Positions 1 through 64,000 of a DNA stretch of 64,000 nt are shown piece by piece. Location: contig CM106586.1 in the NCBI GenBank assembly GCA_048013815.1, positions 23,002,001 to 23,066,000 on the forward strand, read 5' to 3'. The first letter of the stretch is position 1. The number at the start of each line of letters is the position of its first letter. The notes below the pieces were generated by a model. It worked only from the letters and a program-made list of their open reading frames with translations, made no database searches and was not told where the DNA came from. The position numbers and the translations under genes are program-made. Origin of the DNA: Setoptus koraiensis. Taxonomy: Eukaryota; Animalia; Arthropoda.

Positions 1-3000
1 CGACCCTTCTCAACGCATCGAGTGAGCATGACAATTGCTCTAGAATTCTGCTCCCAAAGCATGCGCCAGAAATCATCTCTTGTGCCGTATAAAGGACCCT
101 GTGTTACGATAAATTCTCTTGGTGAATTGTATCCGGGGATGTAGTTCGCATTTATATAGTCTGAACCTTCTTCATCATCTGTTGGTAAGAGTTTTACTCT
201 GGAATGATCATAAGGAACGATATTCGTAAATCTATTCTTCGGTCTATTAACAGGTAAATCGGCGACTTTGACAGTCCTATCTGTTCCTATCTTTTTGAAG
301 AGTTCGAATTCTTCAGAAAAACGGAAGTCCGAATCTGCAGACATCATACGGAAGTGCGCGGCAAAATTCTTTAACTCAATTGGTCGCCTTGCGTGGAACT
401 CTCTTATACCTATAGATATGTTATCATCCATGAAACCTCCGTTCTGACCATTGAGCGTTCCGTTACCATTAATATGACTTGAGCTGGACATAACCTTCCG
501 ACTAGTTTTTTGTATTTTGGCGTATGGACCAAGCTTTAAATGTTTCATAAAGAGTATGGTTATCAAGAGTAAGGTGAGCAATGAAACCGGTAGTAATATT
601 CCTACAAATATGGCAGTGTTATCGGAATCTGTTGTTATGACTGATGAGTATGCGGTATCTGTAAATTTGTCAGGGCTTGTAAAGGCTCGGATTTTAACTC
701 TATAACTAGTGCTAGGTTTCAAAGGCCCGTTGCAATATTTTTCGTTGAGCTTTGAGTCGTAGCATTCTCCAGATCCTATAATAAAATCCTCAATAACTGA
801 GTTGTTGAACGGGAGATAGGGTTCTACCGCCTGATAGGGAGGCCACACGGGAGCAGATTGAACCTCAAACCAAGAAGGTAGTTCCAATATGTTGTTAGTA
901 GGCTTAGATACATCTTCAGCGACGATTATTGTGTAAGCTATGATTAGACCGTAAATGTTAGAAAAATAGTTCTTCCTAAATCTTGTTTTTATTGTAGTGC
1001 TAGTGTGACTAACTTCTGTTGGCACAATGCTATCTTCAGGCTGTGGAGGTGACCAGATAGGCATTGTTTCCTCCCATACTGCTTTATGGCCTGCCCCAAC
1101 TTTAGTATGTGCCTGAATGGTGTAAACATAAACCTTTCCTGGAACTAAATCATGTATAGTTCCATTCGTTTGGTAGGGTTCGAAATATTTGTGTTTCACA
1201 GCCGCATTACCGCTGCCTTTGTAGTGATAACTGATCTTATAACCAGTAAGGATTCCATTTTGATCCGATTGAGGTAGAGCCCATCTTAGAGTTATTTCAT
1301 TCGGTTTTAAATCAGTAGCATGGAAGCTTTTAACTTTTCCTGGTATAGATTCCAACGTTGAAAAGGTGTGTGATATTGGAGAACTTCGTAGAACCGTCGA
1401 AGATCCATATCCACTAAGAACAGTAACTATGAAAGTGTAGTTACTGTGAGGTCTAAGATTGGTGAAAGTGATACGCTCGGCGAAAGTTATATTTGATCTA
1501 AGATGCTTATCACGAGGATCTAAATATTGCACCTCGAAGGCATCGTTGTCACCTAGTGGGGTTTCCCACATCATTGTTATTTCAGTATCAGTGATTTGGC
1601 CTGGCGTGATAAATCTTACTGGCTCGGGGTGTAATCTAGCTTGCCTAGTTATTGGATTAGAGAACATTCCCCCAGACATAGTCCAGATAGATATGTTATA
1701 CAGCTTTCCTGGAGTTAGGTTATCAAAAAGAACTAGACGATTGGTGTCATTCTGCATCTTCTCTTGTATCGGTGCATTCGGTTCACTTATTTGAAACCTA
1801 TAACGATCGAACACAACTAGTTTCGATGGTGTCGGAGTATACTTGATACCTAGAGTCTTCGTTGCATGTTCGTCGCTTACAATATTGATTACAGAATTAA
1901 TCACTGGAAGAGTCCTTAATTGTAGTCCGATCCCTTCACTTCTTAAATTATGGCTTACAGTATAAAACATAAAAGAGTATAGTTCTCCTGGCTTGAGACC
2001 ATCGATAACGGCGCTCATCAATTGTCCTGTCCTAGTATGATTTGCTTGTATCTGTTTAGATAGTTGCTGAGTTGGCTCTCGAACTGTGTTATACACAATT
2101 ATGTAGTAATCAACTCGGCCCGAAGGCATGAACCACTGGAAGGTGAGATTATATGAGTCGAGTATATTTTTTATCTCCGAGATTGCGTTGGGATACAAAG
2201 TTTGCTCTATTTCTTTGGCATTAATTGATTCTACTTTGTTGCTCACTGAGGTCACTTTAATAATATACCGTTCGCCAGATTCCAGATCTCGTAGATCGGC
2301 GGAAGTTGTATTAATTGAATTCAGCTCTCGCCAAAATGTAGATTCGAGTGTTTTGAACTTGACTGAGTAGTTATCAACAAGTGAATTCTGAGAGGCTAGC
2401 CAGCTGAGACTCACAGTAGAATTCGTCGCCTTGACTACCTGAAGATTGTCTGGGGAGCGAGGGTAAACTGTCTGATAAAAAGAATACGGCTCACTTACAA
2501 GACCATAGCTTATCGCAGAAACATTGATACTGTATGTTGCGCCAGGATAAAGGTTATCAAGAACGTAAAAATTTTCCTTTGTTACAAACTCCTTCTTTTG
2601 TTTCGTATCGTTCCTCAACAAGCTGATCTTATATGAATCTTGGCGGCTTGTGACATCCCACTTCCAAGAGACATTCAAGGCTCTGTTGGATATATTTGGG
2701 GATACTGGTCTGGACTCAACGATCGGAGATGCAGGGCGTGTTATTCCATAAACCACGGCAGGTTCAGCAGGTACATCATGAGATACAGCGATAACTGATA
2801 TGGAGTAGTTTCTTCCAGCCAACAGGTTAAGAAGATGGGCATTTGTTTTGTCTTGAACAACTTGTACAGTTCCATCCGAATTGAAAGCTTCGACTTCGTG
2901 ATATCTGATTATATATGAGTCCTGTATACTCTGATTTCCGGGTGTCCAATCGACGAATAGTTCGCCAGACTTCCCATGAGATGCTTTCAGATCGACTACC

Positions 3001-4454
3001 GGCAATGGGGCAGTTGTCACATTTCTTTTGACAGGCCAAGAGGCTACATTTCCACTTACAGTTTTAACGACTACTTCGTAAGTACGACCTGGTTCGAGTC
3101 GTTCATCAAATCTAACGTGTCGCTCCTCTTCCCGATAGATTGTCTTCGGTGCAGGTGATTTGGTTCCTAATGAAACTTGGTAACGATCAAATTCAGTGTG
3201 AGCTTTTGGTGGTGACCATCTCACTTCGAAAGAGTAAGGACTTATAGTCGTTTTGTCTTGAGTTATATTGGAAGGTGGTAAGGGAACTGTTCTATACTGT
3301 GCCTCAGTTGGTTGACTGTATTGATCGTGACTAACAGTTTGAACAGATATGTTGTAATTTCTTCCTGGTAGTAGCCCATAAAAAGCCGCCTGACCTGGTC
3401 CCGTTATTTCCTCCTTTTGTATCTCAATCTCTGACTGTTCAGAATCAGGTGGAGTGATACTAACACGATACCTGTCAAATATTCCGGATGGAAACGGAGG
3501 CTGCCATAACAATAGAGTAGTCTCATTTCTGAACCAAACGATAAATCTTCCTGGTGTGTTTGGTTTTGTTGTAAAGTTTGCCGACAAAAAAGCATTTGAT
3601 GGTTTTCGGGCGTATATAGATTGAAGTTGAACTTCGTATGTGGCACCAGGCATGAGATCGCGCAACATTAGAGTGAATTCGTTACTAGATACGTTTAGAG
3701 TTTTCGATGTTGTGGTAGTATCCTGCTCGGACAAAGGTATAATCTTAGCCTGATACTCGGAGACGTTTCCCTCCAACGGTGGCTGCCAATCTAGTTTGAC
3801 TTGACGTCCCGACATCACATCCACTGAGAGGTCGCGAGGTGGGTCAGGTTCGGTGTAATATGGCGTCGTCCATGCTAGAGGACCAGTAACGTTCCCGTTA
3901 ATTGGATATATTTCAATATTATAATCGGCACCAGGCAAAGTATCAGCAATTATCACATTTGCATTTGTTCTAATATCCGCTGGTGTTAATTTAAAACCAG
4001 AGATTGGTATACCTCTGGCTGGTTTGTAATCAACGCGATAAGATATATCTTCAGGTGTGGACGAAAATTTAATTGGCAGTCCGAGCTCTATTTGTGAGGC
4101 ATGCGTATATCCTGATAATATTGAGGCGAAGATTAGAATCACAGATAATTTAGGTATAAATGAGTATTCTGCAGAAGAATTGCATCGTTCATATTGCTTA
4201 ATCGCTCCCGCCTTAGTTGGACGTGTACATTTCATTGAGTTAGTATTGCTGTTATTGAGACGATCATGGGAATGATGAGAATTTGATTTGTCGAGTCTAT
4301 ATTTGAAGGGACACGTTTTGACATGCTTAAAATTAAAGAAACTTGGATTGCATCCTTGTTTGGGTGTGTTGGCTAGTTTAGTGAGCGATCGTGCAGCGAG
4401 GTAATCAGATCTTGTTGCTTCTTGATGGCAGAACTTATAATTGTGAGATTCCAT
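1..4454 (-). CDS. Ptp10D: Receptor-type protein tyrosine phosphatase, Ptp10D/PTPRB (R3) class; 3'-partial, runs off the window edge
   Basis: Not in the ORF track because the stop lies outside the window. Hand translation at both ends and at several internal points keeps the same frame from ATG 4454 (second in-frame ATG at 4235) to base 1; I did not check every codon. It shows a hydrophobic signal-like stretch (LSVILIFASILSGYTHA), FN3-type repeats (EPDPPRDLSV...LDWQPP), a TM helix near 545-610, and the start of a PTP domain (KNRFTNIVPYDHSRV, DYINANY, FIVTQGP, DFWRMLWEQ). Confidence 0.9.
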   Translation of the reverse strand, partial: MESHNYKFCHQEATRSDYLAARSLTKLANTPKQGCNPSFFNFKHVKTCPFKYRLDKSNSHHSHDRLNNSNTNSMKCTRPTKAGAIKQYERCNSSAEYSFIPKLSVILIFASILSGYTHASQIELGLPIKFSSTPEDISYRVDYKPARGIPISGFKLTPADIRTNANVIIADTLPGADYNIEIYPINGNVTGPLAWTTPYYTEPDPPRDLSVDVMSGRQVKLDWQPPLEGNVSEYQAKIIPLSEQDTTTTSKTLNVSSNEFTLMLRDLMPGATYEVQLQSIYARKPSNAFLSANFTTKPNTPGRFIVWFRNETTLLLWQPPFPSGIFDRYRVSITPPDSEQSEIEIQKEEITGPGQAAFYGLLPGRNYNISVQTVSHDQYSQPTEAQYRTVPLPPSNITQDKTTISPYSFEVRWSPPKAHTEFDRYQVSLGTKSPAPKTIYREEERHVRFDERLEPGRTYEVVVKTVSGNVASWPVKRNVTTAPLPVVDLKASHGKSGELFVDWTPGNQSIQDSYIIRYHEVEAFNSDGTVQVVQDKTNAHLLNLLAGRNYSISVIAVSHDVPAEPAVVYGITRPASPIVESRPVSPNISNRALNVSWKWDVTSRQDSYKISLLRNDTKQKKEFVTKENFYVLDNLYPGATYSINVSAISYGLVSEPYSFYQTVYPRSPDNLQVVKATNSTVSLSWLASQNSLVDNYSVKFKTLESTFWRELNSINTTSADLRDLESGERYIIKVTSVSNKVESINAKEIEQTLYPNAISEIKNILDSYNLTFQWFMPSGRVDYYIIVYNTVREPTQQLSKQIQANHTRTGQLMSAVIDGLKPGELYSFMFYTVSHNLRSEGIGLQLRTLPVINSVINIVSDEHATKTLGIKYTPTPSKLVVFDRYRFQISEPNAPIQEKMQNDTNRLVLFDNLTPGKLYNISIWTMSGGMFSNPITRQARLHPEPVRFITPGQITDTEITMMWETPLGDNDAFEVQYLDPRDKHLRSNITFAERITFTNLRPHSNYTFIVTVLSGYGSSTVLRSSPISHTFSTLESIPGKVKSFHATDLKPNEITLRWALPQSDQNGILTGYKISYHYKGSGNAAVKHKYFEPYQTNGTIHDLVPGKVYVYTIQAHTKVGAGHKAVWEETMPIWSPPQPEDSIVPTEVSHTSTTIKTRFRKNYFSNIYGLIIAYTIIVAEDVSKPTNNILELPSWFEVQSAPVWPPYQAVEPYLPFNNSVIEDFIIGSGECYDSKLNEKYCNGPLKPSTSYRVKIRAFTSPDKFTDTAYSSVITTDSDNTAIFVGILLPVSLLTLLLITILFMKHLKLGPYAKIQKTSRKVMSSSSHINGNGTLNGQNGGFMDDNISIGIREFHARRPIELKNFAAHFRMMSADSDFRFSEEFELFKKIGTDRTVKVADLPVNRPKNRFTNIVPYDHSRVKLLPTDDEEGSDYINANYIPGYNSPREFIVTQGPLYGTRDDFWRMLWEQNSRAIVMLTRCVEKG

Positions 4455-5252
4455 GATGGAATAATTGTTGACCGAGGCAATTGTTAGATAAATATTAAAA
4501 ATAATTAAAATATAGGATAACTTGTTGGATACTTTAAAACCAAATGCGCTTTTCAGTGTAACTATGTGAATGTGGCAAGTCTAAAATGCTTTTTCGGTTC
4601 CCCAGAGCGGAGCATCCTTGTTTCGGGCACTAAAGGAGTTAATCTGACGAGGATGACCATTCCAAGGGGATAAGTTGATTGTGATTTGTTTCATTTCGAA
4701 AATGCCGAATGTCGTCTATTCGTTTGTTCCATCTTTCAGCAACAGGTCGATCATGTATGGGCAGTTATATTGGGAGCAGTGTATTGTGTGCTAATAATTT
4801 GCACCATAATAATATTCTGGCTTCATTGCTTCATGGCTTCTAATAATCTAAAAATCTATTCTATATCTGTAGCCAGGTTTTAGGGATACCATCTTAGGAG
4901 CGATGTGGTGTCGAATTTACATAAATATCATTGCTCTTGCAGTTGATGTTGCTTTCGGGCTTGTATGGTTTTGTATAATGATAATTTTATAATAAATATA
5001 AACTATTGATGTAATAATATTGCAGAAATAGCGACAGTAAAATAATAATTCATCGAGCAATTCGGGATCCGAATGATTCAAACTGGGTCAAATGATGTTA
5101 AAAAAAGAGAAAGAAAACAAGAAAAAAGAAGAACAGACAGACGGGCAAGAAGAATTTTCTTCAGAAAAAATGACTTCGGATGCCTTACGTTCATCTTTGG
5201 TTCGCTCTCGCTCTCTCTCTCCCTCTCACAAATACACTCAAAAGCACAGAAT

Positions 5253-5303
5253 ACACACACACACACACACACACACACAAGCAGAACAACACACACACAC
5301 ACG
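5253..5303. repeat. (CA)n microsatellite
   Basis: Interrupted AC run; it explains the spurious ORFs at 5073-5388. Confidence 0.9.
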
Positions 5304-6449
5304 CACCATTTTACAGACCAACAAGAGGCAACAGGCGCTAGGGCTGACACACAATTTGAGTATATGTTTGTGTGTGCTTGAGTGGTGAACTTAAACTCGA
5401 ACCACTGTGCGCGCTACCCAATAGAATTCGCGAAACTCTACAGCAATGGCAACTACAAGTGCCAGTATAATAACGTAAACAATTGAGGACAACAGCTCAT
5501 CACTTAGCCAGTTCGAACTTTTTCACCATAGAACATTATCCGAGTAATCGAATTATTATATTCGAACATGTAGTAGTCGAATTCTATTGGGTAGCCCCAT
5601 TCGACCTATAAGCAGCGTCTTCAAACGGTTGCCCTGCGCGCAGTCTATGTGATGAGTCATGCAGATTCTGCTGAAATTCGTTTGCCTATATTTAAACAAG
5701 GCCCATAAGTAGCGATAATTGAGCTCAATGTAATTCGACTCGTTAGCCTTGTGTACCGAGAATAAATATCTATGCTTAAATAATTTCTTAATGTGGATTA
5801 ATCTCATTGATAGTGATAATTATGAGGGCCGAATCGATAATATGTAACCCCTTTTGCTCGTATTTTTGACTACACCTGCAAATAGCTTTGCTTTCATTCG
5901 TATTATTAGGGCTATAATAGCCTATTAACGACGCCTCAATCAGTGCCAGGCTTGACTACTGTTTCACTGTCTCATGTTTATCCTGTTCGCATGGACATGA
6001 ACTGAAACACCATTAAATATGAATGAATTTTCGGTGATATTGACCAAGACTGCCCAACAACAAACGCAGCAGCTTCGAATGAGGCAATTTTGTATTTGGT
6101 TAACTTGAATCGTTGTACCAAACACAAAACAACACATGACACCCATTGACAGACCAACAAAAGTCTGACGCACAAGCCGCAGCTTAGCGGATAAGTCTTG
6201 GCATGAATGGCTGACATGAAACCTTTCACCTTGTACGAATAGAATGTGTTTGCTGTGAACTTAAACTCCGACCGATCGAGGCTCGAAACTCGCCTGAGTC
6301 CGTTTGTGAGCAGAACACTTATCTCTGGATGTCTAAGTAGAAGACCACTTTTACTATACGGTGTTCACATTCAAACAGTTCAACACATACAGCAGAACAG
6401 TCACAATTGTACCAAATGGGATCAATAGACTCACCATTCAAAATTGGAC

Positions 6450-7530
6450 AAGTTCGTTGTTGGTCAGAAAAGTCGACTTAAAACTGTGACTCAGAACAGG
6501 TATGGAGTTGCAAGTTGCAGTTATTCAGCAAGATGAAGATTGAAAATTGATCGAATCAACTGGCCATCTTGATAAACAGCATCCATTGCAACTCTCTACT
6601 ACTTTCTCCTTATTTTTATGCATACAATACGATGTCGATCAGGTGCAAGTAGCAGTAGGTTGCCAACCACATAACTTGGGCAATCGCATCATCATCATCA
6701 TCAACTACTCCGTTAACTTAACTCAGCTAGATACTTACCAAGACATTCAACTTACCGATGCTTGGGCGTCTCTAATTGGAGTGCAATTGAGCAAAAAGAA
6801 GTTCGTAAAAAAAGATACCTACAACTACTACCTCAACTGGACATGAACTGAAACGTTGCTGACATCGCCAGACACTCCTTTCGAGCAACATGAGTCGTAT
6901 TATTCGTAGAAAAAAATTTTGTTAACACATTATTGTTGTTGTTATTATTGCACAACTAACGCTCTAGATATTTGGGCAGGGAGTTAATTCGCTGTTCACA
7001 TCTATTGCGCATTCAAATGTGTGTTAATCTACAAATCGACATCAACTGACCAATCAAACCGATAAAATTAAGAGGCAAGGCACGAGCTTCAATCGGTGAA
7101 CTCGACAACAATATGACTAGCTCGTTGTTTGTTGCAATGGTTAATTTATAGTGGTCGTGTTGTTATTGTTGTCATATCTTTTTATTGTAGAATACAAGTT
7201 ATTGCTATAAACAATAGTTGTCGTTTCAATCGCTATCTTGAATTCGTCTTATTGTATTAGTTGCAATTTTTAGTGATTTCGTTGAACTGTCATTGAGATA
7301 GATTCCCTTCTTGCTGAAGCAACAATGATCTTTGTCGCGTACTAGTGTATTCGAGTGTGTAACATGATTATAATCATATCTCTCGTCATTTATGGCATGA
7401 TCGCGCCACCTATTTGTCGTTTGTCTGGCCTGTGATGTTGAACTATCCAGATAATTAATTTGGCAGTAGGATTTTTCATTGTTCTGTGTACTGTACTACT
7501 ACTGTATCATTGTGCCACGATAATAAGATG
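6450..7530 (-). pseudogene. Decayed duplicate of the 3' end (last-exon tail plus 3' flank) of the CBM14 gene
   Basis: Colinear similarity to about 9650-11230. There is an exact 36-bp match (7409-7444 = 11114-11149). The minus strand still reads NNEKSYCQINYLDSSTSQARQTTNR versus NNEKSFGQIGHLASSTSQARQTTNR in the intact gene. Further shared blocks are 6472-6640/9672-9830, 6841-6875/10025-10060 and 7082-7148/10359-10428. Confidence 0.75.
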
Positions 7531-8566
7531 ACACGTGATCGAAACTTCCTCACTCTCTCTCCCTCGCTAGATGTCTATCTAGATCATGATAAATTAATAA
7601 CGATTATATACAATCGAACTGCAAGTCGAACAGTTGCAATTATTCTAATTGAATCCAATTGAATTGAGCGGTCTGATAATAGTCAAAAATAATCTCTCGC
7701 TCTTCCTGTCTGCTAGAATGACATTTGATATCAGTAGATGTCATGATAAAAAATAGTCGAATGAATATAATCAATAGTTGTCTCTGCAGAAACAAACAAG
7801 ACTTTCTCCATCTCTCTCTTTTTAAGCACAATTGTCTATAAAATGAGTCAATTGAATGAAGTATATATAAATCATTGAGATACAACAACAACTCGACACA
7901 AAGGTTCTTGTGTGCTTCATCGTCGTATCAATCTATTTGGTGAACAATTTTTGAATTGTATCACCAATAAGTAAGCTGTTCACTATATTCTTATGTCTTG
8001 TCACAACAGTGTTGCAATGTGGCGAACGAAACTTTTTGTCCACGACAGCTCATTAATAATCTTGTTGTCTATGGTCTACCTCATACTGTCAGTGCACTGA
8101 TATCTCACATTGTCGGGTTATGTGTCCATCGGTAGACCATTGCAGCATTCGTGGAGATTTCGTACTGACAATACTTGACCTTTTGATTGTTGTTGAATAT
8201 TAATTAATATCCATAGAATTTTTAAGTGTAGAAATTGAGAAATAGCACACACAATAGACATTATCTTGTCTCTCGGTTGTAGTTTGTCAATTTGAAAGTA
8301 TACTCTTTGTCGCCCAATGATTTGATGATGTTTTCGGTATACGTAAATATATTGAATATGATAACATGATTGAGTTACCGAAATTGAGAGAGTATAAAAG
8401 CAAGTTTGGCTATCGGAAATGAATATCGGATTCAATTGAACAAAATTGACCAAAATATCACTGACCCAATCACTAGAACCGAACAGAGTCCATCGGATAT
8501 AATCACAACGAGCCAAATAAGCATAGTTCGAAATCAACCAAAGCAACACAGAAGGTAGTAGAAAAC

Positions 8567-9163
8567 ATGTCTTTTTCAGTTACAGCCAAAGCCATTATCG
8601 GCCTGATGGCTTGCCTATTAGTTGTGGTGGCGATTGTGGCCGAATCGCAATCGAGAGACGGCGACGGATGTAGAATGGAATGCCCGAAGATGAATCAAAA
8701 GAGTCAAGGAAAACAAAATTGCCGCTGGATCCTGAGAACTGACGGTAAGCCAGCTCGTCTCTGTGAGCAGCCCAAATGCAAGAGAGTTTGTCCAAAGGAA
8801 AATCAAGAGGCAGCAGCATCAAGCACCGACGAACAAACACAAGCAAGAGTTGAACAACAAATTGAGGGTGGCTCAGCAACCACTAATCAAGATTTCTCGT
8901 CTGCGGCCGCTGCACCAGCTCCAGCTCCAGCAATGGGTATTATGCAACAACGTTACGGTAACAAACTGAAACAGGCCCCTGTTCCTGGTGTCGCTGGTGG
9001 TAGATTGGCACCAGAACACAATCAACCAGCCCCTCTAGCAGCAGGCACCCAACAGAATGGCGCTCGCCGTCTTGCACCAACTTTGGCGCCTGAGATCAAC
9101 TACGACGATATCGACACGCCGCCACCCATAAGCCGCTTCTTGGATATCTCGCCAGAGGAATAG
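8567..9163 (+). CDS. Uncharacterised secreted protein, 198 aa: signal peptide, six-cysteine N-terminal module, Ala/Pro/Gln-rich tail
   Basis: Single ATG-initiated ORF with an N-terminal hydrophobic stretch (AIIGLMACLLVVVAIVAES) and six mature cysteines (CRMEC...C...CEQPKCKRVC). Its composition is more coding-like than the flanks. No family recognised. Confidence 0.75.
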   Translation: MSFSVTAKAIIGLMACLLVVVAIVAESQSRDGDGCRMECPKMNQKSQGKQNCRWILRTDGKPARLCEQPKCKRVCPKENQEAAASSTDEQTQARVEQQIEGGSATTNQDFSSAAAAPAPAPAMGIMQQRYGNKLKQAPVPGVAGGRLAPEHNQPAPLAAGTQQNGARRLAPTLAPEINYDDIDTPPPISRFLDISPEE

Positions 9164-11065
9164 ATGTTGTTGTCGAAAATGACAATCAACACAATTGGGC
9201 CAGATTGGATGCTATGGGTTTCAGATCGCGAATTTTGCCAACTAATTAAATCAACACACTGCTTACATTCAATTACAAAACATTTGGGTGCAAATAGGAA
9301 ACTCTCCATTTGGTTCGGGTGGCCCATATCACAAAGCTAGCGACAGCAACACACAACATCTATTGCTCTCAAACAATTTCCGATCGACGAATCGAAGAGT
9401 TTCGTTTTGGCGACTTGTTTCTGCTTGAATCTGAAGAAGAGACAGTGGAACAGTTACTATCAAAATAAAAACGATTTAATCAATAAAACAATGGTTATTA
9501 GCTAGCAAAAATAACTAGCCATTCTGAGCAATTTCTATTAAGCTATTTCCAAGTTTCAAGTTGTTATCGCAGAGATATTTGTAAGCTCGCTAGCAACTTA
9601 CAACTTACTTGTTAGCCGACTCAATGGAAAGTGGTGGCTCATGTCAGTTTGTGTGATGCGTTTGGCCAAGCAGTCGACTTAAAACTGTAACTCAAAACAG
9701 GTCTCTAGTTGAAATTTGCAACCGTTCAACGAGATGAAGACTGAAAATTGATTGAGCAACGGGCCGTCCCAGCAAACAGCATCTACTACTTTCTCTTTGT
9801 TTCTATGCATACAATACCATGACGATTAGTTGCGAATTGCAGTTTACTTGTTAATCATCTAACCTGCTTAACTCCAATCAGCCGGCTCGCATCATCTTCG
9901 GCTATTCCGTCGTTTCGACCAGATACCTTTAAACTTGCAAGAAGTTTGAGCGGCTCTGATAAGAGTGTGATTGAGCAAGAAGAAGTTCATAACAACTCGC
10001 TGGAGAATGTTGCTATCTTGCCTAGGCATGAACTGAAAAGTTGCTGACATTCTCAGACATTCACTTCTTTGCTTTGGCATAAAATACTGATTCGTACGAT
10101 TTGTATTCTTGTTATTCATGTCAAATATTATTATTATTATTATTATTAAATACAGATTGCCATTATTATTATTATCATGACAGGCTTTGAGATAGTTGTC
10201 AGACGGCAGGTAGATGATCCTCGTTGATTCGTTATCTTCACAGTTCACATCTAGTACGAATTCAAATGTGTGATCAACAATAAATTAAGTTCAAACTGTT
10301 ATGACAACACCTGCCCAATCAAACTGATAAGATCTAGCGGCGAGACGTTTGTCGTCGAACGAGCTTCATTCGACGACAACAGGACTACAACATGACTAAC
10401 TCGTTGCTTGTTGCAATAGTAAATTTATTGTTCTCTTGTCGTTGCATATAGTTGAATGCAGGTTGGTGTCCAGCCCCAACTACTAATAACAATGTTCAAT
10501 CATCAATTAAGTGACCATCTATCTTTTCATCTGATTCCCTATCTCGAATCTTGATACACAGACGCACACTCGAGTACATTCAAGTGTGCTCGGCACAATA
10601 GAAACCAAGGAATGACAATTGACAGAAAAGAAAAATATCGTGTTTGTACAAATCGTGTTCTCCTCGGCTACTTTGAAACATTTTTCTTTTTTGATGTGGA
10701 AATAATCACCTTTGCAGCCTCTCTATAGCCTGAATTTGAAATGCAGGTGAGTTTGTGCAAGCTTTGGGTTTGTCATGTTTTTCAAGTCAATTCAAGGCGA
10801 AAATACAAATATCTATGATGCGAATCAATTGCGCTTGGTAGTAGTTGTACGCCCTTATTATTATTTTCTCTTCTTTTGTCTATGAAAGAAACAATTTGAC
10901 AAATGGGTGAAAATAAATCCACACTCATATATGTTGCTGTCGCTCTAGGACTGTGTTCATATCTGTTTCTATTGTGCAATAATAATAATAAAAATATTTT
11001 AATATTTTAGTATGTTCGGAGACAAGGGAAAAGCAGTAGGAAGAGAGGAAGAGTGCACAACGTTA

Positions 11066-13357
11066 TTAAATAATTACATCTCCTGCACCGCCATTCATGA
11101 CATATTCCTGTTGCCTATTTGTCGTTTGTCTGGCCTGTGATGTTGAACTGGCCAGATGACCAATTTGTCCAAAAGATTTTTCATTGTTGTTGGTACTATT
11201 ACTGCCACTATAATAATTATTATACCATGATCTCTTATTCCTATTTGGCTTGGCTGTAGTAGTGGTAGTGGTTGTTGTTGTTGAACTCGCTGGTCCAGTC
11301 CCCAATTTTTGCTGTTGCTTTTGTAATTGTTGTGACAGTTGCTGTTGCAATTGCTCTATAGTCAGTGTAGGCATGGAAGTAGTTTCGACATATAAAGCAT
11401 TATTTCTGTCGAAATGTTTTTCACTATTGACACAATCCACGGTATTTATATATCTACATGTGAATGTTGTCTGATCAAACAAGGTATAGTTGGGACACAG
11501 AAAATCGTATCTGTTACCGATGGCGCAATGGTGATATATCTGTGTGTGTTTAATGTACAGATAGACAGGCGAATAGAGGAAAAATATTCAAGTTTAGAAT
11601 TAGTCATTCATGATCAACAAATTCAAACACTTTTCTCTAGCTCATGGTTGCTCTTGTTAACCTACCTGACAATGGAGATCCTTGTTGGCGTAGTAACCGT
11701 CATGGCGTCCATCGCACTTGAAATCTATCTTACTTGGTACAGTGATATAAAAGGGATAATTTGTTAGATCAGCCCCTTTAAGTTCTCTTGGAAAATTCGG
11801 ATCAGCCATATAATCTATTATGCGTCCGTCTGGTCTTGGCTTGTAATCAGGCGACAACGTTACTGGAGCAGCAGTGGTTGTAGTTGTCGTACTTCTCAAT
11901 CTCGCTTTCTTGCCTTTCCCTCTTCCACCAGGTTGAGGCTTAGGTGTAGTAGTAGTTGTTGTCGTCGTTTCTTCGCCCTCGTACTCATAATAATCATCTT
12001 TGCTATCACGATATTCTGGAAATTCCTGAGGCTTTGGAGTAGTAGTTGTTGTTGTCGTTGTTGATGTTGTTCTCTGTCTAGGCCTAGGCCTCCTCGTTGT
12101 CGTCGTAGTTGTGGTAGTAGTTGTGGTAGTAGTAGTGGTTGTAGATGTAGTTGTTGATGTGCTAGTTGTGGGTGGCGCTGCACTGGTATTAGGAACGTAA
12201 GATGGATCTGGATAATTTGAGGCGTCTTGGTCGCTTAAGCCAGCTTGATTCTGGCCATTATCATCATCACTGTTGGCAATATTTGAGGACATGGTATCAC
12301 TTTCATCATTGTAATTGTTCATATTATAATTGTTGTTGTTGTTATTGTTGTTGTTGTTGTTGTTGTTGGTATCATCGTTTTGGTTGGATTGCTGTTGGTT
12401 AAGTTGCTGTTGTTGTTGGTGATGTAGCTGTAGCTGTTGTTGGATTTGTTGTTGTTGTTGCTGATGCAATTGTTGTTGCTGTTGTTGATGATGCATTTGT
12501 CGCTTGTTCTGAAATTGTTCATCAATTGTTGGCTGTTGCGCGGATAAAACAGGCGTCTGATCAAGCGGCAAATCAGTATATGGCTCCTCATTTCTATTAT
12601 GACTACTGGCCACTATTGAGGCTAATGGCAAACTATTGAGCAGCGACCTATCGGCGTTATTGTTGTAGGATCGTTCGGCGTTACTCTGGTAGGATCTATC
12701 GGACCTCTCATTCTTGTTTTGATTCTGATTGTTTATTGGCTGATTCTTATTAATATTATTATTGTTATTATTGTTATTGTTGTTGTTATTGGTGAGTGAT
12801 GATCTATCGAGCGCTTGGTTGTACAGTTGATGCCTCATAAATGATTGACTCGCACCATGGGCCGAATTTTGTGAATGCAATGGGGCTCCGGTGTTTGGAT
12901 TATTGCTGCTGATAAGATAGTTGTTGCCAGTTGGATTATTCATAGAATGAGACGTTGAGGCAATTAATTGAGCGTTTCCTCCGCCACCTGTTACACTAGC
13001 TCCAATTCCATTCAACAGAGGGGTGAGTAGTTGTTGATTTTGCGTTGAATGAAGGTAATTCTGAGATGATTGTGCTAATTGTTGCTGTGACTGGTGTTGT
13101 ATTTGTTGAAGTTGATGGCCACCACGACGAGAACTATTCGGCAATGGTTGCTGACTAATTGCAGAGTTACCTGTCATGTCATACATCCGTTGGAGTTTAG
13201 AAATAGATACGTATTTTTGTTTGGTGTTACCAATGGTGAACATAGGTTTCGAGAGATTATATGGTGTATAATTGTCGGATAATGTCTACTTACATGAGCT
13301 TAGAGAGATCACGATCGAAAGAGTGAGACCCATAAAAAATTGTGGCACTTTTTTCAT
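11066..13357 (-). CDS. Secreted Gln/Asn/Thr-rich protein with one chitin-binding type-2 (CBM14/peritrophin-A) domain, about 680 aa
   Basis: Predicted complement(join(11066..11539,11666..13170,13294..13357)). All introns are GT-AG and frame-consistent (2043 nt). Exon 1 gives the signal peptide MKKVPQFFMGLTLSIVISLSSC. The domain FKCDGRHDGYYANKDLHCQ|IYHHCAIGNRYDFLCPNYTLFDQTTFTCRYINTVDC is split by intron 2. Confidence 0.85.
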
Positions 13358-15635
13358 TTTAGGCACAATTTGGTTGTTGTTTGCTACACTATATAATGTG
13401 ACAATATAGTTAATATCAAATGATGAAATCTTATAGTTACCGCTATAATAATAATAATATTAATAATAACAATAATAATATTAACAACAATAATAATAAT
13501 GATTATATTTATCGGATAATAATGATAATAACTATAATTATTGTAAATCCGCTGCTTGGCTTACTATAGTACAACAATCCAGAACAAAGGGGTGGAAGTT
13601 ATGGTCACTTTGATGGTTATTAGCCGCGATTCTTTTTCTTATGCTGTCTGCCTAGTGCAGTTAGGTATATGCAACAATATTAAATTGATCATTTATCATC
13701 AATAGAAAGACAATGACATAATTTTTTTCTATACGGCGATGATGAAGTCTTATTAGTAATATTAATAATAATATTCAGCATGCCATCTATGTATGGGGGT
13801 CTCATGAGTAGCCTGATTTCTTCTTGACGGTGACGACGATAGGTTGTTGAGAGAAAGTTTATTGTGCGATGGTTGGCCCACGGGAGTGAGGAAATGCGTA
13901 TTTATTTATCCAAACTCCTCCTTGCCGATCAGTCAGTTTCTTTTGAGTTTGCATTACAACTTAAACTTCGTTGCTCAACATTTCTGTCTGAGTGAAGTTG
14001 CTCCCATTGATGTTATTATAGGGATAGTGGAAATGAGTAGTGGTGGTTGCGGTGGCAACAGCAACAGCAGCAGAAGCAACAACAACGGCAACAGCAAGAC
14101 GAAGCAGTTCGCAATATTTAAGAAAGTCGCTCTATGTTGTGTAAGTTCTTCAAATCCAACGAAAGCTCGAGACTGAACGAGAAAAAGAGAGCCAAGATTG
14201 CCGCCAAGCTGCGATCGCAGCAAGTCGCATCGTCTTGCACCGCTCGGTATCTTTCTTTCTCTCTCTCACTAGCTGAGTTTCTTTATTTCTTTCTGTCAGT
14301 CTGTCTTTCCAAATGTTGCGACTCAATATATAGAAAAAAGAACATAATCTCGCTATCGCTTTCACTATCTAAGATTTGTTACAGCCACACCTTGAAGCCG
14401 CGGGCGCTGCAAAGCCAACTTACCACCAGATAACTCCCATAGCTGCGATTATATAAATCCATCTTAGTCTATTTGTTCTCAGACAAATTTCCATTCCGTT
14501 GGCTCGGTTGTATAACGACATAGCTGCTAAGAACAAGTTGCAGAGAGAAAGAGAGTTATATTCTTTTGTCGAAATATTCAATGTATGTATATCTACAAGT
14601 GTGTTTGTGCAGTTGAACAATTTTTAGTCTAAGTGAACTTGCCCAACATATCACCTTGAATCTACCAGTGAGCTTAGGAAATCCACGCACTTAGTTTTGA
14701 TTTTTCATTTCTACCCTAAAAAAGAAGTTCACCGATCAAAATAACACTCTCTTATGTAATAAATTTAGAGTCTCTCAAAAATACATAGATAGCAGAGCGC
14801 CGCTGCTCGACGCGATTCGGTATTCTTTTATTTTCTCCTTGTTCAAGGATTACTTCAAATACTTACTCTCGCCAGAGTAACCTTTGGTATCTGTCACTTA
14901 TCTTAACAACACCGACATCAGCATTACAAATAATATATATATATATATATATTTATAAGTAGTTGCTATCGACAACTAGCAACTCGAACCGAATCCATTA
15001 TCACTATATATAGCTTCGCTGCAAGTTATCCAAGAAAGACTCTGATTTTGTTGCTGTTGCCCTGAGTATAAGAAGTTGTGATGCGAAAAACGACGCCGAC
15101 CTCTACAGAATAACACAGGTAAGTGGATAAGCGGTTTAACTTGGAATCACAGTCGGTTGTTCAACCTAGCTTATTGACCGTTTCAATTAGGCTCATTATA
15201 CGTTACATCAGTCGAATGTCATAGCACAACAGGTTGCAAGTTCACACATGTTCTACACCCGAGCACTCAAAGGCGATGAGATGAATCTGTGATCACGTTA
15301 TAATTCATTTATATCTCCGAGAGCCACGAAGAGTCTATTTCAAACGTGACAAACTGTACAGTTGTTGTTTTTGCAACACTTTGAACAGTCTCGTCTCAAA
15401 CAAGAGTTTTTTCGTGAGAGTCACAATACAAAATTCTTTGCCTAGACTTGATGCAAAGATAACGAAGATATGTCTGGTGCTTGCTATTGACTGGCATCAC
15501 ATATAACAGATATCAAAGATAGTGTGAAAATTCGCTTAGACGAATCATCACCGTGTTGTACAAACCGACAGATCTATTAACGGTAATTGACAGAATATCT
15601 GTGAACAACAACAAATATAGTGAGGTGTCCAAACA

Positions 15636-16415
15636 CTAAAAGGCGGCGGAATTTTTCAAAGATTCCAACTGCTTACAACAACCCCTAATAGTGTAAACTA
15701 AGTCCTGAAGGTTTGCCTCGTCGCATTCAACCTGGATACATCGACCAGTATCAAGTTTGAGTTGAATGGTGTAGAGTAATGACTGTTGGGTGGTCTTTGA
15801 ATCACTTTCTTTGTTGGTGGCATCGAGATGATGAGTGTCTTCTTTGGCTTCGGATTTTATACTTTCATCATTGAGGGGCGTAATATATGTTTGGGTCCAA
15901 GTGCAGTCTATGATACGTTCAAGTTCATCTGGATCGTTGGACAGGCGGGACAACTTTTGGGCAATGAGCGGTTTCATAGATTCAAATGCATCCAATATTT
16001 CAGAAGCAGACCGGCTAGCTGAAGTTTGTTCAGTTGAGAATGTCAAATCGTTTAGCATTTCTACGATATCATTTTTTGGACTTCTGTGTTTAACCAACTC
16101 AACAAAGAAACAATTCAGGCATGTGGCCAAGTTCAAAAATTCACTTTTGTTATAATCATAGATTTGCTGGCTGGTGGCCTCTGCGTTGGTCGCGTCCTCA
16201 CTGTCGTGATTATGATTGCTCATCGAAATCGACTGGCGACAAAATTCCACGATCCTCTTGAACCTGTCCTCTGGTACGCGTTCCAATGAGGCCAATACTT
16301 TCAGACCATCTCTGACCTGTTGACAGAATGTTACTTGAAACATCTTGTTGTTGGTGCTGTTGTAAAATCTTTCACAGTTATCGATCGGATAATAAGGGTC
16401 TACTGCAAACACCAT
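15636..16415 (-). CDS. COMMD3: COMM domain-containing protein 3
   Basis: Matches remembered COMMD3 motifs: VRDGLKVLA (~VQKGFQMLA), FVELVKHR (~ILEAGKHR), IIDCTW (~ITDVSW), CDEANLQDLVYTIRGCCKQLE (~CSMEQLQDLVGKLKDASKSLE). The ORF-track start is a GTG; the ATGs are at 16415 and 16343, and 16343 aligns with the human start. A putative 5'UTR intron lies at 16656..16428. Confidence 0.8.
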   Translation of the reverse strand: MVFAVDPYYPIDNCERFYNSTNNKMFQVTFCQQVRDGLKVLASLERVPEDRFKRIVEFCRQSISMSNHNHDSEDATNAEATSQQIYDYNKSEFLNLATCLNCFFVELVKHRSPKNDIVEMLNDLTFSTEQTSASRSASEILDAFESMKPLIAQKLSRLSNDPDELERIIDCTWTQTYITPLNDESIKSEAKEDTHHLDATNKESDSKTTQQSLLYTIQLKLDTGRCIQVECDEANLQDLVYTIRGCCKQLESLKNSAAF

Positions 16416-16908
16416 AGGTTGGTCGGCCTGTGAGTTCAGCACAAATCTTCATCCGGCCAAATTGAGGCCCAACTAGCGAGATAGAGCACTGGCACTGGCT
16501 GGCGTTACTTCGAGATTTGAATAGACACACATTTTGATTGGGTTCACATCTGGCCACCGTGCAGAGCCGCCAAATATAATTTCAACACGAGAAAAGTGCC
16601 TCAAAATGCACATATTCATGAATACCTCGCTTAATATTCACGATTTTCAAACTTACCGCTTAGAAACATGAATAGAATGTGTGCGTGTGAGGGTGTTTTC
16701 ATTGCATTGCAGAATTATAAGGATAACATGTGATGCTTATTTCTCGCATTTGCACCACAATAGATTTTGTCGTCGCCTCTGCTGGACCTCTCAACTCCAT
16801 TACATTTCATCATTATCATTATCAACAAGACACAGCTTTGTGTAATCCTACACTATTTATTATATTATATTATATTGTTATTAATCGGCTATTATAGACA
16901 CAGGAACA

Positions 16909-17691
16909 ATGGAACGCAAAATAAAACTGTCCACTCTCAATGAACACCTCAGTTGTGTTCTTTGTAAAGGATATCTGATTGAGGCCACAACCATAGTCGA
17001 ATGTTTGCATACATTCTGTAAGAGTTGCATTTATAAACATTTCATGAAGAAGAATATCACATGTCCAAAATGTAACAATATTGTTCATCAGAGTCATCCA
17101 CTAAATTACATTAGCTTTGATAGAACAATGCAGGATATTGTCTACAAATTGGTACCAAATTTAGAGGAAAAAGAAATAGCCAGAGAGAAGAGCTTCTATA
17201 AAAAGCGTGGACTGGCATACCCTAAAGAGCACCAGGCAGAAAACAATAACAATAATAGCACCTCATCAGCCAATAACAACAACAGTAACACTAATAACGG
17301 CAGCAGCAACAATAGTAGTAACAATAATAATACTAACAATAACAACAACAACAACTATAGTCGCAATCACGAACACCACGGATCAAACGCAACAAACTAT
17401 CACAGGATGGACGAGCAGATCAATCTTACTTTAGAACCTCATCATGCTTGTGATTTGAAAAATTTGAAAAAGAAGTATATCAGATGTTCTTGTCAGGCAA
17501 CCGTAACACACTTGAAGAAACTAATTGCTTTAAAATTGTACAATAATATGGACAAGCACAAAGAAGTTGACCTTCTATGCAATGATAACTTATTGGGCAA
17601 AGATCACACACTTAAATTTGTCAGCGTAACAGAATGGAGACACAGAGTTCCACCAATCAAGTTGTGTTACAGGCCCAGGGTCGACTATTGA
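16909..17691 (+). CDS. PCGF3: Polycomb group RING finger protein 3 (PCGF3 / l(3)73Ah type)
   Basis: C3HC4 RING (CVLC...[10 protein letters not shown]...CPKC), [24 protein letters not shown], and a RAWUL domain ([17 protein letters not shown]...[10 protein letters not shown]...YRP) typical of PCGF3/5. Intronless CDS. Confidence 0.92.
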
Positions 17692-18311
17692 CACTTTGAT
17701 TTTGCTAAAGCCCACATGATGATTCCAACACACATTATGAGGCGAAAGAATGTCAATAGAAGTCAATAAATGTTAAATTCAGTCTCATCCAAAATGATAT
17801 GAAGTAGCTAGTTTTATTTATTTTACAAAGATCTGTAGAAAATCACTAAATTAGTACTCTGTAAAGGCGCTATTTTATCCTGTTCACACATTGAACGGAA
17901 AAACCAATTTTATTCCAGACATTCATGTACAATGATGAAAATTCTAGTAAAAATTAACATTTTTTCCAATAAAATCTCTGAACAGGTTAAGAATAGGCCT
18001 GATCTCTCGTACCGATAACCGTTACGGCAAACAGTTAGCAATTTAGAGTTGGATCTGATTGATTTAGTTGGGTCATGCGCTGAACATAGAGTCGATTGCG
18101 CATGCGATCTCTCGCGGCTGTCCTCTGAGCTGAGGCTTGTTGGTCGCTATGTCCATCGGGGTGATATATGATCATTTCGTTATATGATGTTAGTGTATAG
18201 CCAGATTAAGTCGCGAACGTCATAGCTGGCGAATAAAAGTTTATATAGAGTTCATAATCTTCGAGTTGCAGTGTAATTTTGCACAAGGAAACCAAATGCA
18301 AACAGCTCAAA

Positions 18312-21300
18312 ATGTCATCAAATCAACTAATTGTAGTAGCAATGGTATCATCTTTTTTGCTAAACAATTGTTATATCAGTTCAAATGGGGCCCTAGCGCA
18401 AGACAACAATCAAGATGAACAGCAACAACGCCGAGACCAAGAACAGCCTAGCTCAAATGGCGACAGTTGGCAGCACTGGTGGTCGTACGATGGTATTTCC
18501 GGTGAGTTGTATGACGTCAACGTTATATATTTAGAGACATATTTTTTCGCTATTTTCCTGCTCACTGTTTGGCGACATGAGCGCGATATTGAGCAAAACA
18601 CAGTTTTGTGTTTGATTGCCAAATATCGCTAGCTGGCACTTGACTGGTATCTTGATTGAGCGTGACTGAGCCCGAAAAGTTTCTCAGTTTCGTTTCTCGC
18701 TTTCGTTTGTTTGTGAACGAAGAACAAAAGAGTAGTTTTATATATATGGCATGCAGTAGTAGTTGTAGAAGTTTGAGAGGATAGCAAGATAAAAATCAAC
18801 AGATAGCAGCGCCAACTACTGTACCTATATGTATATAAGTCATTTATGGAGCTAGCTGCACATCCGATTTGCACGTATTCTTGCGATTAGATGATAGATT
18901 AGATTGAGAGAGCGAGTTTAATTTGATTCTTTTTTAGATGTCTGCAGAACATAATGAGAGAATAATTATCTATGCATTATCAGGTACACATCTTAGTTCT
19001 CTCTAGTTTTCTCTTAGTTTTTCCAAACTGCACCACTACTACCAACTGAAACCAACTAACCAAGCAACAAACTGACTGCTGCTCAGATAGACAGACCAAC
19101 ACCAGAGATTAGCTTGCTGTTGAGTTTTTCATTTGTCATTTGTCATTTATCAGATTCACATTCTCATTCAGATTAACTTTGCGTCTTCTGCCTAGTTTGT
19201 CTGTAATGATTGTTGTAATTGTTGTTGTTGCTGTCGCTGCAGCCCGCCGCCCTTCCTCTATAGTTTATACGTTGTTTGGACGCATAAATTGGAGATTGGA
19301 ATCGCTGCTGCTGCTGCCGTGACTTTTGTACCGGTACTATATGCATATTGGTGTTGCTTGTTACGCTTGACTGATTGAGTTTGTGGTTCACATCACTTAA
19401 GTATGCTCGTCAGGATCGCACTGAGTCTCAACTGGATGTCGCTATTGATTGAGAATGACCAACGGCTCTTGTTATGTGATGTTGTTACTATTTCTTGGAT
19501 TGTTGTTGGCGTTGTTTGTAGATAGTGTTTGTTGTTTGGTCGTTTCTAAGTAGTAGTGACACTTATATCATGTCACTATACACCACTTTCACTTTACTTT
19601 TACATGTATATGACCATTGTTTATGTCCAACGCAAACACGTCTATACGGTTGTCTATGTGTATGTGTTGTGCTTATAATGTATCTTATGTTCATGACAAC
19701 AATAAACAAATAAAGCCATCAACTTTGTCACTTGTTTCTCTTTCATTTCCTTGCATGAACCCACAGCTACTTTAAGTCAAGAAACAAGACAATGATGTTT
19801 TTCATGAGTCACACACACACACACACTCACCTATCGTTGGTATCATTGAGACAGAGAGTCCATCATCAACTGTCTGGCTGGCTAACTGTTACTTTTTAAT
19901 GTAGACTGCATTGTCTGGCAGTCGCGATCAGTTCATTCATTATGTTTGCGAGTGTGTATCATAATACAAACATGGTGACAGTTATTTTGTTACAGTGAAC
20001 GAATAGCGCACAGGTCTAACGGACGGACTGATATGAAACAAAACGAAATAAGGTCATGGTGGCCGTCACAATAATAACGCAACAAAGTCTGACAAGGTTC
20101 AGATGGGCCGAGCCTTGTAGTTTTATTCTGGTCTGAGCTAGTGAATGTGTCACCCAATGGGCATCATCTATAGACCGTGGACTCGTTATGCAACTAACCA
20201 TGGATTAGTTGCATAATTTCTCGATCGGGTCTCTTGTTGTATTTGATTGTCGTTAGCAAACGATGATGGCCAGTCACATGTACAGCTAGACGCATTATTG
20301 ATTGTTAGTTGTAGTTGTAACTTTTTCATTTCGCTCTGCCTCTGTTGCCCACTGCAAGCCCAAGTAAATCATTATTATTAATGAAGCGCCAGAGCCATAA
20401 AAGTTCAATTTATTGTTTCGCTGCTGCTGTTGCTGCTGTTACTGCCGCAATTGTGATCAGATCCATTGGAGCTCGACATTGGGGCTTGATATTTTCGTTG
20501 CGACTCGGAACCGACCATAGAGCATCAATTACCTGACGCCCCCAAACACACAATGGCGGCTGGCGCACAATGGTCTTGACATTGCTCCGACTTGACGCCT
20601 GTTTATTTGTGAGACAGAGAACACTATAATTGTCGTGTTGTGTAGCCATATAATAATATAGTTGTTAGCAGTAACGGTAGCAGCAGCAGCAGCAGCAACA
20701 ACAACAATAACAACAATGGCCCCAACGGTCATTAGCATTTGTCGTGTTGTGTTGTGTGTATATATTCTATATACAGTAATAATGAGCCAACGGCCAATAG
20801 GTTAGAGATGGCCTAAATGATGGAAAAGATTTCATAAATAACTGGGCCCCATTACTCAGTAGTTGACTATTTTTATGATTATATGTCTAATGAGCTGCAT
20901 GGCTGGCCATTCAGCTACGGGGCCCCATTCTATTCTAGTATGGTTGCACTCATTAACACCTGATAGGCCAGATTTGCTAGTTAACAACAATGCTGCCTTG
21001 GCACAACACAACCAAAAAAACAATTTGTTTGTTCCTCTTGGCCTCTTTATTTGTTTGCTGCCAGTTGCCATTCTTGGCTCTGTTTGTCGTTGTGATATTG
21101 TTGTCGGCGCAATATTATGCAATATGATTCGCAAAATAAACCAACTAGTCGTTGTTGTTCAAGTTACGCTGTCTTTGCAACCCGTTGCAACCTCGTGTTC
21201 GTTGATAGTTTGATTGCTGGCCACATTAGTTTGGATACAACCAACAAACAAACAAACTTGCCTGGCCAGTGTTGAATGTAACACGTTCTCTTGAGCTTCA

Positions 21301-23197
21301 TTGTTGCACTGTGCGCATTGTTGTGCTAGCTGATGATGATGCTGGAATCGACTCAAGCTACCAGATAAAACATTAATAAGTCCCGCGTTCTTGGGCTAGC
21401 TGAAGGCAAACGAAAATGTGAGCCGACGACGATGAGGCCAGCCGGCGGATGAGGCGCCTCGCCTTTTAGGGCGCCTAAATACGCACAGCGAACGATCTTT
21501 ATATGCGCGTCATTAACTCCTCCACTCTCGTGCTTCTGCGAGATGTTGCCAGATCCATTGAATCTCTGGCATTTTGTCGTTTAGTTTGTGGCCCCGGCCA
21601 CTCGGCATCGTTTGAGAAATATCCGCACAATGGACGTTCGGTCGGGGGCCGAACTGGCCGGCTCTTAGTTTCAGAAGTGTCGCGCGTTTTTTCGTCGCGA
21701 GCCAGGGGGCTCTGGGCACGAGGAAGTGTGACCGTGTAACCGAGTGCCGCTCGATGGAATGGCCAGCAAAAAAGAATTACACAGATGATGACCGCTACCA
21801 ATTGAGCAATGGGAGAGCGGGGTGGGTGCAGATTTTACAAACTTTTCCTGTGTAAGAGAAACTTTCTCATACTTCTCATAGTTTTCGTGGTTCTGGCGGT
21901 TCTCGCGGTGCTCATAGTTTTCATAGTTATTCTCCTGCAGAGAGCAAACAATTGTAGAAAGGAAAATGATGATTTCTTCTCATATATTCTCCTTTCAATT
22001 TGTTACTCTGGTCATTTCTTTCAAATGTCATGAGCACATGTTGGCTTATTCTTCTCTCCGCTGGCTGTTCTATCGAGCGCCCCCGATAGACTCGCTACAC
22101 TGGCTCGGCCTTTTCTTGGGGGCGCTCGCTGTTTAGGTAGTAGTAAATTATCGCACGAGACAAACGGGCAAACAAATATACAGAATGATATAGAAATATA
22201 TAGAAGAAAAGGATGGATAAGTGGATGCTGGTCTTTCCATGGCAGCACTGTTGCTAGATGAACATCCAGCAAAAATTGCCGCCTCGCAGATCGTGTGTCA
22301 TGCTTGAGGTAATAGTTTTGCTGAAGCACAAACTAACACATATAAAAGAAATGGAAAAAAATTCTCATTTTAAACACTTCTGCTTTCTGCTACATCTTCC
22401 ACAGCGAGCAGACAGTCAGACAGTGCAAAATAGTTGGCCCATTCTTAGACGTTTTTCACTTGTCAATTTGTCATATTTCACTCTCTTCTTTATTCTTTCT
22501 TGTTTTTTGTTGTTGTCGATATTGACTGCGTGACGGGCTGCTGTTGTTGTTGTTGTTGTTGTTGTTGCCATGCTCATTTCACATGGCTACAAGCAATCAA
22601 ACTCATGGCCATTGTTTTGCCTCTAGAATAACATCTCAAGTCAACCTGTTTGTTGCTCAATCTAACTGCTGTTTGTTGCTGTCAAGTTGCAAACGCTAAC
22701 AGTGCCATGTTATGTAATAACGTGTCACGGCACGCAAGCTTTATACAAGCGTTATTATTGTTAATTTAAATTGTGCATTGTATTTGTCTTAATTGCATCA
22801 CTTATTATTGCAGGGCCTGAATATTGGAGTATAAACAGTAATTGGAAATTGTGCGAATTAGGAATGCGACAATCACCAATCAACATTGAATTGGACAAGC
22901 TCCTTTATGATCCCAATCTGGATCCTATAGAAGTGTCTATAGACAAGCCAAAGATTTCTACCACCGCCACCAACAGCAACAACAACAACAACAACAACAA
23001 GCAGCAACAATCTGGCACCAACGCAAAGGTAAGTTGCCCCCAAAATAGCCTCAAGTCGGCCGAGTCGCTTGGCAGTCGACAATGGCGGCAGTGGCGGCAG
23101 TTGGCAGGGGGGAGGGGGAGCTTCTCATAAGATGCACAACTGGCGTCGGGCCCTTAGGCTAATTGGCATCTAATTAGATCTATTCCCCAAGCGTGCT

Positions 23198-23236
<39 letters not shown>

Positions 23237-26200
23237 ATTTGAGCCTGCATGTGGGTATGGGGCCCCATAGTTTGGGGCCAAGAGAGGAGGCCACAATGGC
23301 GAGCAGCAAGTTTGATTTGGTTCTTTTTGGGCAGGCACGAAATCAATATTGGTACCCACTAACTAGTAATAATGGCAAGATGGCAGACGAAGAAAATGAG
23401 TGCCAGCCCCTTTGAGTTATTGATACGGCAACGGTTGATGTAATACTATTTGGTTGCTGTTAGTTAATTCGTCCAATATTGACTAAATGAGCCATATTTA
23501 GTGCCTATAGGCGCCGCGAACATGTAGAGAAAGGGCGATGCGGGCCCATCTCTGGCAGTGGCGTGAGTGCGAATGCAGTTGCTAGAGAGCCGGCGGTAAC
23601 AGCAGCGCCAGGGCAACAACAGCAACGACAACAGCAACGACAACAGCAACGGCAACAACAACGGCAACAACAACGGCAACAACAACAATGGCCGACTGAC
23701 TGAGTGACTGGCAAAGAGAATAATAATAATTGAATAAGCAGAACTAACCATCGCAACTGCATTGCAACAACCTTATGAGTCGGATATAAATGTGCACTGT
23801 GCGATATTGACTCGTATAACGTTACGTCGTACGTGGTGCTCTATTGTGTGTCGTCGATGCATTTCGGCAGCATGGACGGTGCATTACGGACCCGATGAGA
23901 GCACCTAGCGCCTTGTTGTTGTTGCTGCTGTTGCTGTTGTTGCTTGTTACAGATGTTGTTGACGTCAAGGTAGCAGTTGATTCGCTGTTAGCTTGTTTGT
24001 CGTTCACTTGGGCCTCCGTGGCGTCGATGAAGATGCCAAGATGCCGATGCGTTCGACGTCAAGATGCCATGCGTTCGACGCCAAGACAACAAGTGCAACA
24101 GACAACGCCGACGACAAGTCAATCATTTCGTTTGCGCACCGACGAGTCGACTGTGAATTGTAAAGTTTGCCGCTTGAAACGACAATCGACTGTCGTTCTT
24201 TAATTGTATTTAATATAGCGGGCCGGTTGTGAGCTAGTTATTGCATCGCTTCGCATTTAAGTGTGGCCCAATCGCCAATCGCCAATCGCCAATTGCTGAT
24301 TGCCAATGGGGTAGCCGGCTCGACGGAGCCTGTCGAGCCGGCTACTGCTCGAGCCAGAAAATGATCCCATTAGAAGCGCACGGTTGTTATGTAACTTGTA
24401 GTTGCATGCTCATTGTTATATAATGCCACTTTCATTGTTTGCCCCAATGTTTGTCGTCTTCGCTGCTCATGCTCGTGGGTTCGACGCTGCTCAATCGACT
24501 GAACGCAACTAACCAACAAATTGATTATTGTTGTCGCCCTCAATTTCCCTGTGCCCATCAATAGGTCTCAGGTCATCTAATGAACAACGGGCGAGGCATT
24601 GAGTTTTTCATTGATGATCCCAGCGACAGCAACATAGTCAAATCAAATCTATTAAATGGAAATGTTCATGGGCCGGCCAACTCAGTAATTGGCGGCGCCG
24701 ACGCAGCCAAACTATCAGCAAATGGAGCAGATCAATTAAATCAGCTCTATATATTTGAGGGTCCCCTAGCGTACAAGTTTAAATTATACAAACTAGAGTT
24801 GCATGTTAGCAGCAGTGTTAATTCAATTTTAGACGGCCGCTCGCCCGTGGATAATTCGGCCCAAACGGCCAGCACTATTTATAATCACAAGAGCAGTTGC
24901 GAGCACACAATCAGCGGGGGCGCTTTCGACACATTTGTTGGCGAGTTACAATTACACTTTTACAATGTTCAATTGTATAATAGCTACGATGAGAGCGTCA
25001 ACAAACCGAACGCTTTTGCCGCCATCAGTGTGTTTGTCATGATGGACAATGTCGATAGGTCCGCCAACAAGCCATCACAGCAGCAATCAAGCAACGCCAC
25101 AAATAGAAATTATCACTCGCTCGATTTCATATATGACAATGTGAAAAACATCTCAAACAAGGGTAAGTTTTTGTTGTTTCAGGCAAACATTTCCATTGTT
25201 AATTTCAACTAAGTTGAGTTCAAGTTAGTCCAAAGCCAGAGCTAATTACATGTAAATTGTTTTTCTCACTGATTATAATTAACGCCGGCGATATTGGCAC
25301 AATCATTCAATGATCAACGCTCGAATTTGTTCGCAGGCTCCTTCGTGAGAGTGGCCGTAAACGGGGCCGATCTGTTGGAGTTGATAACCACCAAAGACCA
25401 ATATATCACTTATGACGGCTCACTGAATCGTCCACCTTGCAGTGAAAATATTAAATGGATTATTTTAAATAAGGCTCTGCACATGAGACACACTGACTAT
25501 AATGAGATGTTCACTAACATATTGGATGGTGTAGATAACATAAGGCCGACAAAGGCACTGAATAAGCGTCCATTACGTACCAGCATCAACTTTAATCAGC
25601 AATACCAACAACCAAGAAATTGTCGCCATCCATCAAATAGTGTAAGTAAGCGAGCAAAGATTTATTTTTCAACAATTCAATCCTTTTATAATTAGATTAA
25701 CAAGATTTATTTAAGTAATATTTAAGTAATATCATGTGTGTGAGCGAACAGCATACACAGTGTGTCGTATTAGCACTCGGATAGTGATGATTTAGGAATG
25801 ATTTGATGATGATGCCGGCCCGTTACATTGTATAAAGAATGGCTTGATAAATGATTGATAAAATGCTGTGTGCCTCTTGTTTCGTTTTCTTTTTCATTTA
25901 ATTCGGCCCCAAAGCGATCAAATGAAAAGCAGTGGCCGATAGGCGCCACTTGTGTTGTTGACGTTGTTTTTGTCACAATTTACACATCGATGATTCAGCG
26001 GACTGATGGCGACGCTGGTCATCACACACTCGTTGTTAGTTACCAGCACCAGTTATTGTTGGTGTTATTATTATTATTTACCCTATTGCGCAAGATATTC
26101 TATTACCCGGCAACTGTTTGTGTAGTATGTGTGTGTGTAGGACAACAATTGTATCGCCGAGAGAAGTTGTTGGGGATAAAGTCCTAATTGTGTGCCCATC

Positions 26201-26269
26201 GGGCCAGTGTGGGCTAGTGGCGGTGCCAATGACGTGTCAGTGTTGCTGGTCTTTAGTGGGCAAGAGAGC

Positions 26270-26342
<73 letters not shown>

Positions 26343-27350
26343 GAAACAAAATACATTAGAGGCTCGGGGGCCAGAATCAAACAAAAATCACTTAACGAAC
26401 GAGTAAGTGACCAGTAACTCGAGTTTAATCTTGTTCTGTTTACGAGCGCGCCGCTAAACAGCGCCAAATCTGTTGACCAGTGTTGTGCACTATGGAAACT
26501 GACAAATGTTGCCCACGCTGTTTAGTTACATCACCGCATGGCTGTAGACCATTAGAGGGGTCCCTGTCTCGCACTGGCATCACTATCATCAGCAATCAAG
26601 TATAACCGCCAGTATATGGTTTAGTTTATTCTTTTAGGGCCCGGCCAGCGGCCAAGTGTTGATCGTGGCGCATCCGCCGAAGAGAATAATCTCTATCCTT
26701 ATTATTGCTATTGCTATCATCAAGTCGAATGAAAATGCCCGCGCTACTCGCTGCACGATGAATCAATCTCAGCTTCCTTCCGCTTTGCCAAGTTGCTTGC
26801 GAGAGTTGCCAGAGTTTGTAGTTCTGTTCGCTGGGGCTACGTCGATGTCGATGAGAGAGAGAGAGAGAGAGAGAGTTGAGCGAACATATCGATCAATCAC
26901 CGGCAGCCACAAGCGCGCAAAATGCATTTACAATTTTACACAAACCTCAAATTTTACTCAAACCTCAAATTTCACTCAAACCCAAACTTGACCGTCTTTC
27001 GCTTCACTTTGGCGCTTATCTCGACCCACCAAACGCTCGCAGAACAACAAAAAATGCATAGATAATCCGGACACCGAGGTCAAGAAGTCCAGCAAAAAGA
27101 TTGACAACTTTGATAAGAACAACCGAACACCACCCGCCGGCATGTATTGTCAATCTAAGCCAAGGTTCACCTATCAGAGTGAGTATGAATCAGCGATCAT
27201 TTATTGGCGCAACACTCACCTATTTAGTCATGACCATTCGTAATTGACTTTGTTCCCTCTATTGTCTTTGCTTGAATTGATGGCTCTTTGCTTGCGGTTC
27301 GTCCAGTCAACGAAGCCCTGGAACAATTGAAACTTTACCCGTCATCGTGA
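18312..27350 (+). CDS. CA10: Carbonic anhydrase-related protein (CA10/CARP type, acatalytic), about 495 aa
   Basis: Predicted join(18312..18501,22814..23028,24565..25162,25337..25641,27043..27178,27307..27350), 1488 nt, all GT-AG and in frame. It has a signal peptide, WWSYDGISG|PEYW, RQSPINI, ITYDGSLNRPPCSENIKWIILNK and NIRPTKALNKRPLRTSINF. The last two exons are less certain; read-through of exon 4 would stop at 25695. Confidence 0.85.
23200..23235. repeat. (TG)n microsatellite in CARP intron 2
   Basis: Direct TG run. Confidence 0.9.
26272..26335. repeat. (GA)n microsatellite, about 32 units
   Basis: Uninterrupted GA run. Confidence 0.95.
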
Positions 27351-28738
27351 ACTCGAAATCTCTGCGTGTATGCGCCAAATCAAATCATATCACCAGAAAC
27401 CAAACCACCATACAACCAGAACACCTGAAACAAACGTTGCTAGACTATTATTATTGGACCACCGTCTAATTCAAGCCAGTGTTTACGTTCGCTAAATAGA
27501 CAACAGCAACAGCAAATCAAGAGTGAAGAATCTCCACATTGTACATAATAATATGGCACGTACTTAAACCACACAAATGATACAATAAAGGGATTTTCTC
27601 AAGCTTTTCAGACTAACTGTATAACTGTATAGCATTTGTTGAGGTGAAGAAACGAAGCGTAAACTGGTAACAATTTACTTGATACATTGTACACACTGAT
27701 GGTCTTTTCGAGCCGCACTGCTGGCGCTATTTGGCCCCACTATTCTAGCCCGACCACAATTGCAGATATCAGAGCTGCAGATATCAAAGTTGCCAATATC
27801 AAAGCTGCTAGTCTCAATTGTTGTTTAATGAGTTAATCTCGTGGCCGCTCGTGGAAGCGCCCGTGGAAGCGCCCGCCTCTGCCGATGGTCGGTTCCAATT
27901 GTTTGGGTCAATTAGGTGACTTACCAGCAAATACCGGCAAATATCAGCGAATGATTGGTGGCGCGAGTCAACAGAATGAGAAGCGCAATACATAATCGCC
28001 GGCTCACTGGATTCAAGCCGCACACGCACAGACTGTTGTGAATTTTTGTCTTACCGTGTCGCTCGGTAGTGGGCACTAATTGTCACAATCAAGACTAGTA
28101 GCTTACAGTTAATAGTAATTGATTTGGGCTGATTTAGCAAAAATGACGGCCACCGATGATCGTACGTGCATCGGCAACGGTTGACAACGGTTGTGAGACG
28201 GTGGCTCGATCGAGGCGACAGTCGGCAAGCGTCAGACGTTACTACATTAATAGACATCAAAAGATGAATTGGAGATTATCGACAATAGATTGCAATTACG
28301 ATGATGATGATGATGATACAGAAAAACTGATACAGATCTGATCTGACCTAGTCATGTGATTGTCCGCTTGGTGCGTGAGAGTCACATGACGGCCAGACGT
28401 CATGTGTGAGCCAGCTAGCTCGCGCTTACACACCCCGCTTCTCAGCTGAGCAACTGTCAGCACTGACAAGTGACAGATGGAGAGAGCTGTGGGATTAACA
28501 TTGTAAATTGGGCATTGTCGTCGTTGATGTCGTTGTACTATTCAGTCAGTGCAATGTTACATCGTCGAAGTATCAGCATCGAGTGATGATGGCATGACCG
28601 CACTTATGTAATCATTATGCAAAACACATTGGTCGACGGCATCACAAATTGAAATCTGATTGAATGCCCTGCTTTGTGAGAAATACCCCGCCGAGACTGA
28701 GTTCGCGCGAGGGTATTCGCTGACGGTTTGTTCGCGGC

Positions 28739-28780
28739 GGGGAACAAACTCGGCGGCACGGGGAACAAACTCGGCGGCAC
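28739..28780. repeat. 21-bp tandem repeat, 2 copies (GGGGAACAAACTCGGCGGCAC)
   Basis: Two exact adjacent copies at 28739-28759 and 28760-28780. Confidence 0.9.
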
Positions 28781-29594
28781 GGGGGGGACGGGACGGCGTA
28801 GGAGTGCGGCGGCGGCGGCGGCCAGCCAGAAACTTCCCTTGGCAAACACACACACTAAAGCCGCTTGTTAGTCGCAGTTGTCGACGAGCAAGCGTAACAG
28901 TCTAATAGCAATTCACTATTAGCAAATGAATTATGGCGAAGTGCATGCCGTTGTTAGCAATGATACAAAAATAAATAAATATTGCCCATGGATGGCGCAT
29001 GTTTGCGAGCTGTCACTGGCTCAACAGGCACTGTCATAGCACGGTACAGAGTGAGAGATACAGTTTGACAGCGACGGCTAGTGTCAGTTGCCCTTGGCGC
29101 CGGCGCCGCCGCTACACAGCGCACAACTGTCATTATCACACTCTCTTCCCCCGTTGGCGCATGCATGGATAATGTGCGCGTCGTGCACAGCTACCGCATA
29201 CTGCGTTGCCTAGCCGCCACTATTGCAGGTTTTTCCACGGTGAGCAGCGTGTTGCGTTGCGCTGTACAAACACTGATGACGCACACCCTTTTTGCTCTTT
29301 GTGTCTCTATGCTCCCCATTACCAACTGTCTCATGGAGGCAACTCTGCCGACGCAACGCGACGCAACGCGATGCAACGCGATGCGACGCTGCTCTCATAG
29401 GCGACGCTCTCATCCGACAAGCGGCCTGTGGAAACAGGTTGTCGTCAGCCACTGTGAGCTGTGGCTGCTTAAAAACGCCACCTAGACTCGGGCTTCCAGA
29501 GTAGATTGTGTGTGTGTGCGTAAATGGTAAATGGCGTATATGTCTTAATGGCAATAATTTGCGCACTTGTTCTGCATTCTGACACGCCATTTCA

Positions 29595-29700
29595 CATACT
29601 GTTCAGCATACTGTTCGGCATACTGTTCAGTGCACTGTTGAGTGTACTGTTCGGTGCACTGTTCGGTGCACTGTTCGGTGCACTGTTCAGCATACTGTAC
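29595..29700. repeat. 12-bp minisatellite, about 9 degenerate copies (consensus like TGCACTGTTCGG)
   Basis: Repeated ACTGTTC core at about 12-bp spacing; it generates the spurious ORFs 29524/29545. Confidence 0.85.
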
Positions 29701-30101
29701 AGTATGCAGTTGTGGACAGCTTGCCAATGCTGCCGGTGCTGCGGTTGTAACAGTGCTCACGTAGCCGCTTTCGGCACACAACCACCGTGTGTGCCGAAGC
29801 GGCGCGCACGCCGTGAGCAACGTGCGCGCATAAGGGTGTGCCCGGCGATCAGCGCGCTGCTGCTGCTGCCGCAACTGTGAGTCAGTTGCACTTTCATCGA
29901 TGCATATATGCTCTCTTTATCTGATGATGCAAACACACATAAATAGCCACAAATCCCTATCAGTGACTCTTATTGATTCTCCATCGCTCCTGTCGATATC
30001 ACACACACACACACGCACGCACTCACTCATCCACTTGTCTCATACAATCAGTAATTAATTACATCAACCAAGCTAATTTAAGCTAATTAATAACAGCAAC
30101 A

Positions 30102-30687
30102 ATGGCTGAATTTGTCGGAACATACACATTCAAGAAGGACGACGGAAAATTCGACGAATTTCTCAAGGCCTTAAGTGAGTTGTCTCTCTCTCTCTCTCTC
30201 TCCAACTGCCCAACTATCCACTTGACCATCTCGGCAGCACACTAACCAATCACTAACTCTCGTCCCGTCTGTCACACAATGTGCCAACACAATAACGTGC
30301 TTACATAATAACATGACGTAACGCAACGTCACATAACATAACCTCACGCAACGCAACCCAGATGTCAGCTTTGTCACCAGAAAGGTGGCCTCAAACGTGA
30401 CGCCCAAGGTGGAGATTTCGTACGCCGACGACGGAACCATCAGCTTCAAGACAGTGTCCACATTCAAGACACAAGAGTTGGTATTCAAACTAGGAGAGGA
30501 GATCGAAGAAAAAAGAATGGACGGTGTCACTTGTAAGACCGTGTTCACCAAAGACGGCAACAAGCTTATCCAAGAACAAAAAGGTGAGCCGCCTTGCACA
30601 ATCACTAGAGAATTTGTCGACGACAAGATGATTGCGACATGCAAATGCGACACTGTCACCACTGTACGTGAATACGCCAAAGTCTAA
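30102..30687 (+). CDS. FABP: Fatty acid-binding protein (mite group-13 allergen-like), 132 aa
   Basis: join(30102..30174,30362..30687), phase-1 GT-AG intron. MAEFVGTY...FDEFLKALNVSFVTRKVA...STFKTQELVFKLGEEIEEKRMDG...LIQEQKG...TREF...REY is a canonical FABP. Confidence 0.95.
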
Positions 30688-31681
30688 ACAACACCAACAA
30701 TCAATCAACAACAACAACAACAATAATCTTTGATAATCATAAGCCGCTTATGAATGCTCACGTGCTGGATAATTCTAGATAATACTGAATATTTTTATTA
30801 TTACCAATAAACGTTTAACTACAATAAACACACACACGTTACAATCTACCTGCAACCAGCCTGCCTGATTGCGCAATGTCGCTCACAATGTCAATCCTCA
30901 GTCGATGCCGGGCCATTTCGCCTAAATGTAATACCTAATGTAGATGAATTTATGCGTTGTTAAATTGTTCAATCATTTATGCAAATCATAATGCACTTTG
31001 CATTGTCACTTTAATTATGAAAGTTTCATATATGGTGACTACCACAGTGTGTGGGCGTGCCGAGCGCAAATTTTGTGCTTTGAAATTGGCGCCAAACACA
31101 TTCGGCGACCACTTTCGCCCCCGCCTCAGCGCGCCACCCCCGACACACATCTGCACCTCGCACAACCTCACAGCGGTAGAAACAATTTTCGCTCGCTGAT
31201 CGTGAATGTGTGGCTCAAAGCGTGTAAATGTGTTCACACATTGAACCGAATGTTGATGATGCGCATGCCACAGGCACACTGCACATTGCTGCTGCAGCAG
31301 CAGAACAAAGCCACTAGTGGGGGTAGCGTTTCTGCGGCCGTGGCGGTTAAACGAGCGTCGTCCCGGGGGACACGAACACTCAGAAACGGGGGAAGAGAAG
31401 TGGATGGCACAAACAAAGACTGTCCGCTGCCTTTCGCTGCCATCAACTGTATCGGATTGCTTGGGAGCGTCTCAACCTCAATATTATTATTACTATTATT
31501 ATTATATATCATATTATCATCTATTACTATTAGTATGCATCTGTAGACGACGATATCACCTTATCCGCATCACCATTAGCAACATATACCCAATATATTT
31601 TGCATGTATTGGTCGTCTTTGAGATAACCGTCGAGTGTGTTCGAATATACATTTGGACGCACATACTAAAACATATTCAAC

Positions 31682-32623
31682 ATGTCGGACCTTCCAAAAG
31701 ACTACAGCCTGTACGATGCTCACGACTACGGGAGTCCCTCGCCTCACAAATTGGTATCGCCGCCAAAGCCTGCCCCGAGAACGATGCCCAGGTCCATGAC
31801 ACATAAACGAGAGGGGAAGCTTCCTACGCGTTACAATGAGGAGGAATTGTCGCCTCAGCAATTCATGCCACAATCACCATTTCATTCATTTCAATCCTCT
31901 AAGCAACAGAACAATCAACAATTGACAACACAACAGCAGCAGCAACAGCAACAACAAAACAACAATAGCAGCATCATCAACAACCAGCACCCATTCAATG
32001 TACTTGTCGGTCACCAATACAAACCCTGCCGATCTGTGCAGCCTTCCACTAGTGAACTCAGGAGGGATCATCCGCATAGATTTAGCGACAACTGTCATCC
32101 ATTGTCGCAACCTGACCCTAAAGATCAGGAAAGGTTCATGGAGAAGGTTGTGGCAAAATTGCAAGCACTTAAAAATGACAGTGCCTCCAATACCTCGAAA
32201 CACAATTTTGACATGCCCAGCTGCCAGGCCGAAAGAGGTCACGACGTTTTAGACAAGCATTTTAATAATCATTTTACTACAAACCATAGATCATCTCGAA
32301 GCCTGAAAAAGAGTAGAAACGAGCCTTTTGGCCGACACAATCCTATCAAGGCTCATTGTACCTATGTAGAGTTTGATGGTGCCAAGAAGACAGAAATCAC
32401 TAAGTATCTAATTAAGCCAAGATCAAATACGTTACATGACCTTAAAAGAGAGTTGCCCACAATATCTGAAGGCAGTAAATTATACTTCAAGAACCAAGAC
32501 AATATACTAGAGCAGGCAGACAATGAGGAACAACAACTTCACACCTTTAAAGACAAGGATGGATCCGATATTATCATGTGCGAAATAGTAGTCCCCAGGA
32601 CAAATGTTCCAAGATTGAATTAA
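31682..32623 (+). CDS. Axn: Divergent, shortened Axin-like protein (GSK3-binding helix, beta-catenin-binding motif, C-terminal DIX domain; no RGS domain)
   Basis: DQERFMEKVVAKLQALK aligns with the Axin GSK3 helix (EPQKFAEELIHRLEAVQ). HDVLDKHF aligns with the beta-catenin motif (ESILDEHV). The C-terminus (TLHDLKRELP...KLYFKN...ILEQADNEEQQLHTF...IIMCEIV) fits a DIX domain. The motif order is that of Axin. Reference sequences are from memory. Confidence 0.72.
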   Translation: MSDLPKDYSLYDAHDYGSPSPHKLVSPPKPAPRTMPRSMTHKREGKLPTRYNEEELSPQQFMPQSPFHSFQSSKQQNNQQLTTQQQQQQQQQNNNSSIINNQHPFNVLVGHQYKPCRSVQPSTSELRRDHPHRFSDNCHPLSQPDPKDQERFMEKVVAKLQALKNDSASNTSKHNFDMPSCQAERGHDVLDKHFNNHFTTNHRSSRSLKKSRNEPFGRHNPIKAHCTYVEFDGAKKTEITKYLIKPRSNTLHDLKRELPTISEGSKLYFKNQDNILEQADNEEQQLHTFKDKDGSDIIMCEIVVPRTNVPRLN

Positions 32624-32860
32624 ATAAATTCATGAATTCAATCATGGATACGTAACTAAGAACTTCCAAATCCAGGAGAATAACTTGCTGTGTGATGTCT
32701 GAGTGCACCAGTTTCTCGCAATTTATCCTATAATTTTCAAACAGATCAACAGCCTTGCTTACCGTTTGTGTTGTTTTAAAACTTTTTATTACTATTCAAC
32801 AGAGAGGCTCTTTTTTCGCAAAAAAAGCAAATATTACAGCTCAGTTTCGTTTGAAGGTTC

Positions 32861-34240
32861 TTACCTCCGGGCACATGCTTGTTTAATCAAGTCGTTGAAC
32901 TCGGCGTATTTATCAGCATAGACATGATGACCAGATCCGTTTATTATATGCACTGATACCCGATCATTCCCAAGTATATCTTGGATATACTGTCCGGGTT
33001 GACGATCTATCCACGATCTCGAACCATAGATGAATGTTAGTCGAACTCCAGAATCTAAATCTTCAAGTCTATGAACTAGAGGGTACTTTGGCCAACCAAA
33101 GGGAATGGCAAGAGACTTGAAAGCAGACTCTCCTGTTGCAGTTTGAGCGTTACAATGGTATATATAAGTAAGAAAGTCGCTGCAATCATCTTTCAGTTTC
33201 GGGGAAAACTTTTCTTTTAAGTCTGATCTGAAATGCTGTACTAATTTAGGACCATAAGGTCCAGTTGCTCTTAACGCAGCCAGAGGGTTGAACGCCTGAA
33301 AGACTGTGTTCACCATTTTTACCCATCTGGGCAATTTGTAAGTGTTATGTGTTGATTTATGACGATCTTGAACACCCCAGGGGTCAGCTAAAATGACATG
33401 TGATACTCTTTGTGGGTGGCGCAGTGCGTAGGACGCGCTTAAGTAACCACCGAATGAATGTCCAAGTAATATAAATTTGTCTATCTCCATCGCAGATCTC
33501 CAACGTTCTATACTATCAACAAACTGTCCCTCAACATCATTGCTCAAATCAAACGGTGCTCTTGTTGAACGTCCAAATCCAAGAATATCAAAGGCATATA
33601 CTTTACGATCTAGCGTTGTGGCAAAGTCATCTAAATTTAAAATCCATCCACCAATACCTGACGCAAAGCCATGAATGCAAACTAGCGGGTAATTCATCTC
33701 TTTTGTGTCGTAAGACTGCTCGTCTGACGCATTCAGCATTTCGATTGTTCTAATTTTATTGTTCTCCAACCCCCACCCTGGTCCTATATCAACAAATTTC
33801 GTTAAGAACGGCTGAGTGAGAACTGATCGAGAATTAAAAAAATTGGTGAAAAGGTGTTCAAATTCAATCAGATATCAATCGAGGACGAATATCAAGTGGA
33901 AAGGTACAGTGAGTGCTAGATGAAGTTTGGTGCACTAACCTGATAAGAGCTTTTGCTCTGATTCAGCTAATTCTTCTAATGATGTTGGACACCATCTCAA
34001 TGATGTAGCCATGACAGACCTCACTTTCGAGAAAACATTACTGATCGGATGTGAGATTAATTGTTGTTGCGCAACTGAGGCTGTTGAACTTCCATCGATG
34101 TCCTCATTGCTGGATGGATGGCACGGTTTGGTTGGCTGCTGCGGTGGCCCTGAAGATATTCCGCAAGATGGTAGGTTGACCGATGGAATAGAATCAATCC
34201 CGGATTTACTAGAACCATTTGATAATCCTGAGGTTGTCAT
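32861..34240 (-). CDS. ABHD4: Alpha/beta hydrolase ABHD4/ABHD5 family (lyso-NAPE lipase type), about 420 aa
   Basis: complement(join(32861..33822,33940..34240)). Motifs LVCIHGFASG, FDILGFGRS, nucleophile GHSFGG (Ser present, so ABHD4-like), ILADPWG, GHHVYAD. Confidence 0.9.
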
Positions 34241-35286
34241 TCTACGTAAGATTGGACTAGCTAGGTTAAGAATCTTCGTTGTGGCAATTAATTAAATCAA
34301 TATTGCATAAGATAGTGCACATAAATCATTATATTTCCAAGATTGATGAATTTTAGCAAAAACATGAGCGTTCAATACTGAGATGTGGATCGACGATGCC
34401 GAAAAATTATCCAGTTATTGTAGATAGAATAGAATATTTGATTCCTTAGCTGCATGCAAATTAAAATCTACTATCCGAGCCTGTTTGTCTATTAGTAACA
34501 ATAACAATGATAAATTTTCTCGCGTAAAGGGTTGTTAGAGGGAAAGTGTTCGTGCGGAAAGTTACATCGTTCTTGTTTACTAAAACTGTGCGATCTGCGT
34601 GCCTTGTATAGAATACAGTGTGCAAATCTGCCGATACCTTTGGTTGCAGTTCAAGAAAAAACCGCTCGAGGTCGCTTTTTGTACACGCATTTTTCGTGCG
34701 TGACATCGAATGAGCAATCGAAGAACGAGTCAACAAGAAAAAAAGAAGAAAAAACGTAAAATTTATGCACCTCAAGCTTTTCAGTGCATTTTTAGTACGA
34801 CGCCAGCACCCCTTGCGTCTTTTTCTTGAACTACGGCCGAAGGCATCGGCAGATTTCAACACGGTACGTAGTGCATCGCTCGAAAAATGTTCAGCTGAAG
34901 GCGGCCTCTCATTATTATATTACTCGTTATAAACTACTCATTGTGTGACTTGGTTTTGTTTTTTGGAACTATAACCGGTATAAATTTACCCATTTGATAG
35001 CTTGAGGTGACATCCTCATGAAGAGCGGCCGGTTCTGTTGAGCCGTTGTTAGCTGTTGGAATTACCATTATTGGCGTTTGAATCGGGCGGTTATTGACTA
35101 GTTCGCAGGCCGAACCGCTGCGCGGCCACATTAACATACATGTGCCGACAGAACAAGGTAAACCTCCTTTTCGGGTACACTCGAATGGAACAAACTCTGA
35201 CCAAAATAGACTCCAGATATTAAACTGATTAAACTGGACAAGAAAAGGTCTATTACAAATCCACGTTTTTTATAAATATTGCAATA

Positions 35287-37101
35287 ATGGCATCAAGTTT
35301 TGTATCATTCAACAATATGACCAGGCCATCAATTCTGAATAAGATAATGTTCAGCAGTATAGCTTTCAAGCCTGCAAATAATAACACTACGACCAATAAC
35401 AACAATATTAATACTAACGGCAACAGCATTATTAATAATAATAGTAATAATAACAATAATAATAATAATAATAATGAAATCAACAATCACGATGGTAGTA
35501 ATAATCATACCAATCATCACAGTCAATCAGCAGGAGAGAGAGAAATCAACATCGAACCCAAAAATAGATTGTGTGATCCCGATATAGTAATATTAAATTG
35601 GCAACATTCAGAACGTGTTGGAAGCGGTTTGGTCAATGTTGGAAACACATGCTTTCTTAACTCAGTTCTACAATGTCTTACTTATTGCCCGCCATTAGTA
35701 AACTTTTTAATCAATACAAATGGGGGCCATTCAAGCGGATGCAAGATATCAGATTTCTGTATGCTATGCGAAATGGAACGTCACATTAAGCGCATTAGAT
35801 CATCCACCGGATACCCGGTAAAGCCAATTTATATATATCAAAGGCTTAAGTACATTAGTAAGAGCTTTCAATTCGGCCGACAAGAAGACGCACATGAGTT
35901 CCTACGCTATCTTATTGACCACATGTGGAAAGCTTGCCTTATAAATAATAATGTCAATGGTTTAAAATTGGACGCTAGAATTAAAGAGACTACTGTGATC
36001 AACCATATATTCGGTGGTTACCATAGAAGTCAGGTAGTTTGTTTGACATGCAAATCAAAAAGTAATACCTTTGACTTTTTTATGGACTTCATTTTGGACA
36101 TCAGAAATGCACCATCATTGGAGAAGGCCCTTGAGAAGTTTACTCAACCCGAGACTCTTCAAAATGACAATGCTTACAAGTGTAGTAAATGTAAGAAAAA
36201 GGTTGCAGCTAAAAAGAGATTCACAGTGCATCGTGCACCCAACGTAGCAACCTTTCAATTCAAAAGATTTGATTCCAACCGAATATTCGGCGGTAAAATT
36301 ACTAAACACATTACCTACCCCGAAGAACTCGATCTCAGACCCTATATGTCTGACACTACAAAACCCTCCATCAAATATAATCTGAATGCAGTACTAGTTC
36401 ATGTCGGGCAGACATCAAATTCTGGTCATTACTACTGCTTCATTCGAAACTCTAATGGTTTCTGGTACAGAATGGACGACGCAAGCGTTACTCAAGTGTC
36501 GAAAGACGTTGTTTTGGGACAGCAAGCTTATGTACTATTCTATACAAGAAAGAGCGACTCGAAAACTTCAGCGACCATCAATATCGCTAAAACCGCCAGC
36601 AACACAGCCACTAATGTCACCACCCCTAAGTCCATTACTATTCAATCTGATCAGGTGTCAACTGCACCAATAACCAACGGCCATAAGGTTAGCCCACTCC
36701 CTCAGACAAACGGGCACAAACAAACCGCATTCCCTCAAACATCTAACAGCTCTTTAGATAAGCCCGCATTGAATGGCTACAAGAGTCAAGTTACCACCTG
36801 GTCAGGTGATCGAAGCCAATTAGACTCTGTTAGCGCAATCAACAAACGAAAAAGTGACGACATATCAGATCGGGATGAGTTCAATGAAGAACTCGATAGA
36901 GGAAAGATCAAAAAGATTAAGTCTCACAATCGTGATGAGCGATTCTTCTCCCAGTCAAAGTACAACCCATTTCAACGTTACACCAATAACGGTTATCGAC
37001 ACAATTCTAACCACCATGGTCATAACCGACACATCCGTCATAGAAATCACAAACGCGATAACCATTATAAGGGGAAGAATCGTCACTTTGGAAAACGATG
37101 A
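35287..37101 (+). CDS. USP36: Ubiquitin-specific protease USP36/USP42 (scrawny) family
   Basis: Cys box GLVNVGNTCFLNSVLQCL, RQEDAHEFLRYL, zinc-finger CxxC pairs, His box LVHVGQTSNSGHYYC, MDDASV, and a basic C-terminus. Intronless. Confidence 0.92.
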   Translation: MASSFVSFNNMTRPSILNKIMFSSIAFKPANNNTTTNNNNINTNGNSIINNNSNNNNNNNNNNEINNHDGSNNHTNHHSQSAGEREINIEPKNRLCDPDIVILNWQHSERVGSGLVNVGNTCFLNSVLQCLTYCPPLVNFLINTNGGHSSGCKISDFCMLCEMERHIKRIRSSTGYPVKPIYIYQRLKYISKSFQFGRQEDAHEFLRYLIDHMWKACLINNNVNGLKLDARIKETTVINHIFGGYHRSQVVCLTCKSKSNTFDFFMDFILDIRNAPSLEKALEKFTQPETLQNDNAYKCSKCKKKVAAKKRFTVHRAPNVATFQFKRFDSNRIFGGKITKHITYPEELDLRPYMSDTTKPSIKYNLNAVLVHVGQTSNSGHYYCFIRNSNGFWYRMDDASVTQVSKDVVLGQQAYVLFYTRKSDSKTSATINIAKTASNTATNVTTPKSITIQSDQVSTAPITNGHKVSPLPQTNGHKQTAFPQTSNSSLDKPALNGYKSQVTTWSGDRSQLDSVSAINKRKSDDISDRDEFNEELDRGKIKKIKSHNRDERFFSQSKYNPFQRYTNNGYRHNSNHHGHNRHIRHRNHKRDNHYKGKNRHFGKR

Positions 37102-37163
37102 ATGCAAATATAAATATTGTATATATTAAATTACTACTACTATTAAATTTAACATTTTCCTAT

Positions 37164-38216
37164 TTAACGTTTCTTTCCGTAAAGGCTATCCAAAGCTAAG
37201 CCGAGGAAGACGAGCGAAGTACCGATCCATTGGATTGAATTGAGTGAATTGCCAAAGAACATGACTGAGGCCAGAACTGTAAAAAACTTTCTCGTGGTAG
37301 TTATGATTGAACATGGCAGTGGTCCAAATTCAGATACTGTAAGAAATATGAAAAGCTGTGAAAAAAAAGATAATCAATGAATTAATTCAAGAATGTTGGT
37401 TAATACATCCCGGTTAGCACTATAATGTAAATTAAAAGGAAAACGGCCAGCACTCACCTGTCCTACTGCGCTCAATGTCGCGAACAATGTTATGTCATTG
37501 ACCATGTTGGGGTATCGGTGGACAAAGTCTAAGAATTTTGGTAATTCACCAGTTATAATTGTTGCTGCTAATAGGTAGAATGTAGACCACAAATTGATTT
37601 TGTACATCATGAAGACCGACTTTGTCTGGTGTTCCGTTTTCATTCGCTCTTGCACAGCTCCAGTCAGTCCATCCATTGTAAGTGAAACGAGCAGAAGAAT
37701 CTCCCCGAAGCCCAACAACGACATGATACTAGAAGCGCTATAGTTGGATGACGTTTCTCCTCCCTTTCCCCCTTTCCACATAAATAAAGCAACTCCCAGT
37801 ACAATTAGAGATACGAATAGGTATTTGAGTTTCGGGTATCTTTTGCCGCCTATTATTACCCCAAGAGACATTATTGGAATGGGCTTGCAGGACTTGCCAA
37901 CAACTTGGGTGGGATAGCTTACATGTTGTAAAGCCATGTTACTAGAGACCATTGCGGAAAGATATGTGAGAGAGCAGATCGCGTAATAGATGGATCTAGT
38001 GGAGTCGACACCTTGTTTCATGAATGTCAATAGCATCGATTTTGAGAAGACGGCGTTAACTATACATTGAATTAGGACTAATGTCATTGTGCAATTGAAC
38101 ATTTCGTTCTGGGGTCCATATTTGGTCCTAGTGATCTTTTCCTGCAATATTCCAAAATAGAAATAGCAAGAGAATATGCCCGCTGCATAGAAGAATAATT
38201 TGGACTTTGCAGGCAT
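37164..38216 (-). CDS. SLC35B1: Solute carrier family 35 member B1 (UAA transporter family, meigo), 316 aa
   Basis: complement(join(37164..37355,37458..38216)). Motifs [45 protein letters not shown]; the last exon supplies GQ|[31 protein letters not shown]...KKR*. Confidence 0.93.
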
Positions 38217-38635
38217 ATTGCTTGTGCGATAATTGTTGCTATCTGGTGACTAATAAATATTGTTGCACGCAATCAGTAATGAAATAAATAATATTGAGGG
38301 TGTCCGCTAATAGTTTTACTTTTGTTATATGGTAAAAAACTGTAAAAAATAGCTTCGGTGGTCGTCAGCAGGTGCACACCTGCTCAATATGTGAATCATC
38401 ATAATGCAACAAGAAATGCCACCGATTGGTAAATCAACAATTATTTTTATACGCACGCTCAATGCGAGAGAATAAGCGGCCTATTTAAAAGAAAAATCTC
38501 GTTTGAATTTTGCGCACTTGACCCATTGGCTGAAAATACTGTAATTCCACATTTTTACCGTATAAAAATTACAGTGTATCGTGATCAATATCGTGACATT
38601 TATCCTTATTAAAAGTATAAAGATCTACTAATACC

Positions 38636-39649
38636 ATGTCAAGTACTAATTGGATCTACGATAAAGAAGAATTAAAGAGGACACCATCAATAACGAACAC
38701 TGCACTCACTTACGATGCAGAACAGCGTATTAGATTGGAGGGAGCAAAATTTATTTTGGATATAGGAGCCAAAAAATTATCTCTTCATCATGACACCGTT
38801 GCCACAGCAATTGTTTATTTCCATCGTTTTTACATGTACCATTCATTTGTACATTTTCCAGTGTATCTAACGGCGTCTTGTTGCTTATTTTTGGCAGGTA
38901 AAGTTGAAGAGACACCGAAAAAGTCTCATGATATTATTAAGGTAGCGAGAGAGGTTCTGACTGAACAACAATTTGCACAATTTAAAGGAGAGAACGCCAA
39001 GGAAGAATTATTAACATTAGAAAGGATATTACTGCAAACAATTAGATTTGACTTACAAGTAGACCACCCATATGGTTATCTTATGAAATATGTTCAATCA
39101 ATGAAAGCAGACAGGGATAAATTAAGAGGTCTACTGCAAGCAGCTTGGACGTTCATAAATGACTCATATTGTACAACAATCTGTTTACAGTTTGAACCTG
39201 AAATCATAGCCATAGCTATGATGTTTCTCGCTAGTAAAATTAACAAAATTGATCTACTAGATTGGGACAAACGAACAACAAAACACGAAAATTGGTGGGA
39301 TGTCTATGTTGAAAATGTGGATAAAGAGATGCTCGAAAGCATTTGTCACCAAGTTTTAGATGTATACTCATGTTCACAAGATTCCTCAACATCGCCCGTG
39401 TCAACTCCGCCCAATCAAAATGCCCAGCCTCAAATAACTATGGTGGCTCCACCACCACCTCCACCACCCCTGCCCTCAAATGCACAAATGGTTCCGGCGC
39501 CGCCAGCTGTGCCGCCGCATCTGGTTGGTATTCCAATGATGCCACCTCCGCCGTTACATGGAGCTATTTTGGGAGCTAATATACCGCTACCGCCACCGCC
39601 AGTGCCGATGCCCTTGTCGATGCCTTTACCCAGATCTGTAGAGAAATAA
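38636..39649 (+). CDS. CCNK: Cyclin K
   Basis: WIYDKEELKRTPS, VATAIVYFHRFYMYHSF, CLFLAGKVEETPKK, LERILLQTIRFDLQVDHPY, AWTFINDS, WWDVYVE, and a Pro-rich C-terminal tail. Confidence 0.95.
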   Translation: MSSTNWIYDKEELKRTPSITNTALTYDAEQRIRLEGAKFILDIGAKKLSLHHDTVATAIVYFHRFYMYHSFVHFPVYLTASCCLFLAGKVEETPKKSHDIIKVAREVLTEQQFAQFKGENAKEELLTLERILLQTIRFDLQVDHPYGYLMKYVQSMKADRDKLRGLLQAAWTFINDSYCTTICLQFEPEIIAIAMMFLASKINKIDLLDWDKRTTKHENWWDVYVENVDKEMLESICHQVLDVYSCSQDSSTSPVSTPPNQNAQPQITMVAPPPPPPPLPSNAQMVPAPPAVPPHLVGIPMMPPPPLHGAILGANIPLPPPPVPMPLSMPLPRSVEK

Positions 39650-39699
39650 ACGATCAAAATCTTCATCATCGATTAGTCAGATTGGTTTAATTCTCTACT

Positions 39700-40700
39700 T
39701 ATAATATGCTATTAATTCCATGAATGTTGGATGGCAACTCTGTCTTATCACACGGGTCTTTTGTTTGCTTCTCTTCGTTGGGTCTGGAAGAAGATACGTT
39801 TTGGCATAACAGTTAGATCCGGATGTTCCTTTGATGCAAGGTAAATTTTTAGCGTGCATTACCATTATTATAATGCATTCTTATATACAAGAGACAGTTT
39901 GATTTGTCAGTTTTAGTTGTGATATAACGCGTTTCTGGTGGAATCGCTATACTCTCGAGAACCCAATGTGCCAGATTCGTCTCCTCCCGCCCAGGCACCT
40001 TGGTGGATTTGGCCATAGCTTCGGCTTCGGTCAATCCTGGCATCAACATTTTATTTATGTAGCACACGGCACCTTTGCTCAGACCAGGAATATTGGATTG
40101 TGTCATTAGCGAGAAGAGATTAAGAACTAGGTTTCTATTCCGTCTGATCATATTGGATCCCATAGTACAAAAGTCGATGGAAGTTGGAAATTCCTTCGAA
40201 GGAACATCTCCCCCATTAATATCTCCAGTTAGGACAAAAGATGTTTGATCACGTTAGATGGATCCCACCATTTGGGCATCACCCAGGAAGTTGCCGAAAT
40301 CTATATGAAATAAATGTCCAGAATGAGTGACCCTGATATTATCATTATGCCGGTCGCAAGTTACCAACAGAATAACCAGCACATGAGTGAGTAAAGACTG
40401 TTTGCTGCAACTTGAAGTCGACGCAAAGGTTTTGGCTGATTATCTCTATTGATCAGCCAGTTGATTAAGAAGTCTGGATAGAGCACGTTAAATAACCTCT
40501 ACAATGGTACAATTTATAGTGGTGCCATCGCTGACGGGGCTGTGATGCTCGCCATTCTCAGTTTCTATATACGAGGTGTTGCAAGCCTTCATATAGTTGA
40601 CTTCTGACTTGTAAGTACGACAGAGCTCTGCTGGGTTTTCTTTTGCTTCCGTTACGAAGACTAAACGCACTAAATAAGTGCGTGCATTTTTATCTCAGCC
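39700..40700 (-). pseudogene. Class II phosphatidylinositol 3-kinase (PI3K-C2 / Pi3K68D-like) pseudogene
   Basis: The minus strand reads SCAGYSV (frameshift) [49 protein letters not shown]...NMIRRNRNLVLNLFSLM...PGLTEAEA, then a PX-like remnant (PDLTVMPKRIFFQTQRREANKR). FLGxAQM and a C-terminal PX domain are class II features. There is an in-frame TAA at 40254-40256, plus frameshifts and deletions. Confidence 0.82.
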
Positions 40701-43700
40701 TGGATGGTGTGTCAGCATAATCAATTGGGCTACATCCTGACAATTTTTGAGGGTTATAACAACGAGCAAGCGAAATTCGAACAATTACACTAATAAGGAA
40801 TTGAAAGATAAACTATATGCAAAAGTTTTGAAACTTAGTACATTGATTTCTTTTTGTTTACATTCTATATAGATGTTATCGCATTGTGTAGTTTGTATCA
40901 AAAAGAAAACAAAAAACTGGTAGGTGAATCATCAATAATAATGCTACTTTCATTCCATAATAACTCGGATATAATCACAACAACCGTTCCTGCTACAACC
41001 AACATTACCGCTAACTACTACACTATCACCACTCTACCTCTCGTAAGAATCGCTGCCAATATCGAATACCCCTACTACTACAGCTACCACAACTACTCGC
41101 AATTAGACTCGAAACATAAATGACGATACGATGATTTTATTTTCCCTCGTACTATAATTCGCGCTCTCATAGCATTTCACTGATCAGGTCGATCAGAACA
41201 AGTTTTCTTTTTGCTACCAAATCATCAAGCGAACGATTTTGACAGTGAATAGTCTCTTGAGCTATACTTGCTGTCTAGCACTTTCGAGATGAGATCTTTT
41301 TTTATTGTTAAAACTCTAGAACAAATAAAGAAAGAATGCAATTATGAGCGAGTGGAATGAAACAATGAAAATCGATGGCCAAAAGGCTCTTAATAACGAG
41401 GAATAATAGGTTGTGCGTTGGTTGGTCAGAAGCAATACGATACGGCAAGGAATAGAAATATTTCCATTCAGATTCAGAATCAATCTTAGATTATTCAAAA
41501 AAATCAAGAAATCAAAATATATAGATAAAGACTGATAGAGATAACGGTGGGCGAGCTGCAACATTGATAGTTTTGGTGTAAGCTCTAATAGAATTTCAGC
41601 TCTTCTCCAATCACTGGATGGCTGCGAAATTGAATGATCTCTAGCCAAGCAGCAAAACGGCTGTTATGTTCACAAAAGACTGGACACCATTTTGTCACGA
41701 AGTGGTGATTAGGTCCGCCATGCTGAATTTATATAATCCCAGTCTATCATGACAGGAACAAAGGATATTTGAATCCTGTTATATTGGCTACACTTGTCAA
41801 AATAAGTGATAGTGCATAGCAATGTTGTCTCAAGTCATTTACATTATCACAATGAGGATAATGTAGATCTATCCAAATCAATTTGTCTTGGCGTTGTTAT
41901 TATATTACTTAATATTCAACAGTATCATCAAGTAGATACAAAATGTGTGATATAATAATGATGTCATAGTTTTAAAGAACATGACAATTGAGCCCACGAA
42001 TGGACTTAAAAAATGCTGTCTGTGATAGATTGTATTTCAAGTAGTTGATAGTAGCTGGTAAAATGAAGAGATCTCATCCGTTAGAATTGAATAAGCTAGC
42101 CAGATTCGGCATGGATGATATGATCATGAGTCATGACTACTTTTTTACCTGTATCGTTATGTGTGTGACTGGACACATTAGATAGTAGATGTACATCAGG
42201 ACATATACACGAATCTCTGTTTCCCCTCTCTATGCCTCTCTATAGATCGGTATTTTCGTTCGATCCACATAAACAACCGAACCAACTCGCTTCTGATAGG
42301 GGCTGTATTGACTAAGTCGTCGAATAGCACGACATAGACCAGCTTCTTCGAAGTAAAAGTTGAAGACGATCGAAGGGGGACGTAATGGCATAGGAATGAC
42401 TTGATTTCATATTCACACAGTTGAAGAATCAATGAAAATTGGGGGATATAATATCCAGCCATTTATAATGCGGCGGCATGATAACTCTATTTTGCCTCAG
42501 TAGAGGCAAAGAGAGACACAAAAAGAGAGCGAAAGAGAAAGATTGGAATTCATGATCTGATAAGACAAGTAGCAAGTGATTGTCAATTTACCATGGAAGA
42601 CAATTTACTCCTCATCCTTGGATCTTTTCATCGCCGACGCTATCGCCAATACGATCATATCGAGCTCATAATCATGATCCTGAGGCCGCAACAAATATCA
42701 TAAATAATGACATCACGTCTGGCTATTGGGCAGGTGATTTCGCTGCTGCCGACTATGAAGAGATTGCTCGTTGGCCGACTTTGGCGAGCTAGTTAGCCGG
42801 CTGGCCTAAGTTACAGCCGGTTGCAGATAAACGAAAAGTCAAGCAGCATAAATTGATGTTTCTCAACAGAAGACAGCAGAAGACATGAACGCTAGCCAAG
42901 TCACGACAAACCTAACGCTCAAATCGGCAATTTCTTCTCTCTCTCTCTCTCTCTCTCTCTTTCCTCGCTATCTGCCTTTCTCAATATCTATACTCATATC
43001 CTCCTATCTAACTATCTATCTTCCCTTCAGCCTATTTCATTTCATTTTGCCTTGGAATGTAGTCTCTCCCCTCCCATTGACAGTTGGATTTTATCCAGAA
43101 AGCGAGAATGAGAGAGGGAGAGAGAGAGAGAAAGAGAAAAAAAGGCAATAATTTGAGACCGTGCAGACCGTGTTCAGCAATGAGAGAGAATATATATATA
43201 TATACATGTATAAATGCAAAAGAGCGTTACATTTATAGATTGTTGTTGTTATTTCCTGTCGAAAACCGCCAGCACTTAACATCTCACAATGGGACGATTT
43301 TGCACGCTTTCAGTTTGTTCAAAGAAGAGGCCGGTTATTCTGTGTGTCTGACAAGCCAATCTAATGCAGACCGGCGACCGTTGACTTTCGGCCAATTGAT
43401 AATACACTAGCACTATCACCATTACTACTATTTGCATGATGAATCAATCCTATCAACTCTCCAGTAACTTCTCGGCAACAACTGCAACAGCAACAACAAT
43501 TCGTGGTCAGTCTATGAACCTTACATGAGAGACGATTTACTCCGCCCGCTTTATAGCCCTTTCTTTCGAGAGTGCTTTCCCTTGCTATCTCTTATTGACT
43601 AGATCTAATCAATATTGTTGTTGGTTTATTAGTTCTAACTGCTGCTACAACAGCAACAACATCGACAACAACAAAAGTGTGCGACCAAGCCAGTTTGCCA

Positions 43701-44521
43701 TAACTATTTGTTCGAAGCCATAGTTGGTTGTGATTGTCATTCTCACGTTAGTCTGCCTACAACTTTGTTGTTGTTCTCAACTGCTATAACTATTAATATT
43801 ATTATTCTAGTTTTAATCAGATAAAGAGGATAAAAGTAAGTAAGTCGACTTTATCATCATTCTAAAGTAGCGGCCACAGAAATACTAGTTTCGGAGTAGT
43901 AGTAGTAAAAGTTCGCAGTGTTTGTTGTTGTATGCTGAGTACACTTCGACACATACTCATAATAAACTCATCTCATAATTCATCTCTAGCTCATTGGTCT
44001 AATTAGAACGAGAGAAAGAGAGATCTCATTCTCAAGACAATCAAAGCCACCTGTATTTTTGTGCAAGTTTGCATCATTTTGTTACGTTCGAACCGTTAGT
44101 TTGGTGTGTTTGTACCGAGAGAGGCATTCTCGGCGTTTTAGAGAGCAGAAAAGTAAGTAAGTAAAAATAGACAAAATATTCACATATCTACAAATTAAAC
44201 AGTACTATTCATGTATTTTATAATTGTGTACAAGTGATAACGTTAACAATAATAATAATAAAAACTGCCAATCATTATCATACATAGAAAACTAATAACA
44301 ACAAAAAAACAAAAACAAAAAAATATGTCTCTATAAATTATGTCCGTCCAGTGATTGCGTCTTCATTCAACTTGAACTGATTGGCACCTCATAGAATTTA
44401 GATATCATATTCATTTAGTATTCATCTACTAGTCGATAGCATTGGAAGCAAGACAAATACACACGCTTTTCGTCGTCAACTAACAGCAAACTGATCTGAT
44501 CGTTACTATATATCCAACGCG

Positions 44522-46365
44522 ATGGATATTGGTAACTTGCGCCATAGTTTACTATCGGTGGCGCTGCTGGTGTCGTGTAGTTGGTTGCTGTTGTCGAGCC
44601 AACTACAATTAGTGGCCAGGGCACAATCCGTCGGTAGGTCTACACACACGTATTTATTTGATTGTTTATGTTTTTCTATCATCCTTGCAACGACGTAAGA
44701 CCCTTCTAACAATCAATTTTGATAATTTTGATTCGCTGCACCTCAATAATTATCCATTATCAAATGCGTCTTGCACTCAATTGATCAAACGACAGAGTCT
44801 GATGAACAATTTGAGGCCTATCATCATGACATTGGACGCATCAATCCGTCTTCGCCCAGTTCGAGTCATGTTTCGCCGGCTAGCATAGTGAAACAAGTGG
44901 CACCTCAACAGCCATCTACTGATTACAATAGTCAGCTAGTTGCACCTGTCACTGTTCCGGCAACAATAAGACAACAACTGCCACAACAACAATCTAGATC
45001 AAGATTGAGATCAAGTCAATCAACCAATAGTGGATTGTCAAGATTGAGAACAACCACAACAAATGTAGACGATTCCTCTGTGCCAGTTAGAGTGCCAATG
45101 GCGGCCGCACCAGTTCCTGTTGTTCTGCCTCCATCCACAATAGTTTCATCAACATATTCGGATCGAAACAACAACCACGATCAGGTACTGACATCGCCCG
45201 GAAATGGGCCCATTTATGCCAGCAATTACAATAAGTACAACAGCGACGAGCAGCCAGCATTGGCCTCATTCAGGGCATCGTCTCAGGAGCACAACAGTAG
45301 ACAACAACAACAACACCAGGCTTTATATCAGCCAACATTCTCAACGCCTTCCCAGCAACAACAGGTTGCCCTGGCTAACAACGCCGCCTATCTGAGATCA
45401 TATCCGTCGGCGTCGTCGTCACCTGTTGAGGCACTGGCCCCGTTGCCGCCCTTACCACCCGCACCTGTCGCCGCCTCCATAGCGACCCCGTCCGCTTCCG
45501 TGCCTCTGTACAATCAAGCAGATGCCAGCAATGTGGCTGCGGCTAGCTCGTTGCGCTCACCAGCCGGCTCCCCGGCTGGTGGGGCCCAGATTCAGCCAGA
45601 TCAAATTACGGCGCCCTCATACGAGCACGTACTGAGTCACGGTTGTCCCCGTTACGGAGTGTTCTCATATCCACACGCTGATCATTGTGACCGCTATTAC
45701 ATGTGCACCAATGGTACCTTCACCGAAGAGGCCTGCCCCAACGGTCTGTCTTACGGTACCCAGGGTGCCGTTTATCAGCATTGTGCCTATCGTTGGAATA
45801 TAGATTGTGGCAAAAAGAAGGCTCGTAAGTACCCTAAACCCTTACCCTTACAATTGTTGGTGTGCAAATTGTGCAAAAAATGACGCAAACCACTATCACT
45901 AATCCTCTATAAATAATCTCCTTCCGTTCATGCAATATCTTTCAACGCTGTCAATCAACAACAACAACAGCCGGACCCATATCGAGCCCCGGATGTCCGT
46001 GGCAGTTTGGTGTGTTTCCGGCGAGCGGGCACCAATGCTCCATTCATTATCACGAATGCGAATGGGGTGTGCCCGAGGTCAAGACCTGCCACCCGGAGGG
46101 ACTGTTCTATGATGAACGTATTAAAGGTTGCCAATGGGCGGATAAATTGGGCTGCAAGAGTGAGGCTCTGTTGAATTTCAAATGTCCGCATGAAGACGAA
46201 GACAATCCGTATTGGCCCTTCCCGAGATATTATCATTCTAAAGCGGATGTTATTGTTTGCGTCAATGAGCAGCCTCGTTTAGTTCATTGTACTGAAGATC
46301 AGATAGTTGACCCGTCATCACTAGCCTGTTTAGATACCAAAAAGAAGAAGAAGTTTAAATTTTAA
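44522..46365 (+). CDS. Obstructor/CPAP3-type cuticular chitin-binding protein with three CBM14-like domains and a long N-terminal low-complexity region, 511 aa
   Basis: join(44522..44633,44796..45824,45971..46365), 1536 nt. Signal peptide MDIGNLRHSLLSVALLVSCSWLLLSS. Domains include CPRYGVF...CDRYYMCTNG...CPNGL...C...DC and PISSPGCPWQFGVF...C...C...GLFYDERIKGCQW; the third begins at LNFKCP. Confidence 0.87.
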
Positions 46366-47596
46366 TTTTCAATTTAAGGTGTGACACATATCTAATGTTT
46401 ATTTTGCCACCATATATGCATGTAATTCACTACAGTATTAGTGAACCACCACAACTAATAACAATAATAACTATCTATTATTGTTGTTGCTGTGTTGTTA
46501 TTTGTTGTTTATTAGTTTAGTTTTACTTTGTTTGTTGTCGCCATTAAATACTCAACTACACACACACACACTCACACAATATGTTTATATTGTTTGTTTT
46601 AATCCATGTTTTGATCCAATCAATCATGATATTCAATCAAATTTGATCGCCATCCGATACAACCGAAACATCAACAAAGTGCCATATTTCACCACTTGTT
46701 GTTATGATATCAAACATTTCAGCATACTTGTAGGTCAATTTTGTAGAAATATCGCCACAACTTATTCTTCCTCTGTGTATCGCCAAGCAACTTTCTTCAT
46801 CCCTACTTCACTGGCCACTTTGGATTGTTGCTGCGGCATCATCTTGGCGCGGTATAAATATAATAATCTCTATCCGAAATTATCTATTATTTCGGCAACT
46901 CTGTTATAAAACTCTGTCTGACTATTGCTACTAATATCGCGATCTATTTTTGCCACCCGTAAACATACACATGCACATACACATAGTATCATAGAACTAT
47001 ATCACTCAAATTATAAACAAAGATCAATAGTCGATTTATCTCTCCAATAACCACTGACTGATTGATTGACTGACTCACTTATTTCCATTAGACTATCACA
47101 GTAGAGTAAGTCAATTTTCAAAATATCCATCTCTCATGAGTGGCGGTGGTTAGTGTAGTTGACTTGTACAACTACACGAAATATGATAATATCCATCGAT
47201 TGCTCGATAACAATTATCATAGTCGTCGTTGTCCAAATACTCACACACACACACTTGAAATAGGCAATTATCGATGACTTATGATAACCACTAAGCGTTT
47301 GTTTTTACAATTAATTGGTTGGTTATATATATATATATATATGAACCTATATAAAATGTGTGAACCGTGTAATTTATCTATCTCTGTTTGTGCGATATGA
47401 TTAAAATCAATTAATACAACCTGTGGCATCATTATCGTCATATATTTACAACAACAACATCAACAACAATTAATTGCACATCACATTAACATCTCTCTTT
47501 TTATACCTCTGTCGGTTGAAATCTTTTCCATTATTACAACTATTGACAATCGTCAGTTCTTTTGTTTGTCGCAAACATTATTCCTACTCGAAAATA

Positions 47597-48780
47597 ATGG
47601 ATATCAAAACGATACTTATAAGTGATCAGATAGATCCTCAAGTAATCGAAAGATTACAAGAAGCCAATTTGCAAGTGGACTACCATCCTCTCATTACACC
47701 AGAGAAACTGAGAGAAAGTATAAAGGTAAGTGTAATAACATTACATAATAAAAGAGGGACGAACATTCTTACATTATTATAGTGACATAATGATATAAAT
47801 TATATCATTCAACTATTTCGTCATCTTTCTTCTAGGACTTTGATGCCTTGATTGTTAGATCTAGAACAACAGTAACTAGAACTATCATTGAATCGGCCGA
47901 CAACCTCAAATTGATAGCAAGAGCTGGAGTTGGAGTAGATAATGTCGATTTGGACGCTGCTTCGGAGAGAAATGTTCTTGTCATCAAGTGAGCACACATA
48001 GCAAAATAATATCCCCTCTCTATATACTTTCGAACTAGATGCCATCCACTAACAATCGATACATTTCCTTGCTTGTAATGCTGATTAATCTAAAATAAAA
48101 GTGCCCCATCAGGAAACACCGTAAGTGCTTGCGAGCTGACATGCTTGCATATTCTTACTTTGGCCAGGCCAACTGCCGAAGCATGCCAATCATTGCGAGG
48201 TGGTGTTTGGCGTCGCAAGGATTTCATTGGCAATGAGGTCCTCGGAAAGACCCTTGCTATTGTTGGATTGGGTCGGATAGGCCGCGAGGTAGGACAAAGG
48301 ATGATGGCGTTCGGTATGAAAATTATAGGATATGACCCCATTGTGTCGGCAGCTGATGTGCAGAGACTCGGCTTTGAGCCGGTTACTTTAGCGGAATTGT
48401 GGCCTAGAGCTGATTTTATTACATTTCACGTACCGCTCATTAGAGAAACCTATCATTTGCTTAATAGGACAACTCTGGATCAATGCAAAACGGGTGTTAA
48501 GGTTGTAAATTGTGCCCGTGGCGGTGTCATAGATGAAGATGCCCTACTTGAGGCCTTAACCGCTCACAAGGTGTCCGGAGCTGCCTTGGATGTTTTCGAA
48601 CAGGAACCTCCGAGAAACGAGGATTTGTTGCGCCATCCGTCTGTATTTGTGACGCCTCATCTAGGCGCTAGCACTCATGAAGCTCAAGCTAGAGTTGGCA
48701 TGGAGATAGTTGATCAAATACTAGATTTGATTCATGGAAAAAAAGTCGTTGGTGCAGTGAATTTAAATAGAATACAATGA
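47597..48780 (+). CDS. PHGDH: D-3-phosphoglycerate dehydrogenase, short form (319 aa)
   Basis: join(47597..47725,47836..47987,48102..48780). Motifs [71 protein letters not shown]. Confidence 0.93.
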
Positions 48781-49064
48781 ATTAAATAAGAACATAGAAA
48801 AATCGATCTTTCGAGTCCTTCAACAGAATTCTGATCACAATCTGATGTGTCACCACTTTTCTCAAATATCTAAAACATACCTTTTCATGTCTACAACATT
48901 GCCACGTTCGACCTCTAGTAAAATGTTTTCTCACAGTTCTGGTGGCTAACGCTCGTGGTCTCTAATAATAGGATTATCTGAAGAGCTGATAGCTCTGAGG
49001 GAATGCCGTTTATTTTTTCCGAATTGTCCGGAGGAATAGGCTCCAAGATAAAGAGCAGTTGAAA

Positions 49065-49658
49065 CTAGACAACCCGATCCAGAGGCCTATTAAATCCACC
49101 CTTTCTATTCATATATTGTCTATATCTTCTCTTCTGAGCGACATGGACAGCCGACACGTTGTTTCCCTCGACATGTTTGCCTTTAGTGCTATCGAAGTCG
49201 GCAAAGCCCATAATTTTTCTCATAAGTTCTGCTTCATCATCCGGAGGCGTAGGAATCTGGCTTAAGTCATCAGGAGGCGGTGGTTTGATATCATCAATGT
49301 CCAAATTTTTTGTCATTCTATTTCTGTCTAAAGTCGCTTGGACATCGTCTTTGTGCCTGCTTCTGCTTCGGCTTCTACTTCTGCTTCGACCACGATTTCG
49401 TTCCCGATCCCTTTCTCGACCTCTTTCCCGATCCCGATCCCTGTCTCTATCTCTGGGCCTATCTCTATCTCTATTTTTTGGCCTATCACTATGTCTATCT
49501 CTTGGGCGATCCCTATCACGGATTCTGTCTCTGTCTCTTTCTTTTTCTCGATCCCTATCTCTATCTCTGACCCTTTCTCTGTCCCGATCCCTAACCCGAT
49601 CTATATCTCTGTCCTTGCCTCTATCCCTCATCCGATCCCTTTCGCGTTCATTGGGCAT
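49065..49658 (-). CDS. SNRNP27: U4/U6.U5 small nuclear ribonucleoprotein 27 kDa protein
   Basis: RD/RS-rich N-terminus and the conserved C-terminus [17 protein letters not shown]...[19 protein letters not shown]. An upstream exon cannot be excluded. Confidence 0.93.
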
Positions 49659-50018
49659 AGCGCTTGATGAAAAAGGTAAAAGTATGAGACAAGTCCGATG
49701 GGTGGGATGGTTTAAAAATAACTACAGTGCAATTCGAAGACGAAGAATTAACACGCTTCGAATGTTTTCAATGGACGTCCGGATTGAGATCCTGGTCGAT
49801 TATAAGTGGGCAGTCGAAAAATAAATCCAGTTTACTGTTGGGTGAAAAACAGTGGCAGAGGAGACAATATAATATGGCTAGTAAAATAAATAATATGCTC
49901 TGAGGTTCTCATCAGAGGTGACATGAGGTAACGTGAATGACCATCTGATTAGAATTTCAATCCAAAACAAACGATCAGCGCCAACTTGTACAGGGTGAAA
50001 CATTAACTTAGGGTTGCA

Positions 50019-50518
50019 NNNNNNNNNNNNNNNNNNNNNNNNNNNNNNNNNNNNNNNNNNNNNNNNNNNNNNNNNNNNNNNNNNNNNNNNNNNNNNNNNN
50101 NNNNNNNNNNNNNNNNNNNNNNNNNNNNNNNNNNNNNNNNNNNNNNNNNNNNNNNNNNNNNNNNNNNNNNNNNNNNNNNNNNNNNNNNNNNNNNNNNNNN
50201 NNNNNNNNNNNNNNNNNNNNNNNNNNNNNNNNNNNNNNNNNNNNNNNNNNNNNNNNNNNNNNNNNNNNNNNNNNNNNNNNNNNNNNNNNNNNNNNNNNNN
50301 NNNNNNNNNNNNNNNNNNNNNNNNNNNNNNNNNNNNNNNNNNNNNNNNNNNNNNNNNNNNNNNNNNNNNNNNNNNNNNNNNNNNNNNNNNNNNNNNNNNN
50401 NNNNNNNNNNNNNNNNNNNNNNNNNNNNNNNNNNNNNNNNNNNNNNNNNNNNNNNNNNNNNNNNNNNNNNNNNNNNNNNNNNNNNNNNNNNNNNNNNNNN
50501 NNNNNNNNNNNNNNNNNN
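50019..50518. other. Assembly (scaffold) gap, 500 N
   Basis: Run of N. Confidence 1.
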
Positions 50519-53500
50519 AAGCGTGGTAGCACACAATTATTATTTTTATTTAGTTATTGTGTGCATATTGGTACACATAGTTACAAGAAAATTTTGTTAT
50601 AATTTGAAATGCTTTCGAGATGAGACTTTTATTTAAACTTGACCGCTGATTCGGCTCACTCAACCTTCTTCATTAGGATCTATAGAAAACTTTCAAGGTT
50701 GGAAACTGATGCCACCATATATCGTGTTGTGTTGACCATTGACTCAGTTACGTGCCGGCATCACCTATGTATAATATTTCAGGCATTTCTTAAGGCTACT
50801 ACTAACAAAAGCTAGTAGTAGTATATGTATATATATATATACTTAGTCGAGATTTGAAACTAATATTGAGATTCATTATTAACAGGGTTATTATTTCATA
50901 AAAATGCATCTCTCTCTTGGAAAATCTCTAGTTGCAGTTTTTACATTAGAATCATAAAAATAGTGACCTGCTCAGATTACTGTCGTTGTACTCAACCATT
51001 GATACAATCATGGTTCATGTATGAATCTATCATCTATTACCTGGTTGACTCAGATAACCAGGTTTCATTTTGTTGCTCATTGGTTTCCCATACGGCCAAA
51101 TATTCCTAGACTAGACAACAACAACATCAACACCAACAACAACAACAGTAACAACCAACTTCACCCACAATCAATGAATGAAATATGATTCCCAGGACAC
51201 ACAATGTGTTTTGTTGTGTAAGAGTAGAGTTGTTTGTCGATTAGTAGCTTTAAGCTCCTCGGATTTAATAGATGAATTATGTGACATAATAATAATAATA
51301 ATATTATATTTTATATATATCTGTTTAAATTTCACTGCACTGCCACATTTTCGTGAGTGTCTAATGAGTTGATCCGCATAAGTCGTACTATTGTTATTAT
51401 TATTGTATTGAGTTACAGGTTACAAAGAAAAATGATGGGACACATGTTAGAGTGGTTGGAATAGAAAGAAATAAGAACAAAAAGATGTTGTAAAGTTATC
51501 ATGATCATCATCATAGTTATTCCTCTACTTACTATTGTCATTGTTATCTTGCAAATGTTTTGCAACTCTCATTCTAGCATCTGGTACATCAAAGTTCAAT
51601 CCTAATCTAAGTAGTGTGTTATTTTTCTCGACCAACTTTGCTATATCCATCTCAATTCGATTACCTAGAATTTGTGGCCTTTGATTACTTGCTCTTAGCT
51701 CTAATACTTTTTGTTTCTCTAAAAGTGCATCAATCAATGTTCTTATCATTACTCCGGATAAGAAGTTTGAATCTAGATTGATGATCTTTAAAGTTGTATT
51801 CTGTTTTATTGCATCAACCAGCTTGGAAATTGGACCATCGGTCAGACCAACGTTACAAAGACTTATTGTTTTGAGGTTTGTGTTAGTTTTAAGACCTTCA
51901 AATATCTTCTTAAATGTATCTCTTGTTATGTGTTTTATATTGTTTAAATTTACTTCTGTTAATTCTGCATCATTTTTTGCTATTAGCTCTGCCGTCTTTA
52001 TAGGATCTGTTGTATTGTCTGGTTCTATCTTAGATGGTTTTAAGGGTGTAGATTTGACTATAGATTCAAATTTATCTCCTGGACGTTGGGATTTATTTGT
52101 TATTGACGCATAATATTGATCTTGATTCAACATTGAATGTAAACCTAAAATACCGGCCAAATCAACCAAATCAGATTCGGTGGCAGTATTTAATGCTTTA
52201 GAGCTGTCATCATCTAAATCAAGCATTAATGGTATCTCATCGCTAGGATGACTTGGCACTACTTTTGGTGTAAACACCTTGCCCAATTTTACTCCTGATA
52301 CATATCGTTTATTTTCAGGCCAGTCTTGTTGCTCCATGGCATATTTAGCCAAATAATGTATGAGCTTTCTTCTATTTAAAGGTCCCGTAGGATCTTTAGA
52401 AGTTTGATTTTTACATCTTTGTGATGGAGGTAATAATGTGTCATCTGGGTCCACTTCATTACTCAATTGTTCAAGTTCCTCAGGTGACAATTTGGCTAAA
52501 ATTTCGTCAACAGGTATGTTATCATATTCTCTAAGATCTTTTCCATACAGCATATAAATGCCTTGAGGTTGTTGTGTAGGAGGAGTTGTTGGTTCTGTGA
52601 TAGGGGGTTGTTTAATTTGAGAAGATGTCTTATTGTTGACATTGTTAGTAGTACGGATTACATGGTTGTCCTGTTCTGGTGACGATTCATCTCGTCTGTT
52701 ATCGATCACCCTGGTACTTTTGGTGACCTGTTTGTTAGAAGTTCGCACAGTGGTGGACGATGATGATGATGACGACGATGTTGTGAATTTAGATTCATGG
52801 TGGTTTGCCGTTTGAGAGGAAAATGCCGAGAGCATTTGATGGTGTTATATGGATTGATACAAATAATAGATTTTATGAAAAAATTCAATAAACAAATTAA
52901 ATTTTCAGGGAAGAGAATTCAATATTAAAAATGAATTAATGCTTTGTGTTGATTGCATGTCAAGCGATAAACTCATCTAATATAGTCTTCTATTTCGTTG
53001 TTGTTGTTGTTGTTAGCTAACCTTTGTGTATTCGATCTCGTACTCATCATAGGCGTCGTCGTCACTCATGTTGATGCCAAAATCTATTTATCGAAGCTTG
53101 TTTATTGTAGAATGTGGTTAAGCTAAAAATGACGGGATGTAAGGCAAAGATATTGTATGAGAGATAGGGAATATGTTTGAGATGAGAATTCAGATTTTCT
53201 TCGTATCACACAAGACGCATTTTGAAATGATGAAGTCGAGGGAATGATACGGAGGCTTAATCGATTAGATAAGCGAATAGATGCTTGACATTATGCGCTG
53301 GGTTCGATAAGATCGGAGAGTTCAACATGAGCGTGGATAGATCATCCGCTATGGATAATTGAAGCCAGACATTGGCTGGACCCGATGTATTACCTTTGAC
53401 GATGTCAAAGCCTTCTCGGCTCGGGATCGTTGCTTGGGCTTGTTGTGTTATCGAAGCGTTGTTGGAGCGGTATAATATAGTTGTGCCGCAGTAAAGATGC

Positions 53501-53675
53501 TGCAGTGTAGTGTTGTTGTTGCGGGCTTGTGTGTAGCGGTAATAGGAAGAGAGATAATATCCGCTAATGACGATAGAGTATTAACGATAAATACTAGCAA
53601 TAATATTAGTGTTAATAATTGCAATCTAGTTATAATGTATTAATAATAATAATGATAAAAATTCGGTCCCCTCCT
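50519..53675 (-). repeat. Left arm of an approximately 3.1 kb inverted duplication
   Basis: Reverse complement of about 54994-58127. Mirrored coordinates sum to 108646 from the gap edge through tropomodulin exon 1. Confidence 0.95.
51332..53069 (-). CDS. tmod: Tropomodulin, copy 1
   Basis: complement(join(51332..51387,51533..52727,53022..53069)), the mirror of copy 2. The ORF-track protein is identical to the + copy. Confidence 0.9.
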
Positions 53676-54993
53676 TCGGCTAATACAATCCCGTAGTAGT
53701 TAAATGCTTACACAGATGTGTGTATATCGCGTCACTTGCAAGCCAAGAATGTGTTTTTCCTCGGATAGTTTTTGATGGAATTTAATATTGTATGAGTATA
53801 TTCCTAAGCCAATCCGTTGATGTTAGCAGACAGGCAGATATACAGAGACAAACAAACAAACGTGATAGTTGTTACATGGATTCACTATGGGACACGATGA
53901 TCTAACGAGCCTTCTCACGACTTGATTCGTGTGTGTGTGTGCGCTTGCTGCGTTCGCCAATTCCAAAGTGTAGACACGGATGCGAAAAAAATGCATGAGG
54001 GCGGCGCTCCCAGCTTTCGTGTGTGCTATGCTGCTGCTGCTGCGAAAAGCAGTTAGCTGTGCGCAATGAGTGCAATCTGCAGGACGGCCAACCCGGCAGC
54101 AAGCGTCGCGCCCCTCGCGTGAAAAACCGCGTCATCACATCATTGCTCAATACTGGCTAAATGGAATCAATCAAAAAAGAGCAAACATTTACTTGAGACA
54201 CTCGCTGCTTGTTTGTCCGTATTCATGAGCTATCCAAAAGCTCTGGCAGCGCCCCTAGCGGATTTCTTCTCCTTTTTGTTTGAAAAATGACGAACCGCAG
54301 AGAGCGAATGCAAACGAATGCTGAGCTCGCCATACAACACACAGTTTGCTTGCAAAGGGAAGGTCATGACCCTCTGTATCCATCGCTGAAAGTTTTCGAG
54401 CATCTTAACACAACATCCTCGCCTCTTTTCCCCCGTCATTTTGTTGTATTTTACGTCCTTTTATGACCTTCCCTTCGTCTCTGCCGCTGCAATCGCGTGC
54501 CCCCTAGCTCGGTGGGGGCAACAGTTTTTTCTCCTCTCTCACTCGCCCAGTTGATTGTTGTTGCAGCACACACACACACACACACACATTCGATTTGTGT
54601 GCGGGCGTGTTTGTGCACAGGTCACTGCATCCAGTGTTATTGTTGGATGCTAGCTTTTGCACAGAAATGTAAATTATTATTTTACGCACTCACACACACA
54701 CAGACACACACACACACGAATCAAGTTGGTGAGGCTCGTTATATCATACACAGTGAATCCATACAGCCATCCCTGTGGTTTGTGTGTGCGTCTGTGTGAC
54801 TGTGCGCTCACAACAGATTCTCGCATGGGAGACACATACAAAACTAAATTCCATTAGTAACGACTGTGAACAAAAAAGAAACACATTCTTGGCTTCTAAA
54901 TGACGCGATATATTCATTTGATGAATACATACACTTGATATTATCTTGTACATATAACCACCAATACGTTCTATTGTATATCTAACGTATCTC

Positions 54994-57900
54994 AGGAGGG
55001 GACGGAATTTTTATAATCAACACTACGCGTTATATCAATACAACAACAACAATCACGATAGATAGCGACTATTAATACTAATACTATCACCATTTTTATC
55101 ATTAATAGTCTATCATCATTAGCGGATATTATCTCTCCCTCTTCCTACTGCGACAACTGACTGCATCAGCAACAATACTACCGTAATATTAACAGCTCCA
55201 ATACACCAACACAAGCGCAAGCAGCGATCCCCGAGCCGAGAAGGCTTTGACATCGTCAAAGGTAATACATCGGGTCCAGCCAATGTCTGGCTTCAATTAT
55301 CCATAGCGGATGATCTATCCACGCTCATGTTGAACTCTCCGATCTTATCGAACCCAGCGCATAATGTCAAGCATCTATTCGCTTATCTAATCGATTAAGC
55401 CTCCGCATCATTCCCTCCACTACACACCATCTCAAAATGCGTCTTGTGCGTGATACGACGAAAATCTAAACATATTCCCTATCTCTCATACATTATCTTT
55501 GCCTTGCATCCCGTCATTTTTAGCTTAACCACATTCTACAATAAACAAGCTTCGATAAATAGATTTTGGCATCAACATGAGTGACGACGACGCCTATGAT
55601 GAGTACGAGATCGAATACACAAAGGTTAGCTAACAACAACAACAACAACGAAATAGAAGACTATATTAGATGAGTTTATCGCTTGACATGCAATCAACAC
55701 AAAGCATTAATTCATTTTTAATATTGAATTCTCTTCCCTGAAAATTTAATTTGTTTATTGAATTTTTTCATAAAATCTATTATTTGTATCAATCCATATA
55801 ACACCATCAAATGCTCTCGGCATTTTCCTCTCAAACGGCAAACCACCATGAATCTAAATTCACAACATCGTCGTCATCATCATCATCGTCCACCACTGTG
55901 CGAACTTCTAACAAACAGGTCACCAAAAGTACCAGGGTGATCGATAACAGACGAGATGAATCGTCACCAGAACAGGACAACCATGTAATCCGTACTACTA
56001 ACAATGTCAACAATAAGACATCTTCTCAAATTAAACAACCCCCTATCACAGAACCAACAACTCCTCCTACACAACAACCTCAAGGCATTTATATGCTGTA
56101 TGGAAAAGATCTTAGAGAATATGATAACATACCTGTTGACGAAATTTTAGCCAAATTGTCACCTGAGGAACTTGAACAATTGAGTAATGAAGTGGACCCA
56201 GATGACACATTATTACCTCCATCACAAAGATGTAAAAATCAAACTTCTAAAGATCCTACGGGACCTTTAAATAGAAGAAAGCTCATACATTATTTGGCTA
56301 AATATGCCATGGAGCAACAAGACTGGCCTGAAAATAAACGATATGTATCAGGAGTAAAATTGGGCAAGGTGTTTACACCAAAAGTAGTGCCAAGTCATCC
56401 TAGCGATGAGATACCATTAATGCTTGATTTAGATGATGACAGCTCTAAAGCATTAAATACTGCCACCGAATCTGATTTGGTTGATTTGGCCGGTATTTTA
56501 GGTTTACATTCAATGTTGAATCAAGATCAATATTATGCGTCAATAACAAATAAATCCCAACGTCCAGGAGATAAATTTGAATCTATAGTCAAATCTACAC
56601 CCTTAAAACCATCTAAGATAGAACCAGACAATACAACAGATCCTATAAAGACGGCAGAGCTAATAGCAAAAAATGATGCAGAATTAACAGAAGTAAATTT
56701 AAACAATATAAAACACATAACAAGAGATACATTTAAGAAGATATTTGAAGGTCTTAAAACTAACACAAACCTCAAAACAATAAGTCTTTGTAACGTTGGT
56801 CTGACCGATGGTCCAATTTCCAAGCTGGTTGATGCAATAAAACAGAATACAACTTTAAAGATCATCAATCTAGATTCAAACTTCTTATCCGGAGTAATGA
56901 TAAGAACATTGATTGATGCACTTTTAGAGAAACAAAAAGTATTAGAGCTAAGAGCAAGTAATCAAAGGCCACAAATTCTAGGTAATCGAATTGAGATGGA
57001 TATAGCAAAGTTGGTCGAGAAAAATAACACACTACTTAGATTAGGATTGAACTTTGATGTACCAGATGCTAGAATGAGAGTTGCAAAACATTTGCAAGAT
57101 AACAATGACAATAGTAAGTAGAGGAATAACTATGATGATGATCATGATAACTTTACAACATCTTTTTGTTCTTATTTCTTTCTATTCCAACCACTCTAAC
57201 ATGTGTCCCATCATTTTTCTTTGTAACCTGTAACTCAATACAATAATAATAACAATAGTACGACTTATGCGGATCAACTCATTAGACACTCACGAAAATG
57301 TGGCAGTGCAGTGAAATTTAAACAGATATATATAAAATATAATATTATTATTATTATTATGTCACATAATTCATCTATTAAATCCGAGGAGCTTAAAGCT
57401 ACTAATCGACAAACAACTCTACTCTTACACAACAAAACACATTGTGTGTCCTGGGAATCATATTTCATTCATTGATTGTGGGTGAAGTTGGTTGTTACTG
57501 TTGTTGTTGTTGGTGTTGATGTTGTTGTTGTCTAGTCTAGGAATATTTGGCCGTATGGGAAACCAATGAGCAACTTATTGAAACCTGGTTATCTGAGTCA
57601 ACCAGGTAATAGATGATAGATTCATACATGAACCATGATTGTATCAATGGTTGAGTACAACGGCAGTAATCTGAGCAGGTCACTATTTTTATGATTCTAA
57701 TGTAAAAACTGCAACTAGAGATTTTCCAAGAGAGAGATGCATTTTTATGAAATAATAACCCTGTTAATAATGAATCTCAATATTAGTTTCAAATCTCGAC
57801 TAAGTATATATACATATACATATACTACTACTAGCTTTTGTTAGTAGTAGCCTTAAGAAATGCCTGAAATATTATACATAGGTGATGCCGGCACGTAACT

Positions 57901-58127
57901 GAGTCAATGGTCAACACAACACGATATATGGTGGCATCAGTTTCCAACCTTGAAAGTTTTCTATAGATCCTAATGAAGAAGGTTGAGTGAGCCGAATCAG
58001 CGGTCAAGTTTAAATAAAAGTCTCATCTCGAAAGCATTTCAAATTATAACAAACTTTTCTTGTAACTATGTGTACCAATATGCACACAATAACTAAATAA
58101 AAATAATAATTGTGTGCTACCACGCTT
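54994..58127 (+). repeat. Right arm of the inverted duplication
   Basis: Reverse complement of 50519-53675. Confidence 0.95.
55577..57314 (+). CDS. tmod: Tropomodulin, copy 2 (about 432 aa)
   Basis: join(55577..55624,55919..57113,57259..57314), 1299 nt. Motifs DEILAKLSPEELEQL, LLPPSQRCKNQTSKDPTGPLNRRKL, DLAGILGLH, LRR cap (EVNLNNIK, NLDSNFLSG, ELRASNQ, TLLRLG) and a spliced C-terminus NNDNIRLMR. Confidence 0.92.
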
Positions 58128-58648
58128 ACAGCTCCGTCGTTGTCCTTGACCAAATATGCTTGTCGAAACGCCAGAATCGGATGAGAGAATGAACAAGGGG
58201 CCGGGTTTGGAATAGCAATCGTTATATCGCTCAGATTGCGAAATTCCCCTGAATCTTGGTTGAGATAGAGAGGTATATTTCAAGAGATTAAAGAGTGCTA
58301 TCAAAAAGAACGCCAACATACGCTGTTGATGCAAGATTGCTGATGATAGGAGTTGTTGTTTGACAGCGGCCAGTTACTCATTTGTACATGATACTAATCT
58401 ATTTATTGATACAATATGGATACAGGTTTGTTTTTGTGAATGGTCTATAGTACATATTTTTGTGGGTTTACCGGGTAGCTCACTGCGTCATCCGAGACTC
58501 AAATGTTACAGGAATGACAATGGGACAGGCGTGTCAGTTGGATCGGGACGATCGCTTGGACGGAAGTAGTTGGTCTGAAGTCGGGGATAGTTGATGTGTG
58601 TGTGTGAATGTATATAGATAGATTTCAAAAAGATAGTTATTTATTTGA

Positions 58649-59756
58649 CTATCTCGTCACTGAGTCTGAGGAACTGTCCGTTAGTGCGCTGCTTCCCGAC
58701 GATGAGTCGACATTGGTCGCTGAGCCCGATGATGATGAGTCGTCACCCTCGTCTACCGAGGCCACCTCTGAGGCTAACGAGCCCGTATTATCGGTGTTAT
58801 CGATAAGCGATGCGCTTGATGATGCACCGTCGCTAGAGGCGCCCAATGCCGATCCCGAGGTTCCCGATCCGGGCGCCACTCCCACTAAGGGATTTGGATT
58901 TGTTAGGCCGGCCGATGGTTGGTTGTTGTAAATTTGCACTTGTTTACTACCAATAACATCTATAAGCTGGGCAGAATGCAACGCCACCAATATTGTTCTT
59001 GGGCCAGCCTTTCTAGGTACAAATGATTCAATATGTGTTATAGTTTCTAATGGCAATATATCACGATAGGCTATTTGTAATGGTTGCGCTAATCCGGGTC
59101 CCTCAACTGTAAAACCGCAACTAGTTAAACGTTGCTCCAATGGATTAGTGAATCTAATTTCTAAATCAAACTTTCTATTAACCATTAATTGTCCATGTGT
59201 TTGTACCAGCAATTGTGGCTTCTCAATCATAAAATCGTCCTCTTCTGACCATGTCTGTTGTGTCTCCTTTACAGTGGCTATAGCGTATATTTTCATCATA
59301 CTATAATCGACCAATTTGTCGATGTAATCGTCGGAGCCAACGCGAATCCTCAGCACTTGTTCTTGGCGCCCATTGAGTGTAATGCTCTGACGATCACGTT
59401 TGACCTTTTGGGCAAGTATACCTGTGTAAAAGACAGAACTTGCCGATAGGGCTATGGTGATGGTGCGCCTGAAATCGCTTCTATTTATCACTTTAACTAT
59501 GACAAAGAATGGCTGGCCCACCATGACCTTGTCAATGTCAATCAAATCGAACTCGACGTCCTCTTTGCCCGGGGCCGGTTGCTCGAACAAGAAGCCCAAA
59601 CCGCCGCATCGGGCCGCATTCAACACGGACATACGTTCCTCTTCGGTGCCCTCTTTATTCTTGTATTGCGATATAATGTCCTCGGCATCGGCCACGCCCG
59701 TGGCCGTGTAATCGTCCAACATTCCAATGCGCTTTGTGAATATTTTTCTGCCCACA
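58649..59756 (-). CDS. Tg: 3' exon of a transglutaminase (hemocyte TG/annulin type): end of core plus two beta-barrel domains and a Ser/Asp-rich tail; 5'-partial
   Basis: VGRKIFTK, EDIISQYKNKEGTEEER, EDVEFDL, VMVGQPF, SASSVFYTG, QTWSEEDDF, FTNPL...LTSCGFTVEGPGL, LHSAQLIDVIGS. Candidate acceptor CAG at 59757-59759; in-frame ATG at 59770. No catalytic exon was found up to 64000. Confidence 0.85.
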
Positions 59757-60469
59757 CTGCGATGTGCCATTCATATTAATTTTAATTTATTAATTAGTTA
59801 ATTAATTTGACAGCAGAATAAACAGAACAAACAAAGTGGCAAATTAGCAAGACAGATCGATTGAGAGAATTGTAATTAATTGCTGCCGCACTGACACTGA
59901 TTGGTGTCTGGCTGGCTCTTAAGTGTTTGCGCGTGCACTTCCGGCGACGCGCAAACAGCTCAGATAGCGAAAGTGACTCTCGTTAGATGGATTGTGATAC
60001 AGATGCTATCTTTTATATTTTATGGCAATATCTCGTATGCAAGCAGCTTGTCATCGTTATGATGATGGCGTCAACAGAGTGCACACACTTATTCACTGGA
60101 AATATTAATATCAGCAGCGACAGGTAGCAACAGTCAGAGTGGTTTATATTTATAGTTAAAGTGGGTGTTTAAAGGATAAATGACACTTAATTAGGAACTC
60201 GAACGCGTCCTTAATGGAGTTACCCTGCACCGGATGATAGGCGCGATGTTTGCAACGGTACAGCGGATAATTTGTTGCTGGCGCTGCCGTTGTCTGGCGA
60301 TACAACAGCGGCAAACAAACGGTTTGCAGAGCAGCTAATTAGTGAGAATCTAGTCAACAATTGACTATATTTGGCGTCTAATAATTCAGTTTTAATTAAG
60401 CCGACGACACACGCAGAAGCCTGTAGAATGTTGAGTGTCTCGTTGCGCCAAACAACAACAAGCAACAGC

Positions 60470-60537
60470 GAGCAACAACAAGCAACAACCAGCAACGACA
60501 AGCAACGACAAGCAACGACAAGCAACGACAAGCAACA
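60470..60537. repeat. 10-bp tandem repeat (AGCAACGACA-like), about 6 copies
   Basis: Directly visible; it underlies the spurious ORFs at 60220-60641. Confidence 0.85.
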
Positions 60538-63020
60538 AGGAATGGCACCAAACGGCACCAGACAGCAAGCCGTTGTGCCGGCTTATAAATTATTTTGATC
60601 GCTCTTTATCAGTTGACAGTAATCTGATCAGCGATCAGTGATCAGTTTCTCGGCTTCTCTCATCAAGGAAGTGATCGGATGCAGATAGTCGCTCCATCTA
60701 GTTGATGGCGCCACTAATAGACACTTGCGAGAATGAGACTCTCAGACTGAGAGTGAGCCGTTGATCTGAGAGCTGGTGGGCCGGCTGGCAGCGCCAGCCA
60801 ATGCCAGCCAAATGAACGAGACGAGCCGAAACGGTAAATTGGTTGTTTGTCGAGCGCAACGGAAGTAGCTAACAGCATCATTAGATGCTCTATGATGATA
60901 GGCACGCAGACAATCAATGATGCATCATGACGAGATTGCACATGAGATAAGTGAGCAACAAGTGTGAGTCGCTTCAAGTGGCTTGGCTTCGTTTCGCCAA
61001 GCAGCCAGCAAGCATCATCATCAACTAATTACGTCGTTGCTTGTTTGTTTGCGCGCCCGCCCGCATAAACACCGGAAATGAAGGCTCTCAACTGGCATAA
61101 CTGTCTGCTCAATTGGCGATGATTGATCACGTTGTTGTTGTTGTTGTTGTTGTCGTTGTCGTTGTAGATTACATGTTGTTGTCTAGCTCATGCCGCTAAT
61201 AGATTTGTGTGTGACTTGTTGTGCAACATGATCGATTCTTTGTTCAATGTGCGGCGGCTTGTCATCAAGTCAATTGAGTGCCTGTTATGATTGCCTGAGA
61301 TGATTGGGACAACTCTCAGCAAGCATCTCGCACACAATTCTCAATTTTAAAATCTGCCAAATTTATGATGAATTCAAATGCAAAATTGCAAAGGCAACGC
61401 TGCTCACAACAATATCTGAGCGATTCATATTTGTGGCCGCCTACGCGTGCGACGAGCTTTTGCTTCAGACAATCGCGAGTCGCGAGTTGCGATTCGCGAA
61501 TTCCAATGCCGTTGCCGTTTGCGATGACGTGCGTCGCCAGACGGTGGCTACACGCCAGACATTGTGTGTCTAGCAGGCGAAAATAGCGGCGACGAGCAGC
61601 AACAGTAACAACAACAGCAACAACAACAGCAACAACAACAGTAACAACAACAACAACGACGACGACAAAAGCAATCGGCGATGACGTAGCCACTCGTCGT
61701 CGGTTGCATTGTTGTGCAGTCTTGCCACTCTCATTCACCTTGTAACCTCCATTTGCGTCTATTTACGATAAATTCACTCGTTCATATTGCTACAACAATT
61801 TGCTACAACGGTCGACACATCGAGCACTCGCAACCAACAATGTAAGTCAAACAACGCGATGTCGTCATCGGCGGCTCGTTCGCTCAATTGGCCACTCAAT
61901 CTTGTTGCCACTCGATGAATTGCCGCTCACCTGTTGCCGCCCAAAGTAACGAGCTTGCCAATTGGCAAGGTGAACAGTGACAGCGACTGCACCATCAGCC
62001 AGAGACACATCAGTAGCGTCTGGCTGCATTGAGATATTCCGATCTGACAATGTGATCGCAGTCGCCGTCTCGATGCGGGCCACACACGAGCCAAGGCGCG
62101 CACGCAACAATGTAACGGATTATCCGCAACACGGTGGATAAGTGCGAAAAAATGTTTCGCAACATCTCGCAAAGTGCCGGCCGGCCGACAAGTGCGTCTC
62201 GCTTAACTCGCGTTTGCGCTCGCTGTTGTGACGACGCTGTTGTGACGCCCGACACTGTCGACATAACGGTGGCATTATTGTGTCGTTGTGGCATTGTCAG
62301 TGCGAGCCATTGTAATACAACGATTGTATCATTGTGTCAAGAGGAGAGCGTGACGCAACAGCGCATACACTTGTCACTGTTGCAACTGTTGTAACGGCCC
62401 GCTCCTGTTTTGCATTTGCACTTGGCGTCGTTGCACTTCTCGTCGCCAGGCGGCCAACATAACATCGGCGCCCGCATCGCAAACCCGGCCTCATCACTTG
62501 ACAGTTTGGCCCGGCGTCGCTTGCCAATTTGGCCTGGGCACGCTCAACAATTTCGCCTGGCCACGCTTGGCAATTTGCCAACAATTTGGCTGGCTGACTG
62601 TGCAATTGGCGGCCAATTATTGGCCCACTTGACAACCGGCGGATCGCCGGTATGTGCAAATATCTGTCGGATGTTTGCTGCTCACTGCACGCACCGCTGT
62701 AGCCACCATGATCGCGCCACGGTTGCCGTGCTCGCTGAGCTGCGTGGGAGTCACGCAGTTCGGCGGATATTCGCGGATATTCGCAAACATTGGCGGATAT
62801 TGGCGAGCGCTCTCAAATCATTTGAGTCAAATGCTCGCACATGTTGGCATCTCGGGTGTCACATGTGCTCACAGTGAGAGCCAGTCTTGACAGCATTTAT
62901 CTCGATTGTGACGCCGGTGGCGATGGCGCCAAATAGAGCGCGCAAATCGTTTCCGGCGATGCCGTCAATAACGAAGGCAGACTGATAAAAAATGCATTTA
63001 TCACTTGGGTTGTCGCGGCA

Positions 63021-63085
63021 GCCGGCCGACTGACCGGCCGACTGACCAGCCGACTGACCAGCCGACTGACTAGCTGACTAGCTGG
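63021..63085. repeat. 12-bp tandem repeat (GCCGACTGACC[G/A]), about 4 copies
   Basis: Directly visible. Confidence 0.85.
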
Positions 63086-64000
63086 CGATACTGGCGATCA
63101 GCTGATATGATCGCTGGCAAAACCGCTATATTTGCATCGGCAAGCAGCACACAACTTTGGCACACACTTTTGACACACGTTTAGCCAACGCGACCTTGCC
63201 CACTGAGCCACTCACCTGGCCTGGCTAGCTCACCTGGCTCACCCAGCTCGCTTAGCTCATCAAGCTCGTCAAGCTCATCGGGCTCACCTGGCGCGCAGCT
63301 CCAAACACTGGAGCCATGCAACATTGTTGCGCAACCAGTGGCTGCACAGTGGCCGCCTAGCTGACTGACAATTGTGAGAGCCGGCTGACAGTGTCACAGG
63401 TGAGTCACAAGTCAGTGGGCAAGGTGACAGCAGCGTAAGAGGAAACTGCAAGCGACAACCGTTATTTCCGTGTGTACAAGATTTAATAATAATGTCAAGG
63501 TATGTCAACTTGTGCCCCACTGGGTGTGTTTGTTTCTGGCCACGAGAGGGCGCTGCTCGACGCTCAATACTCGCAACAGTGGTCACAAGCTCGACAATTG
63601 TGAGCCGCCAGTACGCGCTCACAATTCAGTCAGTACCCCGTGACCCGTTATCCCGTGCTCACCTGTCGCCTGCAACAGGTGAGCACGTACAAACTGCCAG
63701 CTATGCTAACTGTAATTATTATCAGTAATGAACTATATGTTACATGTGTGTGTGTGTGTGTCATTATACATACACAAACATACTGTTAGTATATTGCGCA
63801 ATGCTCGCAATCTGCCAACAGGTACAGGTGCAATATAAAATAATAGCGTCGTGTGTTTTAGCGGCTATTAACGGCAACGGGCAGCGATGGGCACGAACGG
63901 TCGCGCCGGCCGAGGCCAACGAACAGATCATGATTGGAATACTAAATTAGCCACACTAATACCGTTAATCTGTTCGTCCGTTTATTTGCTGCTCGTCGCT

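Follow-up and report, generated by a model that had tools for sequence, protein, structure and literature searches.

In Wnt/beta-catenin signalling, the rate-limiting scaffold is Axin. The contact of its RGS domain with APC and its tankyrase-controlled turnover are regarded as core features of the protein and as drug targets, the tankyrase-binding motif being of the R-x-x-[PGAVSC]-[DE]-G type. In human Axin, roughly 300 aa lie between the beta-catenin motif and the C-terminal DIX domain.

The beta-catenin site and the DIX domain are the two Axin parts found to be essential in SW480 cells and in flies (PMC5221518). Pronobis et al. (2017) and Schaefer et al. (2020) engineered minimal Axins (Axin-betacat-DIX, AxinDeltaRGS and "Start After RGS"). 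In these studies, the RGS-less constructs still formed puncta (PMC5221518, PMC7346726), and the minimal Axins attained full activity only when fused covalently to fragments of APC. The PRY-1 and AXL-1 proteins of C. elegans keep the RGS and DIX domains and lack recognisable sites for GSK3 or beta-catenin, and AXL-1 works without APR-1/APC binding (PMC6956378). In a non-exhaustive search of the literature, we encountered no naturally occurring animal Axin devoid of the RGS domain.

Here, we describe a gene from a 64,000-nt stretch of the Setoptus koraiensis genome (hereafter, the window), the product of which is probably a very divergent, shortened Axin-derived scaffold without an RGS domain. 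As in Drosophila Axin, AXIN1 and AXIN2, a DIX/DAX domain is predicted at the C-terminus, a GSK3-type helix lies upstream of it, a candidate beta-catenin-type motif is placed between the two, and long stretches predicted to be disordered link these elements. Unlike Axin, the mite protein comprises 313 aa, as opposed to about 750-860 aa, lacks the N-terminal tankyrase-binding motif, and escapes the Pfam DIX and Axin_b-cat_bind models; without an RGS domain, it also has no groove for the SAMP repeats of APC. It resembles PRY-1/AXL-1 in that these, too, are fast-evolving proteins of a small animal lineage, barely recognised by standard comparisons. Yet, with respect to domain content it is rather their mirror image, as it retains GSK3-like and beta-catenin-like sites together with DIX and lacks RGS. 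The engineered minimal Axins agree with it in domain content in all essentials; unlike these laboratory deletions, the mite protein is encoded by a natural gene under purifying selection and carries conserved N-terminal motifs of its own.

Other DIX proteins share fewer features with the mite protein. Ccd1/Dixin (DIXDC1) also has a C-terminal DIX domain, which compares to the mite domain with a similar structural score (Z of 9.2), but the mite protein possesses neither a calponin-homology domain (Pfam) nor a coiled coil (AlphaFold2, AF2). Dishevelled has the DIX fold as well (Z of 9.4-9.7 for Dvl2); in contrast to Dishevelled, the DIX domain of the mite protein is C-terminal, and no PDZ or DEP match and no further folded domain were detected.

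Gene structure, expression and selection

The features of the gene, in coordinates of the window, are as follows:

31617..31681, + strand: 5' leader, from a genome-collinear X1 contig, with in-frame stops at 31625 and 31667
31682..32623, + strand: coding sequence of the Axin-like protein, an intronless ORF of 313 aa with an ATG start, stop codon included
31682..32125, + strand: N-terminal half (residues 1-148), predicted to be disordered (AF2)
31682-31906, + strand: strongly conserved linear motifs (residues 1-75)
Residues 76-104, + strand: Q/N-rich tract within the disordered half
32126..32173, + strand: predicted amphipathic helix resembling the GSK3-interaction domain of Axin (residues 149-164, core FMEKVVAKLQAL, AF2)
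32246..32263, + strand: VLDKHF, a core resembling the beta-catenin-binding motif and containing both of its critical residues, Leu and His (residues 189-194)
32345..32593, + strand: predicted DIX-type (DAX) ubiquitin-like domain (residues 222-304, AF2 model)
32623..32628, + strand: AATAAA, a putative polyadenylation-signal-like hexamer read from the sequence and overlapping the stop codon

The first-pass annotation of this DNA had reported an intronless 313-aa ORF at 31682-32623(+), preceded by an in-frame TAA at 31667 with no AG between this stop and the ATG, and a gene for a fatty acid-binding protein (FABP) ending about 1 kb upstream. We found the ORF as described, and the TAA and the lack of an AG are both seen in the window sequence. 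Additional in-frame stops are located 5' of the ATG at 31625, 31577 and 31544, and the FABP stop codon (30685-30687) lies 995 nt from the ORF.

Transcript contigs of run X1 (Logan contigs) span the ORF region at 31617-31795 and 32285-32569, at a depth of about one third of that over FABP. All seven coding differences between the ORF and these contigs are synonymous and fall on the third codon position. The FABP gene contains one canonical GT-AG intron (30175-30361), whereas a spliced 614-nt X1 contig skips 30172-30361; as the FABP contig of X1 lacks the intron, we consider the run to be RNA-derived. Three raw RNA-seq runs (X11, X14 and X16) gave zero reads on the stretch, the mite being probably absent from these runs. 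The X1 contig at 31617-31795 shows no joint and matches the genome collinearly over the 65 nt 5' of the ATG, including the stop at 31625, while the TAA of the window at 31667 reads TAC in X1. Since the transcribed leader carries in-frame stops, an upstream coding exon, and with it an upstream RGS exon, is unlikely, based on this one low-depth contig.

The coding sequence is subject to purifying selection. When the 313-aa protein was compared with its orthologue on contig L001 (see below), dN/dS amounted to 0.10 at a dS of about 1.1 (Nei-Gojobori), and no segment exceeded 0.22: residues 1-75 gave 0.06, the Q-rich tract 0.21 and the C-terminal domain 0.057. The DNA 5' of the ATG is, in turn, divergent between the window and L001 and contains indels of lengths not divisible by three; the alignment becomes clean from about 13 nt before the ATG. 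Taken together with the transcripts, we conclude that this ORF of an eriophyoid (gall) mite is a real, expressed and constrained gene.

A separate observation concerns a TTGCATGTA-containing block, which is conserved amid the diverged non-coding DNA (31600-31612 in the window and about 60-75 in L001). It is positioned around 75 nt 5' of the ATG and may represent a core-promoter or start-site element.

Gene neighbourhood

Pfam matches allowed us to assign the following genes of the window:

16909-17691, + strand: RING+RAWUL (PCGF-like) protein, single-exon
24580-25212, + strand: carbonic-anhydrase piece, single-exon
30103-30687, + strand: FABP/lipocalin gene, the upstream neighbour (Lipocalin, 6.8e-10)
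32861-33769, - strand: alpha/beta-hydrolase, the downstream neighbour
35287-37101, + strand: USP/UCH deubiquitinase, single-exon
37374-38216, - strand: UAA nucleotide-sugar transporter, single-exon
38636-39649, + strand: cyclin, single-exon

Within the FABP gene, a (CT)n tract is present just inside the 5' end of the intron. Further downstream, the six-frame scan revealed an inverted pair of 436-aa ORFs at 51525-52835 (-) and 55811-57121 (+), with identical peptides and equal scores. At 49065-50536, overlapping ORFs of 170-220 aa occur on both strands and in several frames, an arrangement indicative of biased composition or of repetition.

Relatives and sequence searches

The known family consists of three members, namely the window protein and two relatives, both coming from Logan assemblies. 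P0001 (333 aa) is encoded on contig L001 and is 73-80% identical to the window protein; the hydrolase gene of L001 occupies the same convergent position beside the P0001 gene as in the window. P0002 (269 aa) is a distant homologue, 46% identical in the C-terminal domain, and was found by exhaustive profile search. In all three species, the ORF is thus uninterrupted (313, 333 and 269 aa), and each of the three proteins starts at an ATG shortly 3' of an in-frame stop. A further candidate, P0003, was rejected as a repeat artefact.

Beyond these relatives, sequence comparisons returned nothing of relevance. The exhaustive profile search of 1.84 billion protein representatives yielded P0001 and P0002 only and no canonical DIX protein, and word-index protein searches at the 5.8-billion scale likewise gave only these two. 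Pfam, queried with the whole protein and four sub-fragments, produced no relevant match at E<=10, including DIX (PF00778) and Axin_b-cat_bind (PF08833). Searches of the PDB with phmmer (whole protein and middle region) and with a three-sequence DIX profile gave chance matches only. For the relative that encodes P0001, the exhaustive profile search, which used the DIX domain, showed no further DIX protein. By exact look-up, the window protein is absent from the public gene-position collection. No sequence-based method therefore links the window protein to Axin or DIX. The language-model feature search independently put clusters with both DIX and Axin_b-cat_bind closest to the protein, at a score of 0.81 that serves as a lead only.

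Predicted DIX domain at the C-terminus

In the AF2 model, residues 222-304 adopt a beta-beta-alpha-beta-beta-beta arrangement at a pLDDT of 85-91, obtained from an input of only two or three aligned sequences. Foldseek comparison of this model with the PDB placed the DIX domains of Dvl2, Axin, Ccd1 and Dvl1 at the first eight positions and at most of the top 25 (E of about 1e-3, probability 1.0). In a second look with VIA, the top 10 matches were all DIX, with Z of 8.4-9.7 and an rmsd of about 2 A over 70-78 of about 80 residues, at 15-29% identity; these were followed by SOSEKI, which is DIX-like (8.3), PB1 (7-7.6) and ordinary ubiquitin-like domains (6-7). A VIA search conducted independently of Foldseek against 48,161 representative PDB chains ranked the DIX domains of Dvl2, Ccd1 and Axin first to third (Z of 9.4, 9.2 and 8.9, respectively), with SOSEKI next, then PB1 (around 7) and ubiquitin-like proteins (around 6). 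The fold search of the ESM Atlas returned a DIX-only nematode cluster at the top, and the Axin-1 cluster was also among its first matches. In the structural alignments, identity to the DIX domain of Dvl2 was 26-29%, as compared to 19-21% for that of Axin.

For a ubiquitin-like fold, a structural Z of 9-10 is good, albeit not overwhelming. We regard it as very probable that residues 222-304 form a DIX fold, for which polymerisation is predicted. The DIX-like C-terminus proposed in the first-pass annotation is hence upheld by its position and by the predicted fold, but not by Pfam. The same annotation had named the want of a DIX hit as evidence against its reading; such a hit is indeed missing at the level of sequence (Pfam), and the assignment to DIX derives from predicted structure and from language-model features.

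Candidate GSK3 and beta-catenin sites

The only helix predicted outside the DIX domain is the 16-residue helix at residues 149-164 (AF2), and this is where a GSK3-binding-type helix had been placed from the sequence. F152, V156, L160 and L163 occupy positions i, i+4, i+8 and i+11 and form one hydrophobic face. As a reference, we used the human Axin peptide 383-VEPQKFAEELIHRLEAV-399 as printed in PMC8786283, with ungapped BLOSUM62 scoring, and compared with it the pattern F-x-E-x-[LV]-[IV]-x-[RK]-L-[EQ]-A-[VL] of the mite helix. The best match of this peptide falls exactly on the helix (KDQERFMEKVVAKLQAL), with a score of 29, the second-best being 15; in P0001, the score reaches 32. Equal scores were attained by 43-62 of 20,000 shuffles (about 0.2-0.3%), or by 27-62 of 20,000 across the window protein and P0001, and the match outranks every other six-frame piece of the 64-kb window. 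In P0002, the same peptide scoring detected no match. The helix resembles the GSK3-docking helix of Axin and is a candidate GSK3 site.

The L-D-x-H motif of the first-pass annotation was recovered in its place between the helix and the DIX domain, as VLDKHF. It precedes the DIX domain by about 28 aa. Leu and His, both of which VLDKHF contains, are critical in bilaterian Axin and are required in the beta-catenin motif of Drosophila Axin (PMC13455636). Our reference in this case was an engineered Axin-derived binder, YPEDILDKHLQRVIL (PMC10882002), which matches best at residues 185-199 with a score of 24, reached by 345 of 20,000 shuffles, a value to be read in the light of a short motif and an engineered reference. 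The top-scoring place of YPEDILDKHLQRVIL is the homologous site also in P0001 (VLDNHF) and P0002 (LLERHF), neither match being significant alone. Hence, the pattern [VL]L[DE]xHF is kept throughout the three-member family. With three sequences, the placement of the middle region of P0002 by MAFFT is ambiguous, and we preferred the local BLASTP match LLERHFN/VLDKHFN, the best segment obtained when the N-terminal part of P0002 was aligned with that of the window protein. Judged by its sequence, VLDKHF appears to be a beta-catenin-motif-like element, the likeness being at the level of a motif.

N-terminal half and the missing RGS domain

No secondary structure is predicted for residues 1-148 in the full-length AF2 model (pLDDT of 37-53). 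There is no Pfam match to RGS in the protein and no RGS fold in these residues, and the R-x-x-[PGAVSC]-[DE]-G regular expression finds no tankyrase-binding motif in the window protein, P0001 or P0002. Pfam, AF2 and the regular expression thus agree with the earlier statement that the ORF has neither element. The gap upstream of the ORF (30688-31681), where no RGS-like exon had been noticed before, contains no RGS-like ORF: of its three long plus-frame ORFs, none has a Pfam match. P0001 and P0002 are likewise without RGS and have the same start, which indicates that the RGS-less state characterises the family as such instead of arising from faulty annotation. Altogether, it is very likely that the RGS domain is absent from the protein.

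Residues 1-75 are predicted to be disordered, yet they are as constrained as the DIX domain. Their P-x-K-L-x-S-P-P and G-K-L-P-x-R-Y-x-E-E-E-L-S-P motifs are partly kept in P0002.

Discussion

The order and content of the predicted parts, i.e., a GSK3 helix, a beta-catenin motif and a C-terminal DIX domain, are those of Axin and not of Dishevelled or Ccd1, and for this reason we read the protein as Axin-derived. We assign a probability of about 0.6 to a very divergent, shortened Axin-derived scaffold without RGS. With regard to the "miniature Axin" that had been proposed for this locus, the Axin-like architecture in Axin order and the absence of RGS and of the tankyrase motif hold, but a sequence-level DIX match is missing and the beta-catenin site amounts to a short-motif match.

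Other explanations differ from this one in role, in descent or in denying the gene a function. The protein could be an RGS-less paralogue that exists beside another, perhaps more complete Axin and acts as a modulator instead of the main destruction scaffold; it might, e.g., buffer GSK3 or beta-catenin, or cap or seed the polymers formed by the DIX domains of Axin and Dishevelled. In identity, such a paralogue overlaps with the scaffold favoured here, and it is the role that differs. In flies, AxinDeltaRGS recruits Slimb/betaTrCP poorly (PMC7346726), so that destruction may be scaffolded only weakly by an Axin without RGS, and this speaks for a modulator. The profile search, in which the P0001 relative showed no further DIX protein, points the other way, and the constraint over the full length, including the GSK3 and beta-catenin motifs, fits a complete scaffold just as well. 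We consider the paralogue role unlikely. The case for a lineage-specific DIX adaptor not descended from Axin, comparable to Ccd1/Dixin or the DIX-only proteins of nematodes, draws on the undetectable sequence homology with Axin, the DIX domain being slightly nearer to Dvl2 than to Axin in structural alignments, the DIX-only nematode cluster as the top ESM Atlas match, and the GSK3 helix not being recognisable in P0002. Such an adaptor would tune Dishevelled/Axin polymers only, and the likeness of its helix and LDxH motif to those of Axin would be fortuitous. However, two independent short motifs stand in the right order and spacing 5' of a C-terminal DIX domain, with shuffle fractions of about 0.003 and 0.017, and each match is the best place in the 64-kb window. 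Moreover, even the distant P0002 retains the core of the beta-catenin motif, the domains that accompany DIX in Ccd1 are missing, and the nearest language-model clusters are Axin-type, all of which renders this descent distinctly improbable.

That the ORF is non-functional, either a reading frame open by chance or the remnant of a decaying Axin gene, might be suspected from the lack of database annotation and of any Pfam domain, and from one third of the protein being low-complexity or disordered. Such an origin is hardly credible, as it is effectively refuted by a dN/dS of 0.10 at a dS of about 1.1 and is also at odds with the ORF being intact in three species, the exclusively synonymous differences from X1, the transcript contigs and the confident C-terminal fold.

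If the protein is indeed an Axin-derived scaffold, its DIX domain would polymerise head-to-tail and could co-polymerise with the DIX domain of Dishevelled, while the helix would dock GSK3 and the motif would dock Armadillo/beta-catenin. Kinase and substrate would thereby be concentrated for the phosphorylation of beta-catenin, as by Axin, and the DIX domain of Dishevelled would interfere with the polymers. The RGS-SAMP contact with APC and tankyrase-driven turnover could not operate on such a protein. Any contact with APC would have to involve another surface, possibly the region near the GSK3 site or the conserved N-terminal linear motifs; in flies, the Arm repeats of APC make a second contact near the GSK3 site of Axin (PMC5221518). 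We infer that these changes may constitute a rewired Wnt pathway, as the first-pass annotation had supposed. A more far-reaching and tentative proposal, possible though on balance doubtful, is that the protein is the sole Axin of eriophyoid mites. The destruction complex would then be assembled on a 313-residue scaffold without the RGS-SAMP link or tankyrase control, and the conserved N-terminus (dN/dS of 0.06) would provide a new contact with APC, an E3 ligase or the receptor complex.

The mite protein would be the counterpart in nature of a "minimal Axin", so far made by engineering only. A constrained gene that keeps the beta-catenin site, the DIX domain and the GSK3 helix would represent an evolutionary test of the essential-parts idea, and its conserved N-terminal motifs would become candidates for an alternative contact with APC or an E3 ligase. 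Should it turn out to be the sole Axin, nature itself would have proved the engineered "minimal destruction machine" sufficient for animal development. For genome-reduced mites, the case also indicates that pathway components may be missed by HMM-based annotation and recovered only by comparison at the level of the fold.
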